Below, piece by piece: positions 1-45,792 of a DNA stretch of 45,792 nucleotides. Position 1 is the first letter of the stretch, and each line of letters opens with the position of its first letter. Both the position numbers and the translations under genes were made by a program. Source of the DNA: an uncultured Collinsella sp. (GTDB lineage: Bacteria > Actinomycetota > Coriobacteriia > Coriobacteriales > Coriobacteriaceae); contig URBB01000001.1 in the NCBI GenBank assembly GCA_900545835.1, positions 1 through 45,792 on the forward strand, given 5' to 3'. The notes beneath the pieces are model-generated. The model worked only from the letters and a program-made list of their open reading frames with translations. It did not search any database and was not told the origin of the DNA.

Positions 1-55
1 AACCCGCGACCCCAACCTTGGCAAGGTTGTGCTCTACCAACTGAGCCATGTCCGC
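1..55 (-). tRNA. tRNA-Gly(GCC), 3' end cut by window edge
   Basis: Reverse complement GCGGACATGGCTCAGTTGGTAGAGCACAACCTTGCCAAGGTTGGGGTCGCGGGTT...; identical to 228-282; anticodon loop CTTGCCAAG. Confidence 0.9.
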
Positions 56-61
56 ATATGT

Positions 62-88
62 AAAACAAAACGGGCGCCGGAGCGCCCG
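62..88 (-). terminator. Terminator-like hairpin in tRNA-Cys/tRNA-Gly spacer
   Basis: CGGGCGC-TCCG-GCGCCCG followed by TTTTGTTTT on minus strand. Confidence 0.5.
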
Positions 89-97
89 GATGTTGCC

Positions 98-171
98 TGG
101 AGGCGAAGCCCGGATTCGAACCGGGGGTAAAGGCTTTGCAGGCCTCTGCCTTACCACTTGGCCACTTCGCC
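98..171 (-). tRNA. tRNA-Cys(GCA)
   Basis: GGCGAAGTGGCCAAGTGGTAAGGCAGAGGCCTGCAAAGCCTTTACCCCCGGTTCGAATCCGGGCTTCGCCTCCA; GCA anticodon, GTTCGAATCC T-arm, encoded CCA. Confidence 0.96.
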
Positions 172-172
172 G

Positions 173-196
173 AAAAAGGACCGCTTGATACGGTCC
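173..196 (-). terminator. Terminator-like hairpin in tRNA-Gly/tRNA-Cys spacer
   Basis: GGACCG-TATCAAG-CGGTCC followed by TTTTT on minus strand. Confidence 0.4.
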
Positions 197-206
197 GGAA
201 ACGCAA

Positions 207-282
207 TGGAGCGGACAACGGGGCTCGAACCCGCGACCCCAACCTTGGCAAGGTTGTGCTCTACCAACTGAGCCATGTCCGC
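207..282 (-). tRNA. tRNA-Gly(GCC)
   Basis: 76 nt cloverleaf, GCC anticodon, GGTTCGAGCCC T-arm, encoded CCA. Confidence 0.96.
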
Positions 283-294
283 TTGCGGGTTATT

Positions 295-323
295 AATTTA
301 CGCGAGTTGCCCAAAAGACGCAA
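295..323 (-). promoter_or_regulatory. Sigma70-type promoter of the tRNA Gly-Cys-Gly cluster
   Basis: TTGCGT-17 nt-TAAATT on minus strand, 12 nt upstream of tRNA-Gly, with A-rich upstream sequence. Confidence 0.65.
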
Positions 324-387
324 GTACTTTTTTCAAAAAACTTGTCTGCCGCATGTTCTTAGTAGCCAAACGCGCTAAAGCGATTGG

Positions 388-1134
388 CTAGGCACACGAT
401 TCCAGCGCTCCGCTAAACAGCTTCACCATCTGCACGCGCGTGCCGGCGCCGTCCGTACGACGAGCAACCTCCACGTTATCGACGAGCATACGCATAAGCT
501 TGATACCACGGCCGCGCTCCTCTGATGCGACCGGTTCGCTCGTTTCATCGATAGAATAGCCGGCACCTCGATCAAGCACCTCAACCACAACGCGATCGCC
601 ATAGGCCTGAACCGTCAGGACGCACCCGATACCGCCCGCATGGTCATAGGCATTACCCAGCGCCTCCCCCGACGCCAATGCGACATCGTAGCGCTCGTCA
701 CGGCGCAACGGAAGCGATTCAAGGAGTTCGGCGATGCGATGTCGGTAGTATGGAAGATTCTCGATACCCTGACGGACCTCGACGCTCTTACTCCAGCGAG
801 GCAGCTCCCCCACCGGAATGGCGGGAATAGACTCCCGTGCCGGCCCCGCGACATGAAGAATATCGACAAGACGTGCAATCTCCAAAAAGCGAACAACTTC
901 ACCTGATGCATTGACGAGCGAAAGCAGGCCTTCTCGCCTCATGAGCTCACGAGCGCGCGCAAGCAGGAATGCCAAGCCCGTCGAATCGATGAAGCTAACA
1001 GCCTGACAGTTGATGACGACACGACGCACGCCGCGGCCAATCAAAGCATCCAACCGCCGACGCAGCGCAGGCACCGTGGCGATGTCGATATCGCCTGGTG
1101 GCGTCAAAACCGCTATGTCATTCCACTCATTCAT
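388..1134 (-). CDS. STAS (anti-sigma antagonist, RsbV-like) - HATPase (anti-sigma Ser kinase, RsbW-like) fusion protein
   Basis: N-terminal GDIDIATVPALR...SFIDSTGLAFL (STAS phospho-Ser motif); C-terminal GEALGNAYDHA (N box), VLDRGAGY (G1), ERGRGIKLMRMLVD (G2). Start moved to ATG 1134 behind GGGGAA. Confidence 0.85.
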   Translation of the reverse strand: MNEWNDIAVLTPPGDIDIATVPALRRRLDALIGRGVRRVVINCQAVSFIDSTGLAFLLARARELMRREGLLSLVNASGEVVRFLEIARLVDILHVAGPARESIPAIPVGELPRWSKSVEVRQGIENLPYYRHRIAELLESLPLRRDERYDVALASGEALGNAYDHAGGIGCVLTVQAYGDRVVVEVLDRGAGYSIDETSEPVASEERGRGIKLMRMLVDNVEVARRTDGAGTRVQMVKLFSGALESCA

Positions 1135-1212
1135 ACGACCATGGTTCCCCAAAAAAGCCCACTCGATGCATTCGTTTCCCCAACCGTACGGATTCAGCCC
1201 GCCCAGCGTCGT

Positions 1213-3558
1213 CTATGAACGACCCCGTAAAAACTCAAGGGACACCAATGCAATGTCATCGTCCAGCGCCGATTCGGTAAATCTGTCAAGCTCGCCCAAG
1301 ACCTTGCCGCAGATTCCCGATACGCCCTCACCCGAGACAGAGAGCAGAAGGTCACGAAGGCGCTGCTCGCCAAAGAACGCTCCGGTGCGGTCGCGGGCCT
1401 CAATCGTTCCATCCGTATACATGAAGAGCATGTCGCCAGGAGCGAACGTAAACACTCCCGTCTCGTACACCATGCTCTCAAAGGCACCGATTACCCCCGA
1501 TTGGCATCCAAGCAGCTCGACCTCTCCCCCACGAGCCTCGTCGCCACCCAGCGGCATCGACTCTGGCCTGATGACCATGGTCGGAGGATGGCCCGCCGAA
1601 CAATACGTTGCGCGTCCGGCTTTAAGGTCAATCTTGGCGATAAAGGCCGTCACGAACGTCTCGACCCTCGAGAAGCCCATGAGCATGCTGTTAAGGGAGC
1701 GTGCCATGCGGGCCGGTCCAGCGCCCTCCCAGGCATATGCCGTCAGGGCCGTCTTGACGAGCGCGGACATCGATGCAGCCTCAATGCCTTTGCCAGACAC
1801 ATCGCCCAGAATCATGACGGCGCAATCGTCGGGAAGACGGATGAGCGTATAGAAATCGCCGCCGACCAACGCCGAGTTCGTGGCCGACAGGTACACCGAA
1901 TCGGTTGCGATACCCGGAACATCCCCCAGTGAATTTCTCATGCCAATCTGGAGGGTCTGAGCGATATGGCGCTCCTCACGCTTTTGAGATTCGCCTTCAT
2001 AGATCAGTTCAAAGTCATGAGCCAAGTGCACCAAGTAGTCATATTCAAGGTCATCAATCGGCTCTTGGCTACCATCACGAAGCAGCAGCGCGCGCGTCGT
2101 CGGGCCCTTCGCAACAGAAGCAGGAACGATCGCGTCGTTACTGTGCTTGCCATCGCCCTCAGAGCGCGGGCGCCCCGCCTCGATGCCGGCGTCGACGTAG
2201 AGACCCTGGCAAGGCAGGCCATGTGCCCTAAGCCAGCCTCCCATAGGCATCGATTCGTCAACGCGAGTTATACGGACGTGTTTAAGGTCCTCGGCACTCG
2301 TGCCGCCCAAAACAGATGCCTCAAAGCCATCGGGGGCAGCCCCCAAACGTGCCGCTGGCGCCGTCGTGGAAAAGAAAAGCTTCTCGGGATCGTCCGGCAA
2401 AGCAACGCGACTGCCGCCTTCAAAATCTATGACGTAGGAATCCAGACTGGCGTCATACTCAACAGGGCAAAAATGGCAGTTAAGCATATTGCAGATCTCG
2501 GACGATACCGCCTGGGTAGCCGCGGCGGAATCGTCTAGAAAGGTAAACAACTCATCCCGCAAGACATTGAGCGAGCGGCCAAGCTCGGCCGTGCGACGGG
2601 AGCGAAGGCTCGATGCCATGCCGACCAGCTGGATAGACAGGTAATCGCAAATGACCTCGAGCACATTAACGTCATAGGCGAGCGGTGCCTGAGGGCGTTT
2701 CCAACCAACTTCCAGCACGCCAAGGATCTGCGTACCGTAAAAAACGGGAAGACAGATTTCACTGCGGTACGGAGGCATATCCTGCATGCGCAACAGGTGC
2801 TTAGAACGATTGTCCAGGTCCATAAACATACCGGAGGCGGCCTTATCGCCCTCAAGGTCCTGTTGAATCGACAAGCGACAAGCACGCGACTCGCGAAGAA
2901 CATACGTCGGAATGCCAGCGCCATACGGCAAAAACTCGGGCAGGTAGCTGTCGAGCAGCTCCTTGGAAACACCGCGAAGCTTAAAGCCGCCGCTCTCAGA
3001 AAAATAGATAGCGGCACCCGAAGCATCGAGCGTTCCTACAAGCTGGTTCAAAACGGTATCAAGCAGGCTGGGTAACTCATCGGATCCCACAGTGCTCATA
3101 ATGACCGAGAGCGTGCCAGAGAGACGCTTGTTCGCCACTCTAAGCTCCGATAACGCACGCTTGAGTTGACGGTCGTGAGAATACTGTTCCTCGATACTGT
3201 GAAGTGCCACCAGGACACGTGGCGCGCGGCGCCCAAAGATGCGCGGAGGCGTTACGGAGCCCGCACGAACCAAGACGGGAATAAAAGAGCCGTCGCTCAA
3301 CTTGAGCATAAGTTCGCTCTCGGAGCCATCAGTTTCAAATGGCAGACGATGTTCCGTCGCACGTTCAAAAGCGGAAGAGTACAGGACGTCTTTAACATCT
3401 CCACCGATGACGTCGGCGCGTTCCTCGCACATCAAACCAAGTAAGCGATTATTCACATGCAGAATGGTTCCGTCGAGCTCGCAGATGATGACAGCATCGC
3501 TCGTGATCTCGACTAGTTGGGCAACGTCTGCCCACTCGTTGCGTTCAAGCGTTTCCAT
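1213..3558 (-). CDS. PAS/GAF-containing SpoIIE/RsbU-family PP2C serine phosphatase
   Basis: N-terminal PAS (DAVIICELDGTILHVNN), GAF (EICLPVFYGTQILGVLEV), C-terminal PP2C motifs VGGDFY, GDVSGKG, SAGHPP, YTDGTIEA, DDDIAL. Start ATG 3558 or GTG 3570. Confidence 0.9.
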   Translation of the reverse strand: METLERNEWADVAQLVEITSDAVIICELDGTILHVNNRLLGLMCEERADVIGGDVKDVLYSSAFERATEHRLPFETDGSESELMLKLSDGSFIPVLVRAGSVTPPRIFGRRAPRVLVALHSIEEQYSHDRQLKRALSELRVANKRLSGTLSVIMSTVGSDELPSLLDTVLNQLVGTLDASGAAIYFSESGGFKLRGVSKELLDSYLPEFLPYGAGIPTYVLRESRACRLSIQQDLEGDKAASGMFMDLDNRSKHLLRMQDMPPYRSEICLPVFYGTQILGVLEVGWKRPQAPLAYDVNVLEVICDYLSIQLVGMASSLRSRRTAELGRSLNVLRDELFTFLDDSAAATQAVSSEICNMLNCHFCPVEYDASLDSYVIDFEGGSRVALPDDPEKLFFSTTAPAARLGAAPDGFEASVLGGTSAEDLKHVRITRVDESMPMGGWLRAHGLPCQGLYVDAGIEAGRPRSEGDGKHSNDAIVPASVAKGPTTRALLLRDGSQEPIDDLEYDYLVHLAHDFELIYEGESQKREERHIAQTLQIGMRNSLGDVPGIATDSVYLSATNSALVGGDFYTLIRLPDDCAVMILGDVSGKGIEAASMSALVKTALTAYAWEGAGPARMARSLNSMLMGFSRVETFVTAFIAKIDLKAGRATYCSAGHPPTMVIRPESMPLGGDEARGGEVELLGCQSGVIGAFESMVYETGVFTFAPGDMLFMYTDGTIEARDRTGAFFGEQRLRDLLLSVSGEGVSGICGKVLGELDRFTESALDDDIALVSLEFLRGRS

Positions 3559-3584
3559 CGTGGACCCCACCGTCTATCGGTAAC

Positions 3585-3606
3585 AAAAAAGCCTCCGAAG
3601 AGGCTT
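3585..3606 (-). terminator. Intrinsic terminator after tRNA-Leu
   Basis: AAGCCTC-TTCG-GAGGCTT plus T-run on minus strand. Confidence 0.75.
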
Positions 3607-3617
3607 CTCAAATGCGA

Positions 3618-3707
3618 TGGTGTCGGAGGCGGGACTTGAACCCGCATGACCAAAAAGCGGTCACTAGCACCTCAAGCTAGCGCGTCTGCCAATTCCGCCA
3701 CTCCGAC
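3618..3707 (-). tRNA. tRNA-Leu(GAG)
   Basis: GTCGGAGTGGCGGAATTGGCAGACGCGCTAGCTTGAGGTGCTAG..., long variable arm, GGTTCAAGTCCC T-arm, encoded CCA. Confidence 0.96.
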
Positions 3708-3764
3708 ATGCTATGTTGTTGATTCGCAGTTCGTTTTGTTCGACCCGCGCGTTCAACGAGGAAG

Positions 3765-3794
3765 ATAATAACCTATGATTCGAGAACTGTGCAA
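3765..3794 (-). promoter_or_regulatory. Putative promoter of tRNA-Leu
   Basis: TTGCAC-18 nt-TATTAT on minus strand with A-rich upstream sequence. Confidence 0.55.
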
Positions 3795-3851
3795 GCACTT
3801 TTTTCAAAAAAGTTTACGAATTTGTAAATGCGCTGGTAGATCTATATGTTC

Positions 3852-3976
3852 GGCCCCGAATCGGTGTTGCCTCCCGGCGCGTCCTCGGGCATGAGCGATA
3901 TTTTGCTTCGCACTTCGTGCTGCAAAATATCGCTCCCCCTGCGGAATGCGCCGGGAGGCAACACCGATTCGGGGCC
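3852..3976. repeat. Long palindromic hairpin element E1 (125 nt)
   Basis: Perfect 29-bp arms 3852-3880/3948-3976, inner perfect 14-bp arms 3893-3906/3922-3935, apical GCAC-TTC-GTGC. Confidence 0.9.
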
Positions 3977-4066
3977 TGCAAATACATACTTCAGGCACAG
4001 TTCTCAAACATGTTCTGGGAGCTGATATAAATTTAGTGGCTCGGCTTTGCCTAGCCCTTATATAAG

Positions 4067-4092
4067 GAGGCCGGAGCTAAAGCTCCGGCCTC
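4067..4092. other. 12-bp perfect hairpin
   Basis: GAGGCCGGAGCT-AA-AGCTCCGGCCTC. Confidence 0.7.
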
Positions 4093-4156
4093 GCTATCTT
4101 TCCCATTAGATTAAGTGAGCGATCAAGGAATCGCACCCCTCTGCAGTGGTAACACA

Positions 4157-4288
4157 GGGCCCGTGCTGGACTTAGTTTTCAGAACATTCCGCAGACCAGG
4201 AAACCCCCTTATCCGCGGCTCCGAAGGAGCAGGATAAGGGGGTTTCCATGGTCGAGGACGTTCTGAAAACTAAGTCCAGCGCGGGCCC
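4157..4288. repeat. Long palindromic hairpin element E2 (132 nt), inverted structural homolog of E1; begins 16 nt downstream of the oppF stop
   Basis: 29-bp arms 4157-4185/4260-4288 (one mismatch), inner 16-bp arms GGAAACCCCCTTATCC/GGATAAGGGGGTTTCC, apical GCTCC-GAA-GGAGC. Confidence 0.9.
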
Positions 4289-4304
4289 GGACGATAACAA
4301 CCGG

Positions 4305-5333
4305 CTACAGGTCGATGTGCGATTCCTTGATCGGGAACGGCTCCGCGAAGTGGCACGCACAGCAGTGGCCCGGTGCGACTTCCTTAAACTCGGGAAGCTT
4401 CTCAGAGCAGATACCCTGAGCGATCGGGCAGCGAGTGTGGAAACGGCAGCCGGTCGGCGGATCCAGCGGTGACGGCGGATCGCCGGCAAGGATGATACGC
4501 TTGCGAGTCTTCTGGATATCAGGGTCGGGAACCGGTACGGCAGACAGCAGCGACTGCGTGTACGGATGGTGAGGCTCGCTATAGAGCGTCTTCCAGTCCG
4601 AAACCTCAACCATCTTACCCAGATACATAACGGCAACGCGATCGGAAATGTGCTGCACGACGGACAGGTCGTGAGCGATAAACAGATACGCGGTACCGAA
4701 CTTGTCCTGAAGTTCCTTGAGCAGGTTCAGAACCTGGGCCTGAATGGAAACATCCAGAGCGGAAACCGGCTCGTCGCAGATAATCAGCTTGGGCTTCAGC
4801 GCAAAAGCGCGGGCGATACCGACACGCTGACGCTGGCCGCCCGAGAACTCATGCGGATAACGGTTGATGTGCTCGGGGTTCAGTCCGACAACGTCGAGAA
4901 GCTCGCGGACGCGCTCAATGCGCTCCTCCTTGGTGCCCACGCCATGAATGGTCATGGGCTCGGAGACGATCTCACCGATGGTCATACGAGGGTTGAGCGA
5001 AGCATAAGGATCTTGGAAGATAAACTGCATCTCGCGACGCATGTCCTTGATCTCATGCTTGCTCATCTCGGCAACATCTTTGCCCTGGAAGAACACCTTA
5101 CCGGCGGTCGGCTTGGTCAGGCGCATGATGGTACGGCCCGTGGTGGACTTACCGCAACCAGACTCGCCGACCAGGCCAAAGGTCTCGCCCGGATAAATCT
5201 CGAACGAAATGTCATTCACAGCAGAGACGACACGCTTGGAGAAGCGCTTGGCGAACATGCCGGACTCAGCGGGAAACTCCTTAGAAAGGTGCTCGACCTT
5301 CAGCAGCGGAGTACGCTCGTTGGTATCTGCCAT
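4305..5333 (-). CDS. oppF: Oligo/dipeptide ABC transporter ATP-binding protein (OppF/DppF)
   Basis: Walker A GESGCGKST, FSGGQRQR, ICDEPVSALDVSIQAQ, C-terminal oligo_HPY/Cys motif. Confidence 0.9.
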   Translation of the reverse strand: MADTNERTPLLKVEHLSKEFPAESGMFAKRFSKRVVSAVNDISFEIYPGETFGLVGESGCGKSTTGRTIMRLTKPTAGKVFFQGKDVAEMSKHEIKDMRREMQFIFQDPYASLNPRMTIGEIVSEPMTIHGVGTKEERIERVRELLDVVGLNPEHINRYPHEFSGGQRQRVGIARAFALKPKLIICDEPVSALDVSIQAQVLNLLKELQDKFGTAYLFIAHDLSVVQHISDRVAVMYLGKMVEVSDWKTLYSEPHHPYTQSLLSAVPVPDPDIQKTRKRIILAGDPPSPLDPPTGCRFHTRCPIAQGICSEKLPEFKEVAPGHCCACHFAEPFPIKESHIDL

Positions 5334-6424
5334 TACGCCTCGCCTCCCTTCTTGGAATCCTTGCGCGTACGGGACGTCTCAGGAGCATTCTTGAGGAACT
5401 CGGGGTCACCGGAGTAGTGGCACGCAGAGTAATGGCCAGACTCGGTGACGACGCGCTCGGGGCGCTGCTTGCGGCACTTGTCCGTCGCATAGGGACAACG
5501 AGGAGAGAAGACGCAGCCCTCAGGCAGGTTCATGAGCGAAGGCGGGTTGCCGTGAATCGGCGTCAGCGGCTTCTTCTCCTCGATGGCCTGCTCCGGAATG
5601 GAACGAATAAGACCCCAGGTGTAGGGATGGCGGCTCTCGTAGAAGATTTCCTCAGCAGTACCGAACTCGACGGGACGGCCGGCGTACATAACCATGATCT
5701 TGTCGGCCATATCGGCGACGACACCCAGGTCATGGGTGATCATGATAATGGCGTTGCCGTTCTTCTCCTGCATCTCCTGCATGAGCTCGATAATCTGAGC
5801 CTGAATGGTAACGTCCAGGGCCGTCGTGGGCTCGTCGGCAATCAAGATGTCGGGATCGCAGGCAAGAGCCATAGCGATCATGACGCGCTGACGCATACCG
5901 CCAGAGAACTGGTGCGGATACTCATTGACGCGCTTCTCGGGCTCGGGAATACCAACGAGGTCCAAAAGCTCGGTGGCACGCTTGAGCGCCTCCTGCTTGG
6001 AATAACCACGGTGCAGACGAAGGCCCTCACCCACCTGCTTGCCGATCTTATAGACCGGGTTCAAGGAGGTCATAGGATCCTGGAAGATCATCGCGATATC
6101 GTTACCGCGAATGTGCTGCATCTCTTCCTCAGTCATCTCGAGGATCGAACGACCGCGATAGCGAACGTCGCCGCCCTCAATCTTTCCCGGAGGCATCGAG
6201 ATGAGGCCCATGATGGTCATGGCGGTCACGGACTTACCAGAGCCGGACTCGCCGACGACGCCCAGGGTCTCGCCGCGATCGAGCGTGTAGGAGACACCGT
6301 CGACAGCGCGAACGACGCCATCCTCGGTGTGGAAATACATCTTTAGGTCATCGACCTCGAGCAGATGCTGGCCCTCGGGAACCGGCTGGTCCTTCAGGTC
6401 CACATAGTTCTTGTTCTTCTTCAT
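5333..6424 (-). CDS. oppD: Oligo/dipeptide ABC transporter ATP-binding protein (OppD/DppD)
   Basis: GESGSGKS, FQDPMTSLNP, FSGGMRQR, ADEPTTALDVTIQAQ; TAATG overlap with oppF. Confidence 0.9.
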   Translation of the reverse strand: MKKNKNYVDLKDQPVPEGQHLLEVDDLKMYFHTEDGVVRAVDGVSYTLDRGETLGVVGESGSGKSVTAMTIMGLISMPPGKIEGGDVRYRGRSILEMTEEEMQHIRGNDIAMIFQDPMTSLNPVYKIGKQVGEGLRLHRGYSKQEALKRATELLDLVGIPEPEKRVNEYPHQFSGGMRQRVMIAMALACDPDILIADEPTTALDVTIQAQIIELMQEMQEKNGNAIIMITHDLGVVADMADKIMVMYAGRPVEFGTAEEIFYESRHPYTWGLIRSIPEQAIEEKKPLTPIHGNPPSLMNLPEGCVFSPRCPYATDKCRKQRPERVVTESGHYSACHYSGDPEFLKNAPETSRTRKDSKKGGEA

Positions 6425-6426
6425 CC

Positions 6427-7362
6427 TTATGCGTCCTTCATCTTGACGTCGAGGGCGTCGCGCAGACCGTCACCCAGCAGGGTGAAGGCGAGCACCGTCG
6501 AGAGAATTGCCAGACCGGGCATGATCATCATCCACGGAGCAGTCAGAAGATACTGCTGACCGTCCTGAATCATGGAGCCCCACGAAGGCGTAGGCGGAAT
6601 AACGCCCATGCCGAGGAAGGACAGAGCGGACTCGGTCAGAATGGCGCCACCAATGTTCATGGTCGCATAGACCACGATGGAGGCGACAGAGTTCGGGAAG
6701 ATGTGACGTACGACGATGCGAGCGTCAGATGCACCCATCGCGCGCGCAGCGTCAACATAGTCGTTTTCCTTGACCGTCAAGATCGCAGAGCGGAAGACGC
6801 GCGCAATCGAAGGCCAGCCAAGAATGCCGATGGCGATAAAGACGTTCTGAAGACCACGGCCGATAACGGCGATCATGGCGACAACGAACAGCACGTACGG
6901 GAACGCCAGGAAGATGTCCGCACAGCGCATGATGATCGTATCCCAGATGCCGCCGTAGAAACCGGCCAGAGCACCCATGACCAGACCAATCAGCGTGGAG
7001 ATCGCGGTGGCCATAATGCCGACGGACAGCGAAACGCGCGCACCGTAGATAACGCGGACGAGAATGTCACGACCAAGGGCGTCGGTGCCAAACGGGTGCT
7101 CGGCGCACGGAGCCAGCAGTGACGTCTCGGCCATAGTGGTCGAGTCGGAAGCCGTCGGGGAACCGAGCCAGGGCTTAGCCCACAGATCTGCGGTCAGGGC
7201 AACCAAAACGACGATGATGATCCAGCAGACACCGATAACGGCGAGCTTGTTCTTGCGAAGACGCTTAAAAGCGTCACCCCACAGCGTGCGAGACTTGGCG
7301 GGAGCAGATGCGGCCTTGGTGGCGGTAGCCTGCTCCTGAGACTGAGAATCAGTTTCCTGCAT
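6427..7362 (-). CDS. oppC: Oligo/dipeptide ABC transporter permease (OppC/DppC)
   Basis: HPFGTDALGRD, YVDAARAMGAS EAA loop, ESALSFLGMG, PSWG; multiple TM segments. Confidence 0.9.
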   Translation of the reverse strand: MQETDSQSQEQATATKAASAPAKSRTLWGDAFKRLRKNKLAVIGVCWIIIVVLVALTADLWAKPWLGSPTASDSTTMAETSLLAPCAEHPFGTDALGRDILVRVIYGARVSLSVGIMATAISTLIGLVMGALAGFYGGIWDTIIMRCADIFLAFPYVLFVVAMIAVIGRGLQNVFIAIGILGWPSIARVFRSAILTVKENDYVDAARAMGASDARIVVRHIFPNSVASIVVYATMNIGGAILTESALSFLGMGVIPPTPSWGSMIQDGQQYLLTAPWMMIMPGLAILSTVLAFTLLGDGLRDALDVKMKDA

Positions 7363-7376
7363 GAGACGTACCTCCC

Positions 7377-8414
7377 TTAGGCCTTATCCGACGGACCGCC
7401 AAGGCGGATGCGCGGGTCGAGGAATGCATAGCTAATGTCGACGAGCAGGTTGATCACCATAACGACGACGACGATGAGCGTAACGCCGCCCATAACGATG
7501 GGCCAGTCACGCATGCTAATGGCGCGATAGACCTCATAGCCGATACCGGGCCAGTTAAAGACCGTCTCGGTCAGGATGGCACCCGAAAGCATGCCGCCAA
7601 AGTCGACACCAATATAGGTAACGACGGGGATGAGTGCATTCTTAAGCGCATGCTTGACGATGATCGCGCGATTGGAGAGACCCTTGGCCTTTGCCGTACG
7701 GATGTAATCCTGGTTCATGACGTCAAGCAGCTGCGAGCGCATGATGCGCGCAGCATAAGCGGTCGAAACCGAAGCCAGCGTAATGGTCGGAAGCACATAG
7801 TGCATCCAATCCTGATACTGAGAGCTGGAACCGCCGGCACCCGAGATCGGCATGGAGATTGCACCGCCCGTGGCGTCCTTGAGGATGACGCCAAAGAACA
7901 GCTGCAGCAACATACCGAGCCAGAAGGCCGGGACCGCAACGAGGATCGACGTGGTGAGCGTTACCAAAATATCCCAGAAGGAATAACGCTTTACCGCCGA
8001 AATGATACCCGCACCGATACCCATAATTGCCTCGAGCACGATGGCGCACGCGGCAAGTTTGACCGTATACGGATACTTCTGGGCAAAGATATCCGTAACC
8101 GGCAGCTTGCGCTGATACGAATTACCCAGATCGCCATGAAGCAGGCCGTTCATGTAATACAAGTAACGGTCCACGAGCGACGTTTGAACGGGCTCGCCGT
8201 TCTCGTCAAGGATCGCGTTGCCGTCCTCGTCCGTCTGGACCAGGTGATAGCGGACGCGAAGCTGAAGCTCCACCTCGGGGGACAGAGCCTTGTCTCCACC
8301 GATCAGCTTGATCGGATCTCCCGGCACGATATTCTGAAGGGCGAACAGAATCAGCGTAACGCCCAAAAATACCGGGATGAACTGAAGCACACGTTTAACG
8401 ATGTACTTACCCAT
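7377..8414 (-). CDS. oppB: Oligo/dipeptide ABC transporter permease (OppB/DppB)
   Basis: PGDP N-terminal motif, DYIRTAKAKGL, KHALKNALIP, ETVFNWPGIG, LDPRIR. Confidence 0.9.
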   Translation of the reverse strand: MGKYIVKRVLQFIPVFLGVTLILFALQNIVPGDPIKLIGGDKALSPEVELQLRVRYHLVQTDEDGNAILDENGEPVQTSLVDRYLYYMNGLLHGDLGNSYQRKLPVTDIFAQKYPYTVKLAACAIVLEAIMGIGAGIISAVKRYSFWDILVTLTTSILVAVPAFWLGMLLQLFFGVILKDATGGAISMPISGAGGSSSQYQDWMHYVLPTITLASVSTAYAARIMRSQLLDVMNQDYIRTAKAKGLSNRAIIVKHALKNALIPVVTYIGVDFGGMLSGAILTETVFNWPGIGYEVYRAISMRDWPIVMGGVTLIVVVVMVINLLVDISYAFLDPRIRLGGPSDKA

Positions 8415-8444
8415 ACCACTCCCCTATCTAGGGATTAACCTAAA

Positions 8445-8474
8445 TGGGATGCCGATCGCCAGACCGGCATCCCA
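8445..8474 (-). other. Intergenic hairpin between oppA and oppB (mRNA stabiliser or attenuator)
   Basis: TGGGATGCCG...CGGCATCCCA 10-bp inverted repeat; typical position after a binding-protein gene. Confidence 0.5.
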
Positions 8475-8570
8475 AAATTACCATCAGCCAGTTTACCCCA
8501 GGTTAGGGAGAACTGTATGTTTCCCATGAGGTCTACGTAAATACTTGACCCTCACGGAAGCTGCAAACTC

Positions 8571-10247
8571 TTAGGCGAGCTCAGCGGTACCCAGATCGGC
8601 GTGCTTCTGCGGATCGACATAGAGGTGCTTAATGCGATCGGAGCCGGCGATGGTGTGCGTGTAGAACATCACCGGGATGACCGGGCAGTCGGCAGCGACC
8701 ATTGCGTCGGCCTCCTGCATCTTAGCGACGCGCTCCTCGTCGTCAACAATAGTACGAGCCTCGTCGACCTTGGCGTCGAACTCGGGGTTGTTGTAACCGG
8801 AGCGGTTGTCGCCACCGAGGGAGTCGGAGTGGAACAGCGGATACAGGAAGTTGTCCATGATCGGGTAGTCGGCAATCCAACCCAGACGACCGAACTGATA
8901 GTTAAAGTTCTGATACTGCTCGAGCAGGGCAGACCACTCAGGGGTATCGGAGACAGCGGTAACGCCAACCTTGGCGAGGTCGCCGATGATGGACTCCATG
9001 ATCTCCTTGTGACCGCCGTCCTGGTTGTAGGAAAGGGTCACGCTAATGCCACGATCGCCGTTAGCGCCAGCGGGAGCAACCTTGTCGAGGTACTCGTTAG
9101 CCTTGTCGACATCGTAGGCGCAGAACTCCCATGCGCCCTCCTTGTAGCCATCGATGCCCGGAGGAACAATGCCGTCGGCAGGGGTACGGGTACCCTTGAA
9201 GATGGTCTTGCAGATGGCCTCACGGTTGATGGCCAGGGAGATACCCCTACGCAGGTCGGCGTTGTTGAACGGCTCGGCCGTGGTGTTGCAGGTCAGATAG
9301 TACGTGGAAGGCTCGGCGCCGAGCAGCATACGCTCGCCGTCACCCATGGTGTAGCCGTCCTTGGACACGCCGCGATCCTTCTTGGCGGCATCGATCTGAG
9401 CGACGGGAACGTCGCAGACATCGAGGTTACCGGCCTGGAACTCCTTGTAAGCGGTCTCCATGTCCTTGATGACCTGGAAGTGGATGCCATCGATCTTGGC
9501 CTTGTCACCATAGTAATCGTCGAACTTCTTGACGTTGATCTCCTGGCCATCCTCCCACTTGCCGTCCATCATGAACGGGCCGTTACCGACCGGGGCAAGG
9601 TAGAAGCTCTTGACATCGGACTCGGCGCACTCGGGAACCGGGGCCAGAGCCGGGTGAGAGGCGACGAAGGGGAAGTCGGCGTAAGCGGAAGCCAGCTTGA
9701 CGACGAGGGTCTCATCGTCGGGGCAGGTAACACCGCTGAGCTCGGTAGCGTTACCGGCAAGCAGATCGTCATAGCCCTCGACCATGGAGAGGTGATAGGA
9801 GACCTCGGAAGGGCCGTACTCGGTAGCGACAGCCGACTTGGTGTTGACCAGACGCTCCCAACCGAGCTTGAAGGACTTGGAGGTAACGTCGTCACCGTTG
9901 TGGAACTTGGCCTTCTTGATCTTGAAGGTAAACTCGGTAGCGTCGTCGTTGGACTCAAAGGACTCGCAAGCCAGCGGAACGATCTCGCCCTTCTCGGCGT
10001 CGTAAGAGGTCAGAGCGTCAAAGAGCTGGTACTCGACCTGAGTGCCCTGGTCCTCCTGGACGTTGTAGGGGTCGATGCAGACCGGGTTGTTGATGTAGAA
10101 GTTCAGCGTCGAACCGGACTCAGAACCGGAAGCGTCGCCGCCCTTCTTGCCGCATGCGGCAAGAAAAGCCATGGAGCTCGCAGCGAGGGTGCCGCCAACA
10201 AAGGCGCGACGACCCATAACGGGCTGGTGGAACATAGAATCAGCCAT
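8571..10247 (-). CDS. oppA: Family-5 (OppA/DppA) substrate-binding lipoprotein with twin-arginine signal
   Basis: MGRRAFVGG...FLAAC lipobox; KFHNGDDVT, VGNGPF, LRRGISLAINRE, GWIADYP. ATG 10247 behind AAGGAGG. Confidence 0.9.
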   Translation of the reverse strand: MADSMFHQPVMGRRAFVGGTLAASSMAFLAACGKKGGDASGSESGSTLNFYINNPVCIDPYNVQEDQGTQVEYQLFDALTSYDAEKGEIVPLACESFESNDDATEFTFKIKKAKFHNGDDVTSKSFKLGWERLVNTKSAVATEYGPSEVSYHLSMVEGYDDLLAGNATELSGVTCPDDETLVVKLASAYADFPFVASHPALAPVPECAESDVKSFYLAPVGNGPFMMDGKWEDGQEINVKKFDDYYGDKAKIDGIHFQVIKDMETAYKEFQAGNLDVCDVPVAQIDAAKKDRGVSKDGYTMGDGERMLLGAEPSTYYLTCNTTAEPFNNADLRRGISLAINREAICKTIFKGTRTPADGIVPPGIDGYKEGAWEFCAYDVDKANEYLDKVAPAGANGDRGISVTLSYNQDGGHKEIMESIIGDLAKVGVTAVSDTPEWSALLEQYQNFNYQFGRLGWIADYPIMDNFLYPLFHSDSLGGDNRSGYNNPEFDAKVDEARTIVDDEERVAKMQEADAMVAADCPVIPVMFYTHTIAGSDRIKHLYVDPQKHADLGTAELA

Positions 10248-10488
10248 GCCATCCTCCTTATGAGATAGGACAAAGAAATGTTCAGTCGGACGCATGTCGA
10301 GACAATCCGATCCGAACCATCAAAACGCCGCCCGCTGCAATGGCTGGTTATGCACAACGGTCCAACGTTTTGCAATACATTAGCGCATTTTATGCACGAT
10401 TTGGGGCTAATTCCGGTTAACGGTCGAGAATTTCTTTAGTTGGGCGAAGTATGTGAGGATATTTTGACTCTGTTACAAATATGTAAAC

Positions 10489-10519
10489 AAAAAGGGTCCC
10501 GCACTTGCGGAACCCTTTT
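10489..10519 (-). terminator. Intrinsic terminator after secG
   Basis: AAAAGGGTTCCGC-AAGT-GCGGGACCCTTTTT on minus strand. Confidence 0.75.
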
Positions 10520-10542
10520 CAAGTATTTTATGCAGCTCGTGC

Positions 10543-10797
10543 TTAGTAGCCCACGATGCCCTGCGGGAAGAAGAACATGCACAGCACGACGCACACGGCA
10601 AACACGACAGCCATGATGACGGTCAGGCGGTCAAGGTTCTGCTCCATAACGCCCGTGGCAGAGCTGGAGTTATACAGCGAGCTGGCAATCATATCCGAAA
10701 CGCCGGTACCCTTACCGGAATGCATCAGGACGAGAATCGTCAGCGCCACGGCAGAAACAGCCCAAACGACAAACAGAAGAATCTGGAACGGACCCAT
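10543..10797 (-). CDS. secG: Preprotein translocase subunit SecG
   Basis: 84 aa, two TM helices, LVLMHSGKGTG...EQNLDRLT motif; follows tpiA/gpmI. Confidence 0.92.
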   Translation of the reverse strand: MGPFQILLFVVWAVSAVALTILVLMHSGKGTGVSDMIASSLYNSSSATGVMEQNLDRLTVIMAVVFAVCVVLCMFFFPQGIVGY

Positions 10798-10902
10798 AGA
10801 TAAGCTCCTTAATGAGAACAGTTTAAACTCCAGTACTGTACCACAATCCCCCGCTCTCCCCTACCTGCCACTCAAGGACGAGGTGGAAATGGCAGAAATA
10901 CC

Positions 10903-10937
10903 AAAAAGGGGATTGTCCGGTTGTGGACAACCCCCTT
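10903..10937 (-). terminator. Intrinsic terminator after gpmI
   Basis: AAGGGGGTTGTCC-ACAACC-GGACAATCCCCTTTTT on minus strand. Confidence 0.75.
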
Positions 10938-10962
10938 ACTAGAAAACGGTATTTGTTTTCTA

Positions 10963-12516
10963 TTAGGCCTCGGTGGCGAGCACGCGACCCGTCATCTCGG
11001 CGGAAGGCTCAATACCAGCCATGGTGAGCATGGTCGGAGCGATATCGGAAAGACGGCCGTCCTCGATACCGGTGAGCTTGGCTTTCTCATCAACGATGAT
11101 GAACGGCACACGGTTGGTGGTGTGAGCCGTGAACGGATGCTTAGAACCGTCGGAAGCAACGTCAAACATGTGATCGGCATTGCCGTGGTCGGCGGTAATC
11201 AGCGCAAAGCCGCCCTTGGCGAGAATCGCCGGGACAACCTTGGACAAGGCATCGTCAACAGCCTCGACGGCCTTAACGGCGGCGTCGAAGACACCGGTGT
11301 GACCAACCATGTCGCAGTTCGCGAAGTTCACGATGTAGAAATCAGCGCGATCCTCGTTAATAGCGGCGACGAGTTTCTCGGTCACCTCGGGAGCGCTCAT
11401 CTCGGGCTGCAGATCGTAGGTAGCGACCTTGGGGGAAGCGACGAGTACGCGCTCCTCGCCCTCCTTGGGCTCCTCGATGCCGCCGTTGAGGAAGAACGTC
11501 ACGTGGGCGTACTTCTCGGTCTCGGCGGTGTGCAGCTGCTTCAGGCCGTTGGCGGCGATAACGTCGGCCAGGACGTTCTCGGGGAACGTCTTGGGGAAGG
11601 CGACCTCGACGTCAAACGTCGGATCGTACTCGGTCATCGTCACAAAGTGCGAAAGCTTGATCTGCTCGCGCTCAAAGCCGTCGAATTCCTTGTCCGTGAA
11701 CACGCGGGTCATCTGACGAGCGCGGTCGGGACGGAAGTTGAAGAAGATGGCCGCGTCGCCCTCGTGAATGCCCTCGTTGTGGGCAGCGAAGGGCTCGACG
11801 AACTCGTCGCCGCGCGGGTCCTTCTCGTAGTAGGCCTTGATACCGGCAACGGGGTCGGTATCAGCATCGGACGCGTTGACCATGACGTCGTAGGCGCGCT
11901 GGATGCGCTCCCAACGGTTGTCGCGGTCCATCGCCCAATAACGACCCGAGACGGTGGCAACGCGAGCGTCGCAACCGGTCTCCTCGGAAATCTTGGCCAG
12001 GAAGGCGCAGAACTCGCTCATGTAGCCAGCACCGGACTGCGGGTCGACGTCGCGGCCATCCATGAAGGCGTGGACGCGAACGGTCTTGACACCGTGCTCG
12101 GCAGCCATCTTGACCAGAGCCTCGACGTGGTTCATGTGAGAATGAACACCGCCAGGGCTCATAAGGCCCATGAGGTGGAGAGTCTTGCCGTCAGCCTTGA
12201 CGTCGTCCATAGCCTTGACAAAAACCTCGTTCTTGGCGATGGAGCCGTCCTTGATGGCGTTGTTGATGCGCGAAAGCTCCTGGAACACGATGCGTCCGGC
12301 ACCGATGTTGAGGTGACCCACCTCGGAGTTACCCATCTGGCCATCGGGAAGACCCACGTCCTCGCCCGAAGCGCCGAGCGTGGTGTGGGGGTACTTCTCG
12401 TACAGGCTATCAAGGAAGGGCGTCTTGGCAGCGGCGACGGCGTTCTCGCCATCGGCCGGAGCAAGGCCGCAACCATCCATGATGATCAGGAGTGCAGGAA
12501 GATGACGCTGTGCCAT
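10963..12516 (-). CDS. gpmI: 2,3-bisphosphoglycerate-independent phosphoglycerate mutase
   Basis: LIIMDG, QMGNSEVGH, GGVHSH, GRYWAMDRD, AETEKYAHVT, DMVGHTG, TADHGN. Confidence 0.97.
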   Translation of the reverse strand: MAQRHLPALLIIMDGCGLAPADGENAVAAAKTPFLDSLYEKYPHTTLGASGEDVGLPDGQMGNSEVGHLNIGAGRIVFQELSRINNAIKDGSIAKNEVFVKAMDDVKADGKTLHLMGLMSPGGVHSHMNHVEALVKMAAEHGVKTVRVHAFMDGRDVDPQSGAGYMSEFCAFLAKISEETGCDARVATVSGRYWAMDRDNRWERIQRAYDVMVNASDADTDPVAGIKAYYEKDPRGDEFVEPFAAHNEGIHEGDAAIFFNFRPDRARQMTRVFTDKEFDGFEREQIKLSHFVTMTEYDPTFDVEVAFPKTFPENVLADVIAANGLKQLHTAETEKYAHVTFFLNGGIEEPKEGEERVLVASPKVATYDLQPEMSAPEVTEKLVAAINEDRADFYIVNFANCDMVGHTGVFDAAVKAVEAVDDALSKVVPAILAKGGFALITADHGNADHMFDVASDGSKHPFTAHTTNRVPFIIVDEKAKLTGIEDGRLSDIAPTMLTMAGIEPSAEMTGRVLATEA

Positions 12517-12521
12517 ATGTC

Positions 12522-13289
12522 CTACTCGCCTGCCTTGACGACCATAGAGGCGAAGTCGGCAGCCTTGAGCGAAGCGCCGCCCACGAGGGCGCCGTCAACG
12601 TCGGGCTTGGCGACGAGCTCGGCAATGTTGCCGGGCTTGGCGGAACCGCCGTAGAGAACGCGGATGCCGTCGGCGAGCTCCTCGCCGAACATCTCCTTGA
12701 GGGTCTCACGGATAGCGCCGCAGACCTCCTGAGCGTCCTCGGCGGTAGCGGTCTTGCCGGTGCCGATGGCCCAGATGGGCTCGTAGGCGACGACGACCTG
12801 CTTGGGGCAGGTGATCTCAAGGCCAGCAAGGCCAGCCTTGACCTGGTTCACGACGTGCTCGACATAGGTGCCAGCCTCGCGGACCTCGAGGGACTCGCCG
12901 CAGCAGAAGACGGGAACAAGACCGGCGGCAACGAGAGCCTTGGCCTTCTTGTTCTGATCCTCGTCGGTCTCGTGGAAGTAGTCGCGACGCTCGGAGTGAC
13001 CGATGATGCAGTAGGTGCAGCCAGCGGACTTGAGCATGTCGCAAGAGGACTCACCGGTGAAGGCACCCTTGGCCTCCCAGTACACGTTCTGTGCACCGAG
13101 GGCGATGGGGGCAGCCTGAATGCGGTCATGAACCGTGGTGATGTCGATGGTCGGAGGGCAGACGAGCACCTCGACGCCAGCCGGAACCTCGGGCAGAGCC
13201 TGAGCCAGCTCGTCGGCGAGCTTGGCAGCCTCGGCGACGTCGTTGTTCATCTTCCAGTTACCAGCGATGAGAAGGGTGCGATTAGGCAT
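12522..13289 (-). CDS. tpiA: Triosephosphate isomerase
   Basis: IAGNWKMN, IGHSERR, AYEPIWAIGTG, YGGS, LVGGASL; ATG 13289 overlaps pgk stop. Confidence 0.97.
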   Translation of the reverse strand: MPNRTLLIAGNWKMNNDVAEAAKLADELAQALPEVPAGVEVLVCPPTIDITTVHDRIQAAPIALGAQNVYWEAKGAFTGESSCDMLKSAGCTYCIIGHSERRDYFHETDEDQNKKAKALVAAGLVPVFCCGESLEVREAGTYVEHVVNQVKAGLAGLEITCPKQVVVAYEPIWAIGTGKTATAEDAQEVCGAIRETLKEMFGEELADGIRVLYGGSAKPGNIAELVAKPDVDGALVGGASLKAADFASMVVKAGE

Positions 13290-14472
13290 CGAGAAGCGCC
13301 TCCACTCCGGGCAGGGCCTTACCCTCGACGAGCTCCATGGAAGCGCCACCACCGGTGGAGATCCAGCTCATCTTGTCGGCCAGGTTGAACTTGTTGACAG
13401 CTGCGACAGAGTCGCCACCGCCGATGATCGAGGTGCAGTCGGCCTCGGCGACAGCCTCGGCGATAGCCTGGGTGCCGTGAGCGAAGTTGTCGAACTCGAA
13501 GACGCCCATGGGACCATTCCAGAACACAGTCTTGGCGCCCTTGACGGCCTCGGCGTAAAGCTCCTCGGTCTTGGGGCCGATGTCCATACCCTCACGATCG
13601 TCGGGGATAGCGTCGGAAGCGACAACCTCGGGGACAGCGTCCTCGCCAAAGTGATCGGCAACGCGGTTGTCGATGGGGAGCAGAATCTTGACGCCCTTCT
13701 CCTCGGCCTTCTTGAGCATCTCGCCGGCGCGCTCGACCCAGTCCTCTTCCTTGAGGGACTGACCGACGGACAGGCCCTGAGCCAGGAAGAAGGTGTAGGC
13801 CATACCGCCACCGATGATCAGGGTGTCAGCAGAGTCGATGAGGTGATCGAGAACGCCGATCTTGGAGGAAACCTTGGAACCGCCGACGATGGCGACGAAG
13901 GGGCGCTCGGGCTCGGCGAAGATGCCGGTCAGCGTGTCGACCTCCTTCTCGAGCAGGAAGCCGGCGACGGCAGGCAGGTAAGCGGCGGGGCCCACGACGG
14001 AACCCTGGGCGCGGTGAGCGGTGCCGAAGGCATCGAGAACGAAGACGTCACCATAGGAAGCGAGCTTCTTGGCGATCTCGGGATCGTTCTTCTTCTCACG
14101 CTTATCGAAGCGGACGTTCTCGAGAACGAGAACCTTGCCCGGCTCGACGGCGGCGACAGCCTCGGCAGCCTTCTCGCCGTAGGTGTCGGCAACAAAGGCA
14201 ACGTCAAGACCAGAGAGCTCGGCGAGCTTCTTGGCGACGGGCTCGAGGGACAGCTCGGGCTGGAAGCCGGTGCCATCGGGACGGCCGAGGTGGCTCATGA
14301 GGATGACGCGAGCATTGTGCTCAACGAGATAGTTGATGGTGGGCAGGGCAGCCTTGATACGGGTGGTGTCGCCAACGACGCCATCCTTGATAGGCACGTT
14401 AAAGTCAACGCGGACGAGAACGCGCTTGCCGTCGACATCGATGTCGCGGACGGTCTTCTTGGTAAAGGCCAT
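13282..14472 (-). CDS. pgk: Phosphoglycerate kinase
   Basis: RVDFNVP, SHLGRP, LENVRF, DAFGTAHRA, GGSKVSSK, WNGPMGVFE, STGGGAS. Confidence 0.97.
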   Translation of the reverse strand: MAFTKKTVRDIDVDGKRVLVRVDFNVPIKDGVVGDTTRIKAALPTINYLVEHNARVILMSHLGRPDGTGFQPELSLEPVAKKLAELSGLDVAFVADTYGEKAAEAVAAVEPGKVLVLENVRFDKREKKNDPEIAKKLASYGDVFVLDAFGTAHRAQGSVVGPAAYLPAVAGFLLEKEVDTLTGIFAEPERPFVAIVGGSKVSSKIGVLDHLIDSADTLIIGGGMAYTFFLAQGLSVGQSLKEEDWVERAGEMLKKAEEKGVKILLPIDNRVADHFGEDAVPEVVASDAIPDDREGMDIGPKTEELYAEAVKGAKTVFWNGPMGVFEFDNFAHGTQAIAEAVAEADCTSIIGGGDSVAAVNKFNLADKMSWISTGGGASMELVEGKALPGVEALLDA

Positions 14473-14528
14473 GTTTGCTTCTACCTTTCGTACGTGTCTG
14501 CCTCCCATTACGGCAGACGATTTCTTAT

Positions 14529-14575
14529 AAAAAGGGCGCGACCCTAGGGTGTAAGCCCTATAAGGCCGCGCCCTT
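14529..14575 (-). terminator. Hairpin/terminator between gap and pgk
   Basis: AAGGGCGCG...CGCGCCCTT arms with T-run on minus strand. Confidence 0.6.
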
Positions 14576-14612
14576 CTTTAGACGCTCAACGAGCTATTCG
14601 CTAAAAGCTAAA

Positions 14613-15638
14613 TTAAGCAACGAACTTCTCGAAGTACTTGATGGTGCGGACCATCTGAGAGGTGTAGGAGTTCTCGTTGTCGTACCAAGAGGTGACCTGA
14701 ACGAGGGTCTGGCCGTTGCCGAGGTCAGAGCACATGGTCTGAGTGGCGTCGAAGATGGAGCCGTGGGTCTCGCCGACGATGTCGCGGGAGACGATCTGGT
14801 CCTCGTTGTAGGCGAAGGTCTCGGGGATGGTCTCGGCGTAGGCCTTCATGGCAGCGTTGACCTCGTCGACGGTGACCTTCTTGTCAACGACGGCGTAGAG
14901 GTTGGTCAGCGAGCCGGTCGGCGTCGGGACGCGCTGGGCGGCACCGATGAGCTTGCCGTTGAGCTCGGGGAGAACCAGGCCGATGGCCTTGGCAGCGCCC
15001 GTGGTGTTCGGGACGATGTTCTCGGAGCAGGCGCGGGAGCGACGGAAGTTGCCCTTGCGCTGCGGGCCGTCGAGCGGCATCTGGTCGCCGGTGAAGGCGT
15101 GGATGGTGGTCATGATGCCGGACACGATGGGAGCGAAGTCGTTCAGACCCTTGGCCATCGGGGCGAGGCAGTTGGTGGTGCAGGAAGCAGCGGAGATGAT
15201 GTTGTCCTCAGCAGTCAGCGTCTCATGGTTGACGTTGTACACGATGGTGGGCAGATCGCTGCCGGCCGGAGCGGAGATGACGACCTTCTTGGCGCCAGCG
15301 TTGATGTGGGCCTGAGCCTTAGCCTTGCTGGTGTAGAAGCCGGTGCACTCGAGAACGACGTCGACGTCAAGGTCGCCCCAAGGCAGGTTGTTAGCGTCGG
15401 CCTCCTTGTAGATCTTGATCTCCTTGCCGTCAACGGTGATGGAATCCTCGCCAGCAACGACCTCGTGATCGCGAGCGTAGTTGCCCTGCGTGGAGTCGTA
15501 CTTCAGCAGGTAAGCGAGCATATCGGGAGAGGTGAGGTCGTTGATAGCGACGATCTCGGAGCCCTCATGACCGAACATCTGACGGAAAGCCAGACGACCG
15601 ATGCGACCGAAGCCGTTAATAGCAACCTTTACTGCCAT
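14613..15638 (-). CDS. gap: Type I glyceraldehyde-3-phosphate dehydrogenase
   Basis: [36 protein letters not shown] 15638 behind AAAGGAG. Confidence 0.97.
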
Positions 15639-15772
15639 TGTGTCTCCTTTCGTAAGGCCCCCGCGAGCTACAGCGCCCGCCGTTGAGGCCCACAAACTAA
15701 CCACTCGCCTAATATACCTTTTTTTTGACTTGAATTTCACGAGAATGCTCGAAATTGAAAATCAAATTTACG

Positions 15773-15786
15773 TTAAAACGTTTTAA
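15773..15786. promoter_or_regulatory. Perfect 14-bp palindrome upstream of gap, LacI/cre-like operator candidate
   Basis: TTAAAACGTTTTAA with central CG in an AT-rich promoter region. Confidence 0.45.
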
Positions 15787-15831
15787 AGACTAAAATAGCA
15801 GCTAAATCCATATATAAGTCGTTACTTCAAA

Positions 15832-16761
15832 CTACCTGTTTGCTTCAATGAGCTTTTCAAGCCGTAAAACACGATGGTAGAGGGCTGACTTCGACAAGGG
15901 AGGGTCAGCCATCTCCCCCAAATCACGCAGCGACAGATCAGGATAGCGCTCGCGCAGGTCGCAAAAGACCGCCAAGGCATCCGGAAGCGCATCGCGAAGG
16001 CCACGCTGCTCGAGCTCATCGATAAGCGCAAGCTGATGTTGGGCGGCACCGGCACTTCTGGTCTGGTTGGCGAGCTCGGCGTTCACGCGACGGTTCACAT
16101 CGTTCTTAACCAACTTGACCGCGCGCGCCTCCTCAATCTCGGCAACGCTGCGCTTGGCACCAATCAGCTTTAATAGATGCTCGATTTCCTCGGCGCTCTT
16201 AATGTACACGGCATATGACCCCCGCCGTGCATTAACACGAGCATGGACCCCAATCTGCTCCAACAGATCGCAAAGTCCCTTGGCATATTGCTCGCCTTGC
16301 ACCGCGATCTCCAAATGAAAATCGCCGCGCGGATCGGCCACGAAGCCGCCCGCGATGAGCGCGCCGCGGATATAGGCAAGTCTACAGCAAGAACGGGCAA
16401 CGATATGTCGGGGTACGCCGGCGACAAGTCCTCCCCTACGGTCGAGGATACCCAGCAGAACCAAGGCCTTATCCAGGTCTGGCTGATCAGGCAAGGTGAT
16501 GAGGTAGTTTCGAACCTTATGCAATACAGATTTACGGACGGTGAACTCCGTTTTGAGCTTAAGGATACGATGCGTCAACGTGATCATCGTGCGCGCGACG
16601 GCTCCCGTCTCAGTCGCAACCGTCAAACGATACCGCCCAGAGCCGGCAAGCGAGAGCGTACCGCTCACGCGCGTGAGGGCGGCAAGCGTCGACAAATCGC
16701 AGTATTCACATTCGGGTTCGCAGCGCGCGAGCTCGTCACGCACCTCGGCGGTAAACGACAT
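15832..16761 (-). CDS. whiA: DNA-binding protein WhiA
   Basis: MSFTAEVRDEL, CCRLAYIRGALIAGG, YAVYIK, VNRRVNAELAN, C-terminal HTH PDLSLRDLG...SKSALYHR. Confidence 0.93.
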   Translation of the reverse strand: MSFTAEVRDELARCEPECEYCDLSTLAALTRVSGTLSLAGSGRYRLTVATETGAVARTMITLTHRILKLKTEFTVRKSVLHKVRNYLITLPDQPDLDKALVLLGILDRRGGLVAGVPRHIVARSCCRLAYIRGALIAGGFVADPRGDFHLEIAVQGEQYAKGLCDLLEQIGVHARVNARRGSYAVYIKSAEEIEHLLKLIGAKRSVAEIEEARAVKLVKNDVNRRVNAELANQTRSAGAAQHQLALIDELEQRGLRDALPDALAVFCDLRERYPDLSLRDLGEMADPPLSKSALYHRVLRLEKLIEANR

Positions 16762-16767
16762 GCAGGC

Positions 16768-17670
16768 CTATGCTTTCGTGTTGGCGCGCGACAGGTCGCG
16801 ATGGGAAATGCTCACGTGGTATTGGGCGCCTTCCAAATAACGTGCCGTGGCCTCGGCGATGGCAACGCTGCGGTGTTGACCGCCCGTGCAGCCGATAGCA
16901 ATAGAAAGCTGTGGCTTGCCCTCCGCGATATAGCCGGGCATGACCGTATCGAGCAGCTGCGTCCAGGCCTTCCAGAACTCCTGGGTCTTGGGATGGTCCA
17001 GAACAAAGTCGGAGACCTTCTTATCGAGACCGGTCATCGTGCGCATCTCGGGATCGTAGAACGGATTGGGCAGGAAGCGAACGTCGATCATAATGTCCGC
17101 CTCGACGGGCATACCGTGCTTAAAGCCAAACGAGAACACGTGAACGTCCATGAGCTGCTGGTCGGACAACTCGGAGAACGCCATGCGCAATTTGTTGCGC
17201 AGAGCAGAGGTGCGCAAGCGGCTCGTATCGATAATCATGTCAGCTCGGTCGCGAACGCCCTGCAGCTGCAGGCGCTCGCGCTGAATCGCATCGGCCGTAG
17301 TCTCCCCCGGCTTGGCAATGGGATGGCGGCGGCGGTTTTCACTATAACGACGGATCAGCACCTCGTCAGAGGCCTCGAGAAACACGATGTCGCAGCTCAT
17401 CTCGCGCTCCTCGAGTGCGGCAACGGCATCGAGCAGCTCATCGAACAAGCCCTGGCTGCGCAGGTCGCAGGTGACGGCAAGATGCCTGCCCACGCCCGTA
17501 TTGATGCCGACGAGTTCGGCAAGCTGGGCGATCAGACGCGGAGGCAAGTTGTCGATGCAAAAGTAGCCCATGTCCTCGAACACATGCATGGCCTGCGTTC
17601 GGCCCGATCCGGACATTCCGGTGATGATGACGATATCGGGGATGCGCTCCGAGCGCTCCGCCGCATCCAT
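16768..17670 (-). CDS. rapZ: RNase adapter RapZ / YvcJ-family P-loop NTPase
   Basis: ITGMSGSGRT, EDMGYFCIDNLP, SFGFKHG, DVRFLPNP, GCTGGQHRSV. Confidence 0.95.
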   Translation of the reverse strand: MDAAERSERIPDIVIITGMSGSGRTQAMHVFEDMGYFCIDNLPPRLIAQLAELVGINTGVGRHLAVTCDLRSQGLFDELLDAVAALEEREMSCDIVFLEASDEVLIRRYSENRRRHPIAKPGETTADAIQRERLQLQGVRDRADMIIDTSRLRTSALRNKLRMAFSELSDQQLMDVHVFSFGFKHGMPVEADIMIDVRFLPNPFYDPEMRTMTGLDKKVSDFVLDHPKTQEFWKAWTQLLDTVMPGYIAEGKPQLSIAIGCTGGQHRSVAIAEATARYLEGAQYHVSISHRDLSRANTKA

Positions 17671-17699
17671 GGCATCTCCCTTTTGCATGTGTGCCTCCT

Positions 17700-17735
17700 A
17701 AAACAAGCGCGGGACCCGGCCAGCGGATCCCGCGC
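17700..17735 (-). terminator. Hairpin with U-tract after nanE and just upstream of rapZ
   Basis: GCGCGGGATCCG-CTGGC-CGGGTCCCGCGC-TTGTTTT on minus strand. Confidence 0.6.
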
Positions 17736-17786
17736 GATCAATTGCCTTTATTGAGTATACCGCCCCAAGCGGATACGAGGCCTGTC

Positions 17787-18473
17787 TTACGCCTCAAGCG
17801 CAGCCTTGAACCAACTTGTAATACTCGTGGGGTGCGTAATGGCAGTGCCTACGACAACTGCCCAGGCGCCCGCATCGATCGCGGCGCGGGCCTCCTCGGG
17901 CGTGTGCACGCGGCCCTCGCAGATGATGGGAAGACCGGGGAATTCCTCGGTCGCCTGACGCAGGAGCGGCAGATCAGGGCCATCGGCCATGGTGCAGTCG
18001 ATGGCGGCGACACCGTGAGAAAGCGTAGTGGATACCAGGTCAAAGCCCATATCAACCGCACGGCGAATGTCCTCGATGGTGGCACAATCCGCCATCAGGA
18101 GCACGCCCTCCTCGTGCAGCGGACGGAAGGTGTCCTCGACGGTCTTGCCATCGGGACGTGGGCGATCAGTGGCATCAATTGCCACGATGTCGGCACCGGC
18201 GGCAACGCAGGCGCGAGCATGACGCAGCGTCGGCGTGATGTAGACGCCCTCGTGCCCATCCTTCCACAGGCCGATAACAGGAACCTCACAGCGACCCTTA
18301 ATGGCGGCAATGTCGGCAAGGCCTTGGCAGCGAATGGCGGCGGCGCCGCCAAGCTCGCAGGCGCGAGACATTTGAGCCATGGTCTCGGGCGTACGAAGCG
18401 GCTCGCCCATATAGGCCTGAACGCTCACGACGAGCTTGCCCTTCAGGGACTGGATCAAAGGATCAACGGTCAT
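17787..18473 (-). CDS. nanE: N-acetylmannosamine-6-phosphate 2-epimerase
   Basis: LVVSVQA, GAAAIR, PVIGLWK, VYITPT, DATDRPRP, EGRVHTP, VVGTAIT. Confidence 0.93.
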   Translation of the reverse strand: MTVDPLIQSLKGKLVVSVQAYMGEPLRTPETMAQMSRACELGGAAAIRCQGLADIAAIKGRCEVPVIGLWKDGHEGVYITPTLRHARACVAAGADIVAIDATDRPRPDGKTVEDTFRPLHEEGVLLMADCATIEDIRRAVDMGFDLVSTTLSHGVAAIDCTMADGPDLPLLRQATEEFPGLPIICEGRVHTPEEARAAIDAGAWAVVVGTAITHPTSITSWFKAALEA

Positions 18474-18498
18474 GTTCGACTCAACCTTTCTCAAAACA

Positions 18499-18596
18499 GC
18501 CTTCTGAGACACCGCACCTTGACGTTCAAACCGTCGCTCGCGTACCGAACTACGCTTCGCTCCTCTTTCACGTCAATCTGCGGCACCTCAGAAGGC
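18499..18596 (-). repeat. Long imperfect hairpin element A between nanK and nanE
   Basis: GCCTTCTGAG/CTCAGAAGGC, GTGCCGCA/TGCGGTGT, TTGACGT/ACGTCAA, GCGTA/TACGC stems (minus strand). Confidence 0.8.
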
Positions 18597-18613
18597 CCAC
18601 TTGGTAGTTATGT

Positions 18614-19579
18614 TTACTTCAACGACGCAAGAAGGTGTTCGGCGGCACCGATGAGCGGAGCATCGCCCTCCAGAGACCCGATGAGAATCGGCGTGTCTTG
18701 AAGCGGATCGAGCGCCTGGCTGGCATAGCCCTCGTGCACCGAATCCTTCCACGTCTGCGAACGCCAATCGGGACCCTGGTGAATCACACCTCCCGAAAGC
18801 ACGATGACCTCGGGATCCAAGATGTTGGCAAGCGAGCCCAAGCTGGCGCCCAGCGCAAAGCCGGCGTCATGAATGACCTCGGTCGCCTTTGCGTCGCCCG
18901 CACGGCACAGGTCGTTCACGTCGCGACCGACCGAAGGACGGCTGGGGTCGACGCGACCAAAGCGCTCATCGTACATACGACCAATGGAAGTGCCGGAAGC
19001 AACCGACTCAAGATGACCGGAACGTCCACAGGCGCAGGGAATGCCAGCGGCAGCCGAGCACTCGATGTGGCCCATATGACCGGCAGCACCATGGAAGCCC
19101 TGCATCACACGGCCGTTCTCGACATATGCGCCGCCGATGCCCGTACCGATGCCCAAGCACAAAACGGAGAACTTGCCTTTGCCGACGCCCCAGTGGGCCT
19201 CGCCCAGAGCATGAGCCTGCACGTCGCCCACCACGGCAACGGGGAGACCAAGGTCCTCGCGCAGACGCGGCCCCAACTGAACGCCGGACCAGCCGGGCAT
19301 GATCTCGTTGGCATACGCGATGGCGCCCGTCTTGGGATCGACGACGCCTGCGGCACCGATACCGACACCGAGAACCTCGACATCGGGATTCGCCTCAAGA
19401 GCGGCCTTGATGGACGCCTCGATACGCTGGAAGACGGCCTCGCCGCCCTCCTGGGCCTCAGTAGGAACCTCGGCCTCAAATACGGGATGGGGCACGCTGC
19501 CGTCAGCCGGGTACTCCATAATGGCGGTCGCGATCTTAGTTCCGCCGATGTCGACAGAGCAGACGTACTTGTTCTCCAT
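18614..19579 (-). CDS. nanK: ROK-family sugar kinase, probable N-acetylmannosamine kinase
   Basis: VDIGGTKI, GIGTGIGG, GHMGH, CACGRSGHLESVASG; between nanA and nanE. Confidence 0.85.
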   Translation of the reverse strand: MENKYVCSVDIGGTKIATAIMEYPADGSVPHPVFEAEVPTEAQEGGEAVFQRIEASIKAALEANPDVEVLGVGIGAAGVVDPKTGAIAYANEIMPGWSGVQLGPRLREDLGLPVAVVGDVQAHALGEAHWGVGKGKFSVLCLGIGTGIGGAYVENGRVMQGFHGAAGHMGHIECSAAAGIPCACGRSGHLESVASGTSIGRMYDERFGRVDPSRPSVGRDVNDLCRAGDAKATEVIHDAGFALGASLGSLANILDPEVIVLSGGVIHQGPDWRSQTWKDSVHEGYASQALDPLQDTPILIGSLEGDAPLIGAAEHLLASLK

Positions 19580-19650
19580 GTCGTTCTCCTTAGGAGATAA
19601 AAACAACTACAGGAAATGAAGGCGGTGTTATCGCCGCAGCATGATAAAGG

Positions 19651-19746
19651 TTTCCCAGGTGCCCGAGGTTGGGGTGAAAGTGGTCGGGCGTTGACCTAAT
19701 GGGTCACGCCCGACCACTTGAGCCCCAAGATCGGGTGCCTGGGGAA
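19651..19746 (+). repeat. Long imperfect hairpin element B between nanA and nanK, inverted homolog of element A
   Basis: TTTCCCAGG/CCTGGGGAA, CCCGA/TCGGG, TTGGGG/CCCCAA, AAGTGGTCGGGCG/CGCCCGACCACTT stems. Confidence 0.8.
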
Positions 19747-19749
19747 GCT

Positions 19750-20670
19750 TTACAGGAGACCGTTGTCCTGGAGGACCTTCTTAATCGCCTCGACATTCTC
19801 GCCGGTCATGGCCTTCACCGGGCGCGGCATGGTCGGGCTGTCGAAGATGCCCATGAGGTTCATAGCGGTCTTGAAGGCGCCGACGCCACCGGCATAACCC
19901 TGGACGCCCGAGGTGACATCCCAGATGTGCGAAATCTCATTGAGGCGATCCTGCTCGGCCTTGACGGTAGCCCAGTCACCAGCCTGAGCGGCCTTCCACT
20001 GACGCACGTAGCCCTCGGGCTCAACGTTGGCGAGACCCGGAACGGAACCGTCGGCGCCACCGAGGTAGGCGCCGTCGACAACAACCTCGTGACCGGTGAG
20101 GATGCTCATCGGATGGCCGTTCTTCTCGTTCTCCTGAACGAGGTAGCGGAACGAGATGTCATCACCCGAGGAATCCTTGACGCCGGCCAGAACGCCCTCG
20201 GCACCGAGCTTGGCAAGGAGCTTCCACGGGAGCTTGGTGTGGACACACACGGGGATGTCATAGGCGAAGATGGGCAGGTCGAGTTCCTCATGCAGGATGC
20301 GGAAGTGCTCCTCGACCTCGGTCATGCCCTGCAGGGCATAGAACGGGCAGGTGGCGACAAGCGCATCGGCGCCCAGCTCCTGAGCGACCTTACCGTGCTC
20401 GATCATGCGCTCGGTCTCGGTGTCGATGATGCCGACCAGAACGGGAACGCGGTGGTCGACGATACGGACGGCCTCGGAGATGATCTGACGGCGACGCTCG
20501 TCGGTGGAGAAGACGACCTCGCCCGAGGAGCCCAGGAAGAACAAGCCATCGACGCCGGCATCGATCATGCGGTTGATGCTGCGCTCAAAGGAGGCAACAT
20601 CGAGCTGGTGGTCTTCGGTATCGGGAACAACGACGGGAGGGATAACGCCGGTGAATTTCTGAGTTGCCAC
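19750..20670 (-). CDS. nanA: DapA-family aldolase, probable N-acetylneuraminate lyase
   Basis: GVDGLFFLGSSGE, FAYDIP (Tyr), GVKDSSGD (Schiff-base Lys); GTG start behind AAGGAG; adjacent to nanK and nanE. Confidence 0.85.
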   Translation of the reverse strand: MATQKFTGVIPPVVVPDTEDHQLDVASFERSINRMIDAGVDGLFFLGSSGEVVFSTDERRRQIISEAVRIVDHRVPVLVGIIDTETERMIEHGKVAQELGADALVATCPFYALQGMTEVEEHFRILHEELDLPIFAYDIPVCVHTKLPWKLLAKLGAEGVLAGVKDSSGDDISFRYLVQENEKNGHPMSILTGHEVVVDGAYLGGADGSVPGLANVEPEGYVRQWKAAQAGDWATVKAEQDRLNEISHIWDVTSGVQGYAGGVGAFKTAMNLMGIFDSPTMPRPVKAMTGENVEAIKKVLQDNGLL

Positions 20671-20738
20671 AAGAATCTCCTTAGTTGTCTGGTGGGCAGC
20701 CCTATGCCGCCCACTCTTGTTGGCAGTGTCCAGGCCGT

Positions 20739-21590
20739 CTAGGCCAAAGAACACGAGTAGAACGTTTGGTTAAAAAAGTCGACGACTTCGTTTTCGAACG
20801 CATTGATGCGCTCGTGAGCGTATTTGGCATAGATGATATGTCTCCGGTCACACTCAAGACCGTTGAATACGGCAAACTGATCCTTGGGATCGCTCACGGT
20901 ATCCATGAGCGATGTGCCCATGAGCACCGATCCGCGCACCCGAGACGACAGCGCCTCGAGGCCGCCAGGAAGCGGATTGGCAACCGCCGTGCAGGCGAGA
21001 CCCCGCTCGTCCAGAGCAGAAACCGCCAGCGCGACTCCGCCGCCTAGACCCTCGCCCCATGCAAAGATGCGGTCGGGGTCCATGCCATCAAGATTGCGCG
21101 CCACCTTCGCCAGCGCGCAACCCCAACGGACGCGCTCGACAAAAGCGGGCGAAGAAATCCCCCGCTGCAGGTCGTCCGCACCAGCAACATCGTCATCCAG
21201 CGCGAGGACGGCATACCCCATGGCGGCAAATCTCGTCATGTGATGCCAGCCGCGCACAGGCCGATCGATATCGTGGAACATCAGGCACAGCGGCACGCGC
21301 TCAGACACTCGGGCACGACCGACAGGCTCGATCAAACGAGCGTGAATTGCATCGTCACCGAGCTCAAAGGAGACCTCCGAGTAACGGGCGCAGGGGTTAA
21401 CAAAGTCAATCGCCGTAATGGCCAGGCCTTGAATCTCAAGATTCGAAGCGCATGTCTCTAAATCAGAAACATCTGCTTGGACATCACCGCGCCAGTCCCG
21501 ATATTCTGCGAGCCTTGACGAAACCGTTCCAGGAATTCCCACGAGCCCGGGGACAATCAGCTCATTAACATTGCTCTCGCACTTAGACAT
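20739..21590 (-). CDS. Degenerate acetylxylan-esterase (CE7)-like alpha/beta hydrolase lacking the nucleophile Ser
   Basis: Paralog of 21583-22560 (IHARLIEP...PLCLMFH, VLMGT..D, QFAVFNGL, HE) but nucleophile elbow reads GEGLGGG. Confidence 0.7.
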   Translation of the reverse strand: MSKCESNVNELIVPGLVGIPGTVSSRLAEYRDWRGDVQADVSDLETCASNLEIQGLAITAIDFVNPCARYSEVSFELGDDAIHARLIEPVGRARVSERVPLCLMFHDIDRPVRGWHHMTRFAAMGYAVLALDDDVAGADDLQRGISSPAFVERVRWGCALAKVARNLDGMDPDRIFAWGEGLGGGVALAVSALDERGLACTAVANPLPGGLEALSSRVRGSVLMGTSLMDTVSDPKDQFAVFNGLECDRRHIIYAKYAHERINAFENEVVDFFNQTFYSCSLA

Positions 21591-22560
21591 GAGCCTCCCC
21601 TCCCTTGCAGAAAAACGGAATGATCAAATCGTCAAAATCCTGAATCTCCTCGTGGCCAAAGCCTTCAAAGAACTCATGACGCTTTTCGCAGGTCAGGTTG
21701 TTATAGACCGCAAACTGCGTCGCTGGCGGGCAGACGATATCGGCTGTGCCGGTGCCAAACAGCACGGGGCATTTGACCATAGGGGCAAAGTTCTTGGAAT
21801 CGAAGTACGCCAGCTTGGCATAGGCTTCGTCAATACGAGTCGAGTCCTCGTCAAACCAGCGAGACCAATAGCGCAGGCCCTCGTAGGCAATGTCGTCTGC
21901 ATCCAAATCCCAGACTAGGCGGAAATCTGACAGGAAGGGATAGAGGATGGCGGCACGATTGATAAGCTCGCTGTTAAGCGCACAGGTCGCAATGCCCAAA
22001 CCACCACCCTGCGACGCGCCGTTCACAAACACACGGGAAAGATCGATGCCCTCGAGCTCGCGAACAATACGGCACAGGATGCGAATATCTTGGTGCAAGC
22101 GGACATAGTAGAGGTTGGCCGGGTCGCCGTCGATGCCGGCGACGATATGCCCGGCAACCGTTGTGCCCTCAAATCCACCAATGTCCTCGGAGGGACCTCC
22201 TTGGCCGGGGCAGTCGAGGGCGATGAGCGCCATGCCCATGCCCGCAAACGACGCCTGCTCAAACCAGCTGCGGCTTGCACCCGGATACCCATGGAACTGA
22301 AGCACCAATGGCACGGGCTCGTCCGAGACGGGTTTAAGGTACTTGGCATGCAGGCGAGCGCCACACATGCCGGTATACCAGAGGTCGAAAAGTTGGCAGA
22401 TCGCGGCATCGGTGACCGATGCCGTGTCGATCGCATAGTCAAGCCCGACGGCGTCGGCCTCGGCCATGCGATCCTTCCAAAAGAGATCGAAATCTGATGG
22501 ACGGGGCATGGCGCCTCGATATTCACCAAATTGATGTTGTAGCTCCTGAGCACTTGGCAT
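21583..22560 (-). CDS. Acetylxylan esterase / cephalosporin deacetylase (CE7) family
   Basis: PSDFDLFW, LHAKYLKP, FHGY, PGQ, GASQGGG, DIVCPPATQFAVYN, GHE catalytic triad motifs. Confidence 0.88.
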   Translation of the reverse strand: MPSAQELQHQFGEYRGAMPRPSDFDLFWKDRMAEADAVGLDYAIDTASVTDAAICQLFDLWYTGMCGARLHAKYLKPVSDEPVPLVLQFHGYPGASRSWFEQASFAGMGMALIALDCPGQGGPSEDIGGFEGTTVAGHIVAGIDGDPANLYYVRLHQDIRILCRIVRELEGIDLSRVFVNGASQGGGLGIATCALNSELINRAAILYPFLSDFRLVWDLDADDIAYEGLRYWSRWFDEDSTRIDEAYAKLAYFDSKNFAPMVKCPVLFGTGTADIVCPPATQFAVYNNLTCEKRHEFFEGFGHEEIQDFDDLIIPFFCKGGEAHV

Positions 22561-22596
22561 GGCTCGTGAACCCAACCTTTCGAAATCGCAACGGAG

Positions 22597-22624
22597 GTGC
22601 GCCCGGCAAGGGAACCGGGCGCAC
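22597..22624 (-). other. Intergenic hairpin between nanF and the esterase gene
   Basis: GTGCGCCCGG...CCGGGCGCAC 10-bp perfect inverted repeat, no U-tract. Confidence 0.5.
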
Positions 22625-22640
22625 GGGAGGGAAAGCGAGG

Positions 22641-23468
22641 CTATTCGCCGAGCTTGGGGTGCAGCAGCGACGGCGCAGCGCCGAGCAGCATCTTGGTGTA
22701 GGGGTCCTGGGGATGCTGGAAGACCTGCTTGGCCTCGCCCTGCTCGACGATCTTGCCGCCATTCATAACGATGATGTCGTCAGAGATATAGCGGACCGTC
22801 TGGATGTCATGGCTGATGAACACCATGGCCAGGCCGAGCTCCTTCTTAAGGTCGGTCAGCAGGTTCAGAATCTGCGCGCGGACCGAAACGTCCAGAGCCG
22901 AGGTGGGCTCGTCGGCGATGATGGCATCGGGGTTCAGCGACAGGGCACGGGCAATTGCGACGCGCTGGCGCTGGCCGCCCGAAAGCTGACCGGGAAGAAC
23001 CTCGGCGGCGGAGCTGGGCAGACCGGTGAGCTCCAGGAGCTCTTTGACGCGCTTCTCCTGCTCGGCCTCGGTACCCAGGTTGTGGACGCGCATGGGGTCG
23101 AGCAGTTGCTCGCGAACGACCATGCGGGGGTTGAGCGCCGTGGCCGGGTTCTGGAACACGACCGAGATGACGCGACCCATGTGGCGACGGTCCTCGGCGG
23201 TACGTTTGGTAACGTCCTTGCCCTTAAAGTAGACCTTGCCGCTCGTGGGGGCCTGCAGGCCGCACATGACGTTGGCGGTGGTGGACTTACCGCAACCGGA
23301 CTCGCCGACGATGCCGATCGTCTGACCGGGCATGAGCTTAATCGTTACACCCTGGACGGCGTGAACCAGGTTGGGGTGCAGAATCGAGCCGGTACGGGTC
23401 CTAAAGGTGACGTGGACGTCATCAAGGAAGATGATCGGCTCGACGCCGTTGACTGCGGTCTCGCTCAT
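22641..23468 (-). CDS. Peptide-type ABC transporter ATP-binding protein of the sialic-acid transporter (NanF/SiaI-like)
   Basis: GESGCGKST, LSGGQRQR, ADEPTSALDVSVRAQ. Confidence 0.88.
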   Translation of the reverse strand: MSETAVNGVEPIIFLDDVHVTFRTRTGSILHPNLVHAVQGVTIKLMPGQTIGIVGESGCGKSTTANVMCGLQAPTSGKVYFKGKDVTKRTAEDRRHMGRVISVVFQNPATALNPRMVVREQLLDPMRVHNLGTEAEQEKRVKELLELTGLPSSAAEVLPGQLSGGQRQRVAIARALSLNPDAIIADEPTSALDVSVRAQILNLLTDLKKELGLAMVFISHDIQTVRYISDDIIVMNGGKIVEQGEAKQVFQHPQDPYTKMLLGAAPSLLHPKLGE

Positions 23469-25484
23469 CTACATCACCTCCGCGTGAGGGGTCAAACCAT
23501 TTGCCTTGAGCACCTCGTCGGGGAGCTCGGAATAGAAGTGCTCGGTGCCGGGCACGCGCTTGAAGACCGGACGGGTGTCCAGGCCAATACGCGGATGGCT
23601 CGAGCGGGGCGCGAAGCGATCGCCCTTGGGGAAATCGCGCGGACTCGGAACGGCGCCGGGCACCTGGTGCAGGCGGCCCGAACCGCTCTCGATGGACAGA
23701 ACGGAACCCAGAAGACCGCGGGTGTACTCGTGGATCGGGTTAGTGAGCAGCTCCTTGGTGGGTGCCTGCTCGATAACCTGGCCAGCGTACATAACCGTGA
23801 TGTTGTGGGCGACCTCGGCGACCAGCGCCAGGTCGTGCGAAACGAAGATCATGGCAAAGCCGAGCTTGGCCTGAAGATCGTTGAGCAGCTTGATGACCTG
23901 CTTCTGGACGGTAACGTCCAGAGCGGTCGTGGGTTCGTCGCAGATGACCAGCTTGGGGTCGCGGGTAAGGGCCATAGCGATCAGGACACGCTGACGCTGG
24001 CCGCCGGAAAGCTCGTGCGGATAGCTCTCGAGCGTGCGCTTGGGATCGAGGCCGACGAGCTCCAGGAGCTCCTCGGCGCTGCGGGTTCCGCCGCGCTTGG
24101 TGAGCTGCTTCATCTGGGCAGAGATGAGCATGGAGGGGTTGAGCGAGGACAGGGCGTCCTGATAGACCATAGCGATATCGGTACCGCGCAGGCCGAACCA
24201 CTCCTTCTTGCTCATCTTGAGCAGGTCACGGCCCTCCCAGAGGACCTCGCCGGAAAGGTGCTCGTCATCGTCGGTCAGGCCCATGATGGCCAGCGTGGTG
24301 ATGGACTTACCGCAACCGGACTCGCCCACCAGGCCCATGGTCTGACCAGGACGGACGTCAAAGTTGACATGGTCGACGACGTTGATATCACCGTGATGCT
24401 CAAACTGGATGCAGAAATCGCGGACCGAGAGAATCGGTTCAACAGACTCGTCGGGCACATGGCGATCGTCACGCTTGAGCTCGACATCGCGCAGGGCGCC
24501 AAGGCGAGCGGAGAGGGACTGGGCCTGCTCCTTGTAGGCTCGAACGGGGTCGGAGACCAGCAGGTCGGCCTCGCGACGCTTGGAGGAATCGGTGGGATCC
24601 AGGGCGGCGGAGGGAGCAGCGGCCATGGCGTCGGTAATGCCCTCGGAGAGGATGTTGAGCGCCAGGCAGGTGATCATGATGGCCAGGCCCGGGAACAGTG
24701 CCTGCCACCAACGGCCGGCGAGCACGCCGCCGCGGGCGTCGGCGAGGATGTTGCCCCAGGTAGCGGTGGGCTCCTGGATACCAGCGCCGATGAAGGTCAG
24801 CGAGGCCTCGAAGATGATGGCGTCGGCGACCAGGGTAACGGTGAAGACCATGATCGGGGCGATGCAGTTACGCAGAACATGCTTGATCAAAATCCACGGA
24901 GCCTTGGCGCCGGAAACGATGACCGCGCGGACATAGTCCTCGCCGTACTCGGACACGATGTTGGCGCGCACGATACGGGCAATCTGCGGAGTGTACATAA
25001 AGCCGATGGCGAAGATGATCGACGGCACGGAGTTGCCCAGGATGGAGACAAAGACGGCCGCGAGGGCGATGCCCGGGATGGACATGATGATGTCCAGGAT
25101 ACGCATGATCGTCTCGGAGACGGCCTTGCGCGAAACCGCTGCAAGGGCGCCCACGACCGAGCCGCAGACCAGAGCCATGGCGGTGGCGCCAAAGCCGATA
25201 ATCAGCGAGTAACGACCACCGTAGAGCATACGCGACAGAATGTCGCGACCCTTATCGTCGGTACCGAAGATAAATCCGTTGCCGGGAGCCTGGCGAGCCG
25301 TAAAGATCTCGACCGGGCTATAGGGGGCAAGAAGGGGCGCCAGAATCGCAGTCAGGGCGACCAGCACCAGCACGACGGCGGCAATCTTAGAAGACAACGT
25401 CATCTTCTTCCAGCCACCGAGCTTGAGCCCCTTGGAGGCAGCCTTCTCGAGCTGCTCGGTTTGCTTCTCTCGAATCTTTACCAT
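23469..25484 (-). CDS. Fused ABC permease + ATP-binding protein (NanD/SiaG-like)
   Basis: N-terminal OppC-like FGTDDKGRD TM domain; C-terminal GESGCGKS, LSGGQRQR, CDEPTTALD. Confidence 0.88.
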   Translation of the reverse strand: MVKIREKQTEQLEKAASKGLKLGGWKKMTLSSKIAAVVLVLVALTAILAPLLAPYSPVEIFTARQAPGNGFIFGTDDKGRDILSRMLYGGRYSLIIGFGATAMALVCGSVVGALAAVSRKAVSETIMRILDIIMSIPGIALAAVFVSILGNSVPSIIFAIGFMYTPQIARIVRANIVSEYGEDYVRAVIVSGAKAPWILIKHVLRNCIAPIMVFTVTLVADAIIFEASLTFIGAGIQEPTATWGNILADARGGVLAGRWWQALFPGLAIMITCLALNILSEGITDAMAAAPSAALDPTDSSKRREADLLVSDPVRAYKEQAQSLSARLGALRDVELKRDDRHVPDESVEPILSVRDFCIQFEHHGDINVVDHVNFDVRPGQTMGLVGESGCGKSITTLAIMGLTDDDEHLSGEVLWEGRDLLKMSKKEWFGLRGTDIAMVYQDALSSLNPSMLISAQMKQLTKRGGTRSAEELLELVGLDPKRTLESYPHELSGGQRQRVLIAMALTRDPKLVICDEPTTALDVTVQKQVIKLLNDLQAKLGFAMIFVSHDLALVAEVAHNITVMYAGQVIEQAPTKELLTNPIHEYTRGLLGSVLSIESGSGRLHQVPGAVPSPRDFPKGDRFAPRSSHPRIGLDTRPVFKRVPGTEHFYSELPDEVLKANGLTPHAEVM

Positions 25485-25487
25485 AAT

Positions 25488-26444
25488 CTACACCGTCCTG
25501 ATGCGCGGGTTGATGAGCAGGTAGAGCATGTCAACCACGATGTTGATGATGATGAAGGCGAGAGCAACGACGATAACGACGCCCTGAACCAGGTTCGCCT
25601 CGTTGCCCTGAACGCCCTGCAGAATCGCAGTGCCCATGCCGGGGAGGTTGAAGATAACCTCGATGACGACGGCGCCGCCCATGAGGTAACCGATCTTAAG
25701 ACCGAGGGTGGTGACCGGGGTGATCAGCGCATTGCGAAGAACGTTGATGCCGACGACGACCTTCTCGGGAACGCCGGCGCCGCGAGCCATACGGACATAA
25801 TCCTTGTCGAGCTCCTCGACCATGGCGGTACGCACGATACGAGTCATCTGGCCCGTCAGCGGAAATGCCAAGGCGATAGCGGGCATGATCATACGTCCCA
25901 GATAGCCAACCGGATTCGTGGTGAAGTGAGGCAGAGCACCCGATGCCGGGAGCACCTTAAGGTAGGAAGAGAACAGCAGGATCAACAGAACGGCAAGCCA
26001 GAACGACGGGGTTGCCAAGCCGGCGATGGAAAAGACGCGGATCACTTGGTCCGGCCATTTGTCGCGATACAGTGCCGCGATGACGCCGAGCAAAAACGAA
26101 ACGACCGCACCGATGGCAAGACCGATAAAGGTCAGCTGCATCGTGACGGGCAGGGCCGTGGAGATGCGCTTGGCAACGGAGTTGCGAGCAGCACCATAGG
26201 TGCCCATGTCGCCATGGATCAAATCGCCCATATAGCGCACGTAGCGCACGGGCCAGGGGTCGTCCAGACCATACTTCTCATGGTACTCGGCAACCGCCTC
26301 GGGCGAGGCACCGTCACCCAACGCCGTGTAGGCGGGGTCGGTCTTGGAGAACGACATAAGGAAGAACACCAGGACGGTGACGCCCAATGCCATGATCGGC
26401 AGCGCCACAAGACGCCTTCCAATCAAACGTAGCAAGTTGTTCAC
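25488..26444 (-). CDS. ABC permease, OppB-like (NanC/SiaF-like)
   Basis: YGLDDP, PSFWLA, DYVRMARGAG, EVIFNLPGMG, INPRIR; GTG start behind AGGGGAG. Confidence 0.88.
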   Translation of the reverse strand: MNNLLRLIGRRLVALPIMALGVTVLVFFLMSFSKTDPAYTALGDGASPEAVAEYHEKYGLDDPWPVRYVRYMGDLIHGDMGTYGAARNSVAKRISTALPVTMQLTFIGLAIGAVVSFLLGVIAALYRDKWPDQVIRVFSIAGLATPSFWLAVLLILLFSSYLKVLPASGALPHFTTNPVGYLGRMIMPAIALAFPLTGQMTRIVRTAMVEELDKDYVRMARGAGVPEKVVVGINVLRNALITPVTTLGLKIGYLMGGAVVIEVIFNLPGMGTAILQGVQGNEANLVQGVVIVVALAFIIINIVVDMLYLLINPRIRTV

Positions 26445-26505
26445 GTTCTCTCCCCTTTCTTTTGTCGGTAGGACCAACTGGTATATGAGTACGGGTACTC
26501 ATTAC

Positions 26506-26539
26506 AAGACCCGAGCGACATCGTTGCCGCCCGGGTCTT
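26506..26539 (-). other. Hairpin after the binding-protein gene (stabiliser or partial terminator)
   Basis: AAGACCCG...CGGGTCTT arms. Confidence 0.5.
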
Positions 26540-26601
26540 TGTTTCAACTATGAGGATACGGCCCCAATGACCGACATCCTGCATACAGACTCAAGCGAGT
26601 C

Positions 26602-28215
26602 TTACGCCTTGACGGTCGCAACGCCCCTGAAGGACATGCTCGTCGTGCCGATGCCCTTGAAGCCATCGAGGGCCTCGCCGTTGGGCGCAGTGGACGGATC
26701 GTCCCAGGAAGCGGAGACGGTCTTGACGTGGACAACGGGGTACAGAACGGCGTTGTCGGCAATGATGTCGAAGCACTCGTTCCACTTCTTCTGCTGCTCG
26801 TCGCCCTCGGCGGCAAGAGCCTCGTCCATGAGACTGTGGAGCTTCTGCCACTCAGCGGACTCCTTCCACGGGCAACGGGTCTGCATCCAGACGTTGTCGC
26901 CGTACCACCAGTTGAGCAGCAGGTCGGGGTCGGCGCCGAAGCAGGAAGGATCGCCAGGGGCAAGGAGGATATCGTAGGCCTCGCCGCCGTCGATGGCAGC
27001 GTAGGTGGCCGGCGAGGTATCGGTCTGGATGGTCACATCGAAGCCGAGAGCGTCGAGGTCGTTCTTGACCTGGGCGGCCATGCCCTTAATCTGCTCGTTG
27101 TCGGTGGTGCGCAGGGTGATGGCACCCGGGGTGATGCCAGACTCCTCGATGAGCTTCTTAGCCTTCTTGGCGTCGGTCTTGTACACCGTGGAAGCCTCAT
27201 GATAGTTGGTGAAGCTCTTGGGCAGGTAGCAGCTGGCAGCGGTGGCAAGGCCGGCGAAGGTGTTGCTGACCATCTTCTCGGTGTCGAGCGCATACATGAC
27301 AGCCTGACGGACCTTGACGTTGTTCCAAGGCTCCTTGGCGACGTTGAACATGATGAAGCGGGTGCCGAAACCCTGAACGTTATCGATCTTGCAGCCGGCG
27401 CTCTCGAGCTGGTCGACGGCGTCAGCGGTAACGAGCTCCATAACGAGCGTGGAGCCCTCCTGCTGAGCGGTAACGCGAGCGGTGGGGTCGGTCAGGATGC
27501 TGTACTGGATCTTCTTATCCTCGGCAGCATACTCACCGTTGTACTCGGGGTTGGGAACCAGGGTGATCTCGGTATCGGAGATAGAGTCGTACATCCAGGG
27601 GCCGGAACCGATCGGCTGCTTGGCGCGATCCTCCTCGGTCTGGGTGGCCGGGGTAACGCGGACGATGGCCAGACGATCCTTGAGCAGGGAGAAGTTGGGG
27701 ACCTTAGTCTTGACCGTCACGGTGCTGGCGTCCTTGGCCTCGATGGACTCGAAGGGCTGGAAGAACGGAGCATAGGTAGCGGAAGCGGCGCAAGCGGTGT
27801 AGGAGGCAACGACATCGTCAGCGGTGACCTCGGTGCCATCGGAGAACTTGGCGCCCTTGCGGATGGTGACCTCGAAAGTGGTGTCGTCCACAGACTTGGG
27901 ATCGTCGGTGGCGAGCTCGTTGAAGGTGCTGTAGTCGTGGTAATCGATGCCGTAGAGGCCCTCGACGACGTGCCAGTTAGCACCCAGGCCCACAGCGGAG
28001 CCGGTGCTGGCGGGATCGAAGCTGGACGGAGCGTAAGCGGAACCAGCGGTGATCACGCCGCCGCCACGGTTGGCGGAATCGGTGGAGCCGGAAGCGGAAC
28101 CCTCGTCGCTAGAGCTGCCACCGCAGCCAGTGAGACCAAGGCCGGCGACAGCAGCGACGCTGCCGGTGAGGCCGAGGAACGAACGCCTGGACATACCCTT
28201 GTTGATGATGGCCAT
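26602..28215 (-). CDS. Family-5 substrate-binding lipoprotein, probable sialic-acid binding (NanB/SiaE-like), Tat signal
   Basis: MSRRSFLG...LTGC lipobox; KFSDGTEVTADDV, IGSGPW, VRQAVMYALD; first gene of the nan operon. Confidence 0.85.
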   Translation of the reverse strand: MAIINKGMSRRSFLGLTGSVAAVAGLGLTGCGGSSSDEGSASGSTDSANRGGGVITAGSAYAPSSFDPASTGSAVGLGANWHVVEGLYGIDYHDYSTFNELATDDPKSVDDTTFEVTIRKGAKFSDGTEVTADDVVASYTACAASATYAPFFQPFESIEAKDASTVTVKTKVPNFSLLKDRLAIVRVTPATQTEEDRAKQPIGSGPWMYDSISDTEITLVPNPEYNGEYAAEDKKIQYSILTDPTARVTAQQEGSTLVMELVTADAVDQLESAGCKIDNVQGFGTRFIMFNVAKEPWNNVKVRQAVMYALDTEKMVSNTFAGLATAASCYLPKSFTNYHEASTVYKTDAKKAKKLIEESGITPGAITLRTTDNEQIKGMAAQVKNDLDALGFDVTIQTDTSPATYAAIDGGEAYDILLAPGDPSCFGADPDLLLNWWYGDNVWMQTRCPWKESAEWQKLHSLMDEALAAEGDEQQKKWNECFDIIADNAVLYPVVHVKTVSASWDDPSTAPNGEALDGFKGIGTTSMSFRGVATVKA

Positions 28216-28333
28216 GTCTTCTCCTATCAATAGAGAATCTTACTCGGGAGCACCTAGACGTGCCCCCGCGCAACTTGCGGACGATATATACCTTACCTAC
28301 CGACGAACCCAACTGAGGTGCCGCGCTCGGCGA

Positions 28334-28416
28334 CCGATACATACATACGCTTGAACGGTATTTACTACCGTTCACCGAATTCATTGACAAATGATTCGCC
28401 AGACAGTATGTATCGG
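28334..28416. promoter_or_regulatory. Nested inverted repeats upstream of the nan operon, operator candidates
   Basis: CCGATACATAC (28334-28344) / GTATGTATCGG (28406-28416); TGAACGGTA-N5-TACCGTTCA (28352-28374). Confidence 0.5.
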
Positions 28417-28579
28417 CGAGGTGAGATATCAGTCTTCGTCAACCCGCAGGATAGCAGGGTTTTCGCTTGGGTTAGTCAAACGTTTTAGCGTTAATAAAAC
28501 CCGAAATCAGCAGGCAATCATGGCGAAATAAATGGTTGAAAATCGCGCAATCATGTATATCAGTTGTTTAGGCTCGTGT

Positions 28580-30526
28580 TTAGCTATCGGAATGGCCAGC
28601 CGCCGCCTCGGCGCGCTCGGCATTCCATGCAACGAGTGCCTCGTGGACCGCCTTGGCAACATCGGCAGGTATGCCGCGAACTTTCGCGATCTCTTGCTCG
28701 CTCGCCGCGCGCAAACGCTTCATCGAGCCAAAATGGCGCATAAGGGCACGTTTTCTGGTGGGTCCCACGCCTGGAACGTCATCGAGCACCGAAACCGTCA
28801 TGGCTTTATCGCGCAACTCACGGTGGAACGTGATGGCAAATCGGTGGGACTCATCGCGTACCTGTTTAATTAGATAGAGCGAAGCAGACCCGGTCGGCAG
28901 CACGACAGGAGTCTCGTCCCAAGGCACAAAAACTTCCTCGTCGGCCTTCGCCAAGCCACAAACTGGTATATCGAGCCCAAGAGCCTCAAGTTGCTTGATC
29001 GCAGCGGTCAATTGCGGCTTACCGCCATCGACAACGAGCAAATCGGGGCGCGAGCCAAAGCGCTCGTCGGCCATGCGCTCGGGAGCATAGCGTCGTCCCA
29101 AAACCTCGGACATCGACACGAAGTCGTTTGCCTCGTCCAATTCGGCCTGAATTTTAAAACGACGGTACTGGCTCTTGTCGGCGCGCCCGTTGGTAAACAC
29201 CACCATCGAGGCGACCGTAAAGGTGCCATGCAGTGTAGAGATATCGAAGCACTCGATACGCAACGGCGGCGATGGCAGCGCCAACGCACTTTCGAGCTCC
29301 AGGAGCGCTTGATTGGTGCGGTCGTCAGCGTACCCCGTTCGCATCATGTAGCGCATGAGGGCATGGCGCGCATTTTTGGATGCCATATCGAGCAGACGGT
29401 ACTTTTCGCCACGCTGCGGCCTATGGAGATGGCAGGAACGCTCACGCTTGCCCGCAAGCCACTCCCCCAGCGCCTCCGCATCCTCAAGCTCGACGGAAAG
29501 GTTGACCTCAGCTGGAATATCAGCCGTCTCGTCGTAATAGCGCTTAAGAAAGCCCGACTGGAGCTCTTCCTCGTCAACATCAAGACCCTTGTCGAGAATG
29601 AACTCGCAGGTGCGAACTGTTCGGCCCTCGCGAACGACGAAGACGCAAGCGGCGGAGATGGTCTCCTCGCGATAGAACCCGATGACATCGATATCGACAC
29701 TGGAGGGAAAAACGACTTGCTGACGATCGTCCAGACCCCTGATGACCTCCAAACGACGTTTGACGCGTGCCGCGCGCTCAAAGTCGAGCGCCTCGGCGGC
29801 ATCCGTCATCTCGGAGGTCAGCTCATCGACGACATCCTTGCGATGGCCCGACAAAAAGCGCTCGACACGCTTGACGTTCTTGGCATAGTCTGCCGGGGAA
29901 ATCGCGCCGACACACGCACCCGGGCCGCGCCCGACATGGTAGTCAAAGCAGGGACGCCCGTTTTGTGCGCAAATCATATTGACGATGTCTTCCTCGCCCT
30001 TGTGGGACTCGATGGTACGGCGACAACGACGCCACTCCGCACAGGATGCAGAGCAGATGGGGATAACCTTGCGCAGCGTATCTATCGTCTCACGTGCCGC
30101 ACGGCTATCGGTATAGGGTCCAAAATAGCGCGTTCCCGGCTTATGACGCTCACGCGTGTATTTGATCGCGGGATACAGGTCGCCCTTTGTAATGGCGATA
30201 AAGGGGTAGCTCTTGTCATCCTTGAGGTCGACGTTAAAGTACGGATGGTACTGGCCGATCAGGTTGCGCTCGAGTACAAGCGCCTCATGCTCGGTTTCGA
30301 CAACGATGTAGTCAAAGCTCGCCACTAGCTGCATCATCAGCGGGATCTTTTGACGCTCATCCTGCAGTGTCACGTATTGACGCATGCGGGCGCGCAGGTT
30401 TTTCGCCTTGCCCACGTAGATGACATCGCCCTTGGCATCCTTCCAAAGGTAGCATCCGGGCTGTGTGGGAACGCGCGAAACCTGCTCGGCAAGCGTTGGT
30501 ATGTTGTCGTGACCGGCCACGCGCAC
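28580..30526 (-). CDS. uvrC: Excinuclease ABC subunit C
   Basis: GIY-YIG PGCYLW...IYVGKAKNLR, DDKSYP, RIECFDIS, VDGGKPQ, QVRDESHRFA, HhH PGVGP. Confidence 0.96.
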   Translation of the reverse strand: MRVAGHDNIPTLAEQVSRVPTQPGCYLWKDAKGDVIYVGKAKNLRARMRQYVTLQDERQKIPLMMQLVASFDYIVVETEHEALVLERNLIGQYHPYFNVDLKDDKSYPFIAITKGDLYPAIKYTRERHKPGTRYFGPYTDSRAARETIDTLRKVIPICSASCAEWRRCRRTIESHKGEEDIVNMICAQNGRPCFDYHVGRGPGACVGAISPADYAKNVKRVERFLSGHRKDVVDELTSEMTDAAEALDFERAARVKRRLEVIRGLDDRQQVVFPSSVDIDVIGFYREETISAACVFVVREGRTVRTCEFILDKGLDVDEEELQSGFLKRYYDETADIPAEVNLSVELEDAEALGEWLAGKRERSCHLHRPQRGEKYRLLDMASKNARHALMRYMMRTGYADDRTNQALLELESALALPSPPLRIECFDISTLHGTFTVASMVVFTNGRADKSQYRRFKIQAELDEANDFVSMSEVLGRRYAPERMADERFGSRPDLLVVDGGKPQLTAAIKQLEALGLDIPVCGLAKADEEVFVPWDETPVVLPTGSASLYLIKQVRDESHRFAITFHRELRDKAMTVSVLDDVPGVGPTRKRALMRHFGSMKRLRAASEQEIAKVRGIPADVAKAVHEALVAWNAERAEAAAGHSDS

Positions 30527-32209
30527 CTACTTGCGACGAAGCAGCGCCGAGACCTCGGGCATCTTAAGGACGACGGCAAGGCCAAAGGTAACAACAAGCG
30601 AGGCGACACCCGCAACGCAAACGTAGCCAAGAGTAATCAGAATCGAGCCGCCAAGTGCCCCGACAAAGTGTTCAAGCGCCCACATGACGCCGGCGCCTGC
30701 GGCAGCACCTAGGCCACCGAGCAAAAGGCCAAAGAAACCGCCATGTAGGATAGATTTGACCTGAAGGCCACGCAGGCGACGACGCAGCCACCACAGCGAA
30801 CAGCCGACCAAGATCACGTAGTCGACGACATACGAAAGCGCGATTGCCGGCATACCGAAGCCCAGCACAACGCCAAACAGCAGAACCGAGCCGGCCTGGC
30901 CGATGGCGGAATACAGGCAATAGCGGCTATAGGGCTTCATGTCGAGCAAGGCAGAGAAGCTCTTCTGTATCAACACGACCACGCCGTAGAGCGGCAGCGA
31001 GAGCGCCAGGTAGACAAGGTACTCGGACACCAGCGCCACGCCGGATTCATCGAACTTGCCAGCACAGTAGATCATATTGAGCGGACGTGCGAAGACAATC
31101 AGGTACAGTGCGAACGGAATCAGGAAGAACAGCATCTGGGCGACGCCACGCGAAATGCCCGTGCGAACGCTGTCGTAATCCTTCTCCTGTGCGTCATGAG
31201 AGAGCTCGGTATAGAGCGCCGTCGAAAGCGAGGCGGCAATCAGCGCGTAGGGCAGCGTGTACCACAGGCGCGCATAGGCGATGACGGAAGGACCCGTCTC
31301 GGGCTGGACCACCAGCGCGGCAGCGTTGGTGATAGAAGTCGAGACAAACATGCACACCGTGGCGAGCAGCGTCGGGATACCGAGCGCAATCGTCTGGCGC
31401 AGCGCGGGGTCCTTAAAGTCGATATGGATATGGGGATGCACGCCGTGCTTGCCAAGCGCGGGAATCTGACATGCCATCTGAACAAAGACACCGAGGGTCG
31501 TACCGGCCGCAATCAAGATGATGCCGGCACGTTCGCCAAACTGTGCGGACACGGGCGCAAAACCCATAAAGCTCGCAATGACGATCACATTGTTGAGGAC
31601 CGGGGCAAACGTCGACCAGAAGTAGTCGCGGTGTGCGTTGAGAACGCCCGAGAACACCGAGCCCAAACCATAAAACAGAATCTGGATGGCAAAGAAACGG
31701 AACATGAACGCAGCGGTATCCATGCTGCCACCGTCACCCGAAAGGAACGATTGCGTCCAGATAAAGCCCGGGGCGAACACGGTCCCCAGCAACGAAATGC
31801 CACCCAGCACTAAAAGCAGAATGCCGAGCAGGTTGCCCACGTACTCGTTCGAGGCCTCGCGACCCTGCTCACGCCTCACGCCCATGTACACGGGCAAAAA
31901 CGCCGTCACGAGCATGCCACCCATCACGAGTTCGTAGAGCATATTGGGCAGGTTGTTGGCGACCTGATAGGAGGACGAGAGTAGCGACATGCCGATAGCG
32001 GCCGCCATTGCCCACGTGCGGATAAAACCGGTGACGCGAGACACGATAGTCAGGATGGTCATAAGCCCGGCGGAACGACCAACCGTGGAGTAGTCCGACG
32101 AGCCCATGTCGTCAGTGTCATCTCGCGACGAAGAAGCTTCGGATGAGGGTGTCTGAGGCGCAGATTCTTTTGCAAAATGAGCTCCGCGCTTCAATTCTTC
32201 CTGCGGCAT
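30527..32209 (-). CDS. murJ: Lipid II flippase MurJ/MviN family
   Basis: SRVTGFIR, YQVANNLPN, AFLPVY, GVLNAHR, APVLNN; many TM segments. Confidence 0.87.
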   Translation of the reverse strand: MPQEELKRGAHFAKESAPQTPSSEASSSRDDTDDMGSSDYSTVGRSAGLMTILTIVSRVTGFIRTWAMAAAIGMSLLSSSYQVANNLPNMLYELVMGGMLVTAFLPVYMGVRREQGREASNEYVGNLLGILLLVLGGISLLGTVFAPGFIWTQSFLSGDGGSMDTAAFMFRFFAIQILFYGLGSVFSGVLNAHRDYFWSTFAPVLNNVIVIASFMGFAPVSAQFGERAGIILIAAGTTLGVFVQMACQIPALGKHGVHPHIHIDFKDPALRQTIALGIPTLLATVCMFVSTSITNAAALVVQPETGPSVIAYARLWYTLPYALIAASLSTALYTELSHDAQEKDYDSVRTGISRGVAQMLFFLIPFALYLIVFARPLNMIYCAGKFDESGVALVSEYLVYLALSLPLYGVVVLIQKSFSALLDMKPYSRYCLYSAIGQAGSVLLFGVVLGFGMPAIALSYVVDYVILVGCSLWWLRRRLRGLQVKSILHGGFFGLLLGGLGAAAGAGVMWALEHFVGALGGSILITLGYVCVAGVASLVVTFGLAVVLKMPEVSALLRRK

Positions 32210-32212
32210 CGC

Positions 32213-32713
32213 TCAGTCCTCTCTCGTAATCGCGGCAACCGTCGCCCCGCAAAATGCAATTAAATCATCGGGTGCAAGCTCGAGCTGATAACCACGCTTG
32301 CCTCCCGAAATAAAAATGGTATCCCAAAGGACACACGTCTCATCAATGAGCGTCCGGTAGCGTTTTTTCATACCGACCGGGCTGCAGCCGCCGCGAACGT
32401 AGCCAGTCGCCGCAAGCAAATCCTTCACATGCATCATAACCAAGGACTTCTCCCCCGCGGCACGCGCGGCGGACTTTAGATCGAGCTCATCGGCAACAGG
32501 GATGCAGCACACGACATGGTCGTTGGACGGCGTCACGCAGACCAAGGTCTTAAATCCTTGACCGGGCTCCTCGCCAAGCTGCTCCGAAATCGCGACCCCC
32601 AGGCCCACCGACTCATCACCATCGTCTTCGTACGTATGTAGAACATAGGAAATGCCGGCGCTTTCCAGCTCGCGCATCGCATTGGTTTTTGGCGTCTTTA
32701 CAGCCTTTGCCAT
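32213..32713 (-). CDS. ybaK: Cys-tRNA(Pro) deacylase YbaK/EbsC
   Basis: KTNAMREL, FKTLV, TGYVRGGCSPVGMKK, SGGKRG. Confidence 0.9.
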   Translation of the reverse strand: MAKAVKTPKTNAMRELESAGISYVLHTYEDDGDESVGLGVAISEQLGEEPGQGFKTLVCVTPSNDHVVCCIPVADELDLKSAARAAGEKSLVMMHVKDLLAATGYVRGGCSPVGMKKRYRTLIDETCVLWDTIFISGGKRGYQLELAPDDLIAFCGATVAAITRED

Positions 32714-32794
32714 GACATATCCTTTCCCTCGCATTCGGACGCAAAGATTAAGTATATGTCCAATTCGGCTGCATACGTCACTTCGGCACAGCAA

Positions 32795-32825
32795 GCGCCA
32801 TCGAATCACAAGGAGTCGATGGCGC
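32795..32825 (-). other. Hairpin between uvrA and ybaK
   Basis: GCGCCATCGA...TCGATGGCGC 10-bp inverted repeat, weak U-tract. Confidence 0.45.
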
Positions 32826-32845
32826 CCATAAACTGAATCGCCTAT

Positions 32846-35725
32846 TTATTGAGCATCAAGTTGAGCCTGACGCTCCCGGTCACGCCTGAGCAAAGGCGCC
32901 AAAAACTTGCCCGTATAACTCTGCGGACAGTCCGCAACCTGCTCCGGTGTGCCCGAAACCACGACGGTTCCGCCGCCGTTACCGCCCTCGGGACCCATAT
33001 CGATCAGGCGGTCGGCAACCTTGATGACATCAAGGTTGTGCTCAATCACCAGCACCGTGTTGCCCGCATCGACCAAGCGCTGCAGCACATCGAGCAGCTG
33101 GCGGACGTCCTCAAAATGAAGACCGGTCGTCGGCTCGTCCAAAATATAGAACGTCTTGCCCGTCTGGCGTCGATGAAGCTCCTTGGCGAGCTTCACACGC
33201 TGCGCCTCGCCGCCCGAGAGCGTCGTGGCGGGCTGGCCCAGGCTCACGTAGCCCAAGCCTACATCGTACAGCGTCTGGAGCTTTCGCTTGATCTGCGGGA
33301 TATTCCCAAAGAAGGCCAGCGCCTCGGTGACGCTCATGTCGAGCACGTCCGAGATGGTCTTGCCACGGTAGGTGACCTCGAGTGTCTCGCGGTTGTAGCG
33401 TTTACCGCCGCAAACTTCGCAGGGAACGTAGATATCGGGAAGGAAGTGCATCTCGATCTTAATCTGCCCATCGCCCTTGCACGCCTCACAGCGCCCGCCA
33501 CTCACATTAAAGGAGAAACGACCCGGCGAGTAGCCGCGCGCCTTCGACTCCGGCGTACTCGCAAACAGCGCGCGAAGATCATCCCACAGGCCGATATAGG
33601 TAGCAGGGTTGGAGCGCGGCGTGCGGCCAATCGGCGACTGGTCGATATCGATAACCTTATCGATGCACTCGATGCCCTCGATTTTCTTATACGGACCCAC
33701 AGGGCGCGTCGAGCGGTGAATGGCATTCGTAAGGGCAGGCGCAATGGTGTCGGTAACCAGGGAGCTCTTGCCCGATCCCGACACGCCGGTAACAACCGTA
33801 AGCGTACCAAACTCGATTTTGGCAGTAACGTTTTTGAGGTTGTTGGCTCGAGCGCCCGTAATTTTAAGGCAGCCGCGACCGGGCTTGCGCCGTTCATCAG
33901 GCACCCGGATCATTCGTTTACCGGTCAGATAAGCGCCCGTCATCGACTCGGGACACGCCATGATATCGGCAGGCGTTCCCGCCGCGACTACGTGTCCGCC
34001 GTTGACGCCGGCGCCGGGCCCCATGTCGATCACGTAATCGGCGGCACGGATTGTATCCTCGTCGTGTTCGACGACGATAACGGTATTGCCGATATCGCGC
34101 AGGCGCTCGAGCGTCTTAATCAGGCGCTCGTTGTCACGCTGATGAAGACCGATCGAGGGCTCGTCCAGAATATAGAGCACGCCCATGAGACCCGCGCCGA
34201 TCTGCGTTGCCAGTCGAATACGCTGCGCCTCGCCACCGGAAAGCGTCGCCGAGGCACGATCGAGCGTCAGATAGTCGAGTCCAACATCGACCAGAAAACG
34301 CAAGCGCTCCAGGATTTCCTTGACGATACGGCCGCCGATAAACTGTTGGCGCTCGGTGAGTTCCAGGCCCTCAAAAAACTCGAGCGATTCACGGCACGAC
34401 AGGCAACAAACCTCGTAAATGGACTTGCCGCCCACGGTGACGGCGAGCATCTCAGGGCGCAAACGAGCGCCGTGGCAGCTCGAGCACGGCTCCTCGCGAA
34501 TGTACTTCTCCAGGCGCGCCTTGGTGTTCTCGTTCGTCGTCTCGGTATAGCGTTCGTACAGGATGTTGCGAACGCCCGAAAACTTGGTATCCCACTGGCT
34601 GCGACGTCCGTCGAGCTTTTGGTAGTCGACCGAGATCTTCGTATCGCCCAGGCCATCCAAGAATGCACGACGCACGCGAGGAGGCAAGTCCTCCCACGGC
34701 GTATCGGCGCTCACCTTAAAGTGTTTGCAGACCGCAGCAAAAATCTGCGGATAGTAGTTCGAATTGCCGAACAGACTACCAAAGACTCCGTCGGCAATGG
34801 ACTTCGAGGGGTCCTCGATCAGCGCCTCGGCATCAACGGTTTTCTTAAAGCCCAGGCCGTCGCACTCAGGACATGCGCCATAGGGAGCGTTGAACGAAAA
34901 ATCACGCGGTTGAAGATCGTCAATGGAGTGACCATGCTCCGGGCACGCCAAGGCTAACGAATACTCCAGCAGCTCGCCCTCGGTCCCCTCGGGAGCATCA
35001 CGATCGGGCAGCATGTACACGTTTACATTGCCGTGAGCCAGCGCGGTCGCCTGCTCAACAGACTCGGCTATACGGCCCAGAGAGTTCTCACGGATCACGA
35101 TGCGATCGACCACGACCTCGATATCGTGCTTGAACTTCTTGTCCAGATCGATCGGATCGTCGAGCGAGCGCACTTCACCGTCGACACGCACGCGGCTAAA
35201 GCCCTCGGCGCGAAGGTCCTCAAACAGTTTGGAGTACTCGCCTTTTCGCCCGCGCACCACCGGTGCCAGCACAAACGCGCGGCGGCCCTCCCCCGCCGCC
35301 AAGACCTTGTCGGCAACCTGGTCGGTCGTCTGGCGCTCAATGACGCGGCCGCATTCGGGACAGTGCGGGGTGCCCACACGGGCGAACAGCAGGCGCAGAT
35401 AGTCATAAATCTCGGTTACGGTGCCAACCGTCGAGCGAGGGTTTTTAGACGTCGTCTTTTGGTCGATCGACACCGCCGGCGAAAGGCCGTCGATTGAATC
35501 CAAGTCGGGTTTGTCCATCTGGCCCAAGAACTGGCGCGCATAGCTCGAAAGGCTCTCGACGTATCGACGCTGGCCCTCGGCATAGATAGTGTCAAATGCC
35601 AGCGAGCTCTTGCCCGAGCCAGAAAGACCGGTAATGACCACGAGTTGGTCACGCGGAATGGAAACATCGATATCGCGGAGGTTGTGCTCACGAGCGCCGC
35701 GAATAACGATAGAAGAATCAGACAT
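32846..35725 (-). CDS. uvrA: Excinuclease ABC subunit A
   Basis: [21 protein letters not shown], zinc fingers, two LSGGEAQR motifs, GVSGSGKS. Confidence 0.97.
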
Positions 35726-35786
35726 GGAAGCTCCTTGCCTCCTATTGCATCGAATCATACTGCCGATGAGTTTAGCGCACTCGACG

Positions 35787-35800
35787 CGCACAGATGTTCG
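35787..35800 (-). promoter_or_regulatory. LexA (SOS) box upstream of uvrA
   Basis: CGAAC-ATCT-GTGCG, one arm mismatch from the Gram-positive CGAAC-N4-GTTCG consensus, ~60 nt upstream of the uvrA ATG. Confidence 0.65.
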
Positions 35801-35918
35801 TAATACAAGATTCGCAGACCTTTAGCTTTGCGTATCGGGTGCTTTGTTTCTCGAAATACCGTGGAGAGGTTACAGTAATCTAATACTGAACTTAGTTTGC
35901 TGTAACAGAGGAACGTCC

Positions 35919-38072
35919 ATGACCGAAGATATCCCCCTTGAAATCACTTCGAGCGACATGGCCAATCTGCCCATATTCATCGCCGTCCTTATCGTGGCCA
36001 CCGTCGTCGTGCGCGTGTATTTTTCAATCAAACACAATGAAAAGCCGCCCATTGCCCGCGTCTTTTGGTGCGCGACGCTCCTCATCCCGCTCGGCGTGGT
36101 AGCTGCATGGATTACGAATCAATTGCTCGTAAATGAGGACAGTTCCCTATGGGTCCTTTCTTATTCGGCGCTCGGTGCTGCCGCCGTCATACTTCTTGTC
36201 GAACCCTTGGTTTCGGGACTTATCGACCAAACCGATCTTGCGACGGGAACGGTTGCCTGTATTTGCCGTGACATCCTTGTCATCGCCGCTGTTTCAGCGC
36301 TCTCGTTCGTTTCACTCGAAATTGCCTGTAACGAAACGTTCTATCGCATTCCCGCCAACTCATTCGGGTTTTCCGTCGGGCTGCTCGCGACGGTTCTGCT
36401 CTCCCTTTATTTGCTGGGACAGCGTCATGGAGGCGTCATGGCCCTCGTGCCCGTCGCCTGTTGCATCCTTGGCATTGCCGATCACTTCGTCATAACGTTT
36501 AAAGGCGAAGCCATCCTGCCAAGCGATATCTTGGCCCTTGGCACCGCAATGGAAGTGAGCGAGGGATACGAGTTTACCTTTACCGCCGGAATCGTAACCT
36601 CTCTCGCCCTGCTGGAGATTTCCCTGGGGCTTCTTTCGCTTATCCGACCGCGAAAGCTCCGTACGCCCACCCATGTCTTCCCCGCAATCGCCGCTAACCT
36701 CTGCGCTTTTCTGCTAGTGACCGTTGTGGGGCTCTCAGGCTTTTCCAGCATCGACTTGGAGCAGGCGCTGGATTTTGGATTTGACCGTTGGCAGCCCATC
36801 ACCACATATACGTCTCAGGGTTTTATCACTTCGTTCACCGAAATGGTCAACGAGTTGCCCATTGAGAAGCCCGAAGGCTATACGCCCGATGAGGCGCAGA
36901 GCATCGAGCAGGAGCTCGCCGCCGCCTACGACAGCACGTATGGCTCGAGCGAGCAGCGCGCGGCTGCCGTTGCCCAGTTCAATGAAATCAAGCCGACGAT
37001 TGTTGCCGTCATGAACGAGAGTTTTAGCGACCTTTCGTGCTTTGAGCAGCTCCAGGCGGCCGGGTACACCGGCCCCGCATTCTACAACTCGCTTCCCGAC
37101 ACACTTGTTCGCGGCACCATGCTCGCTTCGGTCACCGGTGGCGGAACGGCAAACTCCGAATTCGAATTTTTGACCGGAGCGACAACGGCCTTTGTCGGAT
37201 TAGGCAAGATCCCCTATCAGCTGTATCAGATGAATGGCGTCAACAGCCTGGCAAAGGACCTTAAAGAGCTTGGGTATACCGCTACCGCTATGCACCCGCA
37301 AAACCCCGTCAACTACCATCGAGATAAGATCTATCAGCAGCTGGGCTTTGGAGACTTTCTTTCAATCGGCGATTTCGAAGGTTCGCCCTGTTACCATGCC
37401 GGCGTATGCGACTACGCCACCTACGACAAGATACTCGACCTGCTTAGAACCGACGAAGCGCCGCAGTTCATCTTTGACGTCACGATGCAAAATCACGGCG
37501 GCTACGACTATGGCACCGTTCCCGCCGAAGAGCTGACAAACTATTGGGTCGAGGGAGCCAGCGAGGGCGCCAATAGCGCGCTCAACACCTATCTCACCTG
37601 CATCAACGCATCCGACCGGGACCTCGAGTACTTTATCAACGAGCTCCGCAATATCGGCAGACCGGTTGTCCTTGTCTTTTTTGGCGACCATCAGCCGAGC
37701 GCCGCAACGACTCTCAACGACGAGCTGTACCCTCAGGAAGATACGGCAAGCCACGCTTTCCGTGTCTATCAGTCAACCTATTTCGTCTGGGCTAACTATG
37801 AAATCGCCGGCAATACCGAGCTCAACGTCTACGACACCGTCGGGGCAAACGAGATTGCAGCCATTACCCTTAATAAGATCGGCGCCCCGCTCACCGACTA
37901 TCAAAAGGCCCTGCTTGCAACAAGGTCAGATGTGCCCACCATCAATGTCGCCGGCTATCTCGGTGCCGACGGGCTGCGCTACAACTTGGAATCTGAAGAC
38001 AGCCCATACACCTCGACGATCGACAAGCTGCAGCGCATGCAATACCTCGAGTTCGCCAGCAAAGTTCAGTAA
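35919..38072 (+). CDS. LTA-synthase (LtaS/MdoB) family membrane phosphoglycerol transferase/sulfatase-fold protein
   Basis: Multi-TM N-terminus; VMNESFSD, GGGTANSEFEFLTG (nucleophile Thr), TMQNHGGY, FFGDHQP. Confidence 0.85.
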   Translation: MTEDIPLEITSSDMANLPIFIAVLIVATVVVRVYFSIKHNEKPPIARVFWCATLLIPLGVVAAWITNQLLVNEDSSLWVLSYSALGAAAVILLVEPLVSGLIDQTDLATGTVACICRDILVIAAVSALSFVSLEIACNETFYRIPANSFGFSVGLLATVLLSLYLLGQRHGGVMALVPVACCILGIADHFVITFKGEAILPSDILALGTAMEVSEGYEFTFTAGIVTSLALLEISLGLLSLIRPRKLRTPTHVFPAIAANLCAFLLVTVVGLSGFSSIDLEQALDFGFDRWQPITTYTSQGFITSFTEMVNELPIEKPEGYTPDEAQSIEQELAAAYDSTYGSSEQRAAAVAQFNEIKPTIVAVMNESFSDLSCFEQLQAAGYTGPAFYNSLPDTLVRGTMLASVTGGGTANSEFEFLTGATTAFVGLGKIPYQLYQMNGVNSLAKDLKELGYTATAMHPQNPVNYHRDKIYQQLGFGDFLSIGDFEGSPCYHAGVCDYATYDKILDLLRTDEAPQFIFDVTMQNHGGYDYGTVPAEELTNYWVEGASEGANSALNTYLTCINASDRDLEYFINELRNIGRPVVLVFFGDHQPSAATTLNDELYPQEDTASHAFRVYQSTYFVWANYEIAGNTELNVYDTVGANEIAAITLNKIGAPLTDYQKALLATRSDVPTINVAGYLGADGLRYNLESEDSPYTSTIDKLQRMQYLEFASKVQ

Positions 38073-38217
38073 GCCCGCCCATTCGCTTGGGCCCATCGTA
38101 TTGCAAGCACGCTCGGCCCAAATGCATCGCAAATGACTCCCGCTCGCAAACGAGGGTACAATGACGCTCGTGTCACATCACGGGGCTCCGGCCCCAACAT
38201 ATACAAAGGAGTCATAC

Positions 38218-39048
38218 ATGGGTTGCGAGCACGCACAGGCCGCCGGCGGACAAACGTCGCCGTCGCAATTTGAGGAGAACACGCTGTCCGAGGTCAAACG
38301 CGTCATCGCCGTGCTTTCCGGCAAGGGCGGTGTCGGCAAGTCGTTTGTCACCGGTGCCATCGCCACCGAGCTTGCCCGTCACGGCCACAAGGTCGGCGTC
38401 CTCGATGCCGACATCACCGGTCCCTCTATCCCCAAGATGTTCGGCATGAGCGGACGCCACGTCCATGCCCTTGGCAACCTCATGCTGCCCGAAATCTCCG
38501 AGCACGGCGTCAAGGTCATGAGCTCCAACCTTCTGCTCCAAAACGAGACCGACCCCGTCCTTTGGCGCGGTCCGGTCATCGCAGGCGCCATTAGGCAGTT
38601 CTGGAGCGAGACCTCGTGGGGCCCCATCGACTACCTGCTGGTCGACATGCCTCCGGGAACAGGCGACGTCGCGCTCACCGTCTTCCAGTCGCTGCCCGTC
38701 GACGGCATCGTCATCGTCACGAGCCCGCAGGACCTGGTCTCGATGATCGTCGCCAAGGCGGTCAACATGGCCGAGAAGATGAACGTCCCCATTCTGGGCA
38801 TCGTCGAGAACATGAGCTATATCGAGTGCCCCGACTGCGGCAAGAAGATCGAGGTCTTTGGCAAAAGCAAGCTCCCCGAGGTCGCAGAGCGCTATAACCT
38901 CGACATCTTGGGCACGCTTCCCATCAATCCGGCACTCGCCGAGGCCTGCGATAAGGGCGAGGTCGAGACCGCGCTGCCCGATGGCATGTTGCCCAAGGCA
39001 GTCTCTGCCGTCGAGGCTATTACCCCGCACGAGACCGACGAGGCCTAA
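38218..39048 (+). CDS. mrp: Mrp/ApbC (NBP35) family Fe-S cluster carrier ATPase
   Basis: SGKGGVGKS, LDADITGPSIP, WRGP, VDMPPGTGD, ENMSYIECPDCG; ATG behind AAGGAG. Confidence 0.92.
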   Translation: MGCEHAQAAGGQTSPSQFEENTLSEVKRVIAVLSGKGGVGKSFVTGAIATELARHGHKVGVLDADITGPSIPKMFGMSGRHVHALGNLMLPEISEHGVKVMSSNLLLQNETDPVLWRGPVIAGAIRQFWSETSWGPIDYLLVDMPPGTGDVALTVFQSLPVDGIVIVTSPQDLVSMIVAKAVNMAEKMNVPILGIVENMSYIECPDCGKKIEVFGKSKLPEVAERYNLDILGTLPINPALAEACDKGEVETALPDGMLPKAVSAVEAITPHETDEA

Positions 39049-40320
39049 GTGAACACGAGCGCCTTCTATGACGTCCTGGTAATCGGCGGCGGGGCTTCAG
39101 GCCTCGCCGCCGCCATTACGGCCGCACGTGCTGGCAAAAGCGTCTGCATCGTTGAGCGCGATGTCGCCTGCGGCCTAAAGCTCCTTGCGACCGGTAACGG
39201 CCGCTGCAACCTCTCCAACGAATCGATTGATCCTCAGCGGTATAACCACCCCGCATTCGTCGAATCTGTCATGGGCCCCCAACCCGAACAAGAGCTTATG
39301 GGTTTCTTCTCCTCGCTGGGCATCATGACAACCTCCGAGGAAGGCCGGCTATACCCGCGCTCCCTTCGCGCAGAATCGGTGCGCGACGCGCTTCTCAACG
39401 TTTGCGACCGCCTAGGTATTACCTTAATCTGCGGAGCCAACGTTGCCTCGGCGCACAAAGCTTCCGAAGGCTGGACACTCCAAATAGACCGTCCAGCGCG
39501 GGCGCTCAAGGCAAAAAAGCACGACGACCGAAAAACGGAGCTCCGCTCGCTTCGGAAAGCGCTCGCCGATGTCCCTCGCAAGAACGAGGCCCTGGAGGCA
39601 CATGCCGTAATTATCGCCACGGGTGGCAACCCCACCGGTATCGCCGATACGTTTAGCCTCCCCCTCACTTCGCTGCGCCCCATCCTCTGCCCCGTATCGG
39701 CAACGGTCGTCGGCGATCGGGCGGCACTCAAGACGTTGGACGGCCTGCGCGTCCGCGCCCGCTTGACGCTCGCCCGCAATCATAATGAGCTCTGGCACGA
39801 AGACGGTGAAGTCCTGTTTCGAGCCTTCGGCATCTCGGGCGTCGCTGTCTTCAACCTCTCCCGTCGTATCCAGCGCGGTGATACGATCCTGCTCGACGTT
39901 TTCCCCGACCTCTCCAAAGACGAGCTGCTCGATATGCTCAACCGGCGCGTTGAGCTGCTCGGCGGCTTTTCGCCCCGCGATCCCCGTTGGCTCGACGGCA
40001 TGCTCGCCCCGCAACTCTCCCGCGTCGTCTGCACGGCGTTCGAGCAGTGCCATCCAGGCTCCAACGATGTCATCCACCTGGTCTCGATCCTCAAGCACTT
40101 TAAGTTGCTCGTTGAGGGAACAGCCGAGGAGCGCTCGGCACAGGTCACGCGTGGTGGCGTATCTGTCGAGAGTATCTCAACACCCAGTCTACGCGCGCGC
40201 AGCGTTGTCGACGCCCCGCTTTACGTCTGCGGCGAAGCGCTCGACATCGACGCCGATTGCGGAGGCTTTAACCTTGCGTGGGCATGGCTCTCGGGCATTC
40301 GCGCTGCAAGCAGCCTGTAG
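39049..40320 (+). CDS. HI0933/YhiN (BaiN-like) flavoprotein
   Basis: IGGGASG, KLLATGNGRCNLSN, GRLYP, GISG, AQVTRGGV, GEALDIDADCGGFNL. Confidence 0.88.
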   Translation: MNTSAFYDVLVIGGGASGLAAAITAARAGKSVCIVERDVACGLKLLATGNGRCNLSNESIDPQRYNHPAFVESVMGPQPEQELMGFFSSLGIMTTSEEGRLYPRSLRAESVRDALLNVCDRLGITLICGANVASAHKASEGWTLQIDRPARALKAKKHDDRKTELRSLRKALADVPRKNEALEAHAVIIATGGNPTGIADTFSLPLTSLRPILCPVSATVVGDRAALKTLDGLRVRARLTLARNHNELWHEDGEVLFRAFGISGVAVFNLSRRIQRGDTILLDVFPDLSKDELLDMLNRRVELLGGFSPRDPRWLDGMLAPQLSRVVCTAFEQCHPGSNDVIHLVSILKHFKLLVEGTAEERSAQVTRGGVSVESISTPSLRARSVVDAPLYVCGEALDIDADCGGFNLAWAWLSGIRAASSL

Positions 40321-40400
40321 CCGCGCAGTCTATAATCAAAAACGCATTCGGGCCGTCTGGGATACCGGACGGCCTCTTTCTTGCCTCTAAGGAGACCTCG

Positions 40401-42041
40401 ATGATCGAAATCACCCAAGTCAACGCTTCGCTCGATGAAGCCGGCGATGAAAATGCCTGCCTCATTGTTGGCAAGCGAGTCGCCAAGCGCGTCCTACGTT
40501 GCAAAGACTCCGAGATCAAGTCCATCGAGCTCCACCGCAAGTCAATCGACGCTCGCAAAAAACGAGACGTCCATTTTATCCTGAGCTTTCGTGTTGAGCT
40601 GACCAGTCCCCACCTCGAGCGAGAAGCGGTCGACAGCGTTTCCGAACGTGACCGCTCGCTCGTACGCGCGATAGAAGACGATGAGCCTTCATTCCCCTCC
40701 CCCATTTCCGACGCATCCAAAGAGCGCCCCGTCGTTGTCGGCGCCGGATGCGCCGGCCTTTTCGCTGCGCTCACGCTCGCCGAAGCAGGTCTTAAGCCCT
40801 TGCTTATCGAGCGCGGCGACCCGGCATTTCGCCGCTCGCAGGCGATCGACCTCTTTCTAAAGGAGCGCATCCTCGACCCCGAGAGCAATATTCAGTTTGG
40901 TCTGGGCGGCGCGGGGACCTTCTCGGACGGCAAGCTCAATACGGGAACAAAAAATCCCGCCCATCGCCTTATCCTCGAAACCTTCGTCGAGGCGGGTGCG
41001 CCCCGCGATATTCTGTGGGATGCCAAGCCGCACATTGGCTCCGACATCCTTCCCAAGGTTGTCACCGCTATATCCCAGCGCACCGAGCAGCTCGGAGGTG
41101 TCGTCCGTTATCGAACGAAGCTCGTCGACATTCGCACCGACGCGTCTGGCGCCATCACCGGTATCGATGTCCAATCGTCCCAAGACGCCGCTTACGAGCC
41201 AATCGAAACAAAGCACCTCATCCTCGCCTGTGGGCATTCTGCTCGCGATATTTTTGAGCTCCTTAAGGACCACAACGTGGCCCTCGCACAAAAGACCTTT
41301 GCCATGGGCGTTCGCATCGAGCATCCGCAGCGCGACATCGACCGAGCCCAATATGGAGCCTTGGCGGGACATCCAGCGCTCGGGGCAGCCCCCTACAAGC
41401 TCGTCGCCCATCTTCCCAACGGCCGCAGCGTGTTCTCGTTTTGCATGTGCCCCGGCGGGCAGGTTGTCGCCGCCTCTTCCGAGCAGGGCCACCTGTGCGT
41501 CAACGGCGCCAGCCTCAATGCCCGCGACGGACGCAACGCAAACGCCGCCCTGCTCGTTAACGTCACGCCTGAGGACCTTCCCAACGATGACCCGCTCGCC
41601 GGCATCGAGCTCCAGCGCGCCTGCGAGGCGGCCGCCTATCGCCTGGGCGGTTCCAACTGGAACGCACCGGCACAACTCGTCGGAGATTTCCTCGCAGGAC
41701 GCGCCAGCAAGGCGCCCGGAAAGGTAAAGCCCACCTATCCGCTCGGTGTGACCTGGACGACAATTGACGAAGCCCTGCCGCAGCATATCGTCGAGTCGCT
41801 CCGCCTGGGACTTCCCCTACTCGGAAAAAAGCTACGAGGCTACGACCGTCCCGATGCCGTTCTTACCGGCGTGGAGACTCGTTCGAGCTCACCGGTCACT
41901 GTCACCCGAGACCGAACGTGCCATGCCGTGTCGACCCCGGGCCTCTACCCTTGTGGTGAGGGAGCTGGATATGCCGGCGGCATCATGAGCGCGGCCACCG
42001 ACGGCATCCGTTGTGCCGAAGCCCTGATCGCGGACCTCTAA
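40401..42041 (+). CDS. Uncharacterised FAD/NAD(P)-dependent oxidoreductase (COG2509-like)
   Basis: SIDARKK, VVGAGCAG, FGLGGAGTFSDGKL, PHIGSD, SFCMCPGG, VETRSSSP, GEGAGYAGGIMSAA; ATG 40401 behind AAGGAG. Confidence 0.88.
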   Translation: MIEITQVNASLDEAGDENACLIVGKRVAKRVLRCKDSEIKSIELHRKSIDARKKRDVHFILSFRVELTSPHLEREAVDSVSERDRSLVRAIEDDEPSFPSPISDASKERPVVVGAGCAGLFAALTLAEAGLKPLLIERGDPAFRRSQAIDLFLKERILDPESNIQFGLGGAGTFSDGKLNTGTKNPAHRLILETFVEAGAPRDILWDAKPHIGSDILPKVVTAISQRTEQLGGVVRYRTKLVDIRTDASGAITGIDVQSSQDAAYEPIETKHLILACGHSARDIFELLKDHNVALAQKTFAMGVRIEHPQRDIDRAQYGALAGHPALGAAPYKLVAHLPNGRSVFSFCMCPGGQVVAASSEQGHLCVNGASLNARDGRNANAALLVNVTPEDLPNDDPLAGIELQRACEAAAYRLGGSNWNAPAQLVGDFLAGRASKAPGKVKPTYPLGVTWTTIDEALPQHIVESLRLGLPLLGKKLRGYDRPDAVLTGVETRSSSPVTVTRDRTCHAVSTPGLYPCGEGAGYAGGIMSAATDGIRCAEALIADL

Positions 42042-42067
42042 CGCACGAATTCCAGCGCGCAAAAGAC

Positions 42068-42103
42068 ACAGGCCCCGAGCTCCACAGGGAACTCGGGGCC
42101 TGT
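42068..42103. terminator. Hairpin between convergent genes, likely bidirectional terminator
   Basis: ACAGGCCCCGAG...CTCGGGGCCTGT 12-bp inverted repeat. Confidence 0.65.
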
Positions 42104-42106
42104 TCG

Positions 42107-44347
42107 CTATTTCTTAAACCGTGCACCCTGGCGTTTTCTGCCCGATGCGAACGTGGAACCCTTGCGGGCCTGCGAGCGTAAGCGCTCGATCGTCTCGTCC
42201 TCAGACGCACCCTCGAGCATCGCCCGAATCTGAACGACGGCATCGCGCAGGCGCGCCGCCTCCTCAAAGTCCATAGCGGCAGAAGCGTTACGCATATCCT
42301 CTTCCATGGTTTCGACGATCCGCACAAGCTCGTCATGCGGCAGTTCTTCCAACTGCTCCGCAAGTGCCTGCTCGGGCGCCACCGTTTCCGGCACACCGCC
42401 CTCGCCCGACTCATCGGGCGTATAGAATGCGCCATGGCCAAGAGAGTCGCCCTTCGAGCGTCCCTTGGAACCCACGGTTTTTTCGGCCTCGGCAATAAAA
42501 CTTGAGATGTCGTTGATGGCCTTGCGCACCGTCTTGGGCACAATGCCATGCTCTTCGTTATATGCCATCTGAATCTCGCGACGGCGCTGCGTCTCCTCGA
42601 TGGCCTCTTTCATCGAATCGGTCATAACGTCTGCATACATGATGACTTCGCCATCGGCGTTACGGGCCGCGCGGCCAATCGTCTGAATCAGCGAACGGCG
42701 GTTGCGCAAGAAGCCTTCCTTATCGGCATCGAGAATTGCCACCAGTGAGACCTCGGGGAGATCCAAGCCCTCGCGAAGCAGGTTGATGCCAACGAGAACA
42801 TCGATCTTTCCCTCGCGCAGCGTTCGCAGGATCTCGACACGGTCCATCGTCGCTGTATCGGAGTGCATGTAATTGACCTTAATGCCGGCATCAAGCAGAT
42901 GGTCGGTCAGGTCCTCGGCCATGCGCTTGGTGAGCGTGGTCACCAGTACGCGCTCCTTGCGCACCACGCGCTCGCGAATCTCGTCCTCAAGATCGTCAAT
43001 CTGCCCACGAACCGGACGCACATCAATCTTGGGGTCGAGCAGACCGGTCGGACGAATAATCTGCTCAACGTCGTTTTGGCTCACCCGCAGCTCATAGTCG
43101 CCCGGCGTGGCCGAAACATAGATGAACTGGGGAATCCTCGCCTCAAACTCATCGAAACGAAGCGGGCGGTTATCGAGCGCCGAGGGCAGACGAAAACCGT
43201 GTTCCACCAGCGTCACCTTACGCGAGCGATCACCTTCGTGCATGCCGCGAATCTGCGGCACCGTCACATGGCTCTCATCGATGATGCAGAGCATATCCTT
43301 GGGAAAGTAATCGATCAGGGTAAACGGCGGCTCACCCGGCTTGCGACCGTCCAGATGACGCGAGTAGTTCTCGATACCGTTACAAAAACCCATAGTCTCG
43401 AGCATCTCAAGATCATAATCGGTGCGCTGCTGCAGACGCTGCGCCTCGAGCAACTTATCAGTCGCCTTGAGCTCGGCCACACGCTTCTCGCACTCTTCGC
43501 TGATCGATTTCAGAGCCGCCTTGACCTTCGGCTTCTCGGTCACGTAGTGCGAGGCCGGCCACACGGGGATGGCCTCGTACTCACGAAGCATCTCTCCGGT
43601 GACCTCATCGATCTCGGCAATCAGCTCGACCTCGTCGCCAAAGAACTCAAACCGCAACGGATGCTCGGCATAAGGCGGATACACGTCGACGACATCGCCG
43701 CGCACGCGGAACGTGCCGCGCGCCAGGTCATAGTCATTGCGATCATATTGAATGTCTATAAGTGCGTGGATAAAGTCATCGCGCTCGAGCGGCACCTTCT
43801 TGTCGACGTTTGGAGCCAGACCCGCATAGTCCTCAGGAGAGCCAATGCCATAGATACACGAGACCGATGCGACAACGATCACATCGCGTCGAGAGAGCAG
43901 CGATGCGGTCGCCTGATGTCGCAGCATCTCGACCTCTTCGTTAATCGAGGAGTCTTTCTCGATATATGTATCGCTTTGCGGCACATACGCCTCGGGCTGA
44001 TAGTAGTCGTAGTACGAGACAAAGTAGACCACAGCGTTGTTGGGAAAGAACTCTTTGAGCTCGCTCGCAAGCTGAGCGGCGAGCGTTTTATTGGGAGCCA
44101 TGACCAGCGTCGGCTTCCCCAGGGCCTCAATAGTCTTAGCCATCGTGAAGGTCTTGCCCGAACCAGTCACGCCCAGCAAAACCTGATAGCGATCTCCGTC
44201 CCTCACACCCCGCACAAGCGACTCAATGGCCTTAGGCTGGGAACCGGCAGGCTCATAGGGAGAAACGACTTCAAACGGCACCTCAGCGCCCTCAACGCCA
44301 AAGCGCTTAAGTTCACCACCAACGCGTTCTACTTCATATTCCGCCAT
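42107..44347 (-). CDS. uvrB: Excinuclease ABC subunit B
   Basis: [59 protein letters not shown] domain [10 protein letters not shown]. Confidence 0.97.
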
Positions 44348-44398
44348 GGATACTCCTAACTCATACATCTGCAGTATACGCAGGAGGTGGGCTTAGTC

Positions 44399-44980
44399 CT
44401 ATACGAACCGATCGGGATAGAGCGTCTTATAGCGAACCCAGGCATTATTGACGCGAATCAGATAAGCCTGCGTCTCGGGGAAGGTAATCGCATTGTGAAG
44501 CGAGGTGCTCTGCTGCGCCCAACCATCCACATTGCCCATGCCGGCGTTATATGCGGCAATAGCGCTATCCGTCGACCCGTTGAAATACGTTAAGAGATAC
44601 GAGAGGTACGCGCAGCCAAACTCGATATTCGTAGCAGGATCGTTAAGGTTGTCGGCCGAATACTCCCCACCGTCGACAAGACCCTTGGCGATCATATCCT
44701 GGGCAGTCTCGGGCATCAGCTGCATCAATCCCTGAGCACCCTGATTCGACTCAGCCTCGGGATCCCAATTCGATTCCGACTTAATGACAGCGCACACCAG
44801 ATACGGATCCAGATTATGCGAAATACTAGATTGCTTTACATACGCCTCGTAGTCAATGGGATACAGCGGCTTAAAGAAAGCCGCAGGAGCACACGAGTAA
44901 ACGAATGAGATAAGGCCGAAGGCAAAAACGGCAGCCAGCGGTATAAGGCGATACCACGCAAAGAAACGTGTCTTAGGCAT
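44399..44980 (-). CDS. Soluble lytic transglycosylase (Slt) domain protein with N-terminal membrane anchor
   Basis: AVIKSES (catalytic Glu), GAQGLMQLMPETA, AAYNAG, FPETQAY; ATG overlaps coaE stop. Confidence 0.9.
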   Translation of the reverse strand: MPKTRFFAWYRLIPLAAVFAFGLISFVYSCAPAAFFKPLYPIDYEAYVKQSSISHNLDPYLVCAVIKSESNWDPEAESNQGAQGLMQLMPETAQDMIAKGLVDGGEYSADNLNDPATNIEFGCAYLSYLLTYFNGSTDSAIAAYNAGMGNVDGWAQQSTSLHNAITFPETQAYLIRVNNAWVRYKTLYPDRFV

Positions 44981-45614
44981 CGGCATCCTCCTTATTCGCA
45001 GTGTCTATAAACCCATGACATGCAAGCCATGAGTCAAGCTGCTCAAAGAGCGAATTATCGCCTGCGGCATTATCAATCACCGTTGTAGCGAGATTGCACA
45101 GCGCAGACTCATCGGGCTGACAAGCAGAACGGGCATCGAAATCAGATGGCACCATGCCACGTTGAATAGCGCGCTCGCGACGAACTGACAAAGGGGCGCT
45201 AATGACCAGAATTTCATCAGCCAAGCCAAATGCATCCTCAAAACCAGTCGGAGCAGAAACCTCAACCACCGCAAAGGGGTAACGGGGTGATGAAACCGTA
45301 CAACAAACCGGATCGAGAATCCTAAGCGAAAGCTGTTCAATCAGAACGGGATGCACAATGCCATTGAGCCGTGCGACCGAATCAGGAGAAGCGAAAGCTC
45401 GAGAGGCGAGGGTGCTGCGGCGAATGCCGCCTTCCTCATCCAAAATGTCCCAACCGAATTCATCCGCGAGAGCATTGACGATATCAGAGCCCGGCACATA
45501 CAGCGATTTTGCAAGCTCATCCAGATCGATAAGCATAGCGCCACGAGATTCGAAATAGCGGCAGGCAGTCGACTTACCCGAAGCGATATTGCCCAAGACA
45601 AATACGGTAAACAT
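44973..45614 (-). CDS. coaE: Dephospho-CoA kinase
   Basis: GNIASGKST P-loop, IDLDELA, LNGIVHP, VIDN; coaE-uvrB neighbourhood. Confidence 0.88.
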   Translation of the reverse strand: MFTVFVLGNIASGKSTACRYFESRGAMLIDLDELAKSLYVPGSDIVNALADEFGWDILDEEGGIRRSTLASRAFASPDSVARLNGIVHPVLIEQLSLRILDPVCCTVSSPRYPFAVVEVSAPTGFEDAFGLADEILVISAPLSVRRERAIQRGMVPSDFDARSACQPDESALCNLATTVIDNAAGDNSLFEQLDSWLACHGFIDTANKEDADA

Positions 45615-45740
45615 CAAGCCCTCCCTAACGCCAATGCGAGTAATTATCGCTCAAATACACTGGAAGGACTCAAAATACAGCCAAACAGTAAGAGCGCATA
45701 CGGGGGAGCTAGGCCCCAAAGTACAACATGTATATAACGC

Positions 45741-45772
45741 AAAAAAGGGGGAGGCCGCGAGGCCTCCCCCTT
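45741..45772 (-). terminator. Intrinsic terminator of a gene beyond the right edge
   Basis: AAGGGGGAGGCC-TCGC-GGCCTCCCCCTTTTTT on minus strand. Confidence 0.8.
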
Positions 45773-45792
45773 CTCAGTTCGATGACGGCTCG

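Follow-up and report, generated by a model that had tools for sequence, protein, structure and literature searches.

The window analysed here, a stretch of 45,792 nucleotides from an uncultured Collinsella sp., carries two long hairpins, E1 and E2, on opposite strands between a tRNA-Leu gene and a gene encoding an oligopeptide-type ABC ATPase (Table 1). E2 follows the ATPase gene in the same orientation: the TAG stop codon lies at 4305-4307 and the foot of the hairpin is reached 16 nt further on. On E1's own strand no upstream gene was found.

Table 1. Features of the E1-E2 locus, by position in the window
Feature	Position	Strand	Remarks
tRNA-Leu(gag)	3618-3707	-	left neighbour of E1
Promoter-like site, tRNA-Leu to E1 interval	3740-3769	+	
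Promoter-like site, tRNA-Leu to E1 interval	3793-3765	-	
E1 with outer inverted repeat	3779-4008	+	3779-3792 pairs with 3995-4008; kept at orthologous loci
E1, complete long-form hairpin	3852-3976	+	29-bp arms 3852-3880 / 3948-3976; core 3881-3947; 133.4 bits
E1 internal-loop module, 5' half GTCCTCG	3881-3887	+	columns invariant in family
E1 upper stem	3894-3906 / 3922-3934	+	
E1 apical mini-helix GCAC-TTC-GTGC	3910-3920	+	triloop 3914-3916; from folding
E1 internal-loop module, 3' half TGCGGAAT	3940-3947	+	
GC-rich terminator-like hairpin, E1-E2 interval	4067-4092	.	weak T-run on + strand
E2 extended rod	4120-4333	-	17-bp outer helix, 4317-4333 with 4120-4136, 17/17 paired
E2, complete long-form hairpin	4157-4288	-	arms 4260-4288 / 4157-4185; 129.4 bits
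E2 core, B-type	4186-4259	-	
E2 TGCGGAAT	4193-4186	-	
E2 16-bp stem	4247-4232 / 4214-4199	-	
E2 apical mini-helix GCTCC-TTC-GGAGC	4230-4218	-	from folding
E2 GTCCTCG	4259-4253	-	
Oligopeptide-type ABC ATPase gene (ABC_tran + oligo_HPY)	4305-5333	-	co-oriented, upstream of E2

Confirming an earlier note on this DNA, which had described two hairpins of matching geometry, both were recovered with coordinates, pairing and folding energies. They share one rod-like plan, in which a 29-bp lower stem leads to the facing motifs GTCCTCG and TGCGGAAT and on to a variable upper stem topped by a TTC triloop. The arm length reported for them holds, with 29 of 29 positions paired in E1 and 28 of 29 in E2; of the upper-stem lengths, 16 bp is correct for E2, while that of E1 is 13-14 bp and not simply 14. 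The arms are less alien to each other than the term “unrelated” had implied, being identical at 14 of 29 positions, and a weak arm consensus runs through the family described below. Absent from that description was an outer inverted repeat that encloses each hairpin. In E2 one half of the outer helix (4317-4333) lies inside the end of the upstream ORF, and the helix CTGTAG/CTGCAG within the rod contains that gene's stop codon. Folded as single-stranded DNA, either strand of E1 and E2 yields -60.6 to -64.7 kcal/mol (z = -12.7 to -15.7), a stability that none of 200 shuffles reached, and the pattern GTCCTCG-N40-70-TGCGGAAT was found twice in the window against 0.01 expected.

E1 and E2 are members of an apparently undescribed family of ~130-base hairpin repeats at gene ends in Collinsella. 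Their own genome (1.99 Mb) contains at least 16 copies, namely 13 long, two short and one without its 5' arm; the 13 long copies were found by regular expression and covariance model alike (111.6-145.1 bits), and the complete genome G021 likewise holds 13 strong copies. The long form is present in a large Collinsella subclade. The short form, which comprises the arms and a 25-nt apical module, gave weak matches in most other sampled genera of Coriobacteriaceae, and a search of 12 other families of the order gave no match. The structure-defined repeat family that the earlier note had postulated is thus borne out by the pattern and covariance-model scans it had proposed, in geometry, motifs, covarying stems and genus-wide range. 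A comparison with Rfam 15, also proposed there, matched no catalogued family at gathering score: the window yields tRNAs only, and four copy-bearing loci, together with positions 3700-4400 of the window, gave only sub-threshold hits to generic miRNA-hairpin and other models. Viral contigs were considered as further hosts and rejected, as none of their 21 exact pattern matches has complementary arms and the matches are therefore attributed to chance; a single match in Rhodovibrionaceae, among the genome contigs, also lacks the arms.

Covariation in the stems is massive and runs nearly entirely through Watson-Crick pairs. Across 87 sequences, standard pairs fill 96.8% of the pair cells, compared with 67.8% in shuffles (0 of 500 reach 96.8%) and 35-53% when the partners are slid, and at 39 of 49 pairs both partners vary; nearly every arm position exhibits three or four pair types. 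The unit measures 125-132 nt, and the arms are 28-29 bp long in 117 of 149 unique copies, which, being orthologues across species, are not independent. The apex is fixed and the arms are the variable part, in a collection of which many copies were gathered by a pattern requiring the motifs and a CTTCG apex. In the internal-loop module G-UCC-U-CG faces CUG-C-GGA-AU, leaving a U.C mismatch and a bulged U, while variants of the triloop preserve T-N-C / G-N-A. Common to the ends are only a GGSCCC-like sequence and short conserved flanks, ..TGTCC on the 5' side and TGCGGTAAC.. on the 3' side. Among 4321 cells of the 149 copies, 96% of pairs are Watson-Crick, and G.U (37) is as rare as A.C (39). An excess of A.C in the 13 copies, considered as a means of choosing the strand, vanished in this larger set. 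The argument that the opposite strand forms c-GAA-g, a triloop unusually stable in single-stranded DNA, fails to discriminate between the strands: T-N-C / G-N-A is kept and the mismatches are symmetric.

The copies occupy a narrow position. For 116 of the 138 unique copies with flanks of at least 250 nt, a co-oriented ORF (at least 55 codons) ends 8-35 nt upstream; the other 22 are exceptions, and a convergent ORF lies within 80 nt downstream of 43 of the 138. The upstream ORFs in the own genome (n = 11) encode an OppF-type ABC ATPase, PEP carboxylase, a MIP channel, PFOR, Pta, GroEL, a class II aldolase, a class IV aminotransferase, a P-type ATPase, Asd and a GHMP kinase, and the C37 pair of copies has a GrcA-like ORF upstream. 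Judging by gene identity, these genes are presumably highly expressed. An apparent stop-codon bias upstream of the copies (TAG 70, TAA 45, TGA 1) was discarded because it follows the genome's own usage (TAG 373, TAA 329 and TGA 51 in 753 long ORFs).

We consider it somewhat probable, at about 55%, that the family is a palindromic repeat of the REP/TRIT/Correia kind which is transcribed into the 3' UTR and shapes or protects mRNA 3' ends through an apical module read by a protein, the palindrome being kept perfect by processes at the DNA level. The repeat would fill the terminator position behind the stops of some 15 housekeeping genes or operons per genome, in the orientation of the gene. Once transcribed, the mRNA end would fold into a rod of ~60 bp, composed of a 28-29-bp stem of free sequence, the module, a variable stem and a mini-helix with a UNC triloop. 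This rod could set or protect the 3' end, by blocking 3' exonucleases or by serving as a site of processing or termination (RNase III-type or factor-dependent), with the conserved 25-nt module as the place where a putative clade-specific protein would dock. Template switching in quasi-palindromes, by which one arm is copied onto the other, may keep the palindrome perfect yet fast-changing; gene conversion between copies may be a second maintenance event, and the same DNA-level events could have copied upstream ORF ends, inverted, to the far side of the hairpin. Of the earlier note's suggestions, a structured RNA comes closest to this reading, although as a cis element of 3' UTRs and not as a free RNA. 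Collinsella is a common human gut commensal, and because its central-metabolism and chaperonin genes (groEL, fba, pta, PFOR, ppc, asd and opp) all end in the same element, a factor reading it could co-ordinate or protect major mRNAs. Against the 3'-end reading, the strictness of Watson-Crick pairing is a sign of a DNA palindrome and unusual for a selected RNA helix, and the gene-end rule is broken by E1, as well as by the 22 exceptions.

Like intrinsic terminators, the copies are GC-rich hairpins directly behind stops, at operon ends and convergent junctions; unlike them, they are four to five times longer, share a module between unrelated genes and have no U-tract at the 3' flank, which is TGCGGTAAC-like. 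By the title claim of a study of the mycobacterial polymerase that bears on termination without a U-tract (PMC3993855), the element should not terminate alone. A hairpin with a T-tract lies within 200 nt downstream of the element at 3 of 14 loci, set against a background of 91 of 706 long ORFs with one within 120 nt of the stop. Further, in three genomes whose oppF orthologues lack the element, ordinary hairpins occupy the same place, and one of these is a classical T-run terminator. We considered whether the outer inverted repeats are old terminators split by insertion, and rejected this for most loci because their 5' half falls within the upstream ORF and a T-run follows only 1 of 14 examined. 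In L084 the palindrome is extended perfectly by 70 nt at the end of a contig, which was taken as an assembly fold-back. The opp-gene contigs from three RNA-seq studies all end within ~10 nt of the border between E2 arm and core (4253-4262), a weak hint of an RNA end, as these contigs come from relatives of this strain and cannot give 3' ends, strand or level, and as stable hairpins also interrupt cDNA synthesis and assembly. The contig of a fourth run, of unrecorded kind, reads through E2. A drop in RNA depth across E2 and uncovered parts were disregarded, because contigs with one depth figure each cannot rank regions.

REPs are some 20-40 nt long and have a GTAG head. According to four sources (PMC2817692, PMC3333891, PMC1525189, PMC12306157), the REP/BIME elements of Enterobacteriaceae and of Pseudomonas (with RAYT) resemble the present family as extragenic palindromes at gene ends; they are reported to stabilise mRNA and to stall ribosomes close to the stop codon, and they are targets of IS3-family and other insertion sequences. 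Y1/RAYT-like genes are present in Collinsella as well. REPs are conserved in sequence, occur in hundreds of copies and flank a RAYT gene, whereas here the unit is long, its arms are hypervariable (E1 and E2 differ at 15 of 29 positions), the copies number ~15 instead of ~100 or more, and no RAYT gene adjoins them, the one designated P_B being flanked by a different repeat, a 51-nt inverted repeat (CTCATTGGGGACAGAC). Nor do the copies fit REPINs, in which two inverted REPs form the hairpin arms and copies within a genome are near-identical, since here the arms vary and the apex is conserved; nor do they have the conserved terminal inverted repeats and target-site duplications of MITEs, with only the GGSCCC-like ends in common.

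Correia elements belong to the MITEs and have conserved terminal inverted repeats as well as TA duplications. In Neisseria, as one study reports (PMC13714241), these 100-160-nt foldbacks in 3' UTRs form long dsRNA, in which our family would resemble them; they are cut by RNase III, shape the 3' ends of transcripts and differ in presence between close relatives, for instance at cysE. Here, unlike Correia elements, the arms are unconserved, and stable loci were found with no sign of a duplication. TRIT, the Tuberculosis Rho-independent terminator motif of Mycobacterium, for which its authors proposed a binding factor (Gardner et al. 2011, PMC3152330), is now grouped with Correia repeats as a putative substrate of RNase III that shapes 3' ends (Cell Rep 2026, PMC13714241). 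TRIT is likewise a genus-restricted palindrome of an actinobacterium, conserved in sequence and structure, narrowly placed relative to the stop codon and without a U-tract, but it is a short hairpin (~50 nt were excised in the 2026 study) with 147 copies, overlaps the CDS end (around -8) and conserves the stem itself. The Collinsella element, by comparison, spans 125-132 nt, has ~15 copies 8-35 nt after the stop and combines free stems with a conserved apex. By analogy the two would fall together as genus-restricted motifs sited narrowly at stops, which is a likeness of kind and not homology; no likeness to TRIT was seen in sequence. A literature search on extragenic palindromic or intergenic inverted-repeat elements of Collinsella found nothing on such an element, and the Collinsella RNA candidates of Fremin and Bhatt (2021, PMC8040213), in the part covered, are listed without sequences, measure 30-76 bp and have other neighbours. 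The family would stand as a fourth lineage-specific gene-end repeat beside REP, TRIT and Correia, with conservation reversed to a fixed apex over free stems. It also offers a natural experiment on how long perfect palindromes persist and change in bacterial chromosomes. Its practical value is more modest: it could be a strain-typing marker for Collinsella, it causes breaks in assemblies, and it is a candidate for stabilising 3' UTRs when genes are expressed in Coriobacteriia.

The history of the loci bears on a different explanation, which we regard as unlikely: that the copies are relic or selfish mobile DNA, MITE- or REPIN-like foldbacks that inserted one way at the ends of heavily transcribed genes, into single-stranded DNA or hairpins, possibly moved by a Y1/HUH (RAYT-like) protein, harmless because self-folding and with no RNA function. 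Sequence turnover is faster in the arms than in the flanks, and copies exchange their cores. From species to species, the PEP carboxylase, BCAT, GHMP and E1 loci carry units that differ throughout, within flanks that are 90-97% alike, and the core and inner arm of E2 in the window are those of the asd-locus copy, while the E2 orthologues have an A-type core. Mobility would suit this exchange, the strictly Watson-Crick palindrome with mismatches lacking strand asymmetry, the short conserved flanks, which would be “wings” belonging to the unit, and the abundance of other palindromic repeat families in the same genome. Conversely, all matched arm variants fall on ~15 loci of the own genome, which are filled alike across dozens of species (the oppF site lacks the element only in distant genomes, whose flank cannot be aligned), and recent identical copies were not seen. 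Further, the flanks on the two sides are unlike each other and show no target-site duplication, no autonomous partner with the element's ends was found, and an invariant apex over free stems is the reverse of MITE and REPIN conservation.

The genomic context likewise does not favour the earlier note's likening of the hairpins to REP/HUH substrates. A check for co-occurring HUH/RAYT genes identified two Y1_Tnp/RAYT-like genes in the own genome, P_A and P_B, neither of which adjoins any copy: the Y1 contigs C82 and C2 gave no covariance-model match, and in G021 the nearest copy is ~75 kb from P_A. In a draw of 81 genomes, P_A orthologues were present in 37 of 39 rich in the long form and in 0 of 42 others, a co-occurrence that would fit a mobilising enzyme but is confounded by shared descent; moreover, a P_A orthologue is missing from two genomes that are 99% complete and have 13 and 23 model matches.

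We give only a small probability to a site that acts as DNA: a palindrome prone to cruciform formation, its apex read by a protein, would bind gyrase, a nucleoid protein or some other structure-specific factor behind strongly transcribed genes and manage supercoiling or domain structure. Both strands carry the perfect palindrome and fold with equal energy, the site lies behind genes expected to be heavily transcribed, and there is a precedent in REP/BIME elements, reported in PMC1525189 to bind gyrase, IHF and Pol I. An IS3-type element that is confined to hairpin loops has also inserted in the triloop of one copy, which is at least compatible with an accessible DNA hairpin. Nevertheless, the strong orientation rule would be unexpected for a symmetric supercoil sink, ~15 copies is low for a genome-structuring role, and no binding protein is known.

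Very unlikely, in our view, is a family of free structured ncRNAs, or of decoys for a factor reading the module, with E1 as a stand-alone gene. Such a gene would account for the lack of an ORF upstream of E1, the promoter-like site and terminator-like hairpin on its strand (3740-3769 and 4067-4092), and the conservation of its 5' region and outer helix in orthologues. Most copies, however, lie directly behind ORFs with no room for a promoter, Rfam 15 gave no match, and the region left of E1 also contains a tRNA-Leu promoter-like site, which by itself could explain the conservation there. Integron attC sites flank the cassettes of arrays that adjoin intI, and their ends carry R''/R' boxes of the consensus RYYYAAC/GTTRRRY. 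That the hairpins are such sites, folded as single strands and read by a tyrosine recombinase, as had also been suggested, has a probability near nil: the resemblance is general (conserved geometry, free stem sequence and conserved unpaired bases), whereas the copies are scattered one by one behind housekeeping genes and form no cassette arrays, their GGSCCC termini are not R-box-like, and the loci are stable across species.

Returning to the mRNA 3'-end reading, a more specific version, quite improbable as it stands, would make the 25-nt module (GUCCUCG - mini-hairpin - CUGCGGAAU) the handle of a clade-specific, structure-reading protein, possibly P_A as a single-copy, domesticated RAYT-like Y1 protein, whose action, or else templated repair of the palindrome, would rewrite the arms of 28-29 bp and make inverted copies of neighbouring ORF ends. 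If true, this would be a gene-end palindrome system defined by structure and hypervariable in sequence, unlike REP, REPIN and MITE, whose stems are conserved. The module is common to the short form of other genera and to a second hairpin family, found in the scan of the own genome, which shares GTCCTG...TGCGGAAC around a different core and obeys the same position rule in 7-8 of its 11 copies.

The earlier note had reported two paired hairpins in the window, E1 and E2, with the same geometry and motifs, and both are present there and fold as proposed. Their common plan consists of a 29-nt arm, GTCCTCG, a few bases up to CATG, a 13-16-bp stem, a mini-helix with a C-TTC-G closure, the returning stem, TGCGGAAT, and the complementary arm, which pairs at 29/29 positions in E1 and 28/29 in E2. 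Folding energies on both strands were approximately -61 to -65 kcal/mol (z, -12.7 to -15.7), with none of 200 shuffled controls equally stable, and the two-motif pattern occurred twice in the window relative to 0.01 expected occurrences. The description of the stems as unrelated was overstated: the sequences differ, but the E1 and E2 arms are identical at 14 of 29 positions. An outer inverted repeat encloses each hairpin.

The two hairpins belong to a structure-defined repeat family, as had been supposed. In the source assembly of the window (hereafter the own genome; 1.99 Mb, 177 contigs, 60% G+C), a regular expression allowing at most two mismatches per motif and requiring complementarity at 22 or more of 29 arm positions found 13 copies. 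The covariance model that the earlier note had proposed, built from these copies, regained the same 13 at 111.6-145.1 bits, together with 11 weaker opposite-strand echoes, a short form and a core without its 5' arm on contig C37, and one further weak match; a second short copy lies on contig C9. Because the short form carries GTCCTCG-CCGC-TTC-GCGG-C-TGCGGAAT alone on a stem of ~38 bp, the upper stem is dispensable. The part constant across forms is a 25-nt apical module, which comprises a G that faces AU, a UCC/GGA helix, a U.C mismatch, a C-G pair with a bulged U, and a mini-helix with a three-base loop. The Rfam scan, likewise proposed, matched the family to no entry of Rfam 15. The own genome also holds 241 inverted repeats with arms of at least 20 nt in 2 Mb, among them several classical repeat families whose arms are conserved (e.g., AGTTGCGGTGAAATAG.., TCTCAATCTGTAACAG.., GAGCGTGGATAATCTCCCACTTT, and TTGGGGACGTTCTTAAATGAC).

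The structural reading is borne out by covariation in the stems. With the model applied to 76 of ~290 loci and 87 forward-strand matches counted, standard pairs filled 96.8% of 4248 pair cells, compared with 67.8% in shuffles (0/500 reached the observed value) and 35-53% when partners were slid by 1-3 columns; an alignment fitted to the model favors structure, but the margin is nonetheless very large. Both sides had changed in 39 of 49 pairs, most arm pairs showed three or four Watson-Crick types, and orthologous arms with several differences still paired at 28-29 of 29 positions. Arm length was 28-29 bp in 117 of 149 unique copies. The loop variants TTC, TAC, TGC, and TCC all keep T-N-C, or G-N-A on the opposite strand, a pattern that fits either strand.

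A pattern scan yielded at least 126 stretches; among the matches listed, all but one were titled Collinsella or Coriobacteriaceae, and the single outlying match lacked the arms, as did all 21 pattern matches in viral contigs. The covariance model matched 24/24 same-genus relatives (two weakly) and 0/16 genomes from 12 other families of the order. In an even draw from the family, 50 of 52 genomes of the own genus (own genome included) matched, and 39 of the 52 were long-form-rich (13-25 matches, both strands counted); in five other genera, 3/3, 8/12, 6/9, 2/4, and 0/1 genomes matched, weakly throughout (E, 1e-5 to 1e-12). Four matches folded from the two weakly matching Collinsella genomes were all short forms. 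Taken with the weak matches in other genera, these suggest that the short form is old and family-wide. The long form is an expansion within one Collinsella subclade.

Of 15 copies in the own genome, 12-13 follow the stop codon of a same-strand gene at a distance of 11-36 nt. A Pfam scan covering 11 upstream ORFs identified an OppF-type ABC ATPase before E2 and, before other copies, PEP carboxylase, a MIP channel, pyruvate:ferredoxin oxidoreductase (PFOR), phosphotransacetylase (Pta), GroEL, class II aldolase, class IV aminotransferase, a P-type ATPase, aspartate-semialdehyde dehydrogenase (Asd), and GHMP kinase; the pair on C37 follows a GrcA-like glycyl-radical ORF. Among 138 unique copies with flanks of at least 250 nt, which are cross-species orthologues, many collected by motif pattern, and thus non-independent, an ORF of 55 codons or more in the same orientation ended 8-35 nt upstream in 116, a convergent ORF lay within 80 nt downstream in 43, and neither was found in 16. 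This rule of position and orientation is true of nearly every locus; E1, with no upstream same-strand ORF, is an exception, and has a promoter-like site and a terminator-like hairpin nearby. The seeming preference upstream of copies for TAG and TAA as stop codons reflected own-genome usage (753 long, high-GC3 ORFs: TAG 373, TAA 329, TGA 51). TGA is rare there for a genome of 60% G+C.

The observation of the hairpins is solid; their function we infer. A role as RNA is favored by the orientation rule and by a second hairpin family of the same construction in the own genome, which obeys the same position rule (7-8 of 11 copies lie 11-42 nt behind a co-oriented ORF). This family has free arms of 25-53 bp and the conserved core ..AGTCCTG-stem-stem-ATTAA-stem-stem-TGCGGAAC..; it has GTCCTG...TGCGGAAC and the GTCCT/TGCGGAA motif in common with the first, and differs in its stems and its ATTAA loop. 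Also counted in favor are the lack of ordinary terminators behind elements (a hairpin with a T-tract within 200 nt at 3/14 loci; background, 91/706 long ORFs within 120 nt of the stop) and the ordinary hairpins that genomes lacking the element carry at the oppF site. Contigs covering opp from three RNA-seq studies end at 4260, ~4262, and ~4246-4253, the arm/core border of E2, a weak hint of the same role; a contig from a run whose kind is not recorded extends to either side, with 112 letters of its own between. Forces at the DNA level are favored by pair composition (96% Watson-Crick, with G.U as rare as A.C: 37 and 39 among 4321 cells), and by arm turnover and the outer inverted repeats.

Split by similarity, the copies gave 43 arm variants, mostly on ~15 own-genome loci, with six lacking a match there. 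At six loci (E1, MIP, PEP carboxylase, aminotransferase, GHMP kinase, and P-type ATPase), mean between-species arm divergence was 0.22-0.40, compared with 0.02-0.14 for upstream coding sequence and 0.10-0.23 for the aligned downstream flank; at most other loci it did not exceed that of the downstream flank (0.02-0.15). Entire units, including wings, vary at one site while the outside sequence is unchanged. E2 in the window carries a B-type core variant and inner arm as in the asd-locus copy, whereas most of its orthologues, alike in the outer arm, carry an A-type core, a difference in sequence that indicates conversion between hairpin copies. Exact outer inverted repeats of at least 9 nt were present in 15 of 42 variant groups, with halves at matching distances from both hairpin feet; one is an assembly fold-back and one a mere arm extension, and the rest stand for ~9 of ~18 loci. 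In most cases the 5' half falls within the end of the upstream ORF. For E2, genomes that lack the element have nearly the same ORF-end sequence, which marks the downstream half as the copy. We propose templated copying inside quasi-palindromes as the source of both the outer repeats and the arm turnover. At the start of a public Collinsella MAG contig (L084), the palindrome runs on without a mismatch for 70 nt or more into the end of the upstream gene; given its location at a contig end, a fold-back made at the hairpin during assembly is more probable than a biological feature. A contig from X1, an RNA run from a relative, has 756 extra letters between sequences matching window positions 4019 and 4030, a sign that sequence between E1 and E2 has been inserted or replaced in that relative.

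Coordinates of the hairpins and associated features
Feature	Location	Strand	Remark
E1 hairpin	window 3852-3976	+	125 nt
E2 hairpin	window 4157-4288	-	132 nt
Promoter-like site near E1	window 3740-3769		
Terminator-like hairpin near E1	window 4067-4092		
tRNA cut by window edge	window 1-55	-	
tRNA-Cys	window 98-171	-	
tRNA-Gly	window 207-282	-	
Core without 5' arm	C37:11540-11606		covariance model match
Short form	C37:11391-11500		covariance model match
Second short copy	C9:410-516		
Second-family copies, own genome (G000)	C46:6152-6316, C27:7145-7289, C68:8873-9006, C23:7085-7215, C9:8419-8547, C113:3917-4031, C113:1076-1184, C48:10305-10414, C48:10508-10632, C155:2471-2609, C85:252-372		
P_A gene	C82:5162-5971 = L211:1468-2277		Y1_Tnp, C-terminal HTH-like tail
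P_B gene	C2:28888-29661		258 aa; RAYT-like Y1
P_B gene and flanking repeat	L212:1285-2333 = G000:C2:28708-29756		
1450-bp IS	L270:1970-3419 = G021:C1:1995311-1996760		further copies: L282, L278, L279, L283

The suggestion that the hairpins are REP/HUH substrates is not supported by context: two Y1_Tnp/RAYT-like genes are present in the own genome, with scores that fall short of the NCBIfam cut-off for REP-associated tyrosine transposase, and neither (P_A or P_B) adjoins a hairpin copy. On either side of P_B stands a 51-nt inverted repeat (94% complementary) with two units of the 14-nt motif CTCATTGGGGACAGAC, which has 18 own-genome copies at one mismatch or fewer; the arrangement resembles a REPtron and is separate from the hairpin family. 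P_A is single-copy without flanking repeats; its orthologues (76-99% identity) occur in 37/39 long-form-rich genomes vs 0/42 others of the same family draw, a co-occurrence confounded by descent, with two rich genomes lacking P_A. The suggested likeness to integron attC sites fails, as do REP, REPIN, MITE, and intrinsic terminator, on copy number, size, absence of a U-tract, unconserved arms, no target duplication, and no flanked RAYT gene. The family would act as REP, TRIT, and Correia do, all of them gene-end repeats confined to particular lineages (PMC3152330, PMC13714241, PMC12306157), and belongs to none of them. It is undescribed in the literature searched or in Rfam, with a bulk listing within the files of PMC8040213 possible.

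In the complete relative genome G021, a 1450-bp IS splits the triloop of the PFOR-locus hairpin exactly, with duplication of TAC. It encodes a 478-aa ORF with HTH and rve domains, and its ends read TGAACTGCC..GGCGCAGTTCA. All five full copies with both flanks lie in an inverted-repeat loop, and a T-run comes after each of the four that occupy other hairpins. This looks like the hairpin-loop targeting of IS1397 and ISKpn1, IS3-family members whose targets are REP palindromic units (PMC1525189). Positions 1-282 of the window, at its start, hold a cluster of tRNA genes on the minus strand.
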